Assembly: GCF_040938485.1 (NCBI RefSeq)
Contig: NW_027270889.1
Span: 682,001 to 746,000, forward strand
From: Diadema antillarum
Lineage: Eukaryota
Reading direction: 5' to 3'
DNA length: 64,000 bases
Shown piece after piece: positions 1 to 64,000 of this stretch. The notes beneath the pieces are model-generated. The model searched no databases. It was not told the DNA's origin and was given only the letters and a program-made list of their open reading frames with translations. Position 1 is the first letter of the stretch. Each line of letters starts with the position of its first letter. The translations under genes and the position numbers were made by a program.

Positions 1-105
1 ACGTATAATACTTCTAGCATCGTCTAGTTGATCATATAACTCTAAGCAATAGATGTAGGATGTGAGATCAGCCTTCCTGTCTTTGTGAAGAAAAATTTAT
101 CTTAC

Positions 106-208
106 CAGGGTCCTCTGCCACGTTGGAAGATGAGGAGCCCACTGACGCAGTTCCTATGGCAACCATGAGAATCCAACGGCAGAACAGGGTGCAGAATGTC
201 ATTCCCAT
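106..208 (-). CDS. Candidate first coding exon (signal peptide) of a gene continuing off the left edge; possibly a third nAChR subunit
   Basis: ATG at 208 gives MGMTFCTLFCRWILMVAIGTASVGSSSSNVAEDP plus 1 nt, then a GTAAGA donor. The exon is 103 nt with a phase-1 end, the same phase as exon 1 of both nAChR genes here. Identity cannot be determined from this window. Confidence 0.45.
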
Positions 209-1086
209 TGTTCAGAATTCTTACGGCGTCACACCCACGTGCTTAATAGCAACCAGTGAAAGTCTAGTGTTTTGTTTTTGTTTCTTAGACGATTATGAAA
301 ACGAAGAGGTGGAACACCTTGCCGATCCCGTGATAAATATCATCAGGAACACTCGTGGGGAAAACTGATCAGGAAGAAACAGCGACCGTTTTCAGGATTA
401 TGGCAGGATGAACTGTGATGGTATTAACTGGCCGTGGCAAAGTGCCATCATTGATATGCAAATCAAAACCCCATGATTTATCTTTTTTTCTGGTTTGTCC
501 TTGAGATATTGTCACACCCCCCCCCCCCCCCCTCCAACCTGTTTCTCTGACGCCAAACTTCGCGCATAACGAACTTTCAGTTTCTGTTCTACGAAAGCTC
601 CCAAGGCAGAATACATTTACCTTATTTAGCTTTTGGAAGGTCATTGTATTCAGCAAATAAACGCTCACTTTTTGGCGTACAACTCTGTGTTATGGTGTTT
701 ATTCCTGTTTTGCTGTTGTTTTGTTGTTGTTGCTGTTGCTGTTGTTGTTTTTGTTGTTTATAGTTTTTAACTCCACATGAAAAATATGTTTGTCTGGCCT
801 TATCGTTCGTTCGTGCGCACCTGTCCTGGTTTTATATCATCGCTTTAAGAAATTACAGAGACCGGAAGCAGTCCCGGAAAAGTTGGCCCTTTTGAAGTGG
901 ATCAATATCTAATCATTTTCACTGTTACTGCTGTTTTTGCAATCAATCGCGGCTTCTTTTTTCACTGCACTGCCTATAGAAAGTGGGCATGCGTCGGCTA
1001 ACAATGACTAGCATTAATGTGCAAGTAGAAGTAGATGTACCTAGAGCAACAATGGCAGTAGTTGCAGCAGTTGAGCAGCAGTATAT

Positions 1087-1355
1087 NNNNNNNNNNNNNN
1101 NNNNNNNNNNNNNNNNNNNNNNNNNNNNNNNNNNNNNNNNNNNNNNNNNNNNNNNNNNNNNNNNNNNNNNNNNNNNNNNNNNNNNNNNNNNNNNNNNNNN
1201 NNNNNNNNNNNNNNNNNNNNNNNNNNNNNNNNNNNNNNNNNNNNNNNNNNNNNNNNNNNNNNNNNNNNNNNNNNNNNNNNNNNNNNNNNNNNNNNNNNNN
1301 NNNNNNNNNNNNNNNNNNNNNNNNNNNNNNNNNNNNNNNNNNNNNNNNNNNNNNN
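1087..1355. other. Assembly gap (N run)
   Basis: N run; other gaps at 9012-9229, 24873-25027 and 31818-31982. Confidence 0.98.
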
Positions 1356-4300
1356 TTTTTGTCCTGAAAAGGAGTTTTTCAAAGCTGGGTCTGGTTTGTT
1401 CAACCTACCTCTACTTGCATTTAGAGAAAGCTTACCCTGGGGAAGATAACAAATTAGGTGAATAGATAAAAAGATAAAGGAAACTTGCTTGGATCGTAAT
1501 CTGGGTTAAATGAGAACGTTTACAGAGAAAAAAAAAACCCAGAACAAATAAACAGGCAAACCAGTAAACAGACAAGCGATTATACAAACCAAACCAATAA
1601 AAGACCCACAACAACATAAACGCTGGTCCTTGTTTCTAATTAGTGTAAAGTTTAACAGAATAGAGAAACGATGAGTTCAGCAAATTATAGAGACCTGGCC
1701 TGGGTACATTTGCACTCTTACAGTTATTGTTTTATTGCTGATTATTTTTTCGGGGCACGGAGAGGGCGGGAGCCATGCCTAGTTGGGGGTCCGGGCTCTA
1801 GAGATGATGACTGTAGATTTCCTTCTCACATTCACATCACGTGACATGTGGTAATTGACAATCGCTTTGACAATTTTCTCAAGCAATTTTTTTCTTTCAA
1901 GCCATTTTCCTTGAATGGATCCTTTAACACAATGAACATCAGAGTGACAACACGTACTACTCATAAAGCATTATCTGTATCATTTCTTTTTTATTTTCAC
2001 AAACAATCACGAAGAAAAAAAGTATGTGCATTGAACAAAACACGGCAAGTCTCGTATGTTGTAAATGTATCAAAATACATGTATGCTTACAAGTAATGTT
2101 ACAAAATAAATAATAAGCGCTCATTCCCTTACACACTACTTGCGTTGATAGTGGGTAACATAATTATCTGCATTCTGGAAAAACACATTTCTACCAGTGT
2201 ACCAAAGCATGCAAAATGTGATGTCATAGCAATTCATCGCCGTGGAAACTGGTTCAAAACAACATCGCCTGGCCCTAATATTAATGTGAACACTGTGTTG
2301 CTAACCACGCTCGAACCTGGTTACAACACAAGTTATAACAAAAGACTGTGACATCATCAATTCGTAACTTTATACATGACGGTAAACCCGATTCAAATGC
2401 TGCTCAAAGGCTATACAGTGGTGACTCACAAATTTAATGGCTGCCTTCTGTACAGGCAAGCTCCAAACACGCCAAACGACTTGTAACGTCGAAAATGATC
2501 TTGAAGTATTTTGAGGATCTGACACCAGACTACACAAACCACCCGGAAGTGAAAAGCCCTGGCGATCATACGCTTTTAAAAAAGTGTCTTTCAGAATCCC
2601 AACGTATCATATAGACCAATCCGGTTTTAAAACACTGTAACTTATGTCAGCCATCACCGGCGTGCTTCCAACATAAGAAGAAAAGATGATTCAATAGGTT
2701 ATGCAATGAGTGAGGTACATTGCTTTGTCAGTGCATAAATTAACTATTGTTACGCATACTAAAGCCCCCAGTTATGACTGATATAGAAGTAAGGATAGAA
2801 ATCAGCACTCAAACCGAATCGGTCCATACTGGGTCTGCGTCTATTTTGCCACGGCCTGTGATAAGTTAGCTTACACATAGCTTACATGATAAAAGTTAGG
2901 TAATATCTAAAGTTTTATTGCTTATTTTCATCTGTACCAAATAAATGATAACTGTGTCTTTCCATAACCATAGTGTCTTCAAACTGGTATATACAAACAA
3001 ATCAATCTTCAAGACATTGGGGTCCTAGAAAAAAATTACTATGACATTGTGAGCAAGCAAAACTGAGTTTACAGAAATATTACCACTATTTACAACATTC
3101 CCATCACACCTACTGCTTAGGTATATGATACGATATAAGGCACATTGTTTGCCAAGAACAATTCTTTGTCCGCATCGATGACATCAAAAAATCATTAAGT
3201 ATCAACATTAAAGATTTGCACTTTTCTCTAGACCAGCATGTACGAAATAATACATTGAATTGCGTTCACGATTAGAATTCTGCATATTTTCATTTACATG
3301 AACACTTGCAGACTTTATAATGCATTGATCATAATATTCGATACAAAACGAGCTACTTTTCTAGTTCGTGTTCTTCTTGATTAGTATCATCCAAATCCTT
3401 CAAAATACATTTAGGTGACCATTTGTTACAATGACGTATTCTTATAGTTGAAAGAAAAACAAAATAAGAGCGTATCCAATTATACAGCTTATGAAAGTGT
3501 CTCTCATACATGTTTTATCAATCATCTGTGCGCCGCATTAATTTCTTGTCCATAGGTTGTGAACGAGTGTGACAATCATGCATTCATTCATTCATTCATT
3601 TTTTTTTTTTTGCATAATCGGCTAATTAGCACAAAAAGGGTAAAATATTTTCCTTTATGATGTATTTAGAACTTTTCATCATTGATTTTATAACGTAAGT
3701 ATGTAAATGAACTGAGTAAATCTGTGACGTCATCAACTCTTCTAATTTGCATAAAGTTGGGGCAACATAACTGTTCTTGGAAATCAAGAGATCTATAATA
3801 CCAAAACTCTCTTGTAGGTGGTCTTTTTTTAAAGAAAACTTCCAGGTGTCTGTCGATTTTTTCCTTGTCAAAGTTAACTGAAGCACAGAATTAGATCTTG
3901 TTTTCTTCCTCTTCAAACTATATATATTTTTTCACACTGTTTCAGAGCATCGTGTCAATCACTGGTCACAACAATAACCTTTGCTATAAAGCAAGGGGAA
4001 AAGGATGTGGACGAGGTCTATGGCAGGATTCCGGCATGCTGGCGTGAGACCAGGGTCGATCTATGGTCCGATGTTCCTGGCACGACCTTGCTCTACATTC
4101 ACTGGTAGCGAGCAGAAATGTACAAGGACAAAACATCGAATAATGATAATGGCAGTGTTAACTCATCGAAGCTTTCCTATATGTATAATGTGCTAAGGCT
4201 TATGAATTCAAACATGTCAGTTATGAGTCTCGATGGAAATATACAAATAACCCTTTTTTGTTTTGTTTTTGAAGTGTAAAAAAAGGGTGCTTGAATAAAA

Positions 4301-5419
4301 CGTTCTTATTACACCGTCACATACACTTTTTCTTTCACTTTATAAATCTGTCAGGAACATACACTAAATTGAGTACATACTTGTTTATTAACGTCTTTCT
4401 TTCCTCTATAAGGATAAGCAGTATGCCCAATGCACTACTGCCGTATTGTACGTCGCATTGCCTCTTGATTTTCCTCCAAATGCTTGTAGGCCTACGTGCA
4501 AACCTGTTGTCGTGATAACGACGACGTCAATTGCGAGAACACTGGTAGCACTGAAGAGGCTACTAGTACCCTGGTTGAACAAGAACAGATTCAACATTTT
4601 CAATACTGATTGGCTTTTGGTAGGGTTTCAATGACACTGGCCCTTTCGCTTGTGATTTATGTCGTCCAACGCTTGACAAATTCAACATGAATTCTTTTCA
4701 TCACCATTCATTCCTCAATACAATGAAAGATATGGGCATTTGAAAAGAATAATGATTTTATTGCATCCCGAATTATGAACGAGTATCCATCGATGAATTT
4801 CCTTCATGACCGCTATTCTTCAATGAGTAATAATTACTAAATCAGTCGGTGTTTATTCAGCATCATTGACAGAAAAAAAAAAATTAACAACCTCTCAAAT
4901 GTCCATTCCAGGCTCCCGATTGCATGATTATAAAAAAAAAAAAACATGTGTTAACAAAAGGATGCATTTGCATCTCACTGAATTGTTCATTGCTTCATTC
5001 GTAAAAGAATTGAAACAGATCTGACAACACAGGGAATTCTGTTCAAAACATCTAATTCTTATGACAAAAGTGATACCAAATTGTAGAGGAGGGTTTTCAT
5101 TTCCAATCTTTAAGATAAACCAAACATCGCCTCTGCCTAGTCAACTGATTAGAAAAAAAAAACCTGACTATGTAGCAGTTGGTGCTAATGGACCGTCATT
5201 TGTCAAGGACCAGAACAGGTGCAACAAAGCGACGTCCAAGGATGATGATGTCTGTTCCAGAGAATCTCTTAGCTCTTGCCATCATCACCTAAAATCTTTC
5301 ATCAGCAATTTGAGACCATTACGGCAGCTTTACTGTTTACAGTCTTGTGATAAGAGTGACTGAAAGGTGGCCGTTCAGTATGGCTGGTGCATGGTCAATG
5401 TTTCCGGCTAAGAAAGTCC

Positions 5420-5979
5420 CTAGAAGTCTTTCAGACTGACATAGGTCTTTGGCTGGCACAAGATGGCCAGGGTACAGATTACCGTTGAGATGAGGAAGAT
5501 CCACATGAAGAGTCGATCGAATACGACGGCGACGTACTTCCACTCATTTAGGACCTCGTCCTCGGCGTCGGCTTCACGGTTCCTCGCGGTCATGTACTTG
5601 AGATTGGCGGCGATGTCATGCAGCATCGATTCGAACTTCCAAGCGGAGCCAGACACGAGCTCTTGGGACTTCTTTCCGCCGTCCTCGACCGCAGACACGC
5701 CGTTGTGCCGTGGCGGGGCGAAGCTCTTCTCGTAGCCGTTGCCCACCTTCCCGTCCTTGTTGGCCGCCTCGTTGTCGTCGCCGTCACCGTCGTCGTCGTC
5801 GCCCATGCTGATGAGCTCCTCTCCCATGAACATGCAGCGGGCGAGGACGGAGAAGGAGAAGTGTTTCAGCCATCGAGGGACGCGATGTGTGCCGGGAAGG
5901 CGGAAGTGCAGCCACAAGACAAAGACGGTCATCACGGTCGATAGGGACACGAGAACGATGACGCATGCGTAGTACTGAG
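5420..5979 (-). CDS. nAChR gene A exon 6 (M3, intracellular loop, M4, stop)
   Basis: Acceptor ccttccAG, then (A)QYYACVIVLVSLSTVMTVFVL...[17 protein letters not shown]...SLKDF*; 560 nt. Confidence 0.92.
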
Positions 5980-8900
5980 CTGGAAGGGGGATGATAGGAT
6001 GCAGATATTTGAAAACTTTCCATGAATCTTACTACACTGGAGGAGTGAAGGGTCATCACAATTCACTTCTATAATGTATTCAAATATGTGTATCATTAAC
6101 TTTTGTCAACGTTTGTGCTGCTGTCCCAAAAATTACAATTTCTAGGAACCTTTCGATAACATTTGCAATTTGAGAGATAAAGTGCAGATCAATGATATAA
6201 TCATATATATGATCAATCATCTAAATGAAGAGTGTTTGGGGTAGTACCTGCGAGCTTTGCTGTTGCTTTGAAAATCTCATATAGCGACGGGAAATGCACA
6301 TCATATCAGTCATAAATGTCACATGATATTTGTCATTAGGCATAAGCAGGTGCTGGTTTTACTTTATGTCATTTAAAGCTTTAGGATAAGAAATAGGATA
6401 CTGATTGTAGAATTTAGGTTTTACGGGTCATAGGATACACGAAATTTTCTATGTTCGTTTTGACCAAGTACATTTTTAAACTTTTTAATGTCTTGATTTA
6501 AATCTTTATTTCAACTTTAAGTTCGTCACAAAACTTGTATTCGATGTTTGCTCTTTCTGCTTGCTGCAGTTCATGAAAGGTTGGTACGATAGAAGTGGTC
6601 AAACTGTAAAAAAGTAGGTGATGTCGAAAGGTCACGTATACGGTTGAAAAAAAAATCGAGTAAATAAACTGTAAACTCAGCTTCGATTCAAGATTCGTAC
6701 ATGATTTTTTATGGTTTATGATGGGGAGGCGCTACTAAACTGACGTGCAAATGTAGCTACGAAACTAACCAATCAGCGGCACCACTTCCGAGGTTGGCGG
6801 CATGGTCTCCGCAACCAGCAGGAGGAACACGGTCATGGCCAGAAGAATGGTGATCCCCAGAGTGACTTTTTCTCCAGCGTCGGCAGGCATGATGAACACC
6901 AAAGTCGTGATCAGCGAAATCAAGATGCACGGCCCCAGGGGATTGATCATATGAAAAAGCGCCCTCCTGCGGATAATGACGGTGAAGTCGACGTCGGGGT
7001 AAGGCTCCGCGCAACACTGGTAGAAAGCGATGTTGTTGCGAACCGGCATGCCAATGAGCGTCCACTCGCCGTTGTCGATGTAAGAAGAGACGTCGCCGCT
7101 CATGGATCTGTTCCTGAGATCAAGCTGAAATCCGTTGTAGGCCCAGGAGCCAAACTTCAAATGGCACTGCTGCTCGTCGAATGGAAAGTAGGTGATGTCG
7201 ATCTTGCACGTGCTCTGGTAGATAGCCGGGGCGTTCCAATAGACCACCCCTTCGTGCGTTACGGTTGCACTGGTGAGCATCATACCGCTGAAACCACTGT
7301 CAGCGCTGATGAAATCAATCAACCAAGAAAAGGACAGAAGCAAAATATTATCCAAAGCAAGACAAAATAAAGCTTAGAATTGGCAGAAAATAGATTTATT
7401 CAACCATATCTACAATGATAATCGTTTGAACTAAAGTTGATCACCTGATGCGGTTAAATAGGAAATGTATTTTTTTTATAGTTATTTCATGTTGAAACTT
7501 CTTCAAATACTCATCTTCAACATAAAACGAAACAAACATAAAAAGTCATTAGGGCCTTTGGGATATCCATCGCAAGACTTATGCTACATTCAACTCGCGT
7601 GACCTTTCCTGGCATCTAACTTTGATAAACTTCAAAGAACTGTTTTCCACTTACTTGGTGTACAGGACAATGTCTGGTCTCCATATTGAGTCTACAGGCA
7701 CAATCAACACAGACGTGTTGCCGTAATCTTCAGGATTCCATCTGAAATTGCTGTCAGTCCATTGCTGGTAAATATAATCACGAAATTAATTGAAGTTTTA
7801 CATGCAATCAGAAAATCATTGTTGTAGAAAAGAGAGAAAGTCACGTAGAATTATCCAATGGTGTAACCCAATTTGCAATGACATAAATTGATGTAATGAC
7901 AACTCGAATTAACTCATTTCTCAACTATATTCATGGACTATTATTACATTATACAGCTTGAAAGAGCACTTATGTAGTTTCTTTTTTTTAATTAATATAA
8001 TTGTATGATATTATTAACCATTAATCAATCATTGATTTGAATAACCTCGGCACATTCATCAACTAAGCAAGGGAATGTCCTTTCATATATAGTTGAAATG
8101 AAGCTTTTTAATCCCTTTTTCTACAATGTACAGTCAATCAAAAAATCCGTTGTAAGTACTATTTATCTTTTAACGAACAAGGGTCATTTTATGAAATAAG
8201 CATTTATATTCCGGTCTTTTCTCTCTGAATGGTAACTTTCATAGGTATTCAAATTACCTTTCTGAAGACAAGAGAAACAAATGAAAGAAAAAATGCTAGA
8301 AATGTTAAAATGCAATATCTTGTTTTAGAAACTTTATGATATCAACATCCTGGAAAGTGGGAAAAGATATGGATAAAATGTTTATTTACAATTTGATCTA
8401 TCATTAGAGCTGTCCTAAAATGCTCACACCATACTCGGGTTTTTTTTTTAACTGTGCCTTACCATTCTCATCCAGAGGTTGCTGGTAAGGACCTGACTCT
8501 TTTCATCCTGTAGAATGAAAGAAAAAATGAGAGAAAGAGTTTAACAGCCAGAATAGTATTATGTTGATTTCGACTTAAATCTGTCGATAACGGGTATCAA
8601 ATACCATTAGTATATTTTATATATTTTTTTGGTAACTTATTCGTGTATGTTCATCGTCAGAATAAAATGCAGCTTATAATTCTTGACCATGTAGGTCTTT
8701 ACTCACATCCATTTTGTTAGGTTTGCGTTACAGTTTTACCTGCCATACAACCCCATACAAAAGAACGGGAAAAAAGGAGATGTATAGCTGTGCACCAGTC
8801 TCACACACCGTCCCACACTAGGAAACTGACCGATAGTGCTGACCCCTCATGGTCCGCCCAAGTTGACCAGAAATAGTCGCCAAACAGTATCAACTCTACA

Positions 8901-11774
8901 CGTTGCGCCATGGGAGAAGTAGAGTCCTCCGTAGTGTGAAGAGAAATAACTGCTTGTGTTTGTCAAGCCGTTAAACAAAAGAACCCTACCATTATCACCA
9001 TTGTCGTCAGCNNNNNNNNNNNNNNNNNNNNNNNNNNNNNNNNNNNNNNNNNNNNNNNNNNNNNNNNNNNNNNNNNNNNNNNNNNNNNNNNNNNNNNNNN
9101 NNNNNNNNNNNNNNNNNNNNNNNNNNNNNNNNNNNNNNNNNNNNNNNNNNNNNNNNNNNNNNNNNNNNNNNNNNNNNNNNNNNNNNNNNNNNNNNNNNNN
9201 NNNNNNNNNNNNNNNNNNNNNNNNNNNNNCATCATCAACACCACTATCATCTTCATCATCGTCGTTGACATCACCAATTGTTCATCATGCCAAGTTTTGC
9301 TCACCATGTCGATAATCTGCTGGATGGCGGCACCTAACCGCACCATAATGGTGTCGGTGGCCCGCTCGACGGGGCGGACGATGCTGCTGTAGTTGGCAAA
9401 CATGTCCCGCAGGAGCCGATATTCATCTTCAGTGCCGCGTGCTCCTGTTGAGATGGAGGATAATAATTCAGTCAATTCCACTAACAAACATTTGACCCTT
9501 CCTATGCCTTTAGTACCGATTGGCACAAAAAAAAACCCATAGCGTTGTACACGCACTATGCAAAGGGTTAACTTAAGTTGTTGCAGATATGTTGATGCGG
9601 TGGTCCCAATGGGGCTAAAGAAGAAGGCTTGAAATGTTTGCTGAGTATTTATAGCGTGAAATCTTCATCACAGTTAACCCCTCATTTGCATCAATAAACA
9701 GTTTGCATATGATGTCGATGCCGTTTTGGGACGGTGGTAGTTAAAGAGTTAAACTCTTCTGCTTCCCTTCCCCCTCCCCTCCGGCATTCCCCTCCCCCGC
9801 CTTTTCGTGCACAGATGGCGCGAGAGATCGGAACGAAATTTTCACCTACATGGCGGTTGGGAAAGTCAGCACAAATTATAATTATCATCCCTAATTGGTT
9901 ATGTCAACACAACAGCCATGTTTACTAATATAGGTATATTCTATACATTTTTATAAAACACTTCTCATGACTCCCAAAAAGCTTGCTGGAGGTTTCCCTG
10001 GACTTGCCCGACATAGCATCAACTAATGCATGCAAAGGGCATTCAAAGGCATTGAGTGTACTCGTAGACAGAATAGCTTGCTTGTATGTCCTATGACGCA
10101 AATAACCATTGCACTAGTAAACTTGCAGGGTTTTATTCACATTCCTTTCATTCCTTTCGATAGCAGTCAATATAGGTTACCATTTTAATGTCTGTGCATT
10201 TTACACATTTTACACAACTAAACATTTTTAATCAGAATTTGCCACTTAACCTTTCATTCGATTTATCTTTTTTTCTCTTTTATTTTCACTTTTGGGACAA
10301 ACCCTTATAATGGCAAGAAAATAACTTACAGTACATTATTTTCCTTTGCGACAAAACTATCGCTTATCAGGTACGTAGCCTGACGAAAAATACCCACGAT
10401 TCAAACAAAATTACACCCCCCCCCCCTTGTGTCATAGTGTTGAAATAAAGATAGGTAGATCAATACAATCGACAAGTTAAAATGCATGTTAATCCTACTG
10501 CCTTCAGCACTTTAATGCCCCCATGTATGTGTGTGTAATGTCCACCCATCTTGTCGAGGGGCGACAATGGAGATATAAGTATGAATGGACATTAGAATCT
10601 GGGATCTACTAAATACTGGTATGGTAACTGTGGAATGGATCTGCGTCAAACAGTCTTAAGCATAAAACATGTTAAACTTTCAACTCAAGGACAATAATAC
10701 GTAGATTGCTTACGTCCTGGTCTCTACTCGACCCCATGTCCTTTCGATCGGCTGACCAACGCCTGAACAAATTGTCCATCGGGTTTCCACAAACAATAGT
10801 CATCTGCTATCTTCTAATTAGGATGCATTATTCATAATCTATATCAATTTCTGATGGTGTTACGTAACAACTTACCGCCACGCTTACGTGTAGAAATTTG
10901 AATGCGTAATTGAAAGGCGAGGCAAGATATTCTGATTCCAGTGGTTTATGGGGTAACATAAACACACAAAAATACTCATACACACACCCTCATACAAGTA
11001 GAGGGTCTCACATAATATACATACACAAAGACACACAGAAACACAAACATACTATAATAATGAATCTATGCGTATTATGATAATAAATACAAAATGTGTT
11101 CTTTTTCGCAAAATATGTGTCAGATGAACTTGATAAAAACGTACTTTAAGAAGATGTAAGGGAAACATTGATACATATTACTTTTACAGTATTTTGCTAA
11201 AAATGCCAACGAACTCTGTTGAAATATGTTTGTAACACATTTAAGCTTGAAAAGCCTTTCAACTGCAACGAATGAAAATCTAAAAAGATATATATTCCCA
11301 TTTCCTCCTGTATCCGGCTACGTGAAATATTACAACAAAGCAGAAATCAACGTTACCCAATTCGTTACCTAATACAACATGATAAAAGTATGTATGAATG
11401 CAAATAACTTTTTTTCTGCCTCCCTTCCTTTTCTTTCCCTCCTTCTCTTTCTTCTTCTTTTTTTTTTCTTCTTCTTTTTCCTCTAATTTAGATTTCATCT
11501 TGTTATGCTCCCTTTTTACCTTTCATTCTCCCCGTTTCTGTTTTCTTTGTGACGTATTTTCACAAGGATTGATGGTAATTGGGTGGATTTCCTGATTATA
11601 CAAACATGCCGAAAGTAATGAATGCGTTTATCCTGAAAACTAGAAATTGGAGTAGGGACGATGAATTCCAAACTAAATGGTCGATGAATCAAAAACAAGC
11701 AAACAAGAAAGTAAAAGTTACTTACCCGCTAATAGACCCGCCAGAAAACATACAACGACCCAGTTCGATGCCAT
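5420..11774 (-). CDS. Nicotinic acetylcholine receptor alpha subunit, alpha9/10-like (gene A), 6 exons, 479 aa
   Basis: Exons 11774-11726, 9444-9305, 8507-8463, 7764-7655, 7305-6770 and 5979-5420 all have GT-AG boundaries with compatible phases (1440 nt total). Motifs: Cys-loop CKIDITYFPFDEQQC, loop B FGSWAYNG, loop C YQCCAEPYP (vicinal Cys = alpha), GEK before M2, M4 DRLFMWIF. Subfamily assigned from recalled alpha9/10 motifs. Confidence 0.93.
6770..7305 (-). CDS. nAChR gene A exon 5 (Cys-loop, loops B/C, M1, M2)
   Basis: Lies within ORF 6765..7355; acceptor tttcatcAG, donor GTTAGT after EVVPLI; 536 nt. Confidence 0.93.
7655..7764 (-). CDS. nAChR gene A exon 4 (loop A)
   Basis: 110 nt, QWTDSNFRWNPEDYGNTSVLIVPVDSIWRPDIVLYTN; AG and GTAAGT boundaries. 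Confidence 0.92.
8463..8507 (-). CDS. nAChR gene A exon 3 (45 nt, loop D)
   Basis: DEKSQVLTSNLWMRM; ctacAG and GTAAGG boundaries; canonical 45-nt nAChR exon. Confidence 0.92.
9305..9444 (-). CDS. nAChR gene A exon 2
   Basis: 140 nt, ARGTEDEYRLLRDMFANYSSIVRPV...AIQQIIDM; caacAG and GTGAGC boundaries. Confidence 0.92.
11726..11774 (-). CDS. nAChR gene A exon 1 (signal peptide)
   Basis: MASNWVVVCFLAGLLA plus G, GTAAGT donor, phase 1 matching exon 2. Confidence 0.8.
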
Positions 11775-12068
11775 TGAAAGACGTTTTGTATCTTCCTCGT
11801 AATAGTGTACTGATGAAGAACAGGAATATCAGGCTATCGAAAGATAACGAGAACGCGGGATACGTTTGATAAAAGTTCGTTCTAGAATCCTAGACCGCAG
11901 GTTACGTAGAAAGGCAGTAGGCCAACGGGAGTCCTGACAGAAGAAATAAATCTTTTCTAACAGAATAAACTATCAGAACGTAAAGTCCAGCCCTACACTG
12001 CCTGCTCGCATGACATCGATCAACGCTGAGATGATATCGATGTGCGCTCTTTTACCTGAAAAACATTC

Positions 12069-12080
12069 TGCGCATGCGTC
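12069..12080. promoter_or_regulatory. NRF1-like motif upstream of nAChR gene A
   Basis: TGCGCATGCGTC, about 300 bp upstream of the gene A ATG; matches 10/12 positions of TGCGCATGCGCA. Confidence 0.3.
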
Positions 12081-13825
12081 GATTCAATATGCAGAATGAC
12101 TGATGCAGTCAACATTTCAGTTCTTATTTTAGAAAGTTGACGTAATTGTCCTGAAGAATGTGTAACGTTTGACAAATGGACTAGGTGTAATTCTTAACGC
12201 TAGACTGTAGCTGCATTTCGTTTTACAAAAGTTGTATGACTTACTTTTAATTCGATAACTCTTTGATAGATTTTATGCATTCACAGCCAATAAGTGAATG
12301 GATAAGAAATATACATTCTATAGATAGGTTTAACACTTAAAATGCAACTCCCATAATCCTCATCGCACTTGTGTATGATGATAATAATGATATTACCAGT
12401 ATCAGCATCAGTCTTAGTTCTCGTTAAGAAATACAAAAAGCACCAGAGCTTACAGCATGAGACGATGTAAAGTGAAAAGGAGAGAGAGAGAGAGGCAGCG
12501 ATACAGGGGCAGCAGCCATTAGAAGAGGTTGACGTGGATAGCGACTTCAACTAATGAAAACAAAAAGAAATGAGTGATTTTCACATTCTATATTATTGTA
12601 AGGTACATTTGCTAAATACAAGGTTGAAATATTGAATTGGGCAGGTGAGTGTTTGAGTATGTTGTTCAGATAAAATAGGTGTGTTTATATCAGACATTGC
12701 GAATATGCATGCAAGTGTAATAGTGCACGATACTGCAAACACTAAAATGAGCATGAATCATCTCAGGGTTATTACAATGTTAGTTTATCTTCCCACTTTT
12801 TATAGTATCTCAAGATGGTAACATGGCCTCAACTGCAGAGTCTGCATATCGGGGAACGTGAGTCTGCATAGACCGATCGGAATTTTCCCGACAGATTGCG
12901 GATTGGGACACGCCAACACTGTATTATTGATTATATAGGCTTACCGCACCCATCAGTCTGCCCATACCCCAGTTAATGTGTTGGCGCTGGCTTAAAATCT
13001 GCAAACCTGTCGGTAATTCGATTACTGCTGGATCATGACATGTACATTGTGTAGTGTGTGAAGAAATCATGATTTGGGTAGCATCATTGGCCAAAACAAA
13101 CTATCGAGCTATTTTTGGGGGGTAATAACGTTATTGTATATTTAATAATAGGGATCCTTTAGTTTGATGATATGCAATATCCATCACTTCTTTTGTCCTT
13201 TGTTGTGTAGCACTTTCAGAATGCAGATCAATACTTATGCGCTCTGATGGATGGTACACTCAGCAAGCGGGGAAAACTCGGGCAGATTACATGCATTGAT
13301 TTCCGCTAATTAAACGCACTATACTCCGTGAAAGTGCGGCGACATTTCGCTTACAACATGGAGAACCTATACATAGACTCTCCATTACCCTGACCTACAC
13401 TTCCGTCCAATTGATGTTTGCTTGGGTGTGTCTGCCGCGAAGTATCAGCGCGCTCCACCCTTTCATAACACACCCTCAAGTTAGATGACTAATAGCAATT
13501 CGGAAAAGCCTAACTGTTACGTTATTCTTCGTATGAGGCATTTTCCCACCTATTCAATATGCATCAAAGAGGTCACAGTGATATAACAATTCACAGTAAG
13601 TTTGCTTCAGCTTCTGGGACAGAGACTATCCACATTAATAAAATGCCCATCTGCACAACCGTTCCTGTCTTTGCCAAATGAATTCGTTATGAGGGAAAAT
13701 ATATATCTTGTTATCCTGATCGATATCAGAACTAACCACACTCTGTTTATGCTAATAGATATGATTAGATGTTACATAATGCTTCACGCGCGCAGCTCAC
13801 CAAAGCAATATCGGAGTTTCTCGGT

Positions 13826-13837
13826 TGCGCATGCGCA
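13826..13837. promoter_or_regulatory. Perfect NRF1 palindrome upstream of nAChR gene B
   Basis: TGCGCATGCGCA, about 220 bp upstream of the gene B ATG. Confidence 0.4.
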
Positions 13838-14057
13838 CAGAGCAAACACTCCCGACTCTTGCCTGTGGAACTTGAGAAAAGGGGTTGCTCCAAAGAAAAT
13901 TTGTGAAATCTCTCTCGATATTGTGCTTTTTAAACCCGTCTTGATTTGTATCCGATTCTTGTGATTTTCTGTTGTTTTCGAAGGAGACTAAGTTCATTAA
14001 ATCCTCATTGAAAGACGCAAGATTTGCAACATCAGAAATCTACTTTTCGTCAGTACG

Positions 14058-14118
14058 ATGGGAACCCCTGAGATCAACAAAATGCTGATGATATTATTTG
14101 TGGCGGTCACTGTCGCCG
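14058..14118 (+). CDS. nAChR gene B exon 1 (signal peptide)
   Basis: [20 protein letters not shown] plus G, GTGAGT donor, phase 1. Confidence 0.82.
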
Positions 14119-17100
14119 GTGAGTAGCCCAGTTTTAAACACATTGATTCCAAAATCATGGATCCGGTCATGATTTCGTTGTTTCGCCGTGTCAATCCACT
14201 TTGTATTTCATTGAGTGCGTACTGATAGCTGTAAGAAAACATTCATAATTTTACAATATCGTAGAAACAACATTACTCTTAGAAGCCTACTTGAAGTATA
14301 TGGAGTTTTTAGTTCTGATTATGCACCGAAGCGTTCAGTTAATTCTATTTTTGGCCAGTCAAAATGTCACAAATGATCTGTGATCTCTGAGTTAGAGAAG
14401 AAACAGTTGTAGGAGTAGCAATCTACCGTAGCAGTCTAGGGAATCCACAAAAGTGGTTGTTGATGTACAGCAATAGTTATAATCAAGTATTAAAAGGGGC
14501 CGCTCTTACTGGTGCCGCACAGGAGAGGAAAGGGACATCGATGCTGATAAGACTGATAAAGTATCAGTGAGTGATGGTAGTGTACACTAGTACCACTGAA
14601 CTGAATGATAATAACAATACATGTTATACGATTAATCTGACTGACACCAGTACAAACACACACCAGGTGCTCCAGTTACATGAGTACGGTAATAGTACAT
14701 TGCGTTATGTGACAGAGTACTCAAAGAGTTCCATTCCACTGTAATGTATCAATTCATCTAACATTATAAGATACACACATAAAGCAACACCTATACACTG
14801 CCAACTTGGCAATCCTCACTATCGTAATAATTCTCGTTTTTCATTATGAACATCACCTCAGACGTTATCATTATTTCACCCATATTATCAGATTAATTAT
14901 TTTGTTCATTCGAATTCTCATTTGATTGATACAGCAATCTTTTTTTTAAGCAAAGCAAAACAACCGGTATCTCATACCTCCAAAAGAAAAACGCCAAAAG
15001 ACATATAATAGGCCAGTTTGTAGATTGATAGACAATCCATACACCATCATCATCATCATCATCATTGCCAGGCGAACCGTAATAATGGTCACTTGATGAG
15101 TGTGGTCTTCTTTTTCAGGCGTGTCCGGCCAAAGCTCCGATACCTACCGCCTTATCACATCTCTGATGTCGAACTACTCGAAGGATATCCGGCCCGTCGT
15201 GCGATCGTCACAGTCCATCGTCGTCCGGTACGGCGTGGCCATTCAGCAGATCATCGACTTGGTCAGCAACTGCATTACATAACTTTCAAATATAAGCCGA
15301 ATTATTCAAAAAAAAAATATATATGTATATAAAGACCAATATTCAAAAGAGTGTCTATGCACTGTATATATTGATGGCTGGTTCTAGATCTATGTGTCCT
15401 CAATTCTGTAAGGCTCGGTGTTAACAAAGACGCATAGTGATAAAAGCAATGAGATGTATAATAATCAACGTAAGGTCATTGTTGCAAATCGTTTTATCTC
15501 TGCCATACACAGTCAATGCTTTCAAAATCTTCGTCTCAACTTCGGGGCTATATTATAATTATTATGACAACTGTATGTTTTGAACCTTTCTGACATTGTG
15601 TATGAATTATCGGATCTTTAAAAGGGGTGGTAAGCGATGTAGGCAAACAGGGAAATGAAATAAAAAAACAAAAAGAAGAAGAAGAGACCTATATCCCCTA
15701 ATCCAACGCCTTACATCAATAAAGATTTAAGCTCCGTTTTGGGAAAATTAACCCAGATTCCTAAATAAATCACCCCTAAACTTTTAAGCCGATCGATTTG
15801 AGTTTCTCATCCATACATTTTTCTTTCCTTCCAGGACGAAGTCAACCAGATAATAACAACCAACGTTTGGCTTCGCCAGGTAAGAGTTCAGAACCATGGC
15901 AAATGTTGTAGGTTCTAACAGAAAAAAAGAGAAAAGAAAACAAGTCTTCAGTTTATCTCTATATAGAAGCGTTGAAAACGAGGGAAATTTGATGATGTAT
16001 ATAATATTGTGTGTACTTTATTTATTGATATTATAATTTGCTGACTCTCTCACCGTTGTTACCATTTACCTTATCTCATCTTCCTGACTTGACGGAGGTC
16101 GCAGTGCATATGACTAAGGATAATAAATTGTTTTACTGCACGGTTTTAGTTTCCTATGCCTTTATCATAACAAATTTCCACCTTTATATAAGTGTTCATT
16201 ATCATCTCTTTAATTGCTGTATCTATTTCTCTACATGTATTCTTTCTCAGTCTCTATCTATCTACACACGGTAAACGCGGCTCAGTGAATAGTGGCTGTA
16301 GGTTATAACATTGTTTGATTAGTCTGAATTTGCACTTTTTTCACTTTAGAATAATTGCTGTTCATAATGATGACGTCTAGTGACATATTACGTTTTGAGT
16401 TATCCATGTATTACAAGCCCCGCTTTTACTTGACCACTCTTTTTTATAATTACTTTTCTGTCGACCTTTCAAAGTATGCATCGTCGTTTTTGATAAATTT
16501 ACATAATTGCACATCTTTTTATATATAATATATGTGTTAGTTATACTTTACTATCCCATTGCTTTTTTTTTCCAAAATGTATATTGTTCAAACAATATGA
16601 TTATGTAATGCATGCTTTGTATTTTGTTAATTGAATATGTCTATAATCTATCTTCCTTTATCCCCCTCTCTTCGCAGCACTGGTCTGACTGGAACTTGCG
16701 ATGGGAACCCAATGAATACGGCGGGATCCGCAAGCTTACCCTGCCCTCAACCGACATCTGGAAACCAGACATTATTCTCTACAATAAGTAAGGTCACGTG
16801 ATGAGTGTGTGCAGGGATAGTTACGTAACGGCATTTCTGATTGTGGTTTCCCGCCATTCATTGTCCCGATTTCATAGTTTTATTACAAGATGACCGAATG
16901 ATAATGATGATGAAAAGGAGGCTGTCAAATATACTTGGAAACTGGGTTTTAACGTTTATTATTGTTATTGTTCATTTCCATCTGTGAAGATGGCTGGATA
17001 GCCCATATTCAGCTACACTAAACTGGTCTTCCATGGGGTCTAGTTGGATGTGAGGTGGGACCACTTCACCAGGTTAAACACCCTGCTCTTTGCGGTGAAT

Positions 17101-20100
17101 GAATGAAGCGGGATCTTTTACTTGCATGAGTTGTGACTCTCTCAAACACGGGACCTCTATTTTATGTCCTATCCGAGGGACAGAGTGTTTTGCCTCTTGC
17201 TAGAGGGGACGGTATGATTACACACAACATTGCTCAGTTCAGACTCGGGTTCGAAGCCGGGCCCTTAGGATCGTGAGACAGACGCGCTACCGACTGAGCC
17301 AACTCACCGCCCCATTAAGAGTACTCTACAGAGAAAATGAAATATAACACAAATCAACCTGCACGATAATTATTCGGAAGGAATCTGATATGAAAAATTA
17401 GTCAAAGTCACTTAGTCAAGTTGTGTTCAGGCGGGAATGCTGTTGCATTTGTAACAACGATAGAACCATAAATTATTTATATAGCATATAGCATATCACT
17501 TCAGTCTCTCAAGAAAAAGAAATGACAAAATTGGTGCAGATTTACACCGAGTTCTCTTCTTAAGCAGGAAAAACAAAACCTTAAATAGATCAGATTTCAG
17601 AACTTACGTAAGTATATCCAACAAATCTGCATTTTCATTGTAGTGGAGTGTATAGTCGAATTCATCCATAGTTTTGTAGATGCAACTTGAAATGAACGTA
17701 ACCCATAGATTTTGATCTAATCTGTGGAGAAACCAAAAGTGACTTGATTCTTATACCTCTTAAACCTCTGCTATAGGCTTGTAGTCATGAATAAAATCTT
17801 ATAGGCAGACTGGGACAGAACCGTTCAAGCGTTTGGATGAGATGTAATTTCTTTTTAGTTGTTTTAGCGCTTGAGTTCTGCTATTTTTTAAGCCTATTGT
17901 TTTCTTTTGTCATCACTATCATTCATCTGTTAATACATTCATTTGTATTGTTTTGTCATGGTTTGTTTTTTGCTAGTGCTGACGACACATTCGAAGGCAT
18001 AATGAAGACGAATGCGGAAATTTCATACGACGGCAGCGTGACGTGGAACGCGCCGGCCATTTTCAAGAGCTCCTGCAAGATCGCCATCAACTACTTCCCA
18101 TTCGATGTGCAGCGATGCACGCTTCAGTTCGGCTCGTGGGCCTACACCACGCAGCACCTAAACCTCATGAATCGGTCGGCAGCGGGGGATCGCAGCAACT
18201 TCATCATCAACGGCGAGTGGCGGCTGGAGGCGTTTCCGGTTATCCGAACGCTCTACCAATACGCCTGCTGCCAGTACCCGTTCTCTATCCTCGATTTCGT
18301 CATCACTATCCGACGCAGGTTAGTCCTACTCAGTCACATTACTAGTCTAGCTCTGGACCCTTTTCGTCGATTTTTTTTTTTCGCTGATTATACGCATCAA
18401 GCCGAGTGAGCTCTGGGCGCGATCCCGAGAACTGCGCGACAGAGGAAAAAGGCCTTTTTTCTCGGTCGCGCAGTTCTCGGGATCGCGCCATCACTCGGCC
18501 CAAAGCGTATAGTGGGCGAAAAAAGAATCGATAAAAAGGGTCCAGAACTAGACTATCGCATTACCCGATGGCGCCCTTTTGATACCTCGCCATATGCTGT
18601 CTAATGTACGATTCGATTGTGATTCGACGTGCTTTTAGTCTGTTTCTCTTTTTTTGTGTGTACAGTTTAAAACTGACCAGTGAAAAGACGAGCTATCCGT
18701 ATATTAAGAAGCTTTCAGGAAAAGAAAAATCCTCCAGATTGCAATGATCCCTTAACGGCATATTTCTTTTTCGCTCTCTCTTTCTTTAGTCACAAGTTTT
18801 TCAACAAAGAATGCAGTCGGCATTCATGCATCTGTTTATGATGTGCTTAGTGTTAACGAATATTTTGAAGACATTTTCTCGCAGCGCAAAGATTAAAAAA
18901 AAGATACACCAAACAAAATTAAAAAAACGATATTTCAAGTTGGTAATTCGCCAAATCATTCGTTACAAGTTTTGCTAAACCCTATACTCGAGATATCGAT
19001 AAAGAGAGATATTTGGGGCCACGACAACTGTAAAATTATCGTGTCACCGTGGTTTCGGGTATACGAGGTCCCGCATGACGCATGCGCAAATCTTTACTCA
19101 TATATCATCACATCGAGTTTAACTCAAAGAACATTAAAGATAGGCAATCCCTTTTGCATGCAAATTTTTTGAAAATTTGGTGAGAACATTTAGGTATTGA
19201 AGAAAACAATATTTGGAAACATCCTGTAAATTTTGAACTCAAGAGGGTCTTAATTTATTTAGTTAAATCGACCGTTAAGATTCGAATAATCATTTCGTAC
19301 TACGAGAAAATTACAAATCTAAACTACTAGACTAGTTTTACAGACCTGTGTGATGCACTTATGTAGTTCATGTAAGTGATATGTTGTTATTTGCCATAGA
19401 TAATAAAGTGAAAGAAGCTAGTGAATTCTTCCTTTCTGACAGCTTTTGGCATGCATATCTTTTGATCGAAGTAATAGTATCATATTACAACCACAGGATT
19501 ATTAGTATATGCAGCTGTGCCTCGTACACAGAATACGTTACGGTGAGCATTTGGTGCATTATTTGAATTTTAAGAGCTAACAACCTTCAATTATCACAGA
19601 AATGTTATAGCTTTACAATATATAGTCTTGTCATTCTGGTGGAATATATCATGTTCTGTGGTATTTGGGAAGGAATACAAAACGGATGGCCCATCTTTAA
19701 TGTCTATACGTGTTGGAGGCAAAGTTAAGTATAAAAAAAATGCAATTATTCGTGCATAGTCTATCATAATAAGCCAGTTCGGAGTTAGCTCATGGGCACA
19801 TTGGTCCGAATGACCTTTCTTTTTTCTCAGTCGGTTAAGGGGCTCTTCACTCGTTTTCAGAGCGACATAATGCATAAGCTTTACGCAACGATTTATGGTA
19901 TTCATCAATCCTGCTTAAACAAAGAATGAACTCGCATAGACCAGATGGCCAGAATGATCCGTCAATTAACACTTAATTGGGAAAGCATCCATTCCATTAT
20001 CTTACATTGAATGTAAGACCAACCTCGATCTATCGATATTGCCAAATAGCACTTTTGCTGTCAGGTGGATGTGCTGGCAAGCAGCATTTATAAGGATTAC

Positions 20101-22509
20101 ATGAATAATCATTATACATAATAATACATCACAGACGCTTATCCCAGTGACTTTAAAAACCAACGTGCCTGTTGGTCCGAATGACCTTTTTCTGCTCATG
20201 AGCAGAGTGGAACTCCGAACTGGCTTATTATTAATGACCCTGAGATGTTGTCGATTCGCCATGATACCATTGAATTTGAATATGTAGTACTTCGTTTTGC
20301 TTTACTTTTTTATTTTGAATATTGCGATCTAATGATTTTGATGGGATTTTTTTTTGTCAATTCATTATATCGCATTTACTCTTCTTATGAAAATAATATG
20401 AGAATCAATTCAATTCAATTCAATTCAATTCAATTTAGTTCAGTTTAAATCAATTTAAGTTTTGTCATTTCTTCTGTCTTCAGGAACTAGTACACTTAGT
20501 ATTCTAATTTCCTTTGAATCTCTTCTCCTTCGTCTTCTCCATGTGGCAGATCTCTATTCTACGTACTGAACATGTTGGTTCCGTGTATCCTGGTGTCGGC
20601 TCTGACCCTGCTTAGCTTCTACCTCCCCGCCGACGCTGCGGAGAAGATCACCCTCTGTATCACCATCCTCCTCTCGCTCACTGTCTTCCTCCTGCTCGCT
20701 GCCGAGACCATGCCGCCGACCTCCGAAGTCGTTCCCCTCATATGTGAGTAACAATTATTATCCGGCACATGCCCTGGAAGAGGGTAAAGAGGGATAAATA
20801 CTGTGGCCAGCAAAGTAGTCGAGTGCACCAGCTCATCACGAAACCGAATGAATGTTTTAAAAGAAATTAGATTTCATCAGAATTTTTATCAATTTTGGAT
20901 TTTCTTCTCATTTATGTTGTGTCTACAATCTACCCATCATGTTTTATTTTCTAGTGTAAAGAAGTCTGATCGAAGACTTGTAAGTCTAATATAACCACCT
21001 ACTAACCTTTTTTTTTTTGCAATTTTTGTAAGAAAATGTAAAGATAGATTATGTTAGAAAGTCTCATGTATACACACGGACACACAGGAGGATTGTCGAG
21101 ACTAATGTCCATTGAGCATGAGAAGAAAAACAAAACGAAAATAGTAAAGGAATGACTATTAACTTGAAAAAAAAAATGATTCGAATCAGTAAATGCTCGT
21201 CGGCAACTACAGGGCTGACGACTTTAAGTCCCTCAGAAGGACTAGACGATAAGAATACACTGCCTTGCGTAGGAGTACAAATGGAGCCCACAGGAGGTGT
21301 TAATAGTCCGAGGTCTCATCCAATGAGACATATCATTGTAACGAATAAAGACTTAAACAATTATATTATTCAAAAACCTCCCACCATGCCCACGATTATG
21401 AATTTGATATATTCGTACATTAAATTCTTATAAGTGAAATGATATTGTGACATGTCCTAAAATGAAATACTCTCCATGCCTCCACAAGCATAGTGAGTTA
21501 AGATGAAATGATTCTTTCTCTAATTGAAATTTTTCACATTTTAGATTATGACTCATAATTTTTCATGTTCAGTACACAGTCGAGATGTAGCCCAGCCTCG
21601 ACTCTGCCGCAATATGCCTTTCATTATAATTACTGCGTTTCCCATTCGATTCCTCGACAGCCAAGTACTACATAGCGACTGTCGTGTTGGTGTCCGTCTC
21701 CACCCTATTCACTGTCATCGTTCTCTACATCAACCACCGAGGGACCTACACGGGAAGGGCGCCCTCATGGTTGAGGCGTCTGACACTCCATTACTTGGCC
21801 AGGCTCATGTGGATGAAGGGATGTGACGATGACGAAGATAACCTGAAAGAGGTACCTTACCTTGAGGCCAGATAAAAAGTTGTTCAGGAACTTTTCATTT
21901 CACTGAAATAGCGAAATAGATAAACGTTAAATACGATAAACACGTGATGTGAATGCATGATAGATAAATTAAATATTATGAATATAATGATTAATTCAAG
22001 GACATGCTTGGAAATATATATTTGAATATGTCAATGGTTAATTTTTCTAGGCATATTAGATGAGTAACATTTATTCGTGTATGCATCATGACATTGTCTA
22101 AATTTCAGATAATTGCTGTTGTAAGCATAATGAAAACTTATTGCAGGAGCTGTCACATAAGGCACTGTGCAGTTCGTATGTGTTTGAATGCCGGAATGAT
22201 GTGTTTCTATAATCGTGACATTGTTTACTTATACTCAATTATAAGGATTATGCTTTAAAACATTTTCAGAACACACTCAAGAACCCAAGTGAGCCGAACT
22301 TACTCAAAAGCGTATTTTCAGTCCTACTAATATCGACTTTCTAGACCTTGTGGATTTTGTGATGCAAGGCTCACATTCTTTTTGTGTGTATATTGTTTTT
22401 TTCTCTAAAGATCATATACATAGGTGTATCGCCCAAATGCACATAAAACAGCAAAGATTAACAAATAGTACGCACGTTTATTGTCCTACAAATTTAAGTA
22501 TTGGTTGAC

Positions 22510-22549
<40 letters not shown>

Positions 22550-22977
22550 TTTTTTTTTTTTGTATAACACACTCTTCCATCCTGCACTCTTCTTATATAC
22601 CGGTTCATTTTTATCCATTGAAGATTCCACGTATCAGCTTTGAGAATGCATCAGCTATGGATAAGGGCGTGTCCGACCAGGGGCGCTACAGCGGAGCGCC
22701 CCTCGAGCTCGATGTCGCAAACCTAGAGCGTGACGTCCTGCCCATCGACAACAATGACGTCTGCGCTGACCGCCGCGGACGAATCCATTCCCTGGTGAAC
22801 GAGATCGCCGACAACCTCCAGGAAATCACCGAGCGGTCCGAAGCCGAGGTCTTGGACGAGGCAATCAAGGAGGAGTGGGTTCGAATCGCCTTCGTGGTCG
22901 ATCGCCTCTTCATGTGGATTTTCGGCCTGACTACCGTCTTGGCTACCTGCAGTATTCTGTTCCAAGTGGATGAATAG
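14058..22977 (+). CDS. Nicotinic acetylcholine receptor alpha subunit, alpha9/10-like (gene B), 8 exons, 479 aa
   Basis: Exons 14058-14118, 15119-15261, 15835-15879, 16678-16787, 17977-18318, 20550-20743, 21661-21851 and 22624-22977 are all GT-AG and phase-compatible (1440 nt total). Motifs: Cys-loop [21 protein letters not shown], loop [10 protein letters not shown]2 [20 protein letters not shown]4 DRLFMWIF. Confidence 0.93.
15119..15261 (+). CDS. nAChR gene B exon 2
   Basis: 143 nt, [26 protein letters not shown]...AIQQIIDL; tttcAG and GTCAGC boundaries. Confidence 0.92.
15835..15879 (+). CDS. nAChR gene B exon 3 (45 nt)
   Basis: [15 protein letters not shown]; ttccAG and GTAAGA boundaries. 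Confidence 0.92.
16678..16787 (+). CDS. nAChR gene B exon 4 (110 nt, loop A)
   Basis: [37 protein letters not shown]; cgcAG and GTAAGG boundaries. Confidence 0.92.
16955..17313 (-). mobile_element. tRNA-derived SINE with a Deu-domain-like (DeuSINE-type) core
   Basis: Minus-strand head GGGGCGGTGAGTTGGCTCAGTCGGTAGCGCG carries a Pol III A box (TGGCTCAGTCGG) and B box (GCTTCGAACCC). The core CGGATAGGACATAAAATAGAGGTCCCGT...GTAAAAGATCCC...AAGAGCAGGGTG resembles the Deu domain as recalled. The 3' tail is a short AAT/AAC repeat. Confidence 0.8.
17977..18318 (+). CDS. nAChR gene B exon 5 (Cys-loop, loops B/C)
   Basis: 342 nt within ORF 17837..18409; tgctAG and GTTAGT boundaries. Confidence 0.93.
18343..18555. 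mobile_element. Palindromic (fold-back) MITE-like element
   Basis: Termini TAGTCTAGCTCTGGACCCTTTT and AAAAGGGTCCAGAACTAGACTA; internal arms GCGCGATCCCGAGAACTGCGCGAC and GTCGCGCAGTTCTCGGGATCGCGC; TA at both ends. Confidence 0.8.
19766..20231. mobile_element. MITE with perfect 21-bp TIRs
   Basis: ATAATAAGCCAGTTCGGAGTT at 19766 and its exact reverse complement ending at 20231; internal direct repeat TTGGTCCGAATGACCTTT occurs twice. Confidence 0.7.
20550..20743 (+). CDS. nAChR gene B exon 6 (M1, M2)
   Basis: 194 nt, [16 protein letters not shown]...TSEVVPLI; ggcAG and GTGAGT boundaries; not in the ORF track. Confidence 0.92.
21661..21851 (+). CDS. nAChR gene B exon 7 (M3, MX)
   Basis: 191 nt, (S)[26 protein letters not shown]...DNLKE; gacAG and GTACCT boundaries. 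Confidence 0.9.
22624..22977 (+). CDS. nAChR gene B exon 8 (loop, MA, M4, stop)
   Basis: 354 nt, IPRISFEN...[35 protein letters not shown]. Confidence 0.9.
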   Translation: MPRISFENASAMDKGVSDQGRYSGAPLELDVANLERDVLPIDNNDVCADRRGRIHSLVNEIADNLQEITERSEAEVLDEAIKEEWVRIAFVVDRLFMWIFGLTTVLATCSILFQVDE

Positions 22978-24703
22978 CTATACCACCACAGAACGGTCTA
23001 ATCGACTACCGGTAGCCGCTCTGGTGTTTATAGTAACAATGTTCTTCAAGACCGAGGGCCCCGCCGCTATTATCAGCCGAACATTGTCAATATTAACTCT
23101 TTCATGCCAGACAGATTGCTGCTCTATGGGGTTTGTGTGTGTTAAATAGAGTAAATTTGTTACTTTGGCAAAGCTTAGAGCTGATACCCATCTAAGTAAA
23201 GAGGTAGAGCGGGACATTGTGTTCTTAAACATCGCAGTGTTTGAACGAGGAACAATAAACTGGGTACAGGTGGATGCATCTGATAAATGCTTTCGCACCC
23301 ACTGGCGCTGTATATGTAATCATAATTTAAAAATAATTTGCTGACTAAGAGAAAGCGTTTTTTACGAACGATTTTTTCGGTCTTAGATAAACCTATCCAA
23401 GCTGGTGGATTGGGGAAAATGAATCAGGTTAGGCATTAGGAATTGGCGCAGCACCATTTTTTTTTCTAGGAAATTTGAGGATTTAAAACATGGCATTGTC
23501 TTTTTTCATGACTTGTACAGCATTACTTTGTTTTTTTACCAACACGCGTACAGGAAACCGTCAAATACTCTTGGCAGGAAATTCTCTGATTTTTGTCATC
23601 ATGTGACGATGTTAGCTGCTCATAAGCAATGTATAAAACAGGAGCAAAATAATTTGTATTATTCGTTTCTATGCTGTCTTCTATAAACATGATAAAAATG
23701 TTTTGCAAAGGAATACGCCAAAACAGGCACTATCAGGAGCAGCACTTACAACGACTTTCATCTTTATGTCAGAGATGGGCACAAAATGATAATCAAATGG
23801 AGGGGCAAGGAATATTGTATGTATGCCAGGCATTTTTTACCTGCCAGCAAATCTCAACTAGGTGAAAAAAAGATGCTTTGTCTTATTGTCTGTGTGTATA
23901 GATTGTATTTTAACTTATAATGATAATGTACATAATAATCTGTTATTAATCTCACGGCAAATAACGATTTTCAATTTGCTAGAAGAGTTAACTTCTTAGA
24001 TAATGTTTATTTCTTTGAATACCCAATTACAAAATGTGCATATAACATGTTTAGACATATTATTCCTGTGAAGGTGAAAAAAAAAAATCATTCTATCTGG
24101 ACTTACTGTTATTATTTTCCGAGGACAGTTTCACGTCCGATCCTGAAATCTTTGTCAGCTTGTCTGCTTTGATGGCGGAAAAACGTCGGCGTAAACACAT
24201 TGTCAATGTTATTGTATGGAGGATGCAACGATTCAATTTTGTACCTTTATTGAACGTTGCCTGGGTGAATCAGAACTTACATCAATTGTGTTATTCCTCT
24301 GCAAAGCTTGGTGTATCCAAATCAGATTCAGACTTAGCATATTTATTACACGTTAAAGAAGATCCCTTTCACTACAAGATTAATTGAAAATTGAACGGCT
24401 TCTTTTGCTCTCAATTGTGAGTTTGGATGCATCGTTGTAATTATAGACAGTTCAGAAAACCGGTATTAAAGATCGCTTGATTGAGTCTAACACTTATATT
24501 GTTGAATCAGTTTCCGTAATAGTTAAGAAAGTTATTGTGGCATTCTCCTCCTATCATCCCACTGCTGGAAAATAACATAAACTTGTTCTAAGCACTGTAA
24601 CTTAAAATGATTTTTTTCGCACATTGTCATTGTTGTTTTTCGTACTGCTTCTTTCGGTTACGTCACCAATATCACACACATATACACACGTACACACTCA
24701 CAC

Positions 24704-24740
<37 letters not shown>

Positions 24741-25980
24741 AAGATATTATATAATAATTGTATAAGATACATACGATTTATATAATAGGCCTATCAATAT
24801 AATAATCGTGTATAATTTATACATATATTTATAAAAGTGTTTATATGTGATATTATATAGATATCATAATATNNNNNNNNNNNNNNNNNNNNNNNNNNNN
24901 NNNNNNNNNNNNNNNNNNNNNNNNNNNNNNNNNNNNNNNNNNNNNNNNNNNNNNNNNNNNNNNNNNNNNNNNNNNNNNNNNNNNNNNNNNNNNNNNNNNN
25001 NNNNNNNNNNNNNNNNNNNNNNNNNNNAAAAATAAAGTTTACACATATGTGCGTGAATGGCACCTTGGCATGATTTTAACATCCAAAGTAACCCTTGCAT
25101 TGAAAACACTTTTCTTGAAGACGGCCTTGCCATGATCACCCGCTATCTAACCTATTTTATACCACCCATGCTTCCACGAAGGAATAGTGCATTTGTGTCT
25201 GTTTTTCTTTGCTGTGGCGTCCAAACATCTTCATCATTATTGACACTTGAGAGTGAGTCACTTTTTGAAAACAGGCGTTGTTGTTTTCCTTGTATGTTAA
25301 AGCCCGACCCCCCGAGAAGGAAGAGCAATATGTAAACACGAAAATCAACGGGCCCTGCCAATTTTGATACCCATGGGCTGAAGGAGTCAACAAAAGGCAC
25401 CCTCCTCCTCCTGAGCTGCTGTGGGCAAGTCACACGGGGAAGAAAATGGAAACATTTCTGTGGCTTCTGACAAGGTGATAAGAGTTTTGGAGGACAACAA
25501 CAAAAAAAAGAGCCGGAAATAGTATTACCCCGGCTCCTAATGGACCTAACTGTGGACTGTTCTTTCTATACGGTGGAGCGTTTGTATTTGTTTTCGGCCG
25601 TTAGATAAACACACCGAAAAATATCTGTCAGCAATGTGACAATTCTCTAGCTAGTGCATCAACAGCTCAGCAAAAGAAGAAATGGGCAATATATCGCTCG
25701 ATCTTTCTCTTACTATCTCTTACGCACTCGCTCTCATTATTCGTTTCTCCATCTCCATCTCCCCGTCTTTTCCCCTCTCTCTTCCTTACACCTTTTCCTC
25801 TTGCTGCGTCGTTATGTCCTCCTGTTTCTTTCTACATATCTCTTAATTTCTTCTTCCTTTGGTGGTGCAGTAAGAAAAAAAGCGAAACAAAACAAGAGTT
25901 TCCGAAGATAACTCTGAACCAAACGTGAAAATGGAATTTGAAATGCCAGACGCTGTGCATGTGATGTGCTATGTGGGTTC

Positions 25981-26171
25981 CATGACATTTGCTCCTGCGA
26001 TAACTGCGACGATGAAATATCTGCACGCTACGCCAAATATAAATTCTACTCACAAACCTAATCCTAATCCTCACAATAAACTTAAAAGTCTATCACAATC
26101 CTAACCCTAATCCTAATTCCTTGGAGGAAAAAAAAGGCCGGAGAAATATTGTGGCAGGAGCAAATGTCGTG
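25981..26171. mobile_element. Short non-autonomous element with inverted ends and internal telomere-like repeats
   Basis: CATGACATTTGCTCCTGC at 25981 and GCAGGAGCAAATGTCGTG ending at 26171; internal CCTAAT/CCTAAC repeats. Confidence 0.65.
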
Positions 26172-28614
26172 TCATCGCAGTGTGATGGTGAAAAGAAATG
26201 AGTTGGACGACATCATTGTCATCGTCCAGGGGAGGTGGAAGGGCCCTGCAATTTGAGAAATGACTCTGTATCAAGAAGGAATGGGTTCATCATTACAAAT
26301 AATATTAATGAACATGGCATATTAAACAGATATACTCGCACTGAGACGCTCTAGCTGAATTCATGCATTCCGAGGTTACAAAAAAAAAATCCTAAGGAAT
26401 TCAGCTCCGAAGAACACAGTGCTATTTCAGCCACCGATGATTCCATCATCCCATCATTCCACTCGTGGCTCGAAAGAGTACCTCATATATTTGTTTTGTA
26501 TTCCTCCATTTACATTTTTTATCTATAATAGAAAAAAGCATAAGAAACGTTTTCTATAAGGCACGTTTTCTCTCACTTAAGATATCTCTGTAATCCTGTT
26601 CTATATCTACACTGAATTAGTGCACCTTGATAGATACGATTTTTAACGCACAATCTGTGGTCCACAAGGCCGATGAAAATAAAGTACACGTCATCGATGA
26701 AAATATATATATATATATTTGATCACATATGATGTTCATGGCATCATTCGTGGTAATGATGGCAATGACACTGTATAGTGTATCTACTATACGTTACCGT
26801 ATAGCGCACTTTTTGAATATCATTAACATTATAGCCATGATATGCTTGGGCACATGACGCAATGTAGACAAATTGATAAACTGGATTTAATTAATGAGGC
26901 CGTTGATAAGAAATATCCTATTAGGACTTCGAGGTTTTGTTATCTTCCCGACTGTCAAACAGAAAAAAAATCAAATGGCAAAAATTTATTGTGCAATAAT
27001 AATCTATTTTCTTGTGACAATAAACCGAATATCATTAATAACAATGTGAGTTAATAGTGAAAGGTGTTGCAAGAAAGAAAGGTATTGCAATTTTTTAACA
27101 CGATACGGCATTAAAATATCATAAAGTCACTTCTGTCTATAGCTTAAAGGGATTGTACAGTTTTGGTTGAGACCTAATTTCAGGTTTCTAACATTTTTTG
27201 GTGAAATAATGAGAAACCTCTTATGAGATATGAAAGAGCATGTAATTCTATGCAGAATTAAATAAAGTGTGGGACCCACACATTTATTACGATCGCTTTG
27301 TTTTACTTTGTTTTTGGATGTTTCAGTAATTCCAAACCAGATTTTTATCAAAGAAACTTTGAATTCCTCGTAAAAAGGTATGCTCTGTACTATATCATAA
27401 GTGGTTTCTTGGTATCTCGCAAAAAGTTAAAAGCCCATTTCTCATCTCCACCAATACTGTACCATCCCTTTAATCCTCGTCAAGGCCGTCTTTTTAGACA
27501 GTGTTAGAGGCTGTTGTTTCCTTGTTCATCGAGAAACTAAAATTAATCGATGCACAGCAAGAATGCTACTTAGTATAGGTTTCATCGCATATTTTCTAAC
27601 TTTCATTGATGGACCACCATGTTCTGTATGTTTGCCATAATCTATAGTGCATCTGAGCTGGATATCATGTATCATTTCATTTTGCTATTTTTATACATAT
27701 ATATTTTTCATTGAGAAATATGAAATGAAATTGAAATGAAATGAGATGAACTATACAATCCACCATACATTTATCTCAAGATTTTAGTGACGTGATGAAT
27801 TTCTTTCGACAAATTCTAAAAATTCATCAACCTTCTGTAAAGGTTGGTTTGTACTGAAAAGAAATGATTTCTGGTGGTATTTGCCTGAATATCTCTTCCA
27901 CTTCAAATTTTTCCTTGTTTTGATCTAACACCAGTAAATGGCCAAAGCTCTCACATCTTCCTGTATACCCAGTCATCCCTGGTCCTCTTCTCGCTCTTCT
28001 ATTCCTGTTGTATACTGCCTCATCAATCATTCCTTTCTTCGGTGCTCATTGTTACGTAACAGTGGGGATACCTGTGCCTTTCTACCAATCACTGGCCGAC
28101 AGTCGTCTACTGAAGACACTCCCTCCGCCTTTGAGAGCAAGGTGTCATCACTTATTCGCTTCACTGCCGATCGCAGCCGTGAAAGTGTTGTAGAGAATGC
28201 CTTGTTATATTTTCGAAGGGGTATAGAGGTGGAACAACACAACGTAACCCAGCTGAAAACTCGCCCGGTCACGTCAGGCCCTCGTCAGTGGCTGTATCGA
28301 TCGCAGGTGAGCATTACGACCTGCCTCCCTGAGTTGACGCCGAATGATTGGGCCAAAATCGTCTCGTTGTCCCTACCTCACACTTATTTTTAAGGATGGA
28401 CCAGAAGCAAAGAGTTATGGGAGAACGTCTATGAACTAAGAAATTGTAATTGTTTACATCCTTGAACAGGAACAAGAAGAAGTAGAAAAAAAATCCAGTA
28501 TTTATGAAAGTCGTCGCTGAGAAAACTTCAGATCGCATGTGGAGTTCAGTCATAAAACTTTCTCGACTCTAAATCATCTTGTGGAATTTGGTTTAATAAA
28601 TTGTAAATGTTATC

Positions 28615-29661
28615 ATGGATCTCCGAACCACACTGACTGAAAATATGTCGGTGTCTTTCGACCACCGGGACATTTCCAAGGATATGCAGTTTCACCGTGC
28701 TTCGGATTTGTCGAGTCTTTATCAACGCGACCACTTTCATCGGGCAGTCTCGCGCTACGTTGAGCGAGATGACGATAACCTCGACGACGACGATTGTCAT
28801 GATTTTGGTGAGTGCAGTCCTGCTTCCTTGCAGACCTCCGATGCTGCCGGCAGTTGCGACGACACCCATGATGACTGCGACGACGAGGGGACAGCGAAGT
28901 GCTGTAGCGACAGCGGCAGCTCTATCAAACGCCGTTTCGCCGATGTCAAACCTCCGTACTCGTACATTGCTCTGATCACGATGGCAATCGAGAGCTCAAA
29001 GGACGGAATGCTCACACTGAATGAGGTCTATCAGTTTATCATGGACAAATTCCCTTACTTCAGAGAAAACCAGCAGCGGTGGCAAAATTCTATCCGCCAC
29101 AACCTTTCTCTCAACGACTGCTTTATCAAGATTCCCCGGGCCCCGGGCCGGCCAGGGAAGGGAAATTACTGGGCGCTCCATCCGTCTTGTGGCGATATGT
29201 TCAGTAACGGGAGTTTCCTAAGAAGAGCAAAGCGCTTCAAGCTGCACAGGAGTCGTAACGAACCGGCCCAGATCCGCCACGTGAATTCCCTGGGACACTT
29301 CAATCTGTACGGATCGTACGGACCTTCCTCGTACCCCTCACTGAACTCCTATAGCTGCGCGTCTCACCCCTACGCTCCACCCTCCTCCCAGCTGTCTCGA
29401 CGCCCATCGACCATCGATGTGCCAGACACGCCCTGGTCTCCTTCGTCGTCAGCGAACCTGATGTCGCAGTCGCTGTCGGCGTTGTATCACTCATCCCTGG
29501 CTTCGCTATCCTACCTGCCCTCGAGGGGGCTTCCGTCACCTCTTTCGGCGGTGCATCACCCGGCCGGCTTAGCCGCCTATTCGTCGCTATACGACCCGCT
29601 TCATTGCACTTCTCAACATGCAACTCGCTTCCATCCTTTCAACAGACAGATAACAATTTAG
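28615..29661 (+). CDS. foxAB: Forkhead transcription factor, FoxAB type, single exon, 348 aa
   Basis: Forkhead domain [17 protein letters not shown]...[54 protein letters not shown] mixes FoxA-like ([20 protein letters not shown]) and FoxB-like ([17 protein letters not shown]) residues. It lacks the FoxB N-terminus MPRPG. Good Kozak context (atcATGG). Confidence 0.8.
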
Positions 29662-30225
29662 CGCCGCACTTCATGTCACTTGACTACATACTGTGACATG
29701 TTTCAAAATTTGCGGACCATTCAAAACTTTCGGAGCTGATATGAAAACACAAACTGGATCATTTTGCAGAATGTTTACATTTCTTTTGGGATAAAAAGAA
29801 ATGGCCACGTCGATCGTGATTTTTTTTCTTTTACAAGTGAAAAATATGTCATAAATTTCTTGTTAAAGGCATACTTGCAAATTAACCAACGTTTAAAAGT
29901 AGTCCAGTTTTCTATATCAATGTGTAACTGAAGATCACAGCAAATTGATCGTCGCCTGTCGAGAGCAACACCCATTAGGAATTCAAACTTCATTACTGTG
30001 TTTTGCTTCACCCTGAAAGGAAATGTGTATATCATGACCAAAGAAGATGTAAACTTGTATAAATGAGATGTCTTTAGAATTAACACTTAGAGATTTTGAC
30101 TGTATAATTTGATTCTCATGTGTAACTTATTAGGGTCATGCACTTAATGTCATGCTACGAAGAATCCAATATATATAATTTCGCTAGTGCCAAATTTACT
30201 ATGAGAATGGTCTGTTATTATAAAG

Positions 30226-30674
30226 CAGGGCTCGACACTAACGGTGGCCCGGTGGCCCGGGGCCACCAAAAATGAAAGTCGGGCCACCAAATTTCAAAAA
30301 AGGGCAAATTTGGTGGCCCGCCTCGGGCCACCACAATTTTTTGAAAAATATGTCAATAAATTCGTAACTTTTTGCGCCGGAAATTAACAGTTAAATTTGT
30401 TTAAAGGATGGATGAAAAGGACTGAATGAGTGCCTGAGAGTGAGTGTTGCAAGTTTGTTGAAGTTTATGAGTAGATAATTATGTCCAACTTCTAATTCTT
30501 ACTATCATAAAACTTAGATATTTGACTCATTAAAAAAAAAGGACTTTTAATGTTTCTTATTGTCTTTTTTTTTTCGGGACACCAAATTTTTCTCTCGGGC
30601 CACCAAAAATTGGAAATTTAGGATTTTGGTGGCCCCATCGGGCCACCAAACAAAAAAGTTAGTGTCGAGCCATG
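30226..30674. mobile_element. MITE (hAT- or P-like) with GGGCCACCA subterminal repeats
   Basis: TIRs CAGGGCTCGACACTAAC and GTTAGTGTCGAGCCATG (16/17); exact 7-bp flanking direct repeat TATAAAG; multiple GGGCCACCA/TGGTGGCCC motifs. Confidence 0.85.
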
Positions 30675-32125
30675 TATAAAGGATAAAACTTTCGAGTACT
30701 GTAGATATCTTTGAAGTCCATTCAATTAAGTTGCATTTCTGCATTCTGTTTTCGATATAAACAAATAGTATAAGCAAATTCAACAACGTGTCGCCATAGT
30801 TATATAAATTACTTAGTACACGCATTAATATTCATCGCCTGTTTCAATCTGAGGGAAGTGTGTAAAGTAAAGACTCAATGCAATGTTGGATTGAAAGTTT
30901 TCCTTGGTTCGTTCCTCGTAGATATGACTTATGCTGTGATCAAAGGAAATCTATTTGTAAAGAACATCTTAGCTTTTAGCCAATTTCACCCTCGTTTTAT
31001 GTTTTTTCCCTTTTTGACAAGAATGTTTAATTTGTAGTTTGGAAACTATGAAATACGAAAATAGCGTAAATGCATGTACCTGTTTGCACCCTCCCCCTTT
31101 CTCTCTCTCTCTTTCTCCCTCTCTCTCTCTCCTTCTTATTATTTTTACCCTATATCAAAACCCTGGATATTTTAAATGCCATTTTATGAGCATTACAGAC
31201 AAACGCACTTTTGCTTTGGTAATGAGTATACTGTGCTCTTCAAATGTGTGTTTGACAGGTAATGTTATCATATCGTTATGGGTTACATGTAATTAATTGA
31301 CTTTTCTCAGAAATCATCCCATATACAAATAGACCTCAGGAAGAAAAAAATAAACCGGAATGTTAAAAGATAGGGTCCGATCACTTCAAAAAGGTAACAG
31401 TAATCCGGATTGTCAGGTGTTTCTACAGGGAAAGATTCCAATTGGTAATTTGTAACCATGTATCATTTGTGTAGTAAAAATGTTTGAATGTCAAATTCCT
31501 AATCGCATCTTTAGTCTTACCACGTCCCTTACACTAAAATTGGCGAGTGGCAAGACCAGGCCTATATGTTTGTTATGCAATATTTCATACCAATAAATGG
31601 TATGAGCACACGTATACACGTCCCTTATCATAAACTGTCCTTTAAGAATTATTGTGAAGAAAACAAGATATTAAAGTTGAAACTACTTCTCCTTAAACGG
31701 CCGATGCTATTGTTGTTTGTCATTATGAAGTATGTTAAAATGCTCTCAACATTTTTTTGATACTTCAATAATATCTTATTTGATTTTATTCATATTTCCT
31801 GTGCAACAATAGACGATNNNNNNNNNNNNNNNNNNNNNNNNNNNNNNNNNNNNNNNNNNNNNNNNNNNNNNNNNNNNNNNNNNNNNNNNNNNNNNNNNNN
31901 NNNNNNNNNNNNNNNNNNNNNNNNNNNNNNNNNNNNNNNNNNNNNNNNNNNNNNNNNNNNNNNNNNNNNNNNNNNNNNNNNNGGAGAGATTGCGATGCAT
32001 TTTTAGTGTCCAGCAAGTTTTAATGGTTCCTACAAATTTTCAAGCGTCACGCGTCTTTAATTTTTTAGGTTTCAGACAATGATTATGTATATATATGTAA
32101 GCATGTATATCTCTCTCTCTCCATG

Positions 32126-32127
<2 letters not shown>

Positions 32128-32169
<42 letters not shown>

Positions 32170-32218
32170 TATAATCATATACATATATGAATTATATACA
32201 TAAATATAGATATATATA

Positions 32219-32265
<47 letters not shown>
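32128..32265. repeat. Compound (TA)n/(TG)n microsatellite
   Basis: Visible dinucleotide runs. Other simple repeats lie at about 710-755 (TTG), 20406-20445 (AATTC), 22520-22546 (TA), 24690-24735 (CA), 32610-32680 (CA), 33005-33055 (TG), 37700-37820 (ATT) and 57495-57535 (CAA). Confidence 0.9.
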
Positions 32266-32638
32266 TTCCAAATGTTAAAAAAATTATCTTTTTCAGAGAA
32301 TATCTTGGACTTTTATTTTGTTATAAGTGAACTTATTTTGTTTGCCATTTTCATAAGTGTTCTATATAACATATTCATGTTACGTGTGTGAGTGTGTTTT
32401 TGTGTGTGTGCGAGCGTGCGTGTGTGTGTTATCTCCCTGACAGATATGCGTTTTTCTACGTACTTTGTCCCCGTCGGCAAGCTCTTTTAGAGCATGATAA
32501 AAGACTTGATCGAATCAAACCCTAAATGAACACACAAATGAATGAAGGTCTCATTTCAGACACATATAGTCTATAAATACCCATACACCCACAAATACAC
32601 ACCTACACCCACTTCCACACACACACGCACACACACTC

Positions 32639-32677
<39 letters not shown>

Positions 32678-33009
32678 TGCACACTGCAAACTACATCAAT
32701 TACGTGGGGGAAACGGACGCGTTGCAGTTGATAATTGCATCTTTGTGCGTGTGTCACATTAATGCGTCTTTGGTTAATGATTTTATTGATCGGTCGGTTT
32801 AGTGGGAGGTGCATCCCAAGCTGGCTTTAAATGCATTCAATAAAACTGAATTCTCTGTGTAATTCGAAAGAAATCGAAGAACTTTGTGTCCGACTTCGCT
32901 GTATACTTTTGTTTGATAATAAAGGTGTGTGTGTGGGAGAGGAGAGGGGGTGGCCAGGATGGAAAGAATTTAGTGAGATAACGTATAAGCCTATCATAGA
33001 AGCAGTGTG

Positions 33010-33043
<34 letters not shown>

Positions 33044-33452
33044 ATTGTGTGTGTGTATTTCCCTACATCAAACCAGTTCTAAGATTTTAAAAAAGGTATG
33101 CGTTTTGAAAAGAAACTTCTTTCTGACATTAAAAAAAAAACTGAGGCTGACGCTGAGTTGAGGCTTATCCGACATTCGGAATAACTGATGCATGCATTTA
33201 GCAGGTACATGGAAATTACCTAGCTCATTAATAGGTCCGTATGTGGACAAATATCTAAAAATTGTAATACATTTGAAAAAACAGAACTTTTTTTCAATTT
33301 TTACCTCAATGCTCATCACCAACGTCGTGTTTATCGTCGTGTGCAACTGGCCAGGAGTTCTGAAGGGCCGGACAAGGGGTCAATCCCACCGGGAGTGTGG
33401 CGCTGGTCACATTGCCACAGGGGGTATGTCTGCTGGACTTACTTCTTCCTTT

Positions 33453-33771
33453 AAGGCCCGAATTCACGAAGGTGGTACAAATGAAACCATGGTTTAAACC
33501 ATGGAAAAAAACCGTGGAGCGCCAAGTGTCGCACGGAATATTTCGTTACGTAATTGGTCATTTCGTTGACAAAATGACCGTTTCGTTAACGAAATTATCA
33601 TTTCGTGGACGAAATGTTCATTTAGTTATAAAATGTTGTCATTTCGTTACAGAATAATCATTTCATCGACGAAATGACTGATTTCGTAAGGAAATATTCT
33701 TGGCGCTCCATGGTTTTTGTCCATGGTTTAAACCATGGTTCATTTGTACCACCTTCGTGAATTCGGGCCTT
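33453..33771. mobile_element. MITE with ~50-bp TIRs (PIF/Harbinger-like ends)
   Basis: AAGGCCCGAATTCACGAAGGTGGTACAAATGAAACCATGGTTTAAACCATGG and its near-exact reverse complement; no clean 3-bp TSD found. Confidence 0.8.
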
Positions 33772-33875
33772 GGAGTCTTCGGCATAGAGCCGTGGCGTAC
33801 ATGTAGATGTTTAAATGCAACCCGAAGCCATTTACCTGCGTTCCTGTAACGCAAACAAACAATTTACTCTCTGTG

Positions 33876-34099
33876 CACTGTGAAAAGTAAAATGGTAAAT
33901 CAACATTTTAAATGTTGTCACTCCTTCAACCTTTTGTGAAATGTTACATTTAACGTTAAAAACTTTTCATTTACCATTTCATATTGTATATTTTAAAAAA
34001 TGAACTGGTAGATCCAGCATTTTGAATTTAAACTTTGATGAAAGGTTTGAGGAGTGACAATGTTTAAAATGCAGATTTACTATTTTATCTTTTGCAGTG
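33876..34099. mobile_element. Degenerate MITE with CACTG termini (EnSpm/CACTA-like)
   Basis: About 58-bp imperfect TIRs: CACTGTGAAAAGTAAAATGGTAAATC...GTCACTCCTTCAACCTTT and the reverse complement ending CAGTG; TSD not evident. Confidence 0.6.
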
Positions 34100-37000
34100 G
34101 TATATTTGTAATTCTAATTTTTAATCCATTAAGCGGGAGTTGTGTGTTATGGAAGACTTTTTAAAGCGAGCCTTTAAAGAGTCTCGTAATTGCTGAGACG
34201 AGAGTTAATATTTTGACGGTAGTCTTGATATTTTCACTCCACGGTTTGCTTGTTTTCGTGGATGAGCAAAAGTATGGAAGTAGGTCCTGAGTGTGTCCTT
34301 AGAATTCACATTTTGCAAAAATTCTTACAAAGCTTCTTTTAATCTATTCTACCTCTTAAGCTGTTTCAAATTGTGCTACTTTTACATCAATGTTGAACAT
34401 TGCTGGTTTGTACTTTGATCAGTACAACATTTAATTCACATTTGTACATCTTGTGTTACACAATACCCGTGAGTTCATGTTTTGTTCGTTATGTATTTTA
34501 TTCTTCCATTTTTTTATAATCAAATTAAACTCGGAATACATGCAATAAGAAAGACGAACACAAAGAGAAAGAGAGAAAAGGTTAACCAACGATGCAACCA
34601 GGGAAATGTGGTTGGTAATAAATACATTTCGCTATTTTTCCTCCTGTCGATGCTTTTCATGATAACATTAGCACCATTTTGAAAGCAAATGAAATGAAAA
34701 TCTTCTAACGCTTCAAGGACAAAAAGAATCTACAGCAATTTTAAAAACAGGCGTATAACAACCACATTATCTGATCTACCTTGTGTTCAGACGTTTGCGT
34801 ACATCCCTAAGTGCAAGTAGAGCAAAATACAAAAGATAATCATCGATGGTACACTACGGGGATGATGGAAGCCTATGCTTCCATCCAGTACTGTTGTGTC
34901 TTTCTTTGGCAAATGTTTTGGTGTAAAGGCAGTAAGTCAGCAAATATCCACGGTTATTTGCCATAGACTTATCCCGCGAACAGTTAGGTCTGTATCGAAA
35001 ATACACACTGCACCGTTCTATCTATATCCTTACCACAAGAAATGAAAAAGGAAGAAAAAGGCTTTCAGAAGAATTTTTGAGATGAGAATTCTGGAACGGT
35101 ATAAATGAGCCACACAAAAAATAGACTCATTTACCCGTACTAGATTAAAGGCTGTCTAAACATACATTCAATAAAGATTTAGAAAAGGGAATATTCAAAC
35201 AACCATAAACACAAAAGAGGGAACAGTAGGTAATAGAAATCTCAAAAACAAACAAGAAAATCAGGGAAATAAATAGGTAAAATTTACAACCATGTGCTTA
35301 CAGTTTTATGTTATTAGACAAAGTTGTTTTACATACTTCATTGGGATCTTTTTTTTTCACAGACATCTGATATTTTAGAGAAGGCAGCACAAAAGCAGGA
35401 GGGTATTATTAAGAAGTAAACAGACATTAAAAAGATCTTACAACTAATAAAACTGATTTTCTCTGTTAAAAGCTGACAAAAGTGGGGATAGTTTGTATGT
35501 AGAACGGAGTACTGCTGAGGAGAGAGTCGGGAAGCTATCTGTTTCCCTCCTTAATTCTTAGATGATTCCCATGTTACGGTCAGTTTTAAAATTTCAATTT
35601 TGAGTTCAAAACAATGACAACCTTTTTGCCCTCCGTCGCTAAATTCAAAATGATTTATGAAGAAGATTTGAAATAATGCATGTGCGATGTTTGAACAACA
35701 TTCCACAAATTGACAACATTACCAGATTCGGCTACTATACACCATCTCTTTGCATTACAGTTATGTGCTGTGACGTTAATGACGTATTCTTTTCTCTGCA
35801 TTTCTAGGGTCTCCACCCAAGGGTTTGCTGATGGCTTTCCCGTGCAATATTTGTTGCTTTACACCCACAGCGGTATTCAAACTTGCATAAACCTACTGCA
35901 TTTGTTGTGCTTCTGTTTTTCAAGTGAACACCTGCGTGTAAAGATTGCAATTATTGCAAGTAAAATAATGATCTCGCTGTTAGGTTTTCGAAGCAAACCA
36001 AAGCAGCTAGGTTGATTTGGTCTGGAGTCCATCGACTTTGAATAAATAGAATACGAAAACACGAACAGTGATGTTGTTTTGTTCGTAAATTTCACAAGGG
36101 ATAACGATGAAAGATTATTAACTTAGTACTGCTGATCAATATACAGAGAATGTTTGACATTAAGTTCCATTAGTGTTCATAATAAAAAAGCACTCCACCT
36201 GCAAATGCAAATCTTAAAGTGAGTGGTGGTATATACTGAGGACATCAATTACACGGACACTTGCACACAACACACAAGCAGACATATATGATTATATAAT
36301 ACATTACGTATTGATTTCTTCAGATCAATTTAAAAGGAATTTGAAATTGGAGACAATTCGGAAAGAAAGTAAAAAAAGTCCTAAATTCATAAAGTCATGA
36401 TCCTACTTTTTTTTTTGCTTTACCTGCTCCTCCTAACGTAACTTGTATTTCAAGTTTAAGTTGAGACTTAAAGTCCAGTGCGATCTAGCAATAAATAAAC
36501 CAGCATAATATGCAATTGATACGTCCTTTCGATTATGACATTAGATGGTTTAATCAAAATCAAATGATCCCAAAGGTATGTATACGAGGAAATTATTTGT
36601 ATAAGGGACAGAAGTATTTTGAATGAAAATTAGATAGGAACAATACCTTATCAACTTGATTTCCTCAGGTCCAATGTAAAAACAACAGTAAACATCTTAA
36701 AAATGAATAGGAAGTCATTTGCTGTGAGCTTATATCAAAGGCGATTAAACTGATAAAGACAAAGAATAACTTCGTATTGATTTGATGGGAACAATGTACC
36801 TTTATCAACTGTCCAAAATTTGGACATTTGTCGACAAAAATAAGAATCGACAAAAATACCAAAAAAAAACCTTGCGCTTAATGAAAATAACAACAACAAA
36901 GGAATATAACAGGGGAATACTAAGTTACTGACAAACATCATTTACTCGTCTGTATACGGGTATTGCCAGAGGAAGCCGCGCTGTCGAATTAACAAAAGAC

Positions 37001-38097
37001 TTGAGCTCATGGTACACATCTTGAAAGGGTCCAACTTCCTATTTAATACTAGGTCAGTCGCTCTATTCTATCAAAACATTTTAGGTTAAAAAAGAAAAAG
37101 AAAAATAGGGATCTTAAGCTAACACCCCACAAAAGAACCCACCTTTGGGCCGCTAGACACCGCCTGTTTGTTTTCGTCCTGGACAACCCGCAGTATGTTT
37201 GCTCTAATTGCACCTCCGACACTTGCCTCATTTACTTATTGTTACAACTGCTGTTTATGTCGGGAAGTGTACAATCAACGCATACGGCACCTTGAAAAAA
37301 AAAAGGAGAAACGAAAAGGTTTCGGTGGGAAAAGGTGGACACAAAAAAAAAACATTCTAGTTCTCATTGGCTGCTTCACTTAATTTACCTAAAAGGATAG
37401 CGCTAAGCTTTGACAAGAATGTCAATAAAGATTCGGTGTATCCAATCGTTCAGATCTAGCTGTTTGTTTTGTAGGCATCTGAGGTCTGAGAATCGATCTG
37501 CTTTCGATTCCAGTTTGGCTTAAGACCAGTTCACATCGCTTTTATCTTTCCCTGTGATGTTATTCGGAGTTGTGTCCTTTTTTTTCACCCATTAAGTTTT
37601 TTTTTATTTGCAGATGCTTAACAGTAAATACTTCACACAGTGTATACCGCTGATCATTACAGAGAGTCATATCGCATACTGTTACTTTCTAAAAATATTA
37701 ATCATGACAACATTACTGTTATTATTATTGTTATTGATATCATTAATACCTTTATTATTATTACTATTATTATCACTGTTATTGTAATTTTTTTCTTTAT
37801 TATTATTATCATCGTTATCATTATGATCTTGATCCAGCGACGGAGGAAGATGAACAATAAAACAGACCGAAAAGAAAGTTGCGACGACCTCTCAAAGTCA
37901 AAGTAAAGTGGCAGGTCCACGTTTTTCTGACAATGCTTGATGAAACTTGCAATCATTCTAGTTTTCGAAAGTGATGTTGCTTTATAGCAATTTATCTCAA
38001 ACCTTTAATAATTCTTGCAATAGTAAACATTTGTTAGCTTTTTTTTATTTTTTCAAGTTACAGGTCTGTTATCAATCTTGTTGAAGAAAACCATATC

Positions 38098-38718
38098 TTT
38101 TTTTTTTTTTTAGAATTTTTTTTTTGTTTCAAACAATATTTTATTTCGATTTCATCATCAATCATTGATTACAATTCAATATTTAATTGTGTTGCTTGCA
38201 GCGTGACATTTCAAACGTATATCAAAATATTACAAAATAATTCTTAGGACTGTCATTGTGTAAATTTCCGATTGTTCTACTACTAGTATACAATACACAG
38301 TAACTGCTTCACAAATATAATCATCTCCGCAATAATTATAAAATCAATTGTTAATGCCTAATGGGTCAGCAAAACCAAAATGTATGTACAATACACATTA
38401 CAAAATATACCCATTGACTGCGTCCGTATACTCGTCACAGCAGTGATTATGAGATAATGAAATCAATATTGTTAAGGGGTCAAACACAAGGTCTGCATAC
38501 CTATGCATCAGGTGTCAACAAAAAGCCTACATACCTATGTACACACAATCCAATATACAAACATTTTACAAATCTTCATGATCAATGTCTGTACATAATT
38601 CATACCTATAAACATTACCCCTTCATCGCTCACCCGTATAACCTCAACAACACTTCCCCCTCTAAATAGGCATACTCCAGGTATACCTCACTCCAGCACA
38701 GATACACACACATATTTG

Positions 38719-38749
<31 letters not shown>

Positions 38750-40455
38750 GCCCACAAACATCGAACCTGTTCACCAAACACTCAACAACAAAAAGCACAA
38801 AAAAGGTATCAAATAGTAGTGCAGTAAGTATCCCGTGCCATTAAATGATTCCATTTCCTGCTGTGCAGGGCCAGCGTACCTCGTTTCATTGCTAATTTCC
38901 TTTCTTCTTCTCTACTTTCTAACATTCTTTCTCTAATTTCTCTTATCAAAGGGGGCCTGCTCTTTTCCTTCGAAAATACAAATATCATACATTTTATCAA
39001 TAATATCAAATGGTTTATGAGTTGTCCTTTTCCAATATCCTGCGTTTTAATACCAACATGAACAGATTGCCAATCTAACTTTTGCATCTGGGGTAAAACA
39101 AAAACTTCACTACACAATTTCCACATCTGATTGACTTTCCTACAATGAAAAAACAAATGTTCATAAGTCTCAACCTCAGAATAACAAAATGTACATTGAT
39201 TATCTCCTACAAAACCAAAAGAAAATAACTTGGCTTTTGTATATATTAAACCATACAACATTTTATATTGAAATTCACGCAGTTTACAATCAAGAGTAGA
39301 CTTCCGAGGCCTCAGAAAAATCAATCTAATATCTATTTCCTCAAAATTATATAAACCAACTAAATTATTATATGCTGATGATGTTTCAATTCCATCCCTC
39401 ATCAATGCTTTATAAATACGTTTTGATGTTATATCCTGTATATGATATATTTTATTCTGCAAATATAATTCAATTTTCAGTTGAGTATCCTCCATATTCA
39501 TTTCTCGCTTTAATGTACCTTTCCATGATGACGGTAAAGCTAAAAATATTTCAAACATTTTTCCAATCATTTCTTCACTAAATCCTAATCTTAAAAACTC
39601 CCTTCTCCCTTTAAAGTCCCCATTTACATCTACCAAATGATGAACTTTATATACATTCCTAAGAAATAACTCTTTATCAAATATTGTATATCCATCAATC
39701 AAAATAAATTTATTATTAAAAATTACCTCATTCCTTTTTGAATCCTCTTTCAGAATCAAACTTCTACTTCCCATCCAAACCTGCAACATATCATTATAAA
39801 ATTCTGGTAAAATTAGCCTCAACAACCCTAAAATTGCCTTACTATAAAAAATCAAAATACCTCCCACCGATTTAGTGAAAAACTTAAAACATAACTTCCA
39901 CTTCATACTATGATCCCCAGAAATCAAACGCTTAATCCACATAATTCTTTGTGCTTTAACAAACACTCGAAAATTAATGAACTTTAATCCTCCCCTATCA
40001 TAATCTAAATACAAAATATTCCTTTTTATTTTATCTCTACCCCTCCAAATAAAATCAAATACCACCCTATCTAACTCCTCAAATACCCAATCAGGTGTTA
40101 CCATGGGTGAAGAAATATAAATCAACTTTGGTAAAACAAAAACCTTTACTAATTGAACTTTCCCCATCAGCGTTAAATCTCTCTGTTTCCACCATAATAA
40201 TAATCTCTTTATCTTACTCAAAATCTCCTTATAATTCATAACTTCTTTAACATCAGGGTTCAAAGAAAAATATATTCCTAATATTTTTACCACCTGTTCT
40301 ACTCTACCAAAAGGCAACACACAATCCTCCCTCGGAATACCTAATAACAACACATACGTTTTATCATTATTAACTTTTAAACCCGAAATTTGATAAAATA
40401 CATCAAATAATCTTTTAACTTCCTCAACAGAATATCGATCCTGAAGAAATAACTT
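38098..40455 (-). mobile_element. 5'-truncated L1/Tx1-like non-LTR retrotransposon
   Basis: Open frame extends to about 40452 (LFLQD...SGLKVNNDKT, the end of the RT domain just past a missing YADD) and runs to a CCHC finger CTFC..ETYEHLFFHC. It is followed by a ~700-nt 3' UTR, AATAAA at 38140-38145 and a poly(A) tail at 38098-38125. No TSD found. Confidence 0.9.
38809..40353 (-). pseudogene. ORF2 C-terminal remnant of the LINE (RT thumb to zf-RVT)
   Basis: 514-aa ORF with KILGIYF, WKQRDLTLMGKVQLVKVFVLPKLIY, GGLKF, CKLREFQYKMLY and the CCHC motif. Confidence 0.88.
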
Positions 40456-43113
40456 ATAGTATTTTATCGATCATGATTCTCTCCGAATTCGTGCTATACA
40501 TTTTCCTCTCAATCAATACTATCTGTCTTTATCTTCATTTCTCCTTTTCTGTCTTTATAAATTCTCTCTCCCCCTCCCCCCCCCCCCCCCCCCTCTCTCT
40601 CTCTCTCTCTTTATTTCTTCATAAAGTTTAGGTAAACATAGGAAGCCTTAAGTCAGAAAATTTCTGGTCTTCTTCCTTTCTACCTCACCACTCGCAGAGC
40701 CATGCTAAGTATGATAAGTAGCATATAACCTCCAAGGCAAACCTGGGATACAAATGTTAAGTAATCCCTTCTTCACTATGTACATGATATACGTAAGGCT
40801 TCTGCAAGGAATGCTTTGTTTGAGTACATAAAAAGTTTCCCATTTCTTGCAAATAAAGAGGAAAAAGAAGGGAAAATGAAAACAAAATGTCCAGACTTAT
40901 CAGCTTCAGTTGATACAGGAGCTAAATAACACATGCAACTAAATTACGGTAATTGAATTTGTGATAGGTAACGCATCGCATGAAAGAATACGTAGGTCTG
41001 TATCAAAAGAAAAGTATTTCCAATGGTATCTTTAGAACTTGAAACCAGGGACTGTTGACATAGGCCAGCATGGATGAGTTGAAGATATTATTTTGCCTAA
41101 TCAACTGTTTATTCCATTTTTTTTTCATCTGTCCTATGTATTCTGTATAATGTTTTATTATGTATACGAATCTTTGTTGATAATGATAATTTTACCTTAT
41201 TTATCTGACACGGGTCAGGAAGCCTTTGAAAGGTCTCTAGGCATGTTATGCCTATTGTTGATTCCTCCATTTTTATTATTCATTGTATCTCTCATGATTT
41301 AAGTTGCAAATATTGTAATATTTATATTTTCTTTTTACTTGCTATGCGGAAATTAATGAGTTGAATTTATCTCTAGGACTCATTAAAGGCAATAATGATC
41401 ATTCAGTAGCATTTTTAAGACATAAAAGCGGTTATAGTATTTCAGTTCATATCGTCTATTTACTTTCTCCTCAGTTAACTTTCTCCTTTACAAGCGCTGA
41501 TGTTAAAAGAGGGGAACTCTAACTGGGGTCTAACATACTTATAATCAATCTATATCATCGATTTGCGCTATTCTTCATTGAAAAAATACAAAACCATTTC
41601 ATTTCATTTCACTTTATTTCACTTCATTTCACTTCTTTCATGTCTATTGAAAATGCAAATACAATAAAATATTCGAACACATATAATTACACAAAATAAG
41701 TACAATTGTAATTGAGAAAAATACTGCGCACTGAAGCGCAATTAACATTGTTATTTGTATGCCAAATACCGAATAAAAGTTGTTGGAAATGGAGGGGTTG
41801 TTAAAAAAGCAGTGCTTGTAATCGCCCCATAAACAAGTAACTAAATACTAAACTAGCGAAACTAGGCATATTGTCATAAACGTGAAAGAAAGAAAAGGAA
41901 AAATACACAAACAAAATGAACCAACAAACACATATGAGGCAGCTCTTTTGTAAAAGAAAAAAGTATAAGCATGGAAAGAATAACAGGAAAGGACTAAAGA
42001 GAACAGGGAGAAATGGAGAAGGAAAAGGAGTTGAATTAAGGGTCAAGACCATGAACAAGATTCCTGTATTTTTCCATCTCGAACAAGACATGTAAATACA
42101 TTTTCTTTATATCAGTGCATTATGTATCGACATTGCAAAATATGATAAATGAAACTTATGAATATACCATTGGTAAGGTAAAAAGAAAAACTGTAAAAGG
42201 CATTCTAAAATTTTGAAGATAAAATATATAGTATAATGATGGACTCACCGAGATTTACAAATATCTTTGTATCATCCAAATTTACTCGACTAAGTTCATT
42301 TCTAAGAGTGCGTTCCTTTTTATGATATTTTTTTCTAATTGTGTGCTTTTCATTTGAGATTATTTCTTCTGTCATTCAACGTCTTCCGACGTCCACATCG
42401 CGTTGTAGCACCTTTACAAAAGGAAGCAAAATGATAAACTTTGTGACCTCGATTTAGACATTAGACGTTAAGCTTAATCACGATGAAGGACGGTACATTC
42501 ATAGCAATCTTCATCTACTTGGGGAAAGGGAACTTGCAAAAGCAAGTCAAACAATAATATGACACATACCAAACTGGATTATAAAAGGTTTAAAATTACC
42601 CCCCCCCCCGCCATCTCTCTTTTTCTCCCTTCCTACCACTCTCCCGCATTCACCGTTCTCCGCAACGTCTGAATATTCGTCACCATGGTGCATGAGCGGG
42701 AGAAACTTGCGAAAGGAAAAGAAAAAGAAAAAAGCTCGTCATGTTAATTCCGTCAGACAAAACACGGATGTCGGCGAAAGTGACTCGTTGAACAATAACC
42801 GCAGATCGATATTAACACAACACATTTCGGTCGTGAAAAGCTATTATCGGCGATGCCCAGCGCAGTGCCGCTTTCACTACAGGCCATCAAACCGCTTTAC
42901 CCTAATGCCAAAGTGGTTGTTTATTCATGGTTTATCTCGTCATACGACTATTGTGTGACTGGGGCATATTTTGGTTTGCACATACGCCTTCGAGCATCCC
43001 CACCCCACCTTCTTCCACACAGCATTATTCAGACAGACAACCCCGCTTCCTCCCTCCCCCCCCCCCCCCTCCTTTTTTCCTCTCTCACACTCCCCCATCC
43101 CTCTTCATGCTTC

Positions 43114-43296
43114 TAGTCTTGCTTCCAGATCATTCTGTCAGTACTTAATTTTGCTACCCAGAATATCAACGCCCTCTAACGACGAATTAGCAGGCTCCGC
43201 TGGATGGGTGGCGACATAATCGAGGGTCGGGGAGCGATGAAAGGTGCATTTTGTGGAAGGCGCTAACAGTTGAAAAAGGGCCTGGAAACCAGACTA
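43114..43296. mobile_element. Degenerate TAGTCT-terminated element, similar in style to 18343..18555
   Basis: TAGTCTTGCTTCCAG versus the reverse complement of CTGGAAACCAGACTA (13/15). Confidence 0.4.
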
Positions 43297-44023
43297 CCTA
43301 CCTGCTCCCTCCTTCTCCCCTCAGACGAGTACAAAAAACGTCCAACGTTTCCTGTTTCTTCCGAAGGTTCATGTCGCATGTTCCCGTCACCGGCTTATTC
43401 GATACTGTTTAATCGCATTGATTGTGCCACTTCCCTGAGACCGAGCGAGTATGGATCTATACAGGTGTCCGAGGAGGTGTTAAAAGTCCCCACTCTCTCT
43501 TCTCCGTCCATTAATAGCTGTCCAGACTACCGCACTTTCTTATCAAAGCATTTTTACCTCTGTTCGCACCTATCCACACTAACGTCATTCATTAGTCAAA
43601 TTTCGATCTGTGTTTTCTTACCGCTGTCTATTTTTCGCACTTACTCTGTTTGTCGAGCCATTTCCGTTCATCGCTTGTGCGTATTTGTCGTGCCGTGTTT
43701 GCTTCGATGCGTGCGCTTTGTTATGAATAATAAATAAATTACGGGTTTTACGCCATTGGCAATTTGACTGAACGGGAGATAGATTTGGCAGAGCACCTCT
43801 AAGTGCGATTGATTGAGATAAAACAAATTTAAGGTATTATAAATAATTCGTGACAACTTTCTGCGCCACCTTTTTCGCCAACTTTTAAAGCACAACCCTT
43901 ATTTTATCATTCTTCTGAAGTAACAAAGGTGATCTAAAAACAACAGAGAAAAACCTTTTCGTGCCAGTGTAAACATGCTCATTCCTTGTCAGTGTAAACA
44001 TGCTCATTTCTTTTCATTCATAG

Positions 44024-44133
44024 TAGTGGGGTGGCTTAGTGAAATTATCGTGACACGGTGGACAAAAGCATGATTTTTTCACCAAAGGTACCTCATGATA
44101 TGCCTTTTCAAAAAAAAGGGTGCTCCAAAGAAA
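44024..44133. repeat. Academ left terminal inverted repeat
   Basis: Imperfect inverted match to 55215..55334; first 16 bp identical. Confidence 0.88.
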
Positions 44134-44454
44134 CTGATGCTGGGAAGGAGGTCAAAGGTCAAAGGTCAACGACCTTTGTTTATGAAATTGGTTTTTTGGC
44201 TATTTCTCGAGTCAGGAATGTCAAATCTGGATAAAACCTGGCTGGAAGAATAATGAGAACAATTAAAATATTTCAACCTAATTTGGAGTGAATTTGCCAA
44301 AGGTCAAAGGTCAAAGGTCAATGAACTTTTTTTCTAAAAAATCAGGTTTCTTACCTATTTCTCCAGGTAGGAAAGATGAAATTTTCACAAGCTTGATATG
44401 AAAGAAGGTACAAAGCAAATATAGTAGGGGAGGAATATGATCGTTGATTTTTAC

Positions 44455-44633
44455 GTTGCCATGGCAACCCAATACAAAGGTTTTAAGTTGAAGTTGATTA
44501 CAGGAAGCTATACAGTATAACTTCCAGTTCTGAAGAGATTTCATTTGAATAGGTGCAACTGATCGACTGGACGATTGGAGGTATTTGTAATACTTTTTTC
44601 TGAATGTTAAGTGGTATATGTTGCCATGGCAAC
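44455..44633. promoter_or_regulatory. Two perfect RFX X-box palindromes inside the Academ element
   Basis: GTTGCCATGGCAAC at 44455-44468 and 44620-44633; function untested. Confidence 0.45.
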
Positions 44634-44675
44634 TACACATTTAGATTTTGGTTAAATTCATAGGAGACTTTAGAA

Positions 44676-45049
44676 CAGAGCTACCAAGTCTCACGCATTC
44701 TGAGTGAGACTCGAGCATTTAGGGGCCATCTCACAATCTCACGCATGGCACCCATCTTTCTCACACATCGAGCGAAGTCTGCAACTCGGGCCTATAATAA
44801 TGAGCATAGCCCAAAGGATTAATGTGATAGTTGCAATTGAAGGTATATTTCCCTTTTGTCATTCAAAATAGGTAAAAAACAGTCACTTAAGTATGAACCT
44901 GATTGCATCATTAAGAGCTAAAAATTGAAAAAGCTCCCTACCGCGATACCGAGGGAGGGGTAAAAAAAACCTCCCACCCTCACTCATGCGCCGAGATGCT
45001 GAGCCATGAAAATCTCACTAATAAAATTCTTTTGCACTTGGCATCCCTG
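44676..45049. mobile_element. hAT-like MITE nested in the Academ element
   Basis: Ends CAGAGCTACCAAGT and ACTTGGCATCCCTG (11/14 inverted match); flanking direct repeat TTAGAA(C). Confidence 0.65.
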
Positions 45050-45554
45050 TTAGAACTTCCATGACTTTGAAGAGACTCCCACCAGGGTTGGTATGATTGA
45101 TCAATATAATGTACCGGTATAGCAGAATTTTTATAAGCAATGAATCTCGAAAAAAAAATGTATTTCTGCTTTATTTCCGTGGTTTCACTTCTGGTATGTC
45201 ATTGAATTTACTATTTCTGTGCGACTTAGGCTTCATAATCTAATCATGAAAATAAACAATGCTCCTGTTGTATACTCATGCTTTGCTTACTGTAACCAAT
45301 ACTAGTATGATATATCGTCTTATCATGTGTATACTTTGACAAGATCTGGAACAGAACTAGAGCTGTAAACGTGTACAATATACATGTCACATATACTTTG
45401 TAGCTTACCACCAGGTGAATTTCATTCAAAAATAAATAATTAATAAAACAAGTTGGCTCCAGCTCTGGTTAATTATTGTGTTTTCATCATTGTGGGCTTC
45501 TCTGGCACCCGGTTAGCATACAATTTTGTAATTATACCTGACATGTGGGCAAGC

Positions 45555-48500
45555 TTATTTCTGACAGCAGCAAGAGCAGAGTTCTGTGCATGGTAATCCA
45601 GCTTTCGAGCACTTGCAGCGAGAAACACATCCAGCTTCTGCCCTGCAGCCACACTTGATGAGCTCCTTACAGGCTTTAGCTGCTTCAGGAATGGTCAACC
45701 AAACTGGTGCCCAGTGACCATCCTCCATTGTCCATCCCCATCCCTCTGGAGAAGGAACTGCAGATTGTGCCTGGCGACATGTTGTCCAAATGCCACTTTG
45801 GTATAATACCCTCTTGATATGCTGGAGCAGTGCATCCTAATATAGTTTGGAAAAAAAACCACACCAGATATATTGTATAGTTAATCAACTGTTTCAACAA
45901 ATAATAACATGTTACCTTAACATAAAAAAGAACTGTTTGGTTGAGATGGTGACAAATTCCTATCATATCTGTTTCTTTTTAATACCAGTACTTAAATACT
46001 ATTTTCATAATAGCAAGTTTCAAAACAAGCCACCAGGCTTTGAAGGTTGTACAAACAAGAACTTGAGTATCGCATTGCCCAACAGAATGATTAACTCCAT
46101 TTGCATTATAGGAAATGATTATTTAAACTATGAACACTGATATTGGTATCATTATGTTATTTTCATTGATTTTTCAGGACATTAATCATGTTTTTTTCAA
46201 AAGTATTTGCAATTTAATTTCTTGTTCCGTGTATGTCCTATCCCTTGGGGTAAGGAAAGTGACTGTGAATGTGCAAATGAACGTACCTGAGTTGGGGGTA
46301 TGTTCTCCAGGTTTCTTTTCCTCTTGCAGAAGAGCTCTCGGCGCGCTTCATTCACAGAGACGAGATTGCTTGTCACATCATACATCAGGACTGTAAATCG
46401 CTCAAGACAACTGATATGTTCAGATGAAACATCTACTGCTTGGAATGGATGATCCACAAAATGAAGGAATGCTTGTGTCACTTCAGGATAAGATTTCCAG
46501 ACCCTCCATGCACTTTTCTTCCCTTTTCCAAGGAAGCAAGACGTGGTATCACAACCTGTGTAAGCATGAAACAGGGGCAGCGCTCGTGACTTGTCATCTC
46601 CAAGATGTTTGCAAATGTTATTGATGTTGTAGTGACAGAAGTTCTTCCCCACACCGAACGCCACCCAAATGTCAATGTCAGGATGTTCAATGAACAATGA
46701 TGGAAACTGTCCGATGAGAATAACAAGAACGTCTGTGTCCACTGTTCGGATTACAATCTTCCTTGACCCTCTCTCCACTGCATGCTGAAGATGAACTGTG
46801 ATTCTTGTATCTGCTTCTTCATGTGTGCAGTCTGCCATGGGTTCACAATCACCCCTTGCAATCACCGAAGTACCTGAAAAGTCATAAAAGAGAAAAAGAG
46901 AAAGACTTTGAATTTTCTTCTCTGCCTATGGACCCATAGATACATGTGTTCTAAAGTTACATGGATAATACTTCAAGATTAGTGAGATCATATGAAGCTC
47001 TTCCCAAACTAATTCCCACTCATCAAGCTTTTGTTATGCATTGGTTGTAATTACACAAAATGTATCTTAATCTTATAATTATTAGAGATAGTATTGTCTA
47101 AATCAGAAGTACATAAAGAATAACGTACCTGAGGTTACATACAGCTCCTTTTCTTTGGGACACTCTAGTTCAGCCACTCTCTGTGTCAGGAATGCGAACA
47201 GCTCTTCTTTGTTAGTACTGTCTTGGAGGAAGTCTTTCCAGTTGGCTGGCATTTTGGTCGTGGGTGCTACCTTTCTGCGCAATCCACTTCCACGCTTCTG
47301 TCGAGTAGATTCCTTGATGCTGCAGGCTAAATATCGGTCCCACACCAAGTCTAGTCGTTTGATTCCTGTCAATTCACGGTCCAGAATGGGCTTGAACACT
47401 GTTCTTGCATAGTCTTCAAATGTAGACACGGATGATGTTGGCAACCCATGAACTAGAGCTGCACCATCAAAAATCTTACAGTCTATGTGTGCAGGCGGCT
47501 CTCCTTGTCCATTTGTGTCCAGACATGTTAGTAATTTGGACTTGCTTGATGTCAAGCGCAGTTTCCCGCCAATTGATAGAGATGGTGGGTGTACCTGATT
47601 CTCGTGGCTGAAGAATACTGTTGGGTCACCATCACGCAGCTGGTTTGCGATGTACATGCGACCAAAGAGGCTCACATCATTCTGAAGAGATGTAATTTTT
47701 GCAGTTTTGCGATTCCTTTGTGTCTTCACTGATGTCTTGAAGAGCGGAAGAGAATTCTTTTTGATTGGTGCATGGATGGATTTGGTTTTTTCAATGAACA
47801 CTTCCCGATTGTACGCTTGATACTGACTGGAACCAAGTTCTTCGATATGCTGTACTGTCTCTACCACTGATTTATCAGCACATACCCGAGAGTGCAAGAC
47901 CAACAATTCAGAATGGTCCTCAAGGAAAGGGTTGCCATATTCACTGATTGTCTCAATCAGTTTTGCTGTTTGACTACTGAAAGATTGTTGATCTGATTGA
48001 GTCTCTTCATGATGTTTGCAGTTTTCCTCTGGATCTTCTTCAGGTAAGTATTCACGTTCAAACTCTGTCAACAGTCTGGCTTGCTCGGGACCTGCAAGCA
48101 TCCATCGTTGGAAAGCATCAGGATTTTCGGTTAAGCCCACGGCTCCACCTTTACCTTTGACTTTTGCATTTTCCTGTTCATGGACTTGATCAATTGGAAG
48201 TGCAGAAAACCTCTTCTGTGTTTTGCTTACAACCCAGTTCTTCTGGAGCCCCTCTGATACAGCGTCTGGTAAGGACTGCATGTCTCGCAGATGGACAGAA
48301 ACCCAACGGCAGTAATTGTAGTGGTCCAGTGCAAAAAACAAGAACATCAGGCTTTGCAGTGACTCCACAAAGAGGAGGAAGTCCCTCTCTCGATGAGCTC
48401 TGATGAATATCAGGATCAAAATCTGAGTTCGCAAAACCAAGTCCCAGTACTGGAAGGTAGGGCTTTTACTAGACATAGAATGTCTCCAATCCTCAAATGT

Positions 48501-50713
48501 TCGGTTCCCACTTGTTGCTGCAACCTGTTCAAATGCCTGATGTTGTAACTTCGAAAGAGCTAGGGCAGTTACCTGGTGAGCATGTCGGGTCCTTGTAACA
48601 TGAGCAGCTTTAATGAAGGAGTTAGCTGTACCTGATGATGCAACACCTGAGTCGGTAAGAGCTTCCGTCCATCCGCTTTTGTCAAGGAAATCACCAAATG
48701 CTGTCCACAAGGCTTTCTCCAAATGAAATCCACCAAACATGATCACAAACTTATCCTCACCATGGGTTGAAGGCCAGGTCCATTGTATGTGCTTGCAGTT
48801 AGCGAATATTGGACAGTCACACGCCAACACAGGGATTTGGCCTGGATTAAGGAAGTTAGTGACAGTTGCAAGGACATTCATAGCATGCTTTATCATGGCA
48901 GGCGAGTCTGCCTTCTCTTGGAAGAGAGGGAGAAGTGCGATGACAGCAGGAAGATCAAGAGGAGGTGATTGCTTAGATGCATGATATGCAGCCCATGAGA
49001 TCACTTCTCCTTTCTTAAGTGTTTGTCTGTCGAGTAGTTCAGAGGCATGCTGAATCCATTTTCCCTCTTCTTCTTGTGCGTCTTGAAGCTTTCCATCTAC
49101 AGCCGTCATAGTAACCTTGGGAACACTAGTAGATGATGCTTTGAGATGGACTGATTCGACTATGCTATACGAATCAAGCAGTTGAGGTCTCTCATTTGGA
49201 TTTGCAGGAAGAAACCACTGTGATACCCGCCTCCGTCCAGGATGGTATTGTGTAGGAAATTGGATGACACTTATGCCACTTCCATGAAACGATCCTCTAG
49301 CTGTAGTTGACGATGGGTTATGATCAATGTTGTCTAGTGCCCCAACTGTAAAAATGCCTTTCCTCAGAATGGATGGACACACAATGTTTTCAGCTGTGAA
49401 CTGCTTGCACATTGCAACTGATAATTTCTTCTCTAACTGTAGAACTCTCTCATATGAGATGCTTAAACCAAGCCTGGCCAGTTGATTTATCAGCTGCTTG
49501 TTCCTTGTCGTGGTATGGATGTTCAGGCCAATGTAGATTGGAAGTGGTGGTTCTCTATCCTGAGACTGGCGTTTATGCGGGGTCGGATTTCTGCTCTTCT
49601 TCTTTGAATTATGGAGGAACATCTGGGCCATTGTGCAACATGCCTGTGAGTCATCACCATCCTCATTGTGTTTTAAGTCTGGTCCGTAAAGGATCATTGA
49701 TGACAGGAGTGTAAGACTTGGAAGCATCTTCTGACAATTCGGGGGGAAGCTGCCGGAAAATTCAAAATGTGTTTTCCTGAACATTTCTTCTCTGCAGATT
49801 TTCGCAACTTTGGCGAACAGGAAAGCTTCAGTTTGGTAGTCTTTGTCCTTTAGAGCATCCTTCAGCATTTGTTGCATACCTTCAGGGAATATGAGAACAA
49901 CATTCTTGCCATCTGATTGTTCTTGTACGCCTGTTTCGAAGAAGTGATCCACAAGCTTCATTTTCAACCGGCCCTTGTTCACAGATACATGATGTCCAAG
50001 ACTTTCGAGACGCTGTTCATACTTCTCGTGGAGATCGGATAGCTTGAAGATGTACTGCCCATCTTCTATTGCAAGCTCAACATAAGAAACCAGCTCAACA
50101 AATGCTCGAGCATGTGCTCGTTCGCCCTCTGTCGTTTCTGTACTGGAAGAACCAACTTTGCGCTGATGGCCCCTATAATTGTTCCTAAATTTAGTCAATC
50201 TATGTGATACTTCGCTTCTAGAGCAATGATGTCACTTCCTGCTATTTTGTGCATGAGTTCTTCATCTTGCATATCACTTGCCATTTTCCTGAGAGACTGA
50301 TCAGCTTCAAATGTTTGAAAACTATGCAGTTTGTCATTGCCAATTTGTTCACAGAAGAGACACAAACTCCTGTATTCAAATCCCGACTTCTGGCGCTTTG
50401 ACCGTCTCATGTCACATTGTGCATCTCCTTCTTCTTCATCTTTTCTTTCCCCTTTCAATTTGCGTTTGAGTTTGTCATTATTAAATTGTTGATGACAACA
50501 ACGGTGCCACAAGGCATTGTTTCTCACAAATGCCTCAACTGTTCCTTCAGATCCAAAGTCCACATCAATTGGCAAGGCGTTTATTTTCCTGAACTCCTCA
50601 ACATTTTTCAAAAATGAAGCATAAACCTTTTCAGCATTGAGTCCCCCTTTTTTTGGACAGTGAAGTTTTTCTTGTGTTTGTTCCTGGCAGATTACACAAA
50701 TGCTCCAATCCAT
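45555..50713 (-). pseudogene. Academ transposase gene (DDE transposase + XPG-like nuclease + Cys8 finger), 3 coding exons, one frameshift
   Basis: Exons 50713-47129 (frameshift near 50198), 46873-46287 and 45836-45555, with GT-AG introns in phase. Motifs: ALDNIDHNP, ACDCP, FGGFH, IDQVHEQEN; HEEADTR, VDTDV, TGCDTTSCFLGKGK; ELIKCGC..GC.SRCKC.KAGLPCTELCSC*. The last exon is not in the ORF track. Confidence 0.88.
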
Positions 50714-52280
50714 GGTGACCTAAAGAGAATTAAGAAAATTAAAATGAATATAATTAAAATCAATACTACAGATACCGGTACCAGTAACTTACTTCATTCT
50801 TCTCTCCCCACCTCCACCCCTTCACTTTGGCTTATAGATATACAGTTGTAGCTGACTTGAATAAATGTCATTATGTAACATCATCTTTGATTGACAAGAC
50901 ACTAGAACTTAGCAATCATTTCATTTTGCTGCTGGACGCATGAGGTTAGTTGAACTATTGTTGTTTTTAATGTAGTACACTTTTTCCTCCTATTAATCAC
51001 ATGGATTTGGGATGGAATGCATTTTGACATGAAGCATCATAAATATTTGAATAAACCGCCTCTGTGGTCGGGAATATTCCACTCTAAGCCATTTTTTTAC
51101 GCCTTTGTAAACTTCCCCCTAGACTTTGTTCACCAGCCAATTACAATTACAAATGTGAACCAACCAAACATTACTTTTGAATAGCATGTCTATAGCTATC
51201 AGACCCAAAATATTCAAACCACTTGGAGTCTTTATCAGTGAAATTACAAATGTAAAGATATTATAAGAAGAATTCAAAATGTCTCAATTTTACTTCAACT
51301 CTGGAAACAATAAACATTTACCCTTTTTAAACCTTTGAATAACCTCCATAAGAAGTAAACACATAGAGAGCAGAAGGGAAAACAATACATAAGTGCTTAC
51401 AGAAACTGAGCAGTCCCTGTGTTAAACCTATGGGACTCGGACAATCTCAAAGGAAACAGGTTACATTTGTTTGGAAATATGTGGGGCAATACCCAAAACA
51501 AAGTTTTCAATGCAATAAATGCAGCTCTCCTGCTGGTAGACTAGTGGTTTTGGTAGAAAAAAAAATATTAGCTGCAACACACCTGGTTCTGTCATTGTCC
51601 AACATTTATCTGAACCGGTGTGATGCCACGCTTTGCTATTTCTCTTCAAGAGGTAGATACTGCTTTGATAATCCTTTATCAGTAATATCAAATAATTTAG
51701 TAAAAAGGTGCTTAAGAATACTGGACTGTTCCAACAATCCCCCCTCAGGTCTGCAACACAGACTAACCACCTGCTACCATAGGAAAACCAGTATAAAGTA
51801 GTGCATTATTGTAAACATGCACATGTAGTGATGTGGGTCTGAATTCCAAGACTAGCAACCTAATACTAGTACATTGCATTGCCTACGTACATAGTTGTAT
51901 TGCAATTGCCCATGTTGTACGGTACAGTGTGCAGACCTCCTCACAAAGTCTGTAAACAGACTGCAGATCAATGTGACTAGACTGAGACATGATGAAATGT
52001 ATGTATGTCATCTGAAGTATCTAAAAAGTGCAGTTTATTTTATAGTAGGAATAAATCCCTGAGGAAAAAAAACACATTATCTAATAAATTATTTAGTTGA
52101 ACATTTGAAATTTGCATGAGAAATAACAGTTAGTGGATTTGTAATCATTTAAAACCTCAATCCGAGGATTTCTTGATCTAATTTTTATTTGAAAAAAATA
52201 TCTGTACAGTCAATTGTCTGTGATACACGAAATTAAATATTATAGGCTTAAATTGAAGGAGGGAATTTTCTCATTCTTTA

Positions 52281-54130
52281 TAGTAGGCCTAAAGGTGCTC
52301 CACACTGGAGATTCGGTTTATCTACTGTCATGACTGTTTGAGAACAGAACTTGAAGGCTTAATGTTAGAGGTCTAACGCTAGACTAACTCAGCAACTGAC
52401 ATTGATGGTCAAATGTAATTGTTAGAGGGTCTAGATATCTACCCCTGTAGGGTCTAACAGTAACATATTATGTTCCATATAAAACGGTCTAGATAGTCTA
52501 CAACTGATTGAAAGTTTAGAATCTAGGCCTAGGGTCCTACTTCCGCTTTAAAGAATTTGACCCAACTAGATTGTTCTAGGCCTACTTCTAACCTTAGTAA
52601 GGTCTACATCTGGCAACGTGCAGTATATGCTTAGGCCTAGACCTAACTAACGTTAGGTTAGAACCTTTTCTAGACACCTAGTGTTACCGGTACTTAGAAC
52701 TGCTAGGCCAGGGGCCTACTGTTTATATACAGGCCATAGAGGTCTAGGTCTAGAAGGTCTTTAAAAAGTAAATGCAATATCCTCAGGCTTAGCACATCTA
52801 AAATGCTAAATCATGAAATCACTGGCTCACATGATGTAAATGAAAAATCTTCTAAAATTAAAAATGATTAGGGCCTACGCCTAATCAACGATCGAAGAGG
52901 TCTAGAATTTAGAAACGTTCTTAGACTCTCTATTACATTGTTAATGTTAGGTGCTAGATCTAGAACTAGACCTCTAGGATCCCTAGATCTATTTAGATCT
53001 AGGTCCTATGTCTAGAATTTCGTCTAACTGTTAGATCTATAACAAAGAACGGCTCCTAAGTGTTAGAACCTAGATGTAACATTAGATTCTAGATCTAACG
53101 TTAGATCTAGATTCTAAAGCTAACATTAGATCTAATAAATAACCGTCGTTTATACGCCTGATTCTTCAGTCTAGCGGTCTAGACCTTGATCTAACAGTAA
53201 GAATTAATGGTTAACGCTAGAAACCTGTCTAGCAGTCAGGTGTCACCTCCAGATTCTCTGTTTAGGGTGCCTAGATCTAGTTCTAACGACACACGTTAGG
53301 ACCTAGGCCTAACGAGCTTAATTTTTTATCCACTGCCCCCAAACAAATGGAATCTGTCATGCATTCCAATCTAACGCTAAAGGCCTAACGTTACAGCCTA
53401 GTCCTAGCCTAATTTAACCAACACTACAGTAGGCCTAGGCCTAGGCATATAACGTTAGGCCTACACAGGTTGGTCTAGACTGCATAGACAGCCCAGTCGC
53501 TGAATCAAAAGGTTCTGCACGGTGTCTTGTCGGCTTAAACCTAGAACCCCTAAGTGTGTTAAAGATCACGATCTTTGATAAAGTTACAGGTTGCTTGCTC
53601 CTAATTTGTTACGTTACAATTACAATAGTTTACATAGAGGGTCTGAAACAAACCAATTAACAGTTAGGCCTAACGACCTACGTTAGGCCTAACAAACGGC
53701 TACATGGATGAGTCTAACGTTACACTAATACACCACAGTCTAACTCTTATAGTCTAACGTTAAGCTTAATTTGTAATTTTCTGACCCAAAACAAAGAATG
53801 TCATTAACGTTGTTAGGGTCCCTACATTGCATACTAGAGTCTAGAGACAGTATACCTATAAGTCAAGTGGTTAGTGTCTAGATCTAACCTTTCCTGTCAC
53901 ACACATCAGTCTCACTCTCACCAGTCTTAGACTCAATAAATGAAACTATCAATATCATTCTCACCAGTTAGGGGCCTAATTGCCAAAGCTTAGACTAGAT
54001 AGGTTCTAGTTCTATATCTTTTTTCAAATTTTGGTGTAACTTAAACAACGGGTTGGACTCACTCTATTAACTAAGTTAGTCTCCAACCGTTTGTCTTATT
54101 AAACAATTACTCAGTAGGCCTAGGCCTACC
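52281..54130. repeat. CTAG/TCTAGA/TAGGCCTA-rich low-complexity tract inside the Academ element
   Basis: Dense short palindromes (TAGGCCTA, TCTAGA, AGATCT, CTAACGTTAG), including a 36-bp near-perfect palindrome at 53082-53117. Confidence 0.75.
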
Positions 54131-54592
54131 CGAATTACCTACGATGACACCCAGAGGCAGTATACAGACAGTAAGTTGAAAACTTGAGTTGTATGATGGG
54201 GGTTGTGTTTCTGGACACTTAAACTTATGTTTGCGCGTGAAAACTAAATTGCACCCTTTCCCTCAAAGACTTGATATAGACTCCTCATTTTAAATGCTAG
54301 ACAACGTACTCTGAAAACGGCGTGAGAATTAACCTGCTAAATCGTTACATTTCCCCTTCAAAGTACAAGTACAACTCTATAACAGTTATATATGTACGCG
54401 TCCGGTCCCACAACGCTTGGTCGTATTGTTTGGACTATTGTAAGAGGGCCGTTCAAAGGATTCAATCCTGAGCCTGGGGCTGAGGAGATCCATGTGAAGT
54501 ACCTGGTACTGTATCCACGGAATTATCAGTCAATTAATTTGTGGCCCTCTACAAGTTTTCAATTTACTGGGCGTCATCGTAGGTAATTCAGG
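54129..54592. mobile_element. MITE-like insertion flanked by TA, nested in the Academ element
   Basis: CC(C/T)GAATTACCTACGATGAC(A/G)CCCAG...TAA(G/A)TTGAAAACTTG inverted at both ends, with a 17-bp insertion in the left arm. Confidence 0.55.
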
Positions 54593-55214
54593 TAATAATT
54601 CAGTTATTGTTATTGACTACCCTTAACGTTAGAATTGACATTGTCATTCTATATTACTTTCATATTTAGCTTGACCTTGAGTAGAAAACCCTCTAGGCCT
54701 GACGACAAAGTTAAATCTCATCTTTTGAATAACATTGGAGGTCTATTCCAGTAAATGCTATAAGAGTAAAAAGTGACTTACCTTTGTAATGAGGAAACAT
54801 ACATGTAGATCCGATCCCCAAAAGTGGCCAAAGCCAACAAAGGCCAAGATGAATGGAGTTTTTTAGTCACTGCATTGGCTGGACACAGCTGTTTCTCTCA
54901 TGCTCAAATTGCTGCAGCTAGCTGCGATGCAGCTACATACACATAATATGTACGTGTAGGCCTTCCTGCACTGTGCGGTGTGCTCACGCACAGTACACTG
55001 TACATTACATGTAGGCCTAGCCTGTAGCCAGCTAGCTGTCTTGCCTAGCTAGCTAGCTGGCCTTTCAGAACTTTAGACCAATCAGATGCGAGCATTGAGA
55101 AATTAGGTGAATGCACTGTTGTACTAGTCTATGAATTCAGACATCATTGCTTCATATGTAAAATTTTAAAAAATGTGCAAATTAAGGGTATTTTCTCATT
55201 ATTACTGTTGGCAG

Positions 55215-55334
55215 ATTTCTTGGAGCACCCCCTAATTTTGATCCTTATATATATACAAATGTCTGAGGAAAAAATTACACTTTTGTCCGGCGTGTCACGA
55301 TTATCAGTATATTTGTCCCTAAGCCACCCCACTA
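55215..55334. repeat. Academ right terminal inverted repeat
   Basis: Ends CTAAGCCACCCCACTA and is followed by the TAG TSD. Confidence 0.88.
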
Positions 55335-57493
55335 TAGTGGGAATGCATGATTTTTATAACTTCCAATGACGTATTGTATAGTATATCTGAAGATCCAGTT
55401 TGAAGCAATTAGACAGCTGCTCTATGAGAACTTTAAATGGCAATTTATGCTACCAAATTTTGTGCAATAAATTTAGCATTATTGAAAGACATTGTACAGC
55501 TTCATGTAGAGTTTCTCTCTGACTATTTTTGTTTGTTAAAATCATTTCTACTGCAATAACAGCTTTGTTAAAAAGTACAATTATCTGCGCCCAAATCACA
55601 TTTCGCTCATCTTATTTTTCCATTTTACTGATATCTTTTATAGGCCCTATCTGTGGTTGTGAGGATATCTTTAAACGTCTTTCAATTCCCACAGCGAGCA
55701 AAGTTTCACTAAACTAATAGTGATTATCAGATCAAACAGATTCAAATATCAATCAAATGCTTACCCTTTAAGCCGTTTTTGTGTTTTCTTGATGGTGGAA
55801 TAACATAATCATTTTCAATCCGTTAGATTGCAGTATTTCTCATTTAGATTTTATTCTATTAAATCCATTTCATTTTCCTTCCACAGAACATAGAACATAA
55901 TCACAATATTACAATCGATCTTGAGTACACATTGGTTGATTGCAAGATAAAAAATTGATGGTAATCAACGAATTAAAAGCATGATTGTATACATATAGAT
56001 TCAAAGCAAGCTTATTTCATTATCTCCATTCTGAGAAAAATAAATAAGGGTCTTCTAAAAAGCTATTCTTACATAAAATGTGGACGACTCATGCGTGGAC
56101 ACCCAAAACTAAGACTTTATAATTCTAAAATAAAAAGTAAAAGTGCACCATATTGTGCCACTGGAGAGTTTCAAAATGGCATGCAACCAAATACGTGAGC
56201 CTGCGATAACGCCGTTTATTGCCACTAGGACACAATAACATTGCATAAAAATATTTATGCATCTCCGTGACATATCAACTGCAGTATCATGAGTAATTTT
56301 TCAAGCATAGTCTTTTGAGTGGATACCTCTTATTTTTTCGCAGAGTGGATCAAAGTGTATGTTTCTTTTTGTAGTGAACATGTACACACGAACATATTGT
56401 TATCCCTGTCTGACTATGTATGTTATCAACGACTCGCATGTCAAATTTATCATATTGTTTCTTGTACATTCCGTTGAAAAAAAGTGAAAAATAAAGTTTG
56501 AAAGTTTCAAAGAAAGATATTAGGTATTTCAAAAAATTACTCCTTTAAGAAAAAAAAACAATGAATGGTGATAGTTGTATGACTAATTTATACTTTCATG
56601 CAATATGTTTTATTAACGGCATATATATTTTTATTGCTTTTTCAATTCAGTTCAGTTTAATTCTGCATTCCGTTTTCATTGCATATGAGGAAAAATTGAC
56701 GTTATTATGTCATAAATCATACAAATTGTTTCAGCGCATTAATACACATTGTGGAGTACGATTGTATAAAGAAAACGTATAGGGACCATCTTCATAAGCA
56801 GAGCTTGACTAGGAAGATGGCCCCGGTGTCTGTGTATTTAACCCAAAACTTAACTTCCATTTTATTTCCCAGCATGTTTTGAAACGTAAAATCAACGCCA
56901 CACTCTCAAGTTATAATATTATTGTAGTAATTTATGCTTGATATGAAATACCAATTACCCATTCTATACTTAACATACAATGGTTCTACAGCAGATAAAG
57001 AAGTCACTGGAGGTAGCATAATGTTCGGAAGCTGCATGCAGTCAGGCAATCTGGAATGGACAATATAGCTGTGTATTGAAAAATCACAGCAATCAATTAT
57101 ACTCCCTAGAACAACTTTCACCTTCAGGTGAGATAAAATGGTGTTTCCTCTATACAGATAAAGTAAAAGGGATGTTGGGTAACCGATGAAAACCGACCAT
57201 TCAAGTTGGATAATTACACGCCCAATTGCATGACGCATGCAACTAGTCTATTTGGGTGTAATTATAATGTATCGAACCTTGTTTAGGTTTCCCGGCATTC
57301 ATTTGGTATCCCGTTGTGAGACCTTTTTTCGCGCATTATTGTCGATTATCAGTCAATTTGAATACCACTCATAATAGGGCACATAAAGCTTAGTATTCCA
57401 GCCCTCTTAGCTTCAGCGACTTTTCCGATAATCTAACTGAAATCTTGGGACAAACTAAGACTGTACCTGATGCACAGTTACCTGTAGAGACAA

Positions 57494-57535
<42 letters not shown>

Positions 57536-60500
57536 AATGCATTAGGCCTTCCGGTAGCTGGATTATGAAAATAATTATTACATGTGTTTACATCACTTAG
57601 AGAGACTCCAGAAGATTTCACTGCTTTTGCCTGATACCAAAGACTACGACTGCAAAATTGGCAGTTAACTGGTGAACAGGAAAAAGTAGCTTGGTACCAA
57701 CTTGTAAAATTGCCAGCGCCATGGTAATGAGGTTCCTTTATAATCCCATGCGATGATCAACAGGTTGGCATGGCTACGCGAAATGAGACTGACTCTCTTC
57801 CTTTCCTTTTCAAGGGGTGTCTGATGGTGGTCGATCGGTGAAGCCCTTTGGCCCAGTCTTAACTCTGACAATATTGTCACAATTTAGCCCGAAAGCCTGT
57901 TTTTATCTGATGACTGAGAAAGAGAGAGTGGTGATGTTTTTCTAATGTGCATCAATATGTGTTAGCAAGAAGGCGTCATTATCGCAGGTGCTGTTAGTTT
58001 ACAGAAAGATTTTTGCGTAATTTGGGAAGCTCAACAACAGCACAGGAGATTGAAAAAGAGAGTGATATAACACTTGGTAGCTTTCACTCTAAGTGTATTG
58101 ATTACTTTTAATTCCTCCAGCATACCCTTAACAAAAACATGCAGTTAAACATCCGATGGTTTATATGCGATTTGGCTTATCGTGATTCAAAAGCATCGTC
58201 ACGTAAGGCTTTTTTTTTAGAACCACATAATACAATGTATCCAAAGACCTATATCTTTTTTTCCACCTTTTTTTTAATAAGAATAAACCAAGGGCTCTCA
58301 CCAGGTAAAGGGGATCCGTGAGTACCGCATGAAAGTGAAGTTAAGTGCAACTTTGCAATTTTTTTCTTTGTTTCGTTTTGAATAGCTGTGCTTCGTCATT
58401 TCTTATATATTTCTCTTTTTTTTTGTTATGTGGTTGCACGGACATTTCCGGGGCAAATACAGGTGATCAGAAATAAAGTATATGTTAATGTTGAGTCTTG
58501 TAATTGAAATAATAGACATGATATTAGCAAAAGTAAATTTGTAAGCATTAAATTCTTTTTATTCAGCCTAGTACTCCCACTATTGCTAAGGCGGCGTGAT
58601 AAATAGTGATAAAACTCGTCATCACAATTTCAATAACAGTCACATAATTATACATTACGGTCATTGACACCGATACGAACTGGTATAGTCATTGATATGT
58701 TGCAATATTTCCAAACCTTATTTTTCATTTATTTATTTATTTTTTTGGTAGGGGGGAGACAAACAGCGTTGAAAAAGTACAAATGCGTCACGTGCTGGTA
58801 AAGGAACGCAAGGAAAGCAACCCAAGGAGTATAGTTGCAAGAAACGTGACACATATTTGATTTGATTTGATTTGATTTATTTATTCTCTGTATGCCATCT
58901 TTTTTTCAAGTACATCAACTTTCTGCAATTTCATTAACAGAGTACAAAATACCGGTAGTATACTTTATACAATTGTCATCATTTTCATCAATTATGCAAT
59001 ACATCTGTAGTATAATTACATGAGTAACATATGTTAATAATTTGCATACAGAACGATTGCCAATAATAAGCACAACGCTTGACTGTTTGGCAACCGATAA
59101 CAAATAACATTACAATGAAGAAAATCAAGAGGGTCCAACATGATGCTCGTGGAATAAGGGTTAGGGAGAGAGAGAGAGAAAGAGAGCGAGAGAGAAGAAA
59201 GGAAGGGGAGGAGATGATAAAAACCTCCGGATACTAGTCTCGCCAGATCAACTCGACATACCTCTATACCTAGACACATACATACATATTATTGTAAATA
59301 ATCATAATATTCTATGGCATAACTTGGGTATAGAAAAGGTTTCAGGCAATATCGTCTCTTGATGGATATTGATGTCTGATGATCCGTCATCTTTTTATAA
59401 ATACATACTATGACCCACCATAAAATGTCGAAAAATACATTCAATATTTCATATTCATTTTGAACAAAAATGTTGCAACTCTTGAGCAGAAAATATTTTA
59501 CACATAAATTTTCCATTTGAAAATTATTCATAAAAGTTACGTCGGACCAAAAAAAAAAGTTTTGATCTGAAGGGATTAACAGAGTGCGCATGCACGTGGT
59601 AGCAAAGTTTGCCACTATAAGTGACGTCATCAAACTGTCAGCATTCATTTAGCAAAATTGATTGATCGGCCTACAACTTCTTCGCTCTGGGTGATTTTGA
59701 AAATGTCCTGAATGTTATGCCCACAAACAACCTGAATGGGGGAGAGAGTGTATGGCTACAGCGATCAATTTCTTTTTATTTTGTTTTTCTGTCCAAACGT
59801 ACTATTCTTTCTTTGATAGAACGTTTATACTGCTAGTCATAACAATCGTACCGAGTGCTACTGAAAATTAAGAAAATTACTAGATTACATCAAGGTCTTA
59901 AGTCACTGTTGCAAATCACTGGAATACAGACCTCCCACCGATATCCGCAACATAAAAGGAAAAGACCTCCCTCCAACAAACACATATACACATAAAATAC
60001 ATAATAGACCTAGACACATCCATATCATACGTCACTATGGTAATGTTGACATTGTATAAGAATTTTTTGACTCAGTGACGAGTTAAGTGGATGTTGTTTA
60101 TAACTTCTTCTTTTTTTGCTCCACATGATCTCAACTTTATATCCCAATTACTAATTATTTTTTTTCTTTCTTCTTTGGTATCGGCAGACGGTAGTTAATT
60201 GCCGTGATTATGCACATATCCAGCGTTGAGCGTTGAAATGTTACGTTGTCTTGGTTGGCGGTGTGGCGTCTTCTTTTTGGGATAGGCTACTAAACTTTCT
60301 GGCCGTTTATATAAACATAATGTTTATGACCTTCATGGGTTCATTGTTGAGGCAATTTGCGCCCATCTGACTCAAACTTTGATTATAAGAAATGGTTTGC
60401 CCTCAATTTGAGGAGCACGACTACTTAAGCAGGTGTCTCTATTGCATTCTGTTATCGAAATTTTTAACCAGGCTGCCTTTGAATAAGTTACATTGTACCG

Positions 60501-61569
60501 TCTTAGTGTTTATGATGTATATCAAAATAGCGTAATAGGATTTCAACAGACATGAAAGAGATAGTTAAATCATTATTTGCTGGTTGAATGAATATCCATC
60601 AATACTTTATCGGTGCTTCCTCCAGCACAAGAGAGGTCCACAATAGATGAATTCAGATGTTATACAAAAAATAGCCCTATTTTTGCGCAGACTACTGAAC
60701 TGTTTGTCAAGTAATCTTCCACGAAGTTAACCACTAGTTAAAATAAGCTATTACGAACAACAAACAGCCATTAAAAGTTTCAAAATAACAATTGTCCTCG
60801 GTTCCTTTTCAGCGCGACGACAAAAGCTGGTATTAGGGCCTGCTTAACGCGGTGCGCTAGAAAGGCCCGACTATTACAGAAAAGGAAAGTGCTAAGTGGT
60901 TTTCAGCACCGTGCGATGCTACTGAAGATAGCACGCCGCGCTGGTGCGCATTGAAAACATTTTCATTTATTGATCGCATGACGGTCATTTGCTTATGGCG
61001 GTTGACAATCTGGGAATAATAATTAGCTTCTTGAATCGTTGTTTACATGGGGTATTAGCGGCACTGTCAGTATTTTGAACTGACTGCATTCTAGCAGAGA
61101 AAAGCACGAAGGAGGCTCTTATAATTCCTCTCAATACCCTCTCTTTTCCTCCTAAAAACGTCTTGGAGGACGACAGAAAAATGTATTGTTGTGTTCAACA
61201 CGCTCTTGACAAATCTTAAGTAAACTAAACGCCTCTGGGAAGGGGGAAATTCAAAAAGTTGTTTTTGTAATGCGGTATTCAAAGTAAGTACCGTTGTTCA
61301 TTATTTCCAGCGATCTGTTCAGTTCAAGTGGGACACCAGTCGTAAGAAGTGGCTTTAATGGACTCAGTTCTTTCAGAACACTTACCAGGGAAAAACTGCC
61401 AAGTTTATTTTTTCTCTCTTTCTTTTGAGAATTTAGCCTAATTGAAGCCGAATTTGTCCATTCGACGTGCTGCTCTGCTATGAGAGGAGGAAACACGCAT
61501 AAACACCTATGAGCATGGCATATCTTTATGTTGGTGTGTGGGTTTATGATAATAAGCCTCGATATCATA

Positions 61570-61655
61570 GTGGTGGCCCGGTAGCCTGGGGCCATTAAAA
61601 TTTGATGTCGGGCCACCAGTCTTTAAGTTTGAGGTGGTCCGATCGGACGACAAAG
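61570..61655 (+). mobile_element. Degenerate fragment of the 30226..30674 MITE family
   Basis: GGTGGCCCGGTAGCCTGGGGCCATTAAAATTTGATGTCGGGCCACCA aligns by eye with GGTGGCCCGGTGGCCCGGGGCCACCAAAAATGAAAGTCGGGCCACCA. Confidence 0.6.
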
Positions 61656-64000
61656 ATATCAAAGTAGATTACAATGAAATGTTTCTTTTTATTTACCTCC
61701 ACTGACTCTTCGGATCATTAAAGGAGACCTCCCAATGACTTTCTGATTTTTACATTTGAACAACTATAAATTAGTTATACTGATGACATAGTTTCAGAAT
61801 TTGTGATAATTGGGAGGAAGAATAAGAATATTTTCAAAATTTAGGACAAATTGCAATGAACAAGGATGATGACATGGCAGAGTCACCATAGGAATTCATG
61901 AGTTGGGGCTCAAGTAAGTAGAACAAAAAAAGAAGGCATGCATAGATTATAAACAGGTGAACTAGCAAGTAAGCGGTATTGTAATGGAATTACGTACACT
62001 GCTACATTTGTGAAATACGTGAACCTCCTATGTCATCATCCTTGTTCAGTGTAATTTGTTTAAAGTTTTTCAAAGTATTTTTTCTCTGCTCAAGAACCAC
62101 AATAAATTCCACAAATCCATTCATGGAGTTGTCGATTTATGTACTACATGATGTGAAATTATGAAAATCGTCTGGAATGCCCCTTTAACAATCAGTTTCA
62201 AATTCAATAACACCTGAGAAAAAAAAAGTATGCCTTGTGTAAAGCACTCGTTCACGGAAAATAGAAAATGGAGAATATGAACCGAGAGTATAGCAGCTGC
62301 TACCTATGATGCAGGCCCGGCGGAACCGGGGGCCGGGGGCTCGCCCTCACCCCCCCCCCCCCACACACACACACACTTCTTTTGCAGCATACATATAGCC
62401 CCCACTTTTTTAACCCCGGAAGTCTCGCTAGAAATAGAATGAAACCTTGAAGCGTGAGTGCGGTAAGGGCCCCCTTTTTTTTTGGGGGGGGGGGGGGGGG
62501 GCTTGTCAGTTTGAAGAAATCCGGAAGTGGCACCACAAGTTGCGCTGAAGGCTCTTTTTTTTCCTTCTTTTTCTTCTCCTTCTTGTTAGCCAATTTATAA
62601 TCTCAATGATTGGTTGGTGGGTTCCTAGAGAGGGTATTGTAAACGCGTGAAAGCATAGCAGATGCGTTTTTTGCACCTTGAGAGTATAGCTACACGTTTT
62701 ATGGCATGAACCCCTGGGAGAGTGACTATGCTTTAGGTGTGACCAAGGAGGTTCGAGAGATGGAGTTACAACTGACTATAATTATTCAATCAGCTGTCAG
62801 TTTTCTATGGATGGACAAAAGAATTCCACAGGTGCATTTGTGCCTTTGATGTTCGATGCTTGAAGCTGCCATCTTTCTGAGCGATCTGAAGATTCATTCT
62901 TAATGCTAACATAATATCGGATATAATATTATGCTGCTCGTTTATATTTCAAATGCGATGAAATTTCACCTAATGATAAAGCATATAAAACAAAAGTTAA
63001 TTCCGTTCGAAAATAATTATGTGCAAAAGTGTAAATCTGAGCTGTATTTTGTGAAAGTGTTTGAAATTTTACCCTCATTGAAAGCCGGTTTTATCACTTT
63101 TCTCCTTATTTCCGCAAAATGAAACTAATATGGTATCATCTTCACGTATAGTTCTTTATAAATTACTATGTCAGGTTAGCGTACAATCACATACATTCGA
63201 GTAATAAAGTATATTTTGATATCTATTTAAGCAATATTTGAGCAATTTCTATTCGCGCATCCCCGTGCCTTTACCATTGTCTACCACCCATCGTTTGTAA
63301 GTATAGGGATAGCGAAAAGTAATTCCAAATCACAAAGACATAATCTTCCTTGGAAAGTGGCTGGTGATTTATGCAATGAGCATCTGAGCGGCAGATCCAG
63401 TTTGACACATACTTCAAATATTTTTGAGTGGCGGCTTCGAGCATGGGATCAAAGCGAATAAGACTGTTGTGACTCCATTTCTCGAACCTCCTTAGTGTGC
63501 AATGCCAAGACCACCATAGCCAAGAAAGCGATATCTCCCCTCCCCACCCTTCTGTGTCCCCACCCCCTCCCCCACCCCTTCCAGACATCGATCGATGATT
63601 CTAGAGTCAAGAAAAGCTCTGATTCGACTGTGACTCCTTTCTTGCTGCACGCCCTCAACGTCCAGAGCATCTGATAATCTCCATTTTTCCGTGAACGAGA
63701 AAAATTCTGAAGAGAAAACTCCGACAATATGACGGGAACGCAAAATCCAATCACAAAGCTCATCGGATCAAGATATTTGGATCTGGCGAGATCATGGTGA
63801 GTTTTTTTAGGGGGAAGTATTTCTACATTTACGACGTGGCTGAAAAATTTTGTTCCTCCAGCTCCACTGCACCGCAGTTACGCTACGTGTGTGGACTAGG
63901 CCGTCCATCAACCATGGGACTCGGTGCGATAGAAGTCGGGATCGTGTGCCGTAGTCCCGAACGTAAAGATTAGCGTCAGTTACGTTTTGATTATTGTATG

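What the first reader, a model, noticed from the sequence alone, without database searches (positions are those of the whole stretch)
44024..55334. Complete 11.3-kb AcademX transposon with both TIRs, a TAG TSD and a spliced transposase-XPG-Cys8 gene
Seen: both ends, a 3-bp TSD, three coding exons, plausible catalytic residues (DNID, CDCP, GGFH, HEQ), an XPG/FEN1 domain and a Cys8 finger, plus likely 5' non-coding exons (donors at 54781 and 50792, acceptor 6 nt before the ATG). The TSD (TAG) is the same as the first three TIR bases. Known: Academ is a poorly characterised superfamily, AcademX makes 3-4-bp TSDs, and I know of no biochemical account of why a flap-type nuclease is fused to the transposase. 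Inference: a probably undescribed family, and one repair would give a testable protein.
Basis: partly seen in the sequence, partly recalled or inferred. Interest (0 to 1): 0.72.

Follow-up and report, generated by a model that had tools for sequence, protein, structure and literature searches.

The report
Young Academ-type transposon, frameshifted copy
This is one copy, disabled by a private 4-base deletion, of a very young and probably still mobile 11.3-kb DNA transposon; its single spliced gene fuses a cut-and-paste transposase to a flap-endonuclease-like nuclease, and seven sister copies in the same genome have that gene intact.

Summary
Window 44024-55334 is a complete 11,311-bp DNA transposon. 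It has perfect 16-bp terminal inverted repeats and a 3-bp TAG target duplication.

- **Boundaries.** Another contig of the same assembly holds the empty site with a single TAG.
- **Copies.** Seven more full-length copies share the same ends and have different 3-bp duplications. They differ from each other by about 0.05%, and every substitution is a singleton. Two more copies also have empty-site alleles.
- **Gene.** The minus-strand gene has three coding exons, colinear with uninterrupted homologues of about 1,485 aa.
- **Domains.** The order is an N-terminal Cys/His region, an RNase-H-fold DDE core (best match P-element transposase, Z 10.7), a FEN/EXO1/XPG-fold nuclease (Z 16.3) and a Cys-rich tail.
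- **This copy.** It alone lacks 4 bp at 50195/50196 and is frameshifted. The other seven are open, so no repair is needed.

The features fit the AcademX lineage: a nuclease partner and a 3-bp duplication. I could not compare it with Repbase or Dfam. No RNA data were found, so the proposed 5' non-coding exons are untested.

Verdict: a new family of a known superfamily, and a good candidate for a first functional study. The scan has already noted other Academ-like elements in this genome.

The parts
44024..55334 (-). Complete transposon, 11,311 bp; its gene lies on the minus strand
   Evidence: TIRs, TSD and an empty-site allele in contig C2907. Seven other copies share the same boundaries.
44021..44023 (.). 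Left copy of the 3-bp target-site duplication (TAG)
   Evidence: the empty site has a single TAG
55335..55337 (.). Right copy of the 3-bp target-site duplication (TAG)
44024..44039 (+). Left terminal inverted repeat, 16 bp perfect; imperfect similarity to the right end runs on to about 44260
   Evidence: (pairs I6, I1, I12, I5)
55319..55334 (-). Right terminal inverted repeat, 16 bp perfect
47129..50713 (-). Coding exon 1, from the ATG at 50713. It holds the N-terminal Cys/His region, the DDE transposase core and the first half of the nuclease. In this copy the frame is broken after codon 172 by a 4-bp deletion.
   Evidence: ORFs; 1196 open codons in the 7 other copies; colinear with homologues
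50195..50196 (-). Site of the private 4-bp deletion; placement is ambiguous by up to 3 bp within a TTG/TTTG repeat. It removes the codon of the conserved Cys171 and shifts the frame.
   Evidence: Alignment of 8 copies. A public-run contig carries the longer form (table 4).
50198..50713 (-). N-terminal region with two conserved CxxC...HxxC units, a putative zinc-binding DNA-recognition domain
   Evidence: Conserved C6, C9, H72, C75, C117, C120, H168, C171. No Pfam or PDB family match.
47919..49601 (-). RNase-H-fold DDE catalytic core with an all-helical insertion. Candidate catalytic residues are D289/D292, D461 and E674, numbered in the 1023-aa piece of exon 1.
   Evidence: Conservation. Model of homologue P0013:375-1010 with pLDDT 89. 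VIA-align Z 10.7 to P-element transposase, with Hermes, RAG1 and integrases below it. Pfam DUF6589 at 28.3 bits.
46874..47128 (-). Intron 1 (GT...AG, phase 1); it splits the nuclease domain
46287..46873 (-). Coding exon 2: second half of the FEN/XPG-type nuclease, with the motifs HEEADTR, DTDV and GCDTT
45837..46286 (-). Intron 2 (GT...AG, phase 0)
45555..45836 (-). Coding exon 3: a conserved W-rich linker, then a Cys-rich tail (CxC-x5-C-x3-CxC-x6-C-x3-CxCCC) and the stop codon
   Evidence: no Pfam or PDB match
50720..50792 (-). Putative 73-nt 5' UTR intron (GTAAGT ... polypyrimidine tract-AG), ending 6 nt before the ATG. Untested.
   Evidence: sequence only
54780..54781 (-). Putative donor of a first non-coding exon (AAAG|GTAAGT), with a CCAAT motif about 95 nt upstream. 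Untested.
   Evidence: sequence only
44149..44323 (+). Two clusters of AAAGGTC heptamer repeats in the left subterminal region. Copy number varies between copies (7-bp indels).

Best explanation
This is a copy of a very young autonomous cut-and-paste DNA transposon of the Academ type, in the nuclease-bearing AcademX lineage.

The family's single spliced gene encodes a protein of about 1,485 aa. Its parts, in order, are:
- an N-terminal Cys/His region, presumably for recognising the element's ends;
- an RNase-H-fold DDE transposase core;
- a FEN1/EXO1/XPG-fold 5' nuclease;
- a Cys-rich tail.

Shown here: the element inserts with a 3-bp staggered target cut and was mobile very recently. Insertions are present on one haplotype only, and the copies are nearly identical. 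The window copy is dead because of a private 4-bp deletion in exon 1. Seven sister copies have the frame open.

Inferred mechanism: the DDE site exposes the 3'-OH ends of the element and joins them to target phosphates 3 bp apart. The fused structure-specific nuclease cuts the other (5') strand at each end. It could do this at a melted end before joining, or on the 5' flap of the strand-transfer intermediate. Either way the event becomes cut-and-paste. This would be a division of labour like Tn7 TnsB and TnsA.
For: - **Boundaries and TSD:**
- **Empty-site alleles:** the flank matches overlap by exactly 3 bp for three copies.
- **Copy set:** eight copies with distinct flanks. There are 22 substitution sites, all singletons, and mean pairwise divergence is 0.049%.
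- **Reading frames:** exon 1 is open (1196 codons) in 7 of 8 copies, and exons 2 and 3 are identical in all.
- **Gene model:** the pieces are colinear with uninterrupted homologues of 1,460-1,540 aa.
- **Transposase core:** the model has pLDDT 89. The best match is the P-element transposase strand-transfer complex, Z 10.7 over 342 residues. Hermes, ISCth4, RAG1 and retroviral integrases come next. D289/D292, D461 and E674 are invariant and sit on strand 1, just after strand 4 and on a late helix.
- **Nuclease:** the model has pLDDT 90. Z is 16.3 to EXO1, 14.5 to FEN1, 13.4 to XPG and 12.5 to GEN1. Conserved acidic residues occur in FEN-like order.
- **Literature:** AcademX makes 3-4-bp TSDs and carries a nuclease; AcademH makes 9-10-bp TSDs and carries a helicase (PMC10045372).
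- **Non-autonomous relatives:** a 3.7-kb family shares the termini and has a 3-bp TSD.
Against: - No curated Academ sequence was available, so superfamily membership is by features, not by direct homology.
- Pfam XPG_N/XPG_I do not detect the nuclease, and profile searches of PDB sequences find nothing.
- There is no RNA evidence for the splicing or for expression.
- The structures were predicted for a homologue about 52-59% identical (P0013), not for the window's own spliced product.
- The role of the nuclease is pure inference.
- In FEN1 and EXO1 the nuclease starts at the protein's free N-terminus. Here it is fused behind about 1,050 residues (model residue 12 aligns with chain residue 2), so substrate handling may differ.
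- One copy (C117) lacks a matching TSD.
Confidence: 0.85

Rival explanations
1. The element belongs to another DDE superfamily, P-like or an unnamed one, that independently acquired a FEN-type nuclease. It is not Academ.
For: The best structural match of the core is P-element transposase, Z 10.7, well above the next hits at about 7. No direct comparison with curated Academ transposases was possible. The only Pfam label is DUF6589.
Against: The TSD is 3 bp, not the 7-8 bp of P elements (general knowledge of that family). No THAP domain was detected in the N-terminal region. The combination of transposase, nuclease and a 3-4-bp TSD is what the literature gives for AcademX. Homologues are spread across molluscs, cnidarians and other animals, and bivalves are reported as rich in Academ (PMC10294476).
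Confidence: 0.07
2. The fused nuclease does not take part in the cleavage chemistry of transposition. Instead it works afterwards. It could trim 5' flaps during repair of the 3-nt gaps at the new site, or process the donor break.
For: FEN-family enzymes are repair and replication nucleases. The fold match is best to EXO1 and FEN1. Other eukaryotic DDE transposases manage second-strand cleavage without an extra nuclease, for example by hairpins or sequential hydrolysis (established knowledge).
Against: Host FEN1, EXO1, XPG and GEN1 genes are present in this genome (9 XPG_I hits), so carrying a private repair nuclease seems redundant. The nuclease acidic residues are invariant across 52 homologues. 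The sister lineage replaces the nuclease with a helicase and changes TSD length, which points to a role inside the transpososome.
Confidence: 0.3
3. The eight copies are segmental duplications or assembly redundancy, not transposition products.
For: The assembly holds both haplotypes in places. The C1203 fragment shares its flank with the C894 copy.
Against: All eight full-length copies have different flanks. Seven have perfect, different 3-bp TSDs. Similarity stops exactly at the TIR tips. Three copies have precise empty sites.
Confidence: 0.01

Closest known systems
AcademX lineage of the Academ superfamily (Kapitonov & Jurka 2010; Kojima 2020, as cited in PMC10045372)
   Same: It has TIRs and a 3-bp TSD, inside the 3-4 bp reported for AcademX. 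It encodes a DDE transposase with an XPG/FEN-type nuclease. The host is a transposon-rich invertebrate genome, and homologues are common in molluscs and cnidarians.
   Different: No reference sequence was available, so identity to any named family is unknown. The nearest public protein is 62% identical. At 11.3 kb the element is about twice the mean length of 5.6 kb reported for curated bivalve Academ elements (PMC10294476). The extra length is a 4.5-kb non-coding 5' region.
Drosophila P-element transposase (PDB 6p5a)
   Same: It is the best structural match of the catalytic core: Z 10.7, 342 aligned residues, rmsd 4.9. Both are RNase-H folds with a large insertion before the helix that carries the last acidic residue.
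   Different: Sequence identity is 8%. No THAP domain was detected here. The TSD is 3 bp rather than 8 bp. The insertion is all-helical in the model, and GTP binding was not assessed. P elements carry no fused nuclease.
Rad2/XPG family 5' nucleases (EXO1, FEN1, XPG, GEN1)
   Same: The fold matches over about 250-260 residues, with Z 12.5-16.3. Conserved acidic residues occur in the same order: D, D, E/E-x-D, D-x-D, D.
   Different: Sequence identity is 10-16%, and the Pfam XPG models do not detect the domain. It sits in the middle of a 1,485-aa protein rather than at a free N-terminus. A W-rich linker and a Cys-rich tail follow it.
Tn7 TnsA/TnsB
   Same: The similarity is a proposed functional analogy only. 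A DDE enzyme handles the 3' ends and a second, unrelated nuclease handles the 5' ends.
   Different: TnsA is a restriction-enzyme-fold protein, is separate from TnsB, and is bacterial. The analogy is inference and was not tested here.

Membership tests
Academ superfamily, AcademX lineage | Target-site duplication of 3-4 bp | tested here: met
   The TSD is 3 bp in 7 of 8 full-length copies and in a non-autonomous relative. Three empty-site alleles show a 3-bp overlap of the flanks. The definition is from PMC10045372.
Academ superfamily, AcademX lineage | Encodes an XPG/FEN-type nuclease together with the transposase, where AcademH has a helicase instead | tested here: met
   A predicted structure of the homologous region matches EXO1, FEN1, XPG and GEN1 at Z 12.5-16.3. 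No helicase domain was found. The match is by structure only; Pfam XPG models miss it.
Academ superfamily, AcademX lineage | RNase-H-like DDE transposase with terminal inverted repeats | tested here: met
   The fold matches DDE transposases and integrases. D, D and E are invariant. The TIRs are 16 bp perfect.
Academ superfamily, AcademX lineage | Significant sequence similarity to curated Academ transposases (Repbase/Dfam entries or the Yuan-Wessler Academ profile) | not testable with these tools
   No Repbase or Dfam library was on hand, and the defining papers are not held. The only indirect evidence is Pfam DUF6589 at 28.3 bits against a cut-off of 27.
P-element superfamily | N-terminal THAP DNA-binding domain and a 7-8-bp TSD | tested here: not met
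   There is no THAP hit in the N-terminal region of 54 homologues. The conserved pattern is CxxC...HxxC. The TSD is 3 bp.
Rad2/XPG nuclease family (Pfam XPG_N, XPG_I) | Sequence match to the XPG_N/XPG_I profiles | tested here: not met
   There is no Pfam hit at E up to 5. An XPG_I search of the whole genome finds 9 host loci and none of the transposon copies. hhalign against a host XPG_I exon gives nothing.
Rad2/XPG nuclease family (Pfam XPG_N, XPG_I) | FEN-type fold with the conserved set of metal-binding acidic residues | tested here: inconclusive
   The fold is met. Invariant D38, D77/D81, E169/E170/D172, D196/D198 and D259 of the model sequence occur in the expected order and spacing. No residue-level superposition could be inspected.

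The most novel reading that the evidence does not exclude
This family is a currently active AcademX element. Its fused FEN-type nuclease would be the dedicated 5'-strand (non-transferred strand) cleavage enzyme of the transpososome. That would make it a eukaryotic, single-polypeptide counterpart of the Tn7 TnsB/TnsA division of labour. It would also explain why the nuclease and helicase lineages of Academ make different target duplications.
Probability: 0.3. Interest if true: 0.75.

Novelty: new member of a known kind. Interest (0 to 1): 0.45.

Why it matters
To my knowledge no member of the Academ superfamily has been studied biochemically, and the library search here found no such study. This genome offers a natural test system for it:
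- seven near-identical copies with open reading frames;
- insertions that are still heterozygous;
- exact ends, with empty sites on hand;
- a matching non-autonomous family.

The family could therefore be used, without any reconstruction, to ask what a flap-type nuclease does inside a DDE transpososome.

The predicted structures add two concrete leads. The catalytic core is closest to P-element transposase, and the nuclease is closest to EXO1 and FEN1. As an annotation, the element itself is ordinary: one more family in an invertebrate genome already full of such elements.

Tried and rejected
- **Pfam on each exon piece and on full-length homologues.** Only a weak DUF6589 hit came back; there was no XPG, THAP or CXC domain.
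- **Profile searches of PDB sequences** with the N-terminal, core and nuclease alignments and with exon 3. Nothing significant.
- **hhalign of the nuclease profile against a host XPG_I exon.** Nothing.
- **RNA evidence.** The only two public runs holding the sequence look like low-coverage DNA contigs. One contig crosses an exon-intron border and none shows a joint. Splicing, expression and the 5' exons therefore remain untested.
- **Defining papers.** Kojima 2020 and Yuan & Wessler 2011 are not held. The definitions used here are second-hand, from PMC10045372.
- **ESM Atlas.** It gave only 'hypothetical protein / DUF6589' clusters from molluscs, arthropods and cnidarians.
- **Joined spliced protein.** Exons were handled by reference, one by one. 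The structures were predicted from parts of the uninterrupted homologue P0013.
- **Contig C1203.** It turned out to hold only the first ~290 bp of the element and was dropped from the copy analysis.
- **Large protein-representatives search.** Not used, because no claim here rests on an absence of relatives.


Full report
**Observation**

The left end of the region reads ...cataG|TAGTGGGGTGGCTTAG..., and the right end reads ...CTAAGCCACCCCACTA|TAGtggg.... The 16 terminal bases are perfect inverted repeats. The repeat finder extends the similarity, with gaps, through four collinear arm pairs to about 230 bp from each tip (alignment). TAG flanks both ends.

**Other copies and boundaries**

The window belongs to a 1.75-Gb assembly of 2,963 contigs. 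Searches with the terminal 300 bp of each end found seven more full-length copies of 11.3-11.5 kb, on contigs C1464, C1300, C1277, C1154, C894, C298 and C117. They also found many hits at lower identity.

In every copy the similarity stops at the same terminal base. The flanks are all different, and six of the seven other copies have a perfect 3-bp duplication: TGT, ATA, ACA, AAG, TTA and CAT. The TAG duplication of the window copy therefore resembles the first three TIR bases only by chance.

The C117 copy has unmatched flanks and a 179-bp insertion near its right end. It may have been rearranged.

**Empty sites**

The 600 bp to the left and the 600 bp to the right of the window copy both match contig C2907 at 100%. 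The two matches overlap by exactly 3 bp. The sequence there reads ...ttcattcaTAGtgggaatgc..., with a single TAG.

The same 3-bp overlap of flank matches was found for two other copies:
- the C1464 copy, on contig C969;
- the C1154 copy, on contig C1462.

The insertions are thus present on one haplotype and absent from the other. This proves the boundaries and the 3-bp duplication, and it shows that the insertions are very recent.

**Age and state of the copies**

An alignment of the eight copies has 22 substitution sites. All are singletons, which gives a star-like pattern. Mean pairwise divergence is 5.5 substitutions per 11.3 kb (0.049%), and at least one pair has no substitutions between them.

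A translated search of the genome finds exactly these eight copies at about 100% identity. The next relatives are only 35-53% identical and belong to several other families of the same kind.

Elements that share the termini at 83-96% identity are non-autonomous. A 3.7-kb example on C15 keeps about 650 bp of the left end, a fragment of exon 1, about 1.2 kb of the 5' region and 240 bp of the right end. It has a GTA duplication.

**Gene model**

On the minus strand an ORF starts at the ATG at 50713 and stops after 172 codons. A 1,031-codon ORF follows in another frame, overlapping it by 4 nt.

All seven other copies have 4 extra bases at this point (window 50195/50196). They read through 1,196 codons without a stop. 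Exons 2 and 3 are identical in all eight copies. A contig in a public run also carries the longer form.

The frameshift is therefore a private 4-bp deletion of the window copy. It removes the codon of an invariant cysteine (C171 in homologue numbering).

The exon borders are as follows:

| Exon | Window coordinates (minus strand) | Border |
|---|---|---|
| 1 | 50713-47129 | ends before GTACGT |
| 2 | 46873-46287 | starts after TTTTCAG, ends before GTACGT |
| 3 | 45836-45555 | starts after ATATTAG, runs through the stop codon |

The four translated pieces abut on uninterrupted homologues. On P0013 (1,485 aa) they cover residues 1-169, 172-1194, 1196-1390 and 1391-1485. The gaps correspond to the deletion site and to one split codon. 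This supports the splicing model strongly, but no RNA evidence was found. The two public runs that hold the sequence behave like sparse DNA contigs and show no joints.

Each piece was searched by reference, and structures were predicted from parts of P0013.

**Protein family**

The word-based search returned 418 relatives. The best is 62% identical, and most are 1,200-1,550 aa. They include unnamed predictions from Haliotis, Nematostella, Oculina, Actinostola and Myxine. None is annotated beyond 'hypothetical'.

The only Pfam label is DUF6589, at 28.3 bits against a cut-off of 27, on the core. The ESM Atlas gives the same picture.

**Transposase core**

In the numbering of the 1,023-aa piece they are:
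- D289-N-x-D292-H-N;
- D461-x-P;
- G489-G-x-H492-x-E494;
- H673-E674-Q675.

An AlphaFold model of P0013:375-1010 has mean pLDDT 89. It places the first motif on a beta strand and the second just after the fourth strand. The HEQ motif sits on a helix that follows a roughly 180-residue all-helical insertion.

An exhaustive structural comparison gives these matches:

| Match | Z | Detail |
|---|---|---|
| P-element transposase strand-transfer complex (6p5a) | 10.7 | 342 residues, rmsd 4.9 |
| Hermes | 6.9 | |
| ISCth4 | 6.9 | |
| RAG1 | 6.4 | |
| retroviral integrases | about 5.5 | |

Foldseek alone gave only weak Transib and Hermes hits. The core is an RNase-H-fold DDE enzyme.

**Nuclease**

A model of P0013:1045-1485 has mean pLDDT 90. 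Its matches are:

| Match | Z | Detail |
|---|---|---|
| EXO1 | 16.3 | 261 residues, rmsd 3.5 |
| FEN1 | 14.5 | |
| XRN2 | 13.8 | |
| XPG | 13.4 | |
| Rad2 | 12.9 | |
| GEN1 | 12.5 | |

Invariant acidic residues fall in the order expected for this family. The corresponding motifs FDGAA, VWDRY, HEEADTR, DTDV and GCDTT are all present in the window copy.

Sequence methods do not see the relationship. Pfam gives no hit. An XPG_I search of the whole genome finds nine host loci but none of the transposon copies.

The domain straddles intron 1. Unlike cellular FEN-family enzymes, it does not begin at a free N-terminus.

**Other regions**

The N-terminal 170 residues carry two conserved CxxC...HxxC units and match no family. 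The C-terminal tail has 11 cysteines in a CxC-rich pattern, of which 10 are conserved. It also matches no family. Both regions are probably zinc-binding, but that is inference.

**Classification**

PMC10045372, citing Kojima 2020, states that AcademX elements carry a nuclease and make 3- or 4-bp duplications. AcademH elements carry a helicase and make 9- or 10-bp duplications. The element meets the AcademX features that could be tested here.

A direct comparison with curated Academ sequences was not possible. The structural closeness of the core to P-element transposase does not make it a P element: it has no THAP domain and a 3-bp rather than 8-bp duplication.

Bivalve genomes are reported to be rich in Academ elements, with 100 curated consensus sequences of mean length 5.6 kb (PMC10294476). 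This scan has 16 notes on Academ-like elements in this same genome. The kind is known; the family may be new.

**Mechanism**

Shown: a 3-bp staggered integration and recent mobility.

Inferred: the DDE site generates and transfers the 3' ends, and the fused structure-specific nuclease cuts the 5' strands. It could do so at a distorted end, or on the 5' flap left in the strand-transfer intermediate, which would give cut-and-paste transposition.

The main rival is a post-transposition repair role for the nuclease. Mutant assays with strand-specific mapping would separate the two.

**5' region**

Consensus donor sites exist at 54781 and 50792. These are sequence matches only.

**Verdict**

The element is a new family of a known superfamily. 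Its interest lies less in this broken copy than in its seven open-frame, still polymorphic sisters.

Noticed in passing
window 44149-44173 and 44298-44323: There are two clusters of the heptamer AAAGGTC in the left subterminal region only. Copies of the family differ by 7-bp indels at 44297, so the repeat number is unstable. The clusters might be transposase-binding sites or plain microsatellite slippage.
   Followed up: partly
G000:C117:463554-475054 (L053, L054, L007, L028): This full-length copy has unmatched flanks (ata / ctt), so no TSD. It also has a 179-bp insertion near its right end, at window position 55084. It may be a product of recombination between two copies or of a flanking rearrangement.
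   Followed up: no
G000:C1203:819411-819701 (L008, L055, L056): Only the first ~290 bp of the element are present here. The flank is the same (gtacatgtacat) as at the C894 copy. This is probably the other haplotype or an assembly break near the contig end.
   Followed up: partly
G000:C15:3647601-3651269 (L057); G000:C555:1686474-1699558 (L058, L059): A 3.7-kb non-autonomous family shares the termini at 83-96% identity and keeps a fragment of exon 1 and about 1.2 kb of the 5' region. At least 30 left ends were listed. Two copies lie in direct orientation 5.7 kb apart on C555.
   Followed up: partly
own genome, e.g. G000:C128:1547276-1548979, C116:169324-171027 and about 20 more: A second transposase-nuclease family, 40% identical to this one, has at least 20 near-identical copies. 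Each has one in-frame TAG at the same place, which could be an intron or a shared defect. Several further families are 35-53% identical, and some have open frames of 1,400-1,670 aa.
   Followed up: no
window 47649-50579 (exon 1) against the rest of the element: Twelve of the 22 singleton substitutions among the eight copies lie in exon 1, which is 32% of the element's length. The modest excess may reflect higher GC or CpG content in the coding part. There is no sign of purifying selection after insertion.
   Followed up: no
window 54127-54154 / 54567-54594: A 28-nt inverted repeat, 93% complementary, encloses about 410 bp inside the long 5' non-coding region. A second inner pair sits at 54169/54552. 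It could be an old nested miniature element carried by all copies.
   Followed up: no
window 52360-54130: The 5' non-coding region is full of short TAGATCTAG / TAGGCCTAG-like palindromic motifs and small tandem repeats at 53063-53134. Their function is unknown.
   Followed up: no
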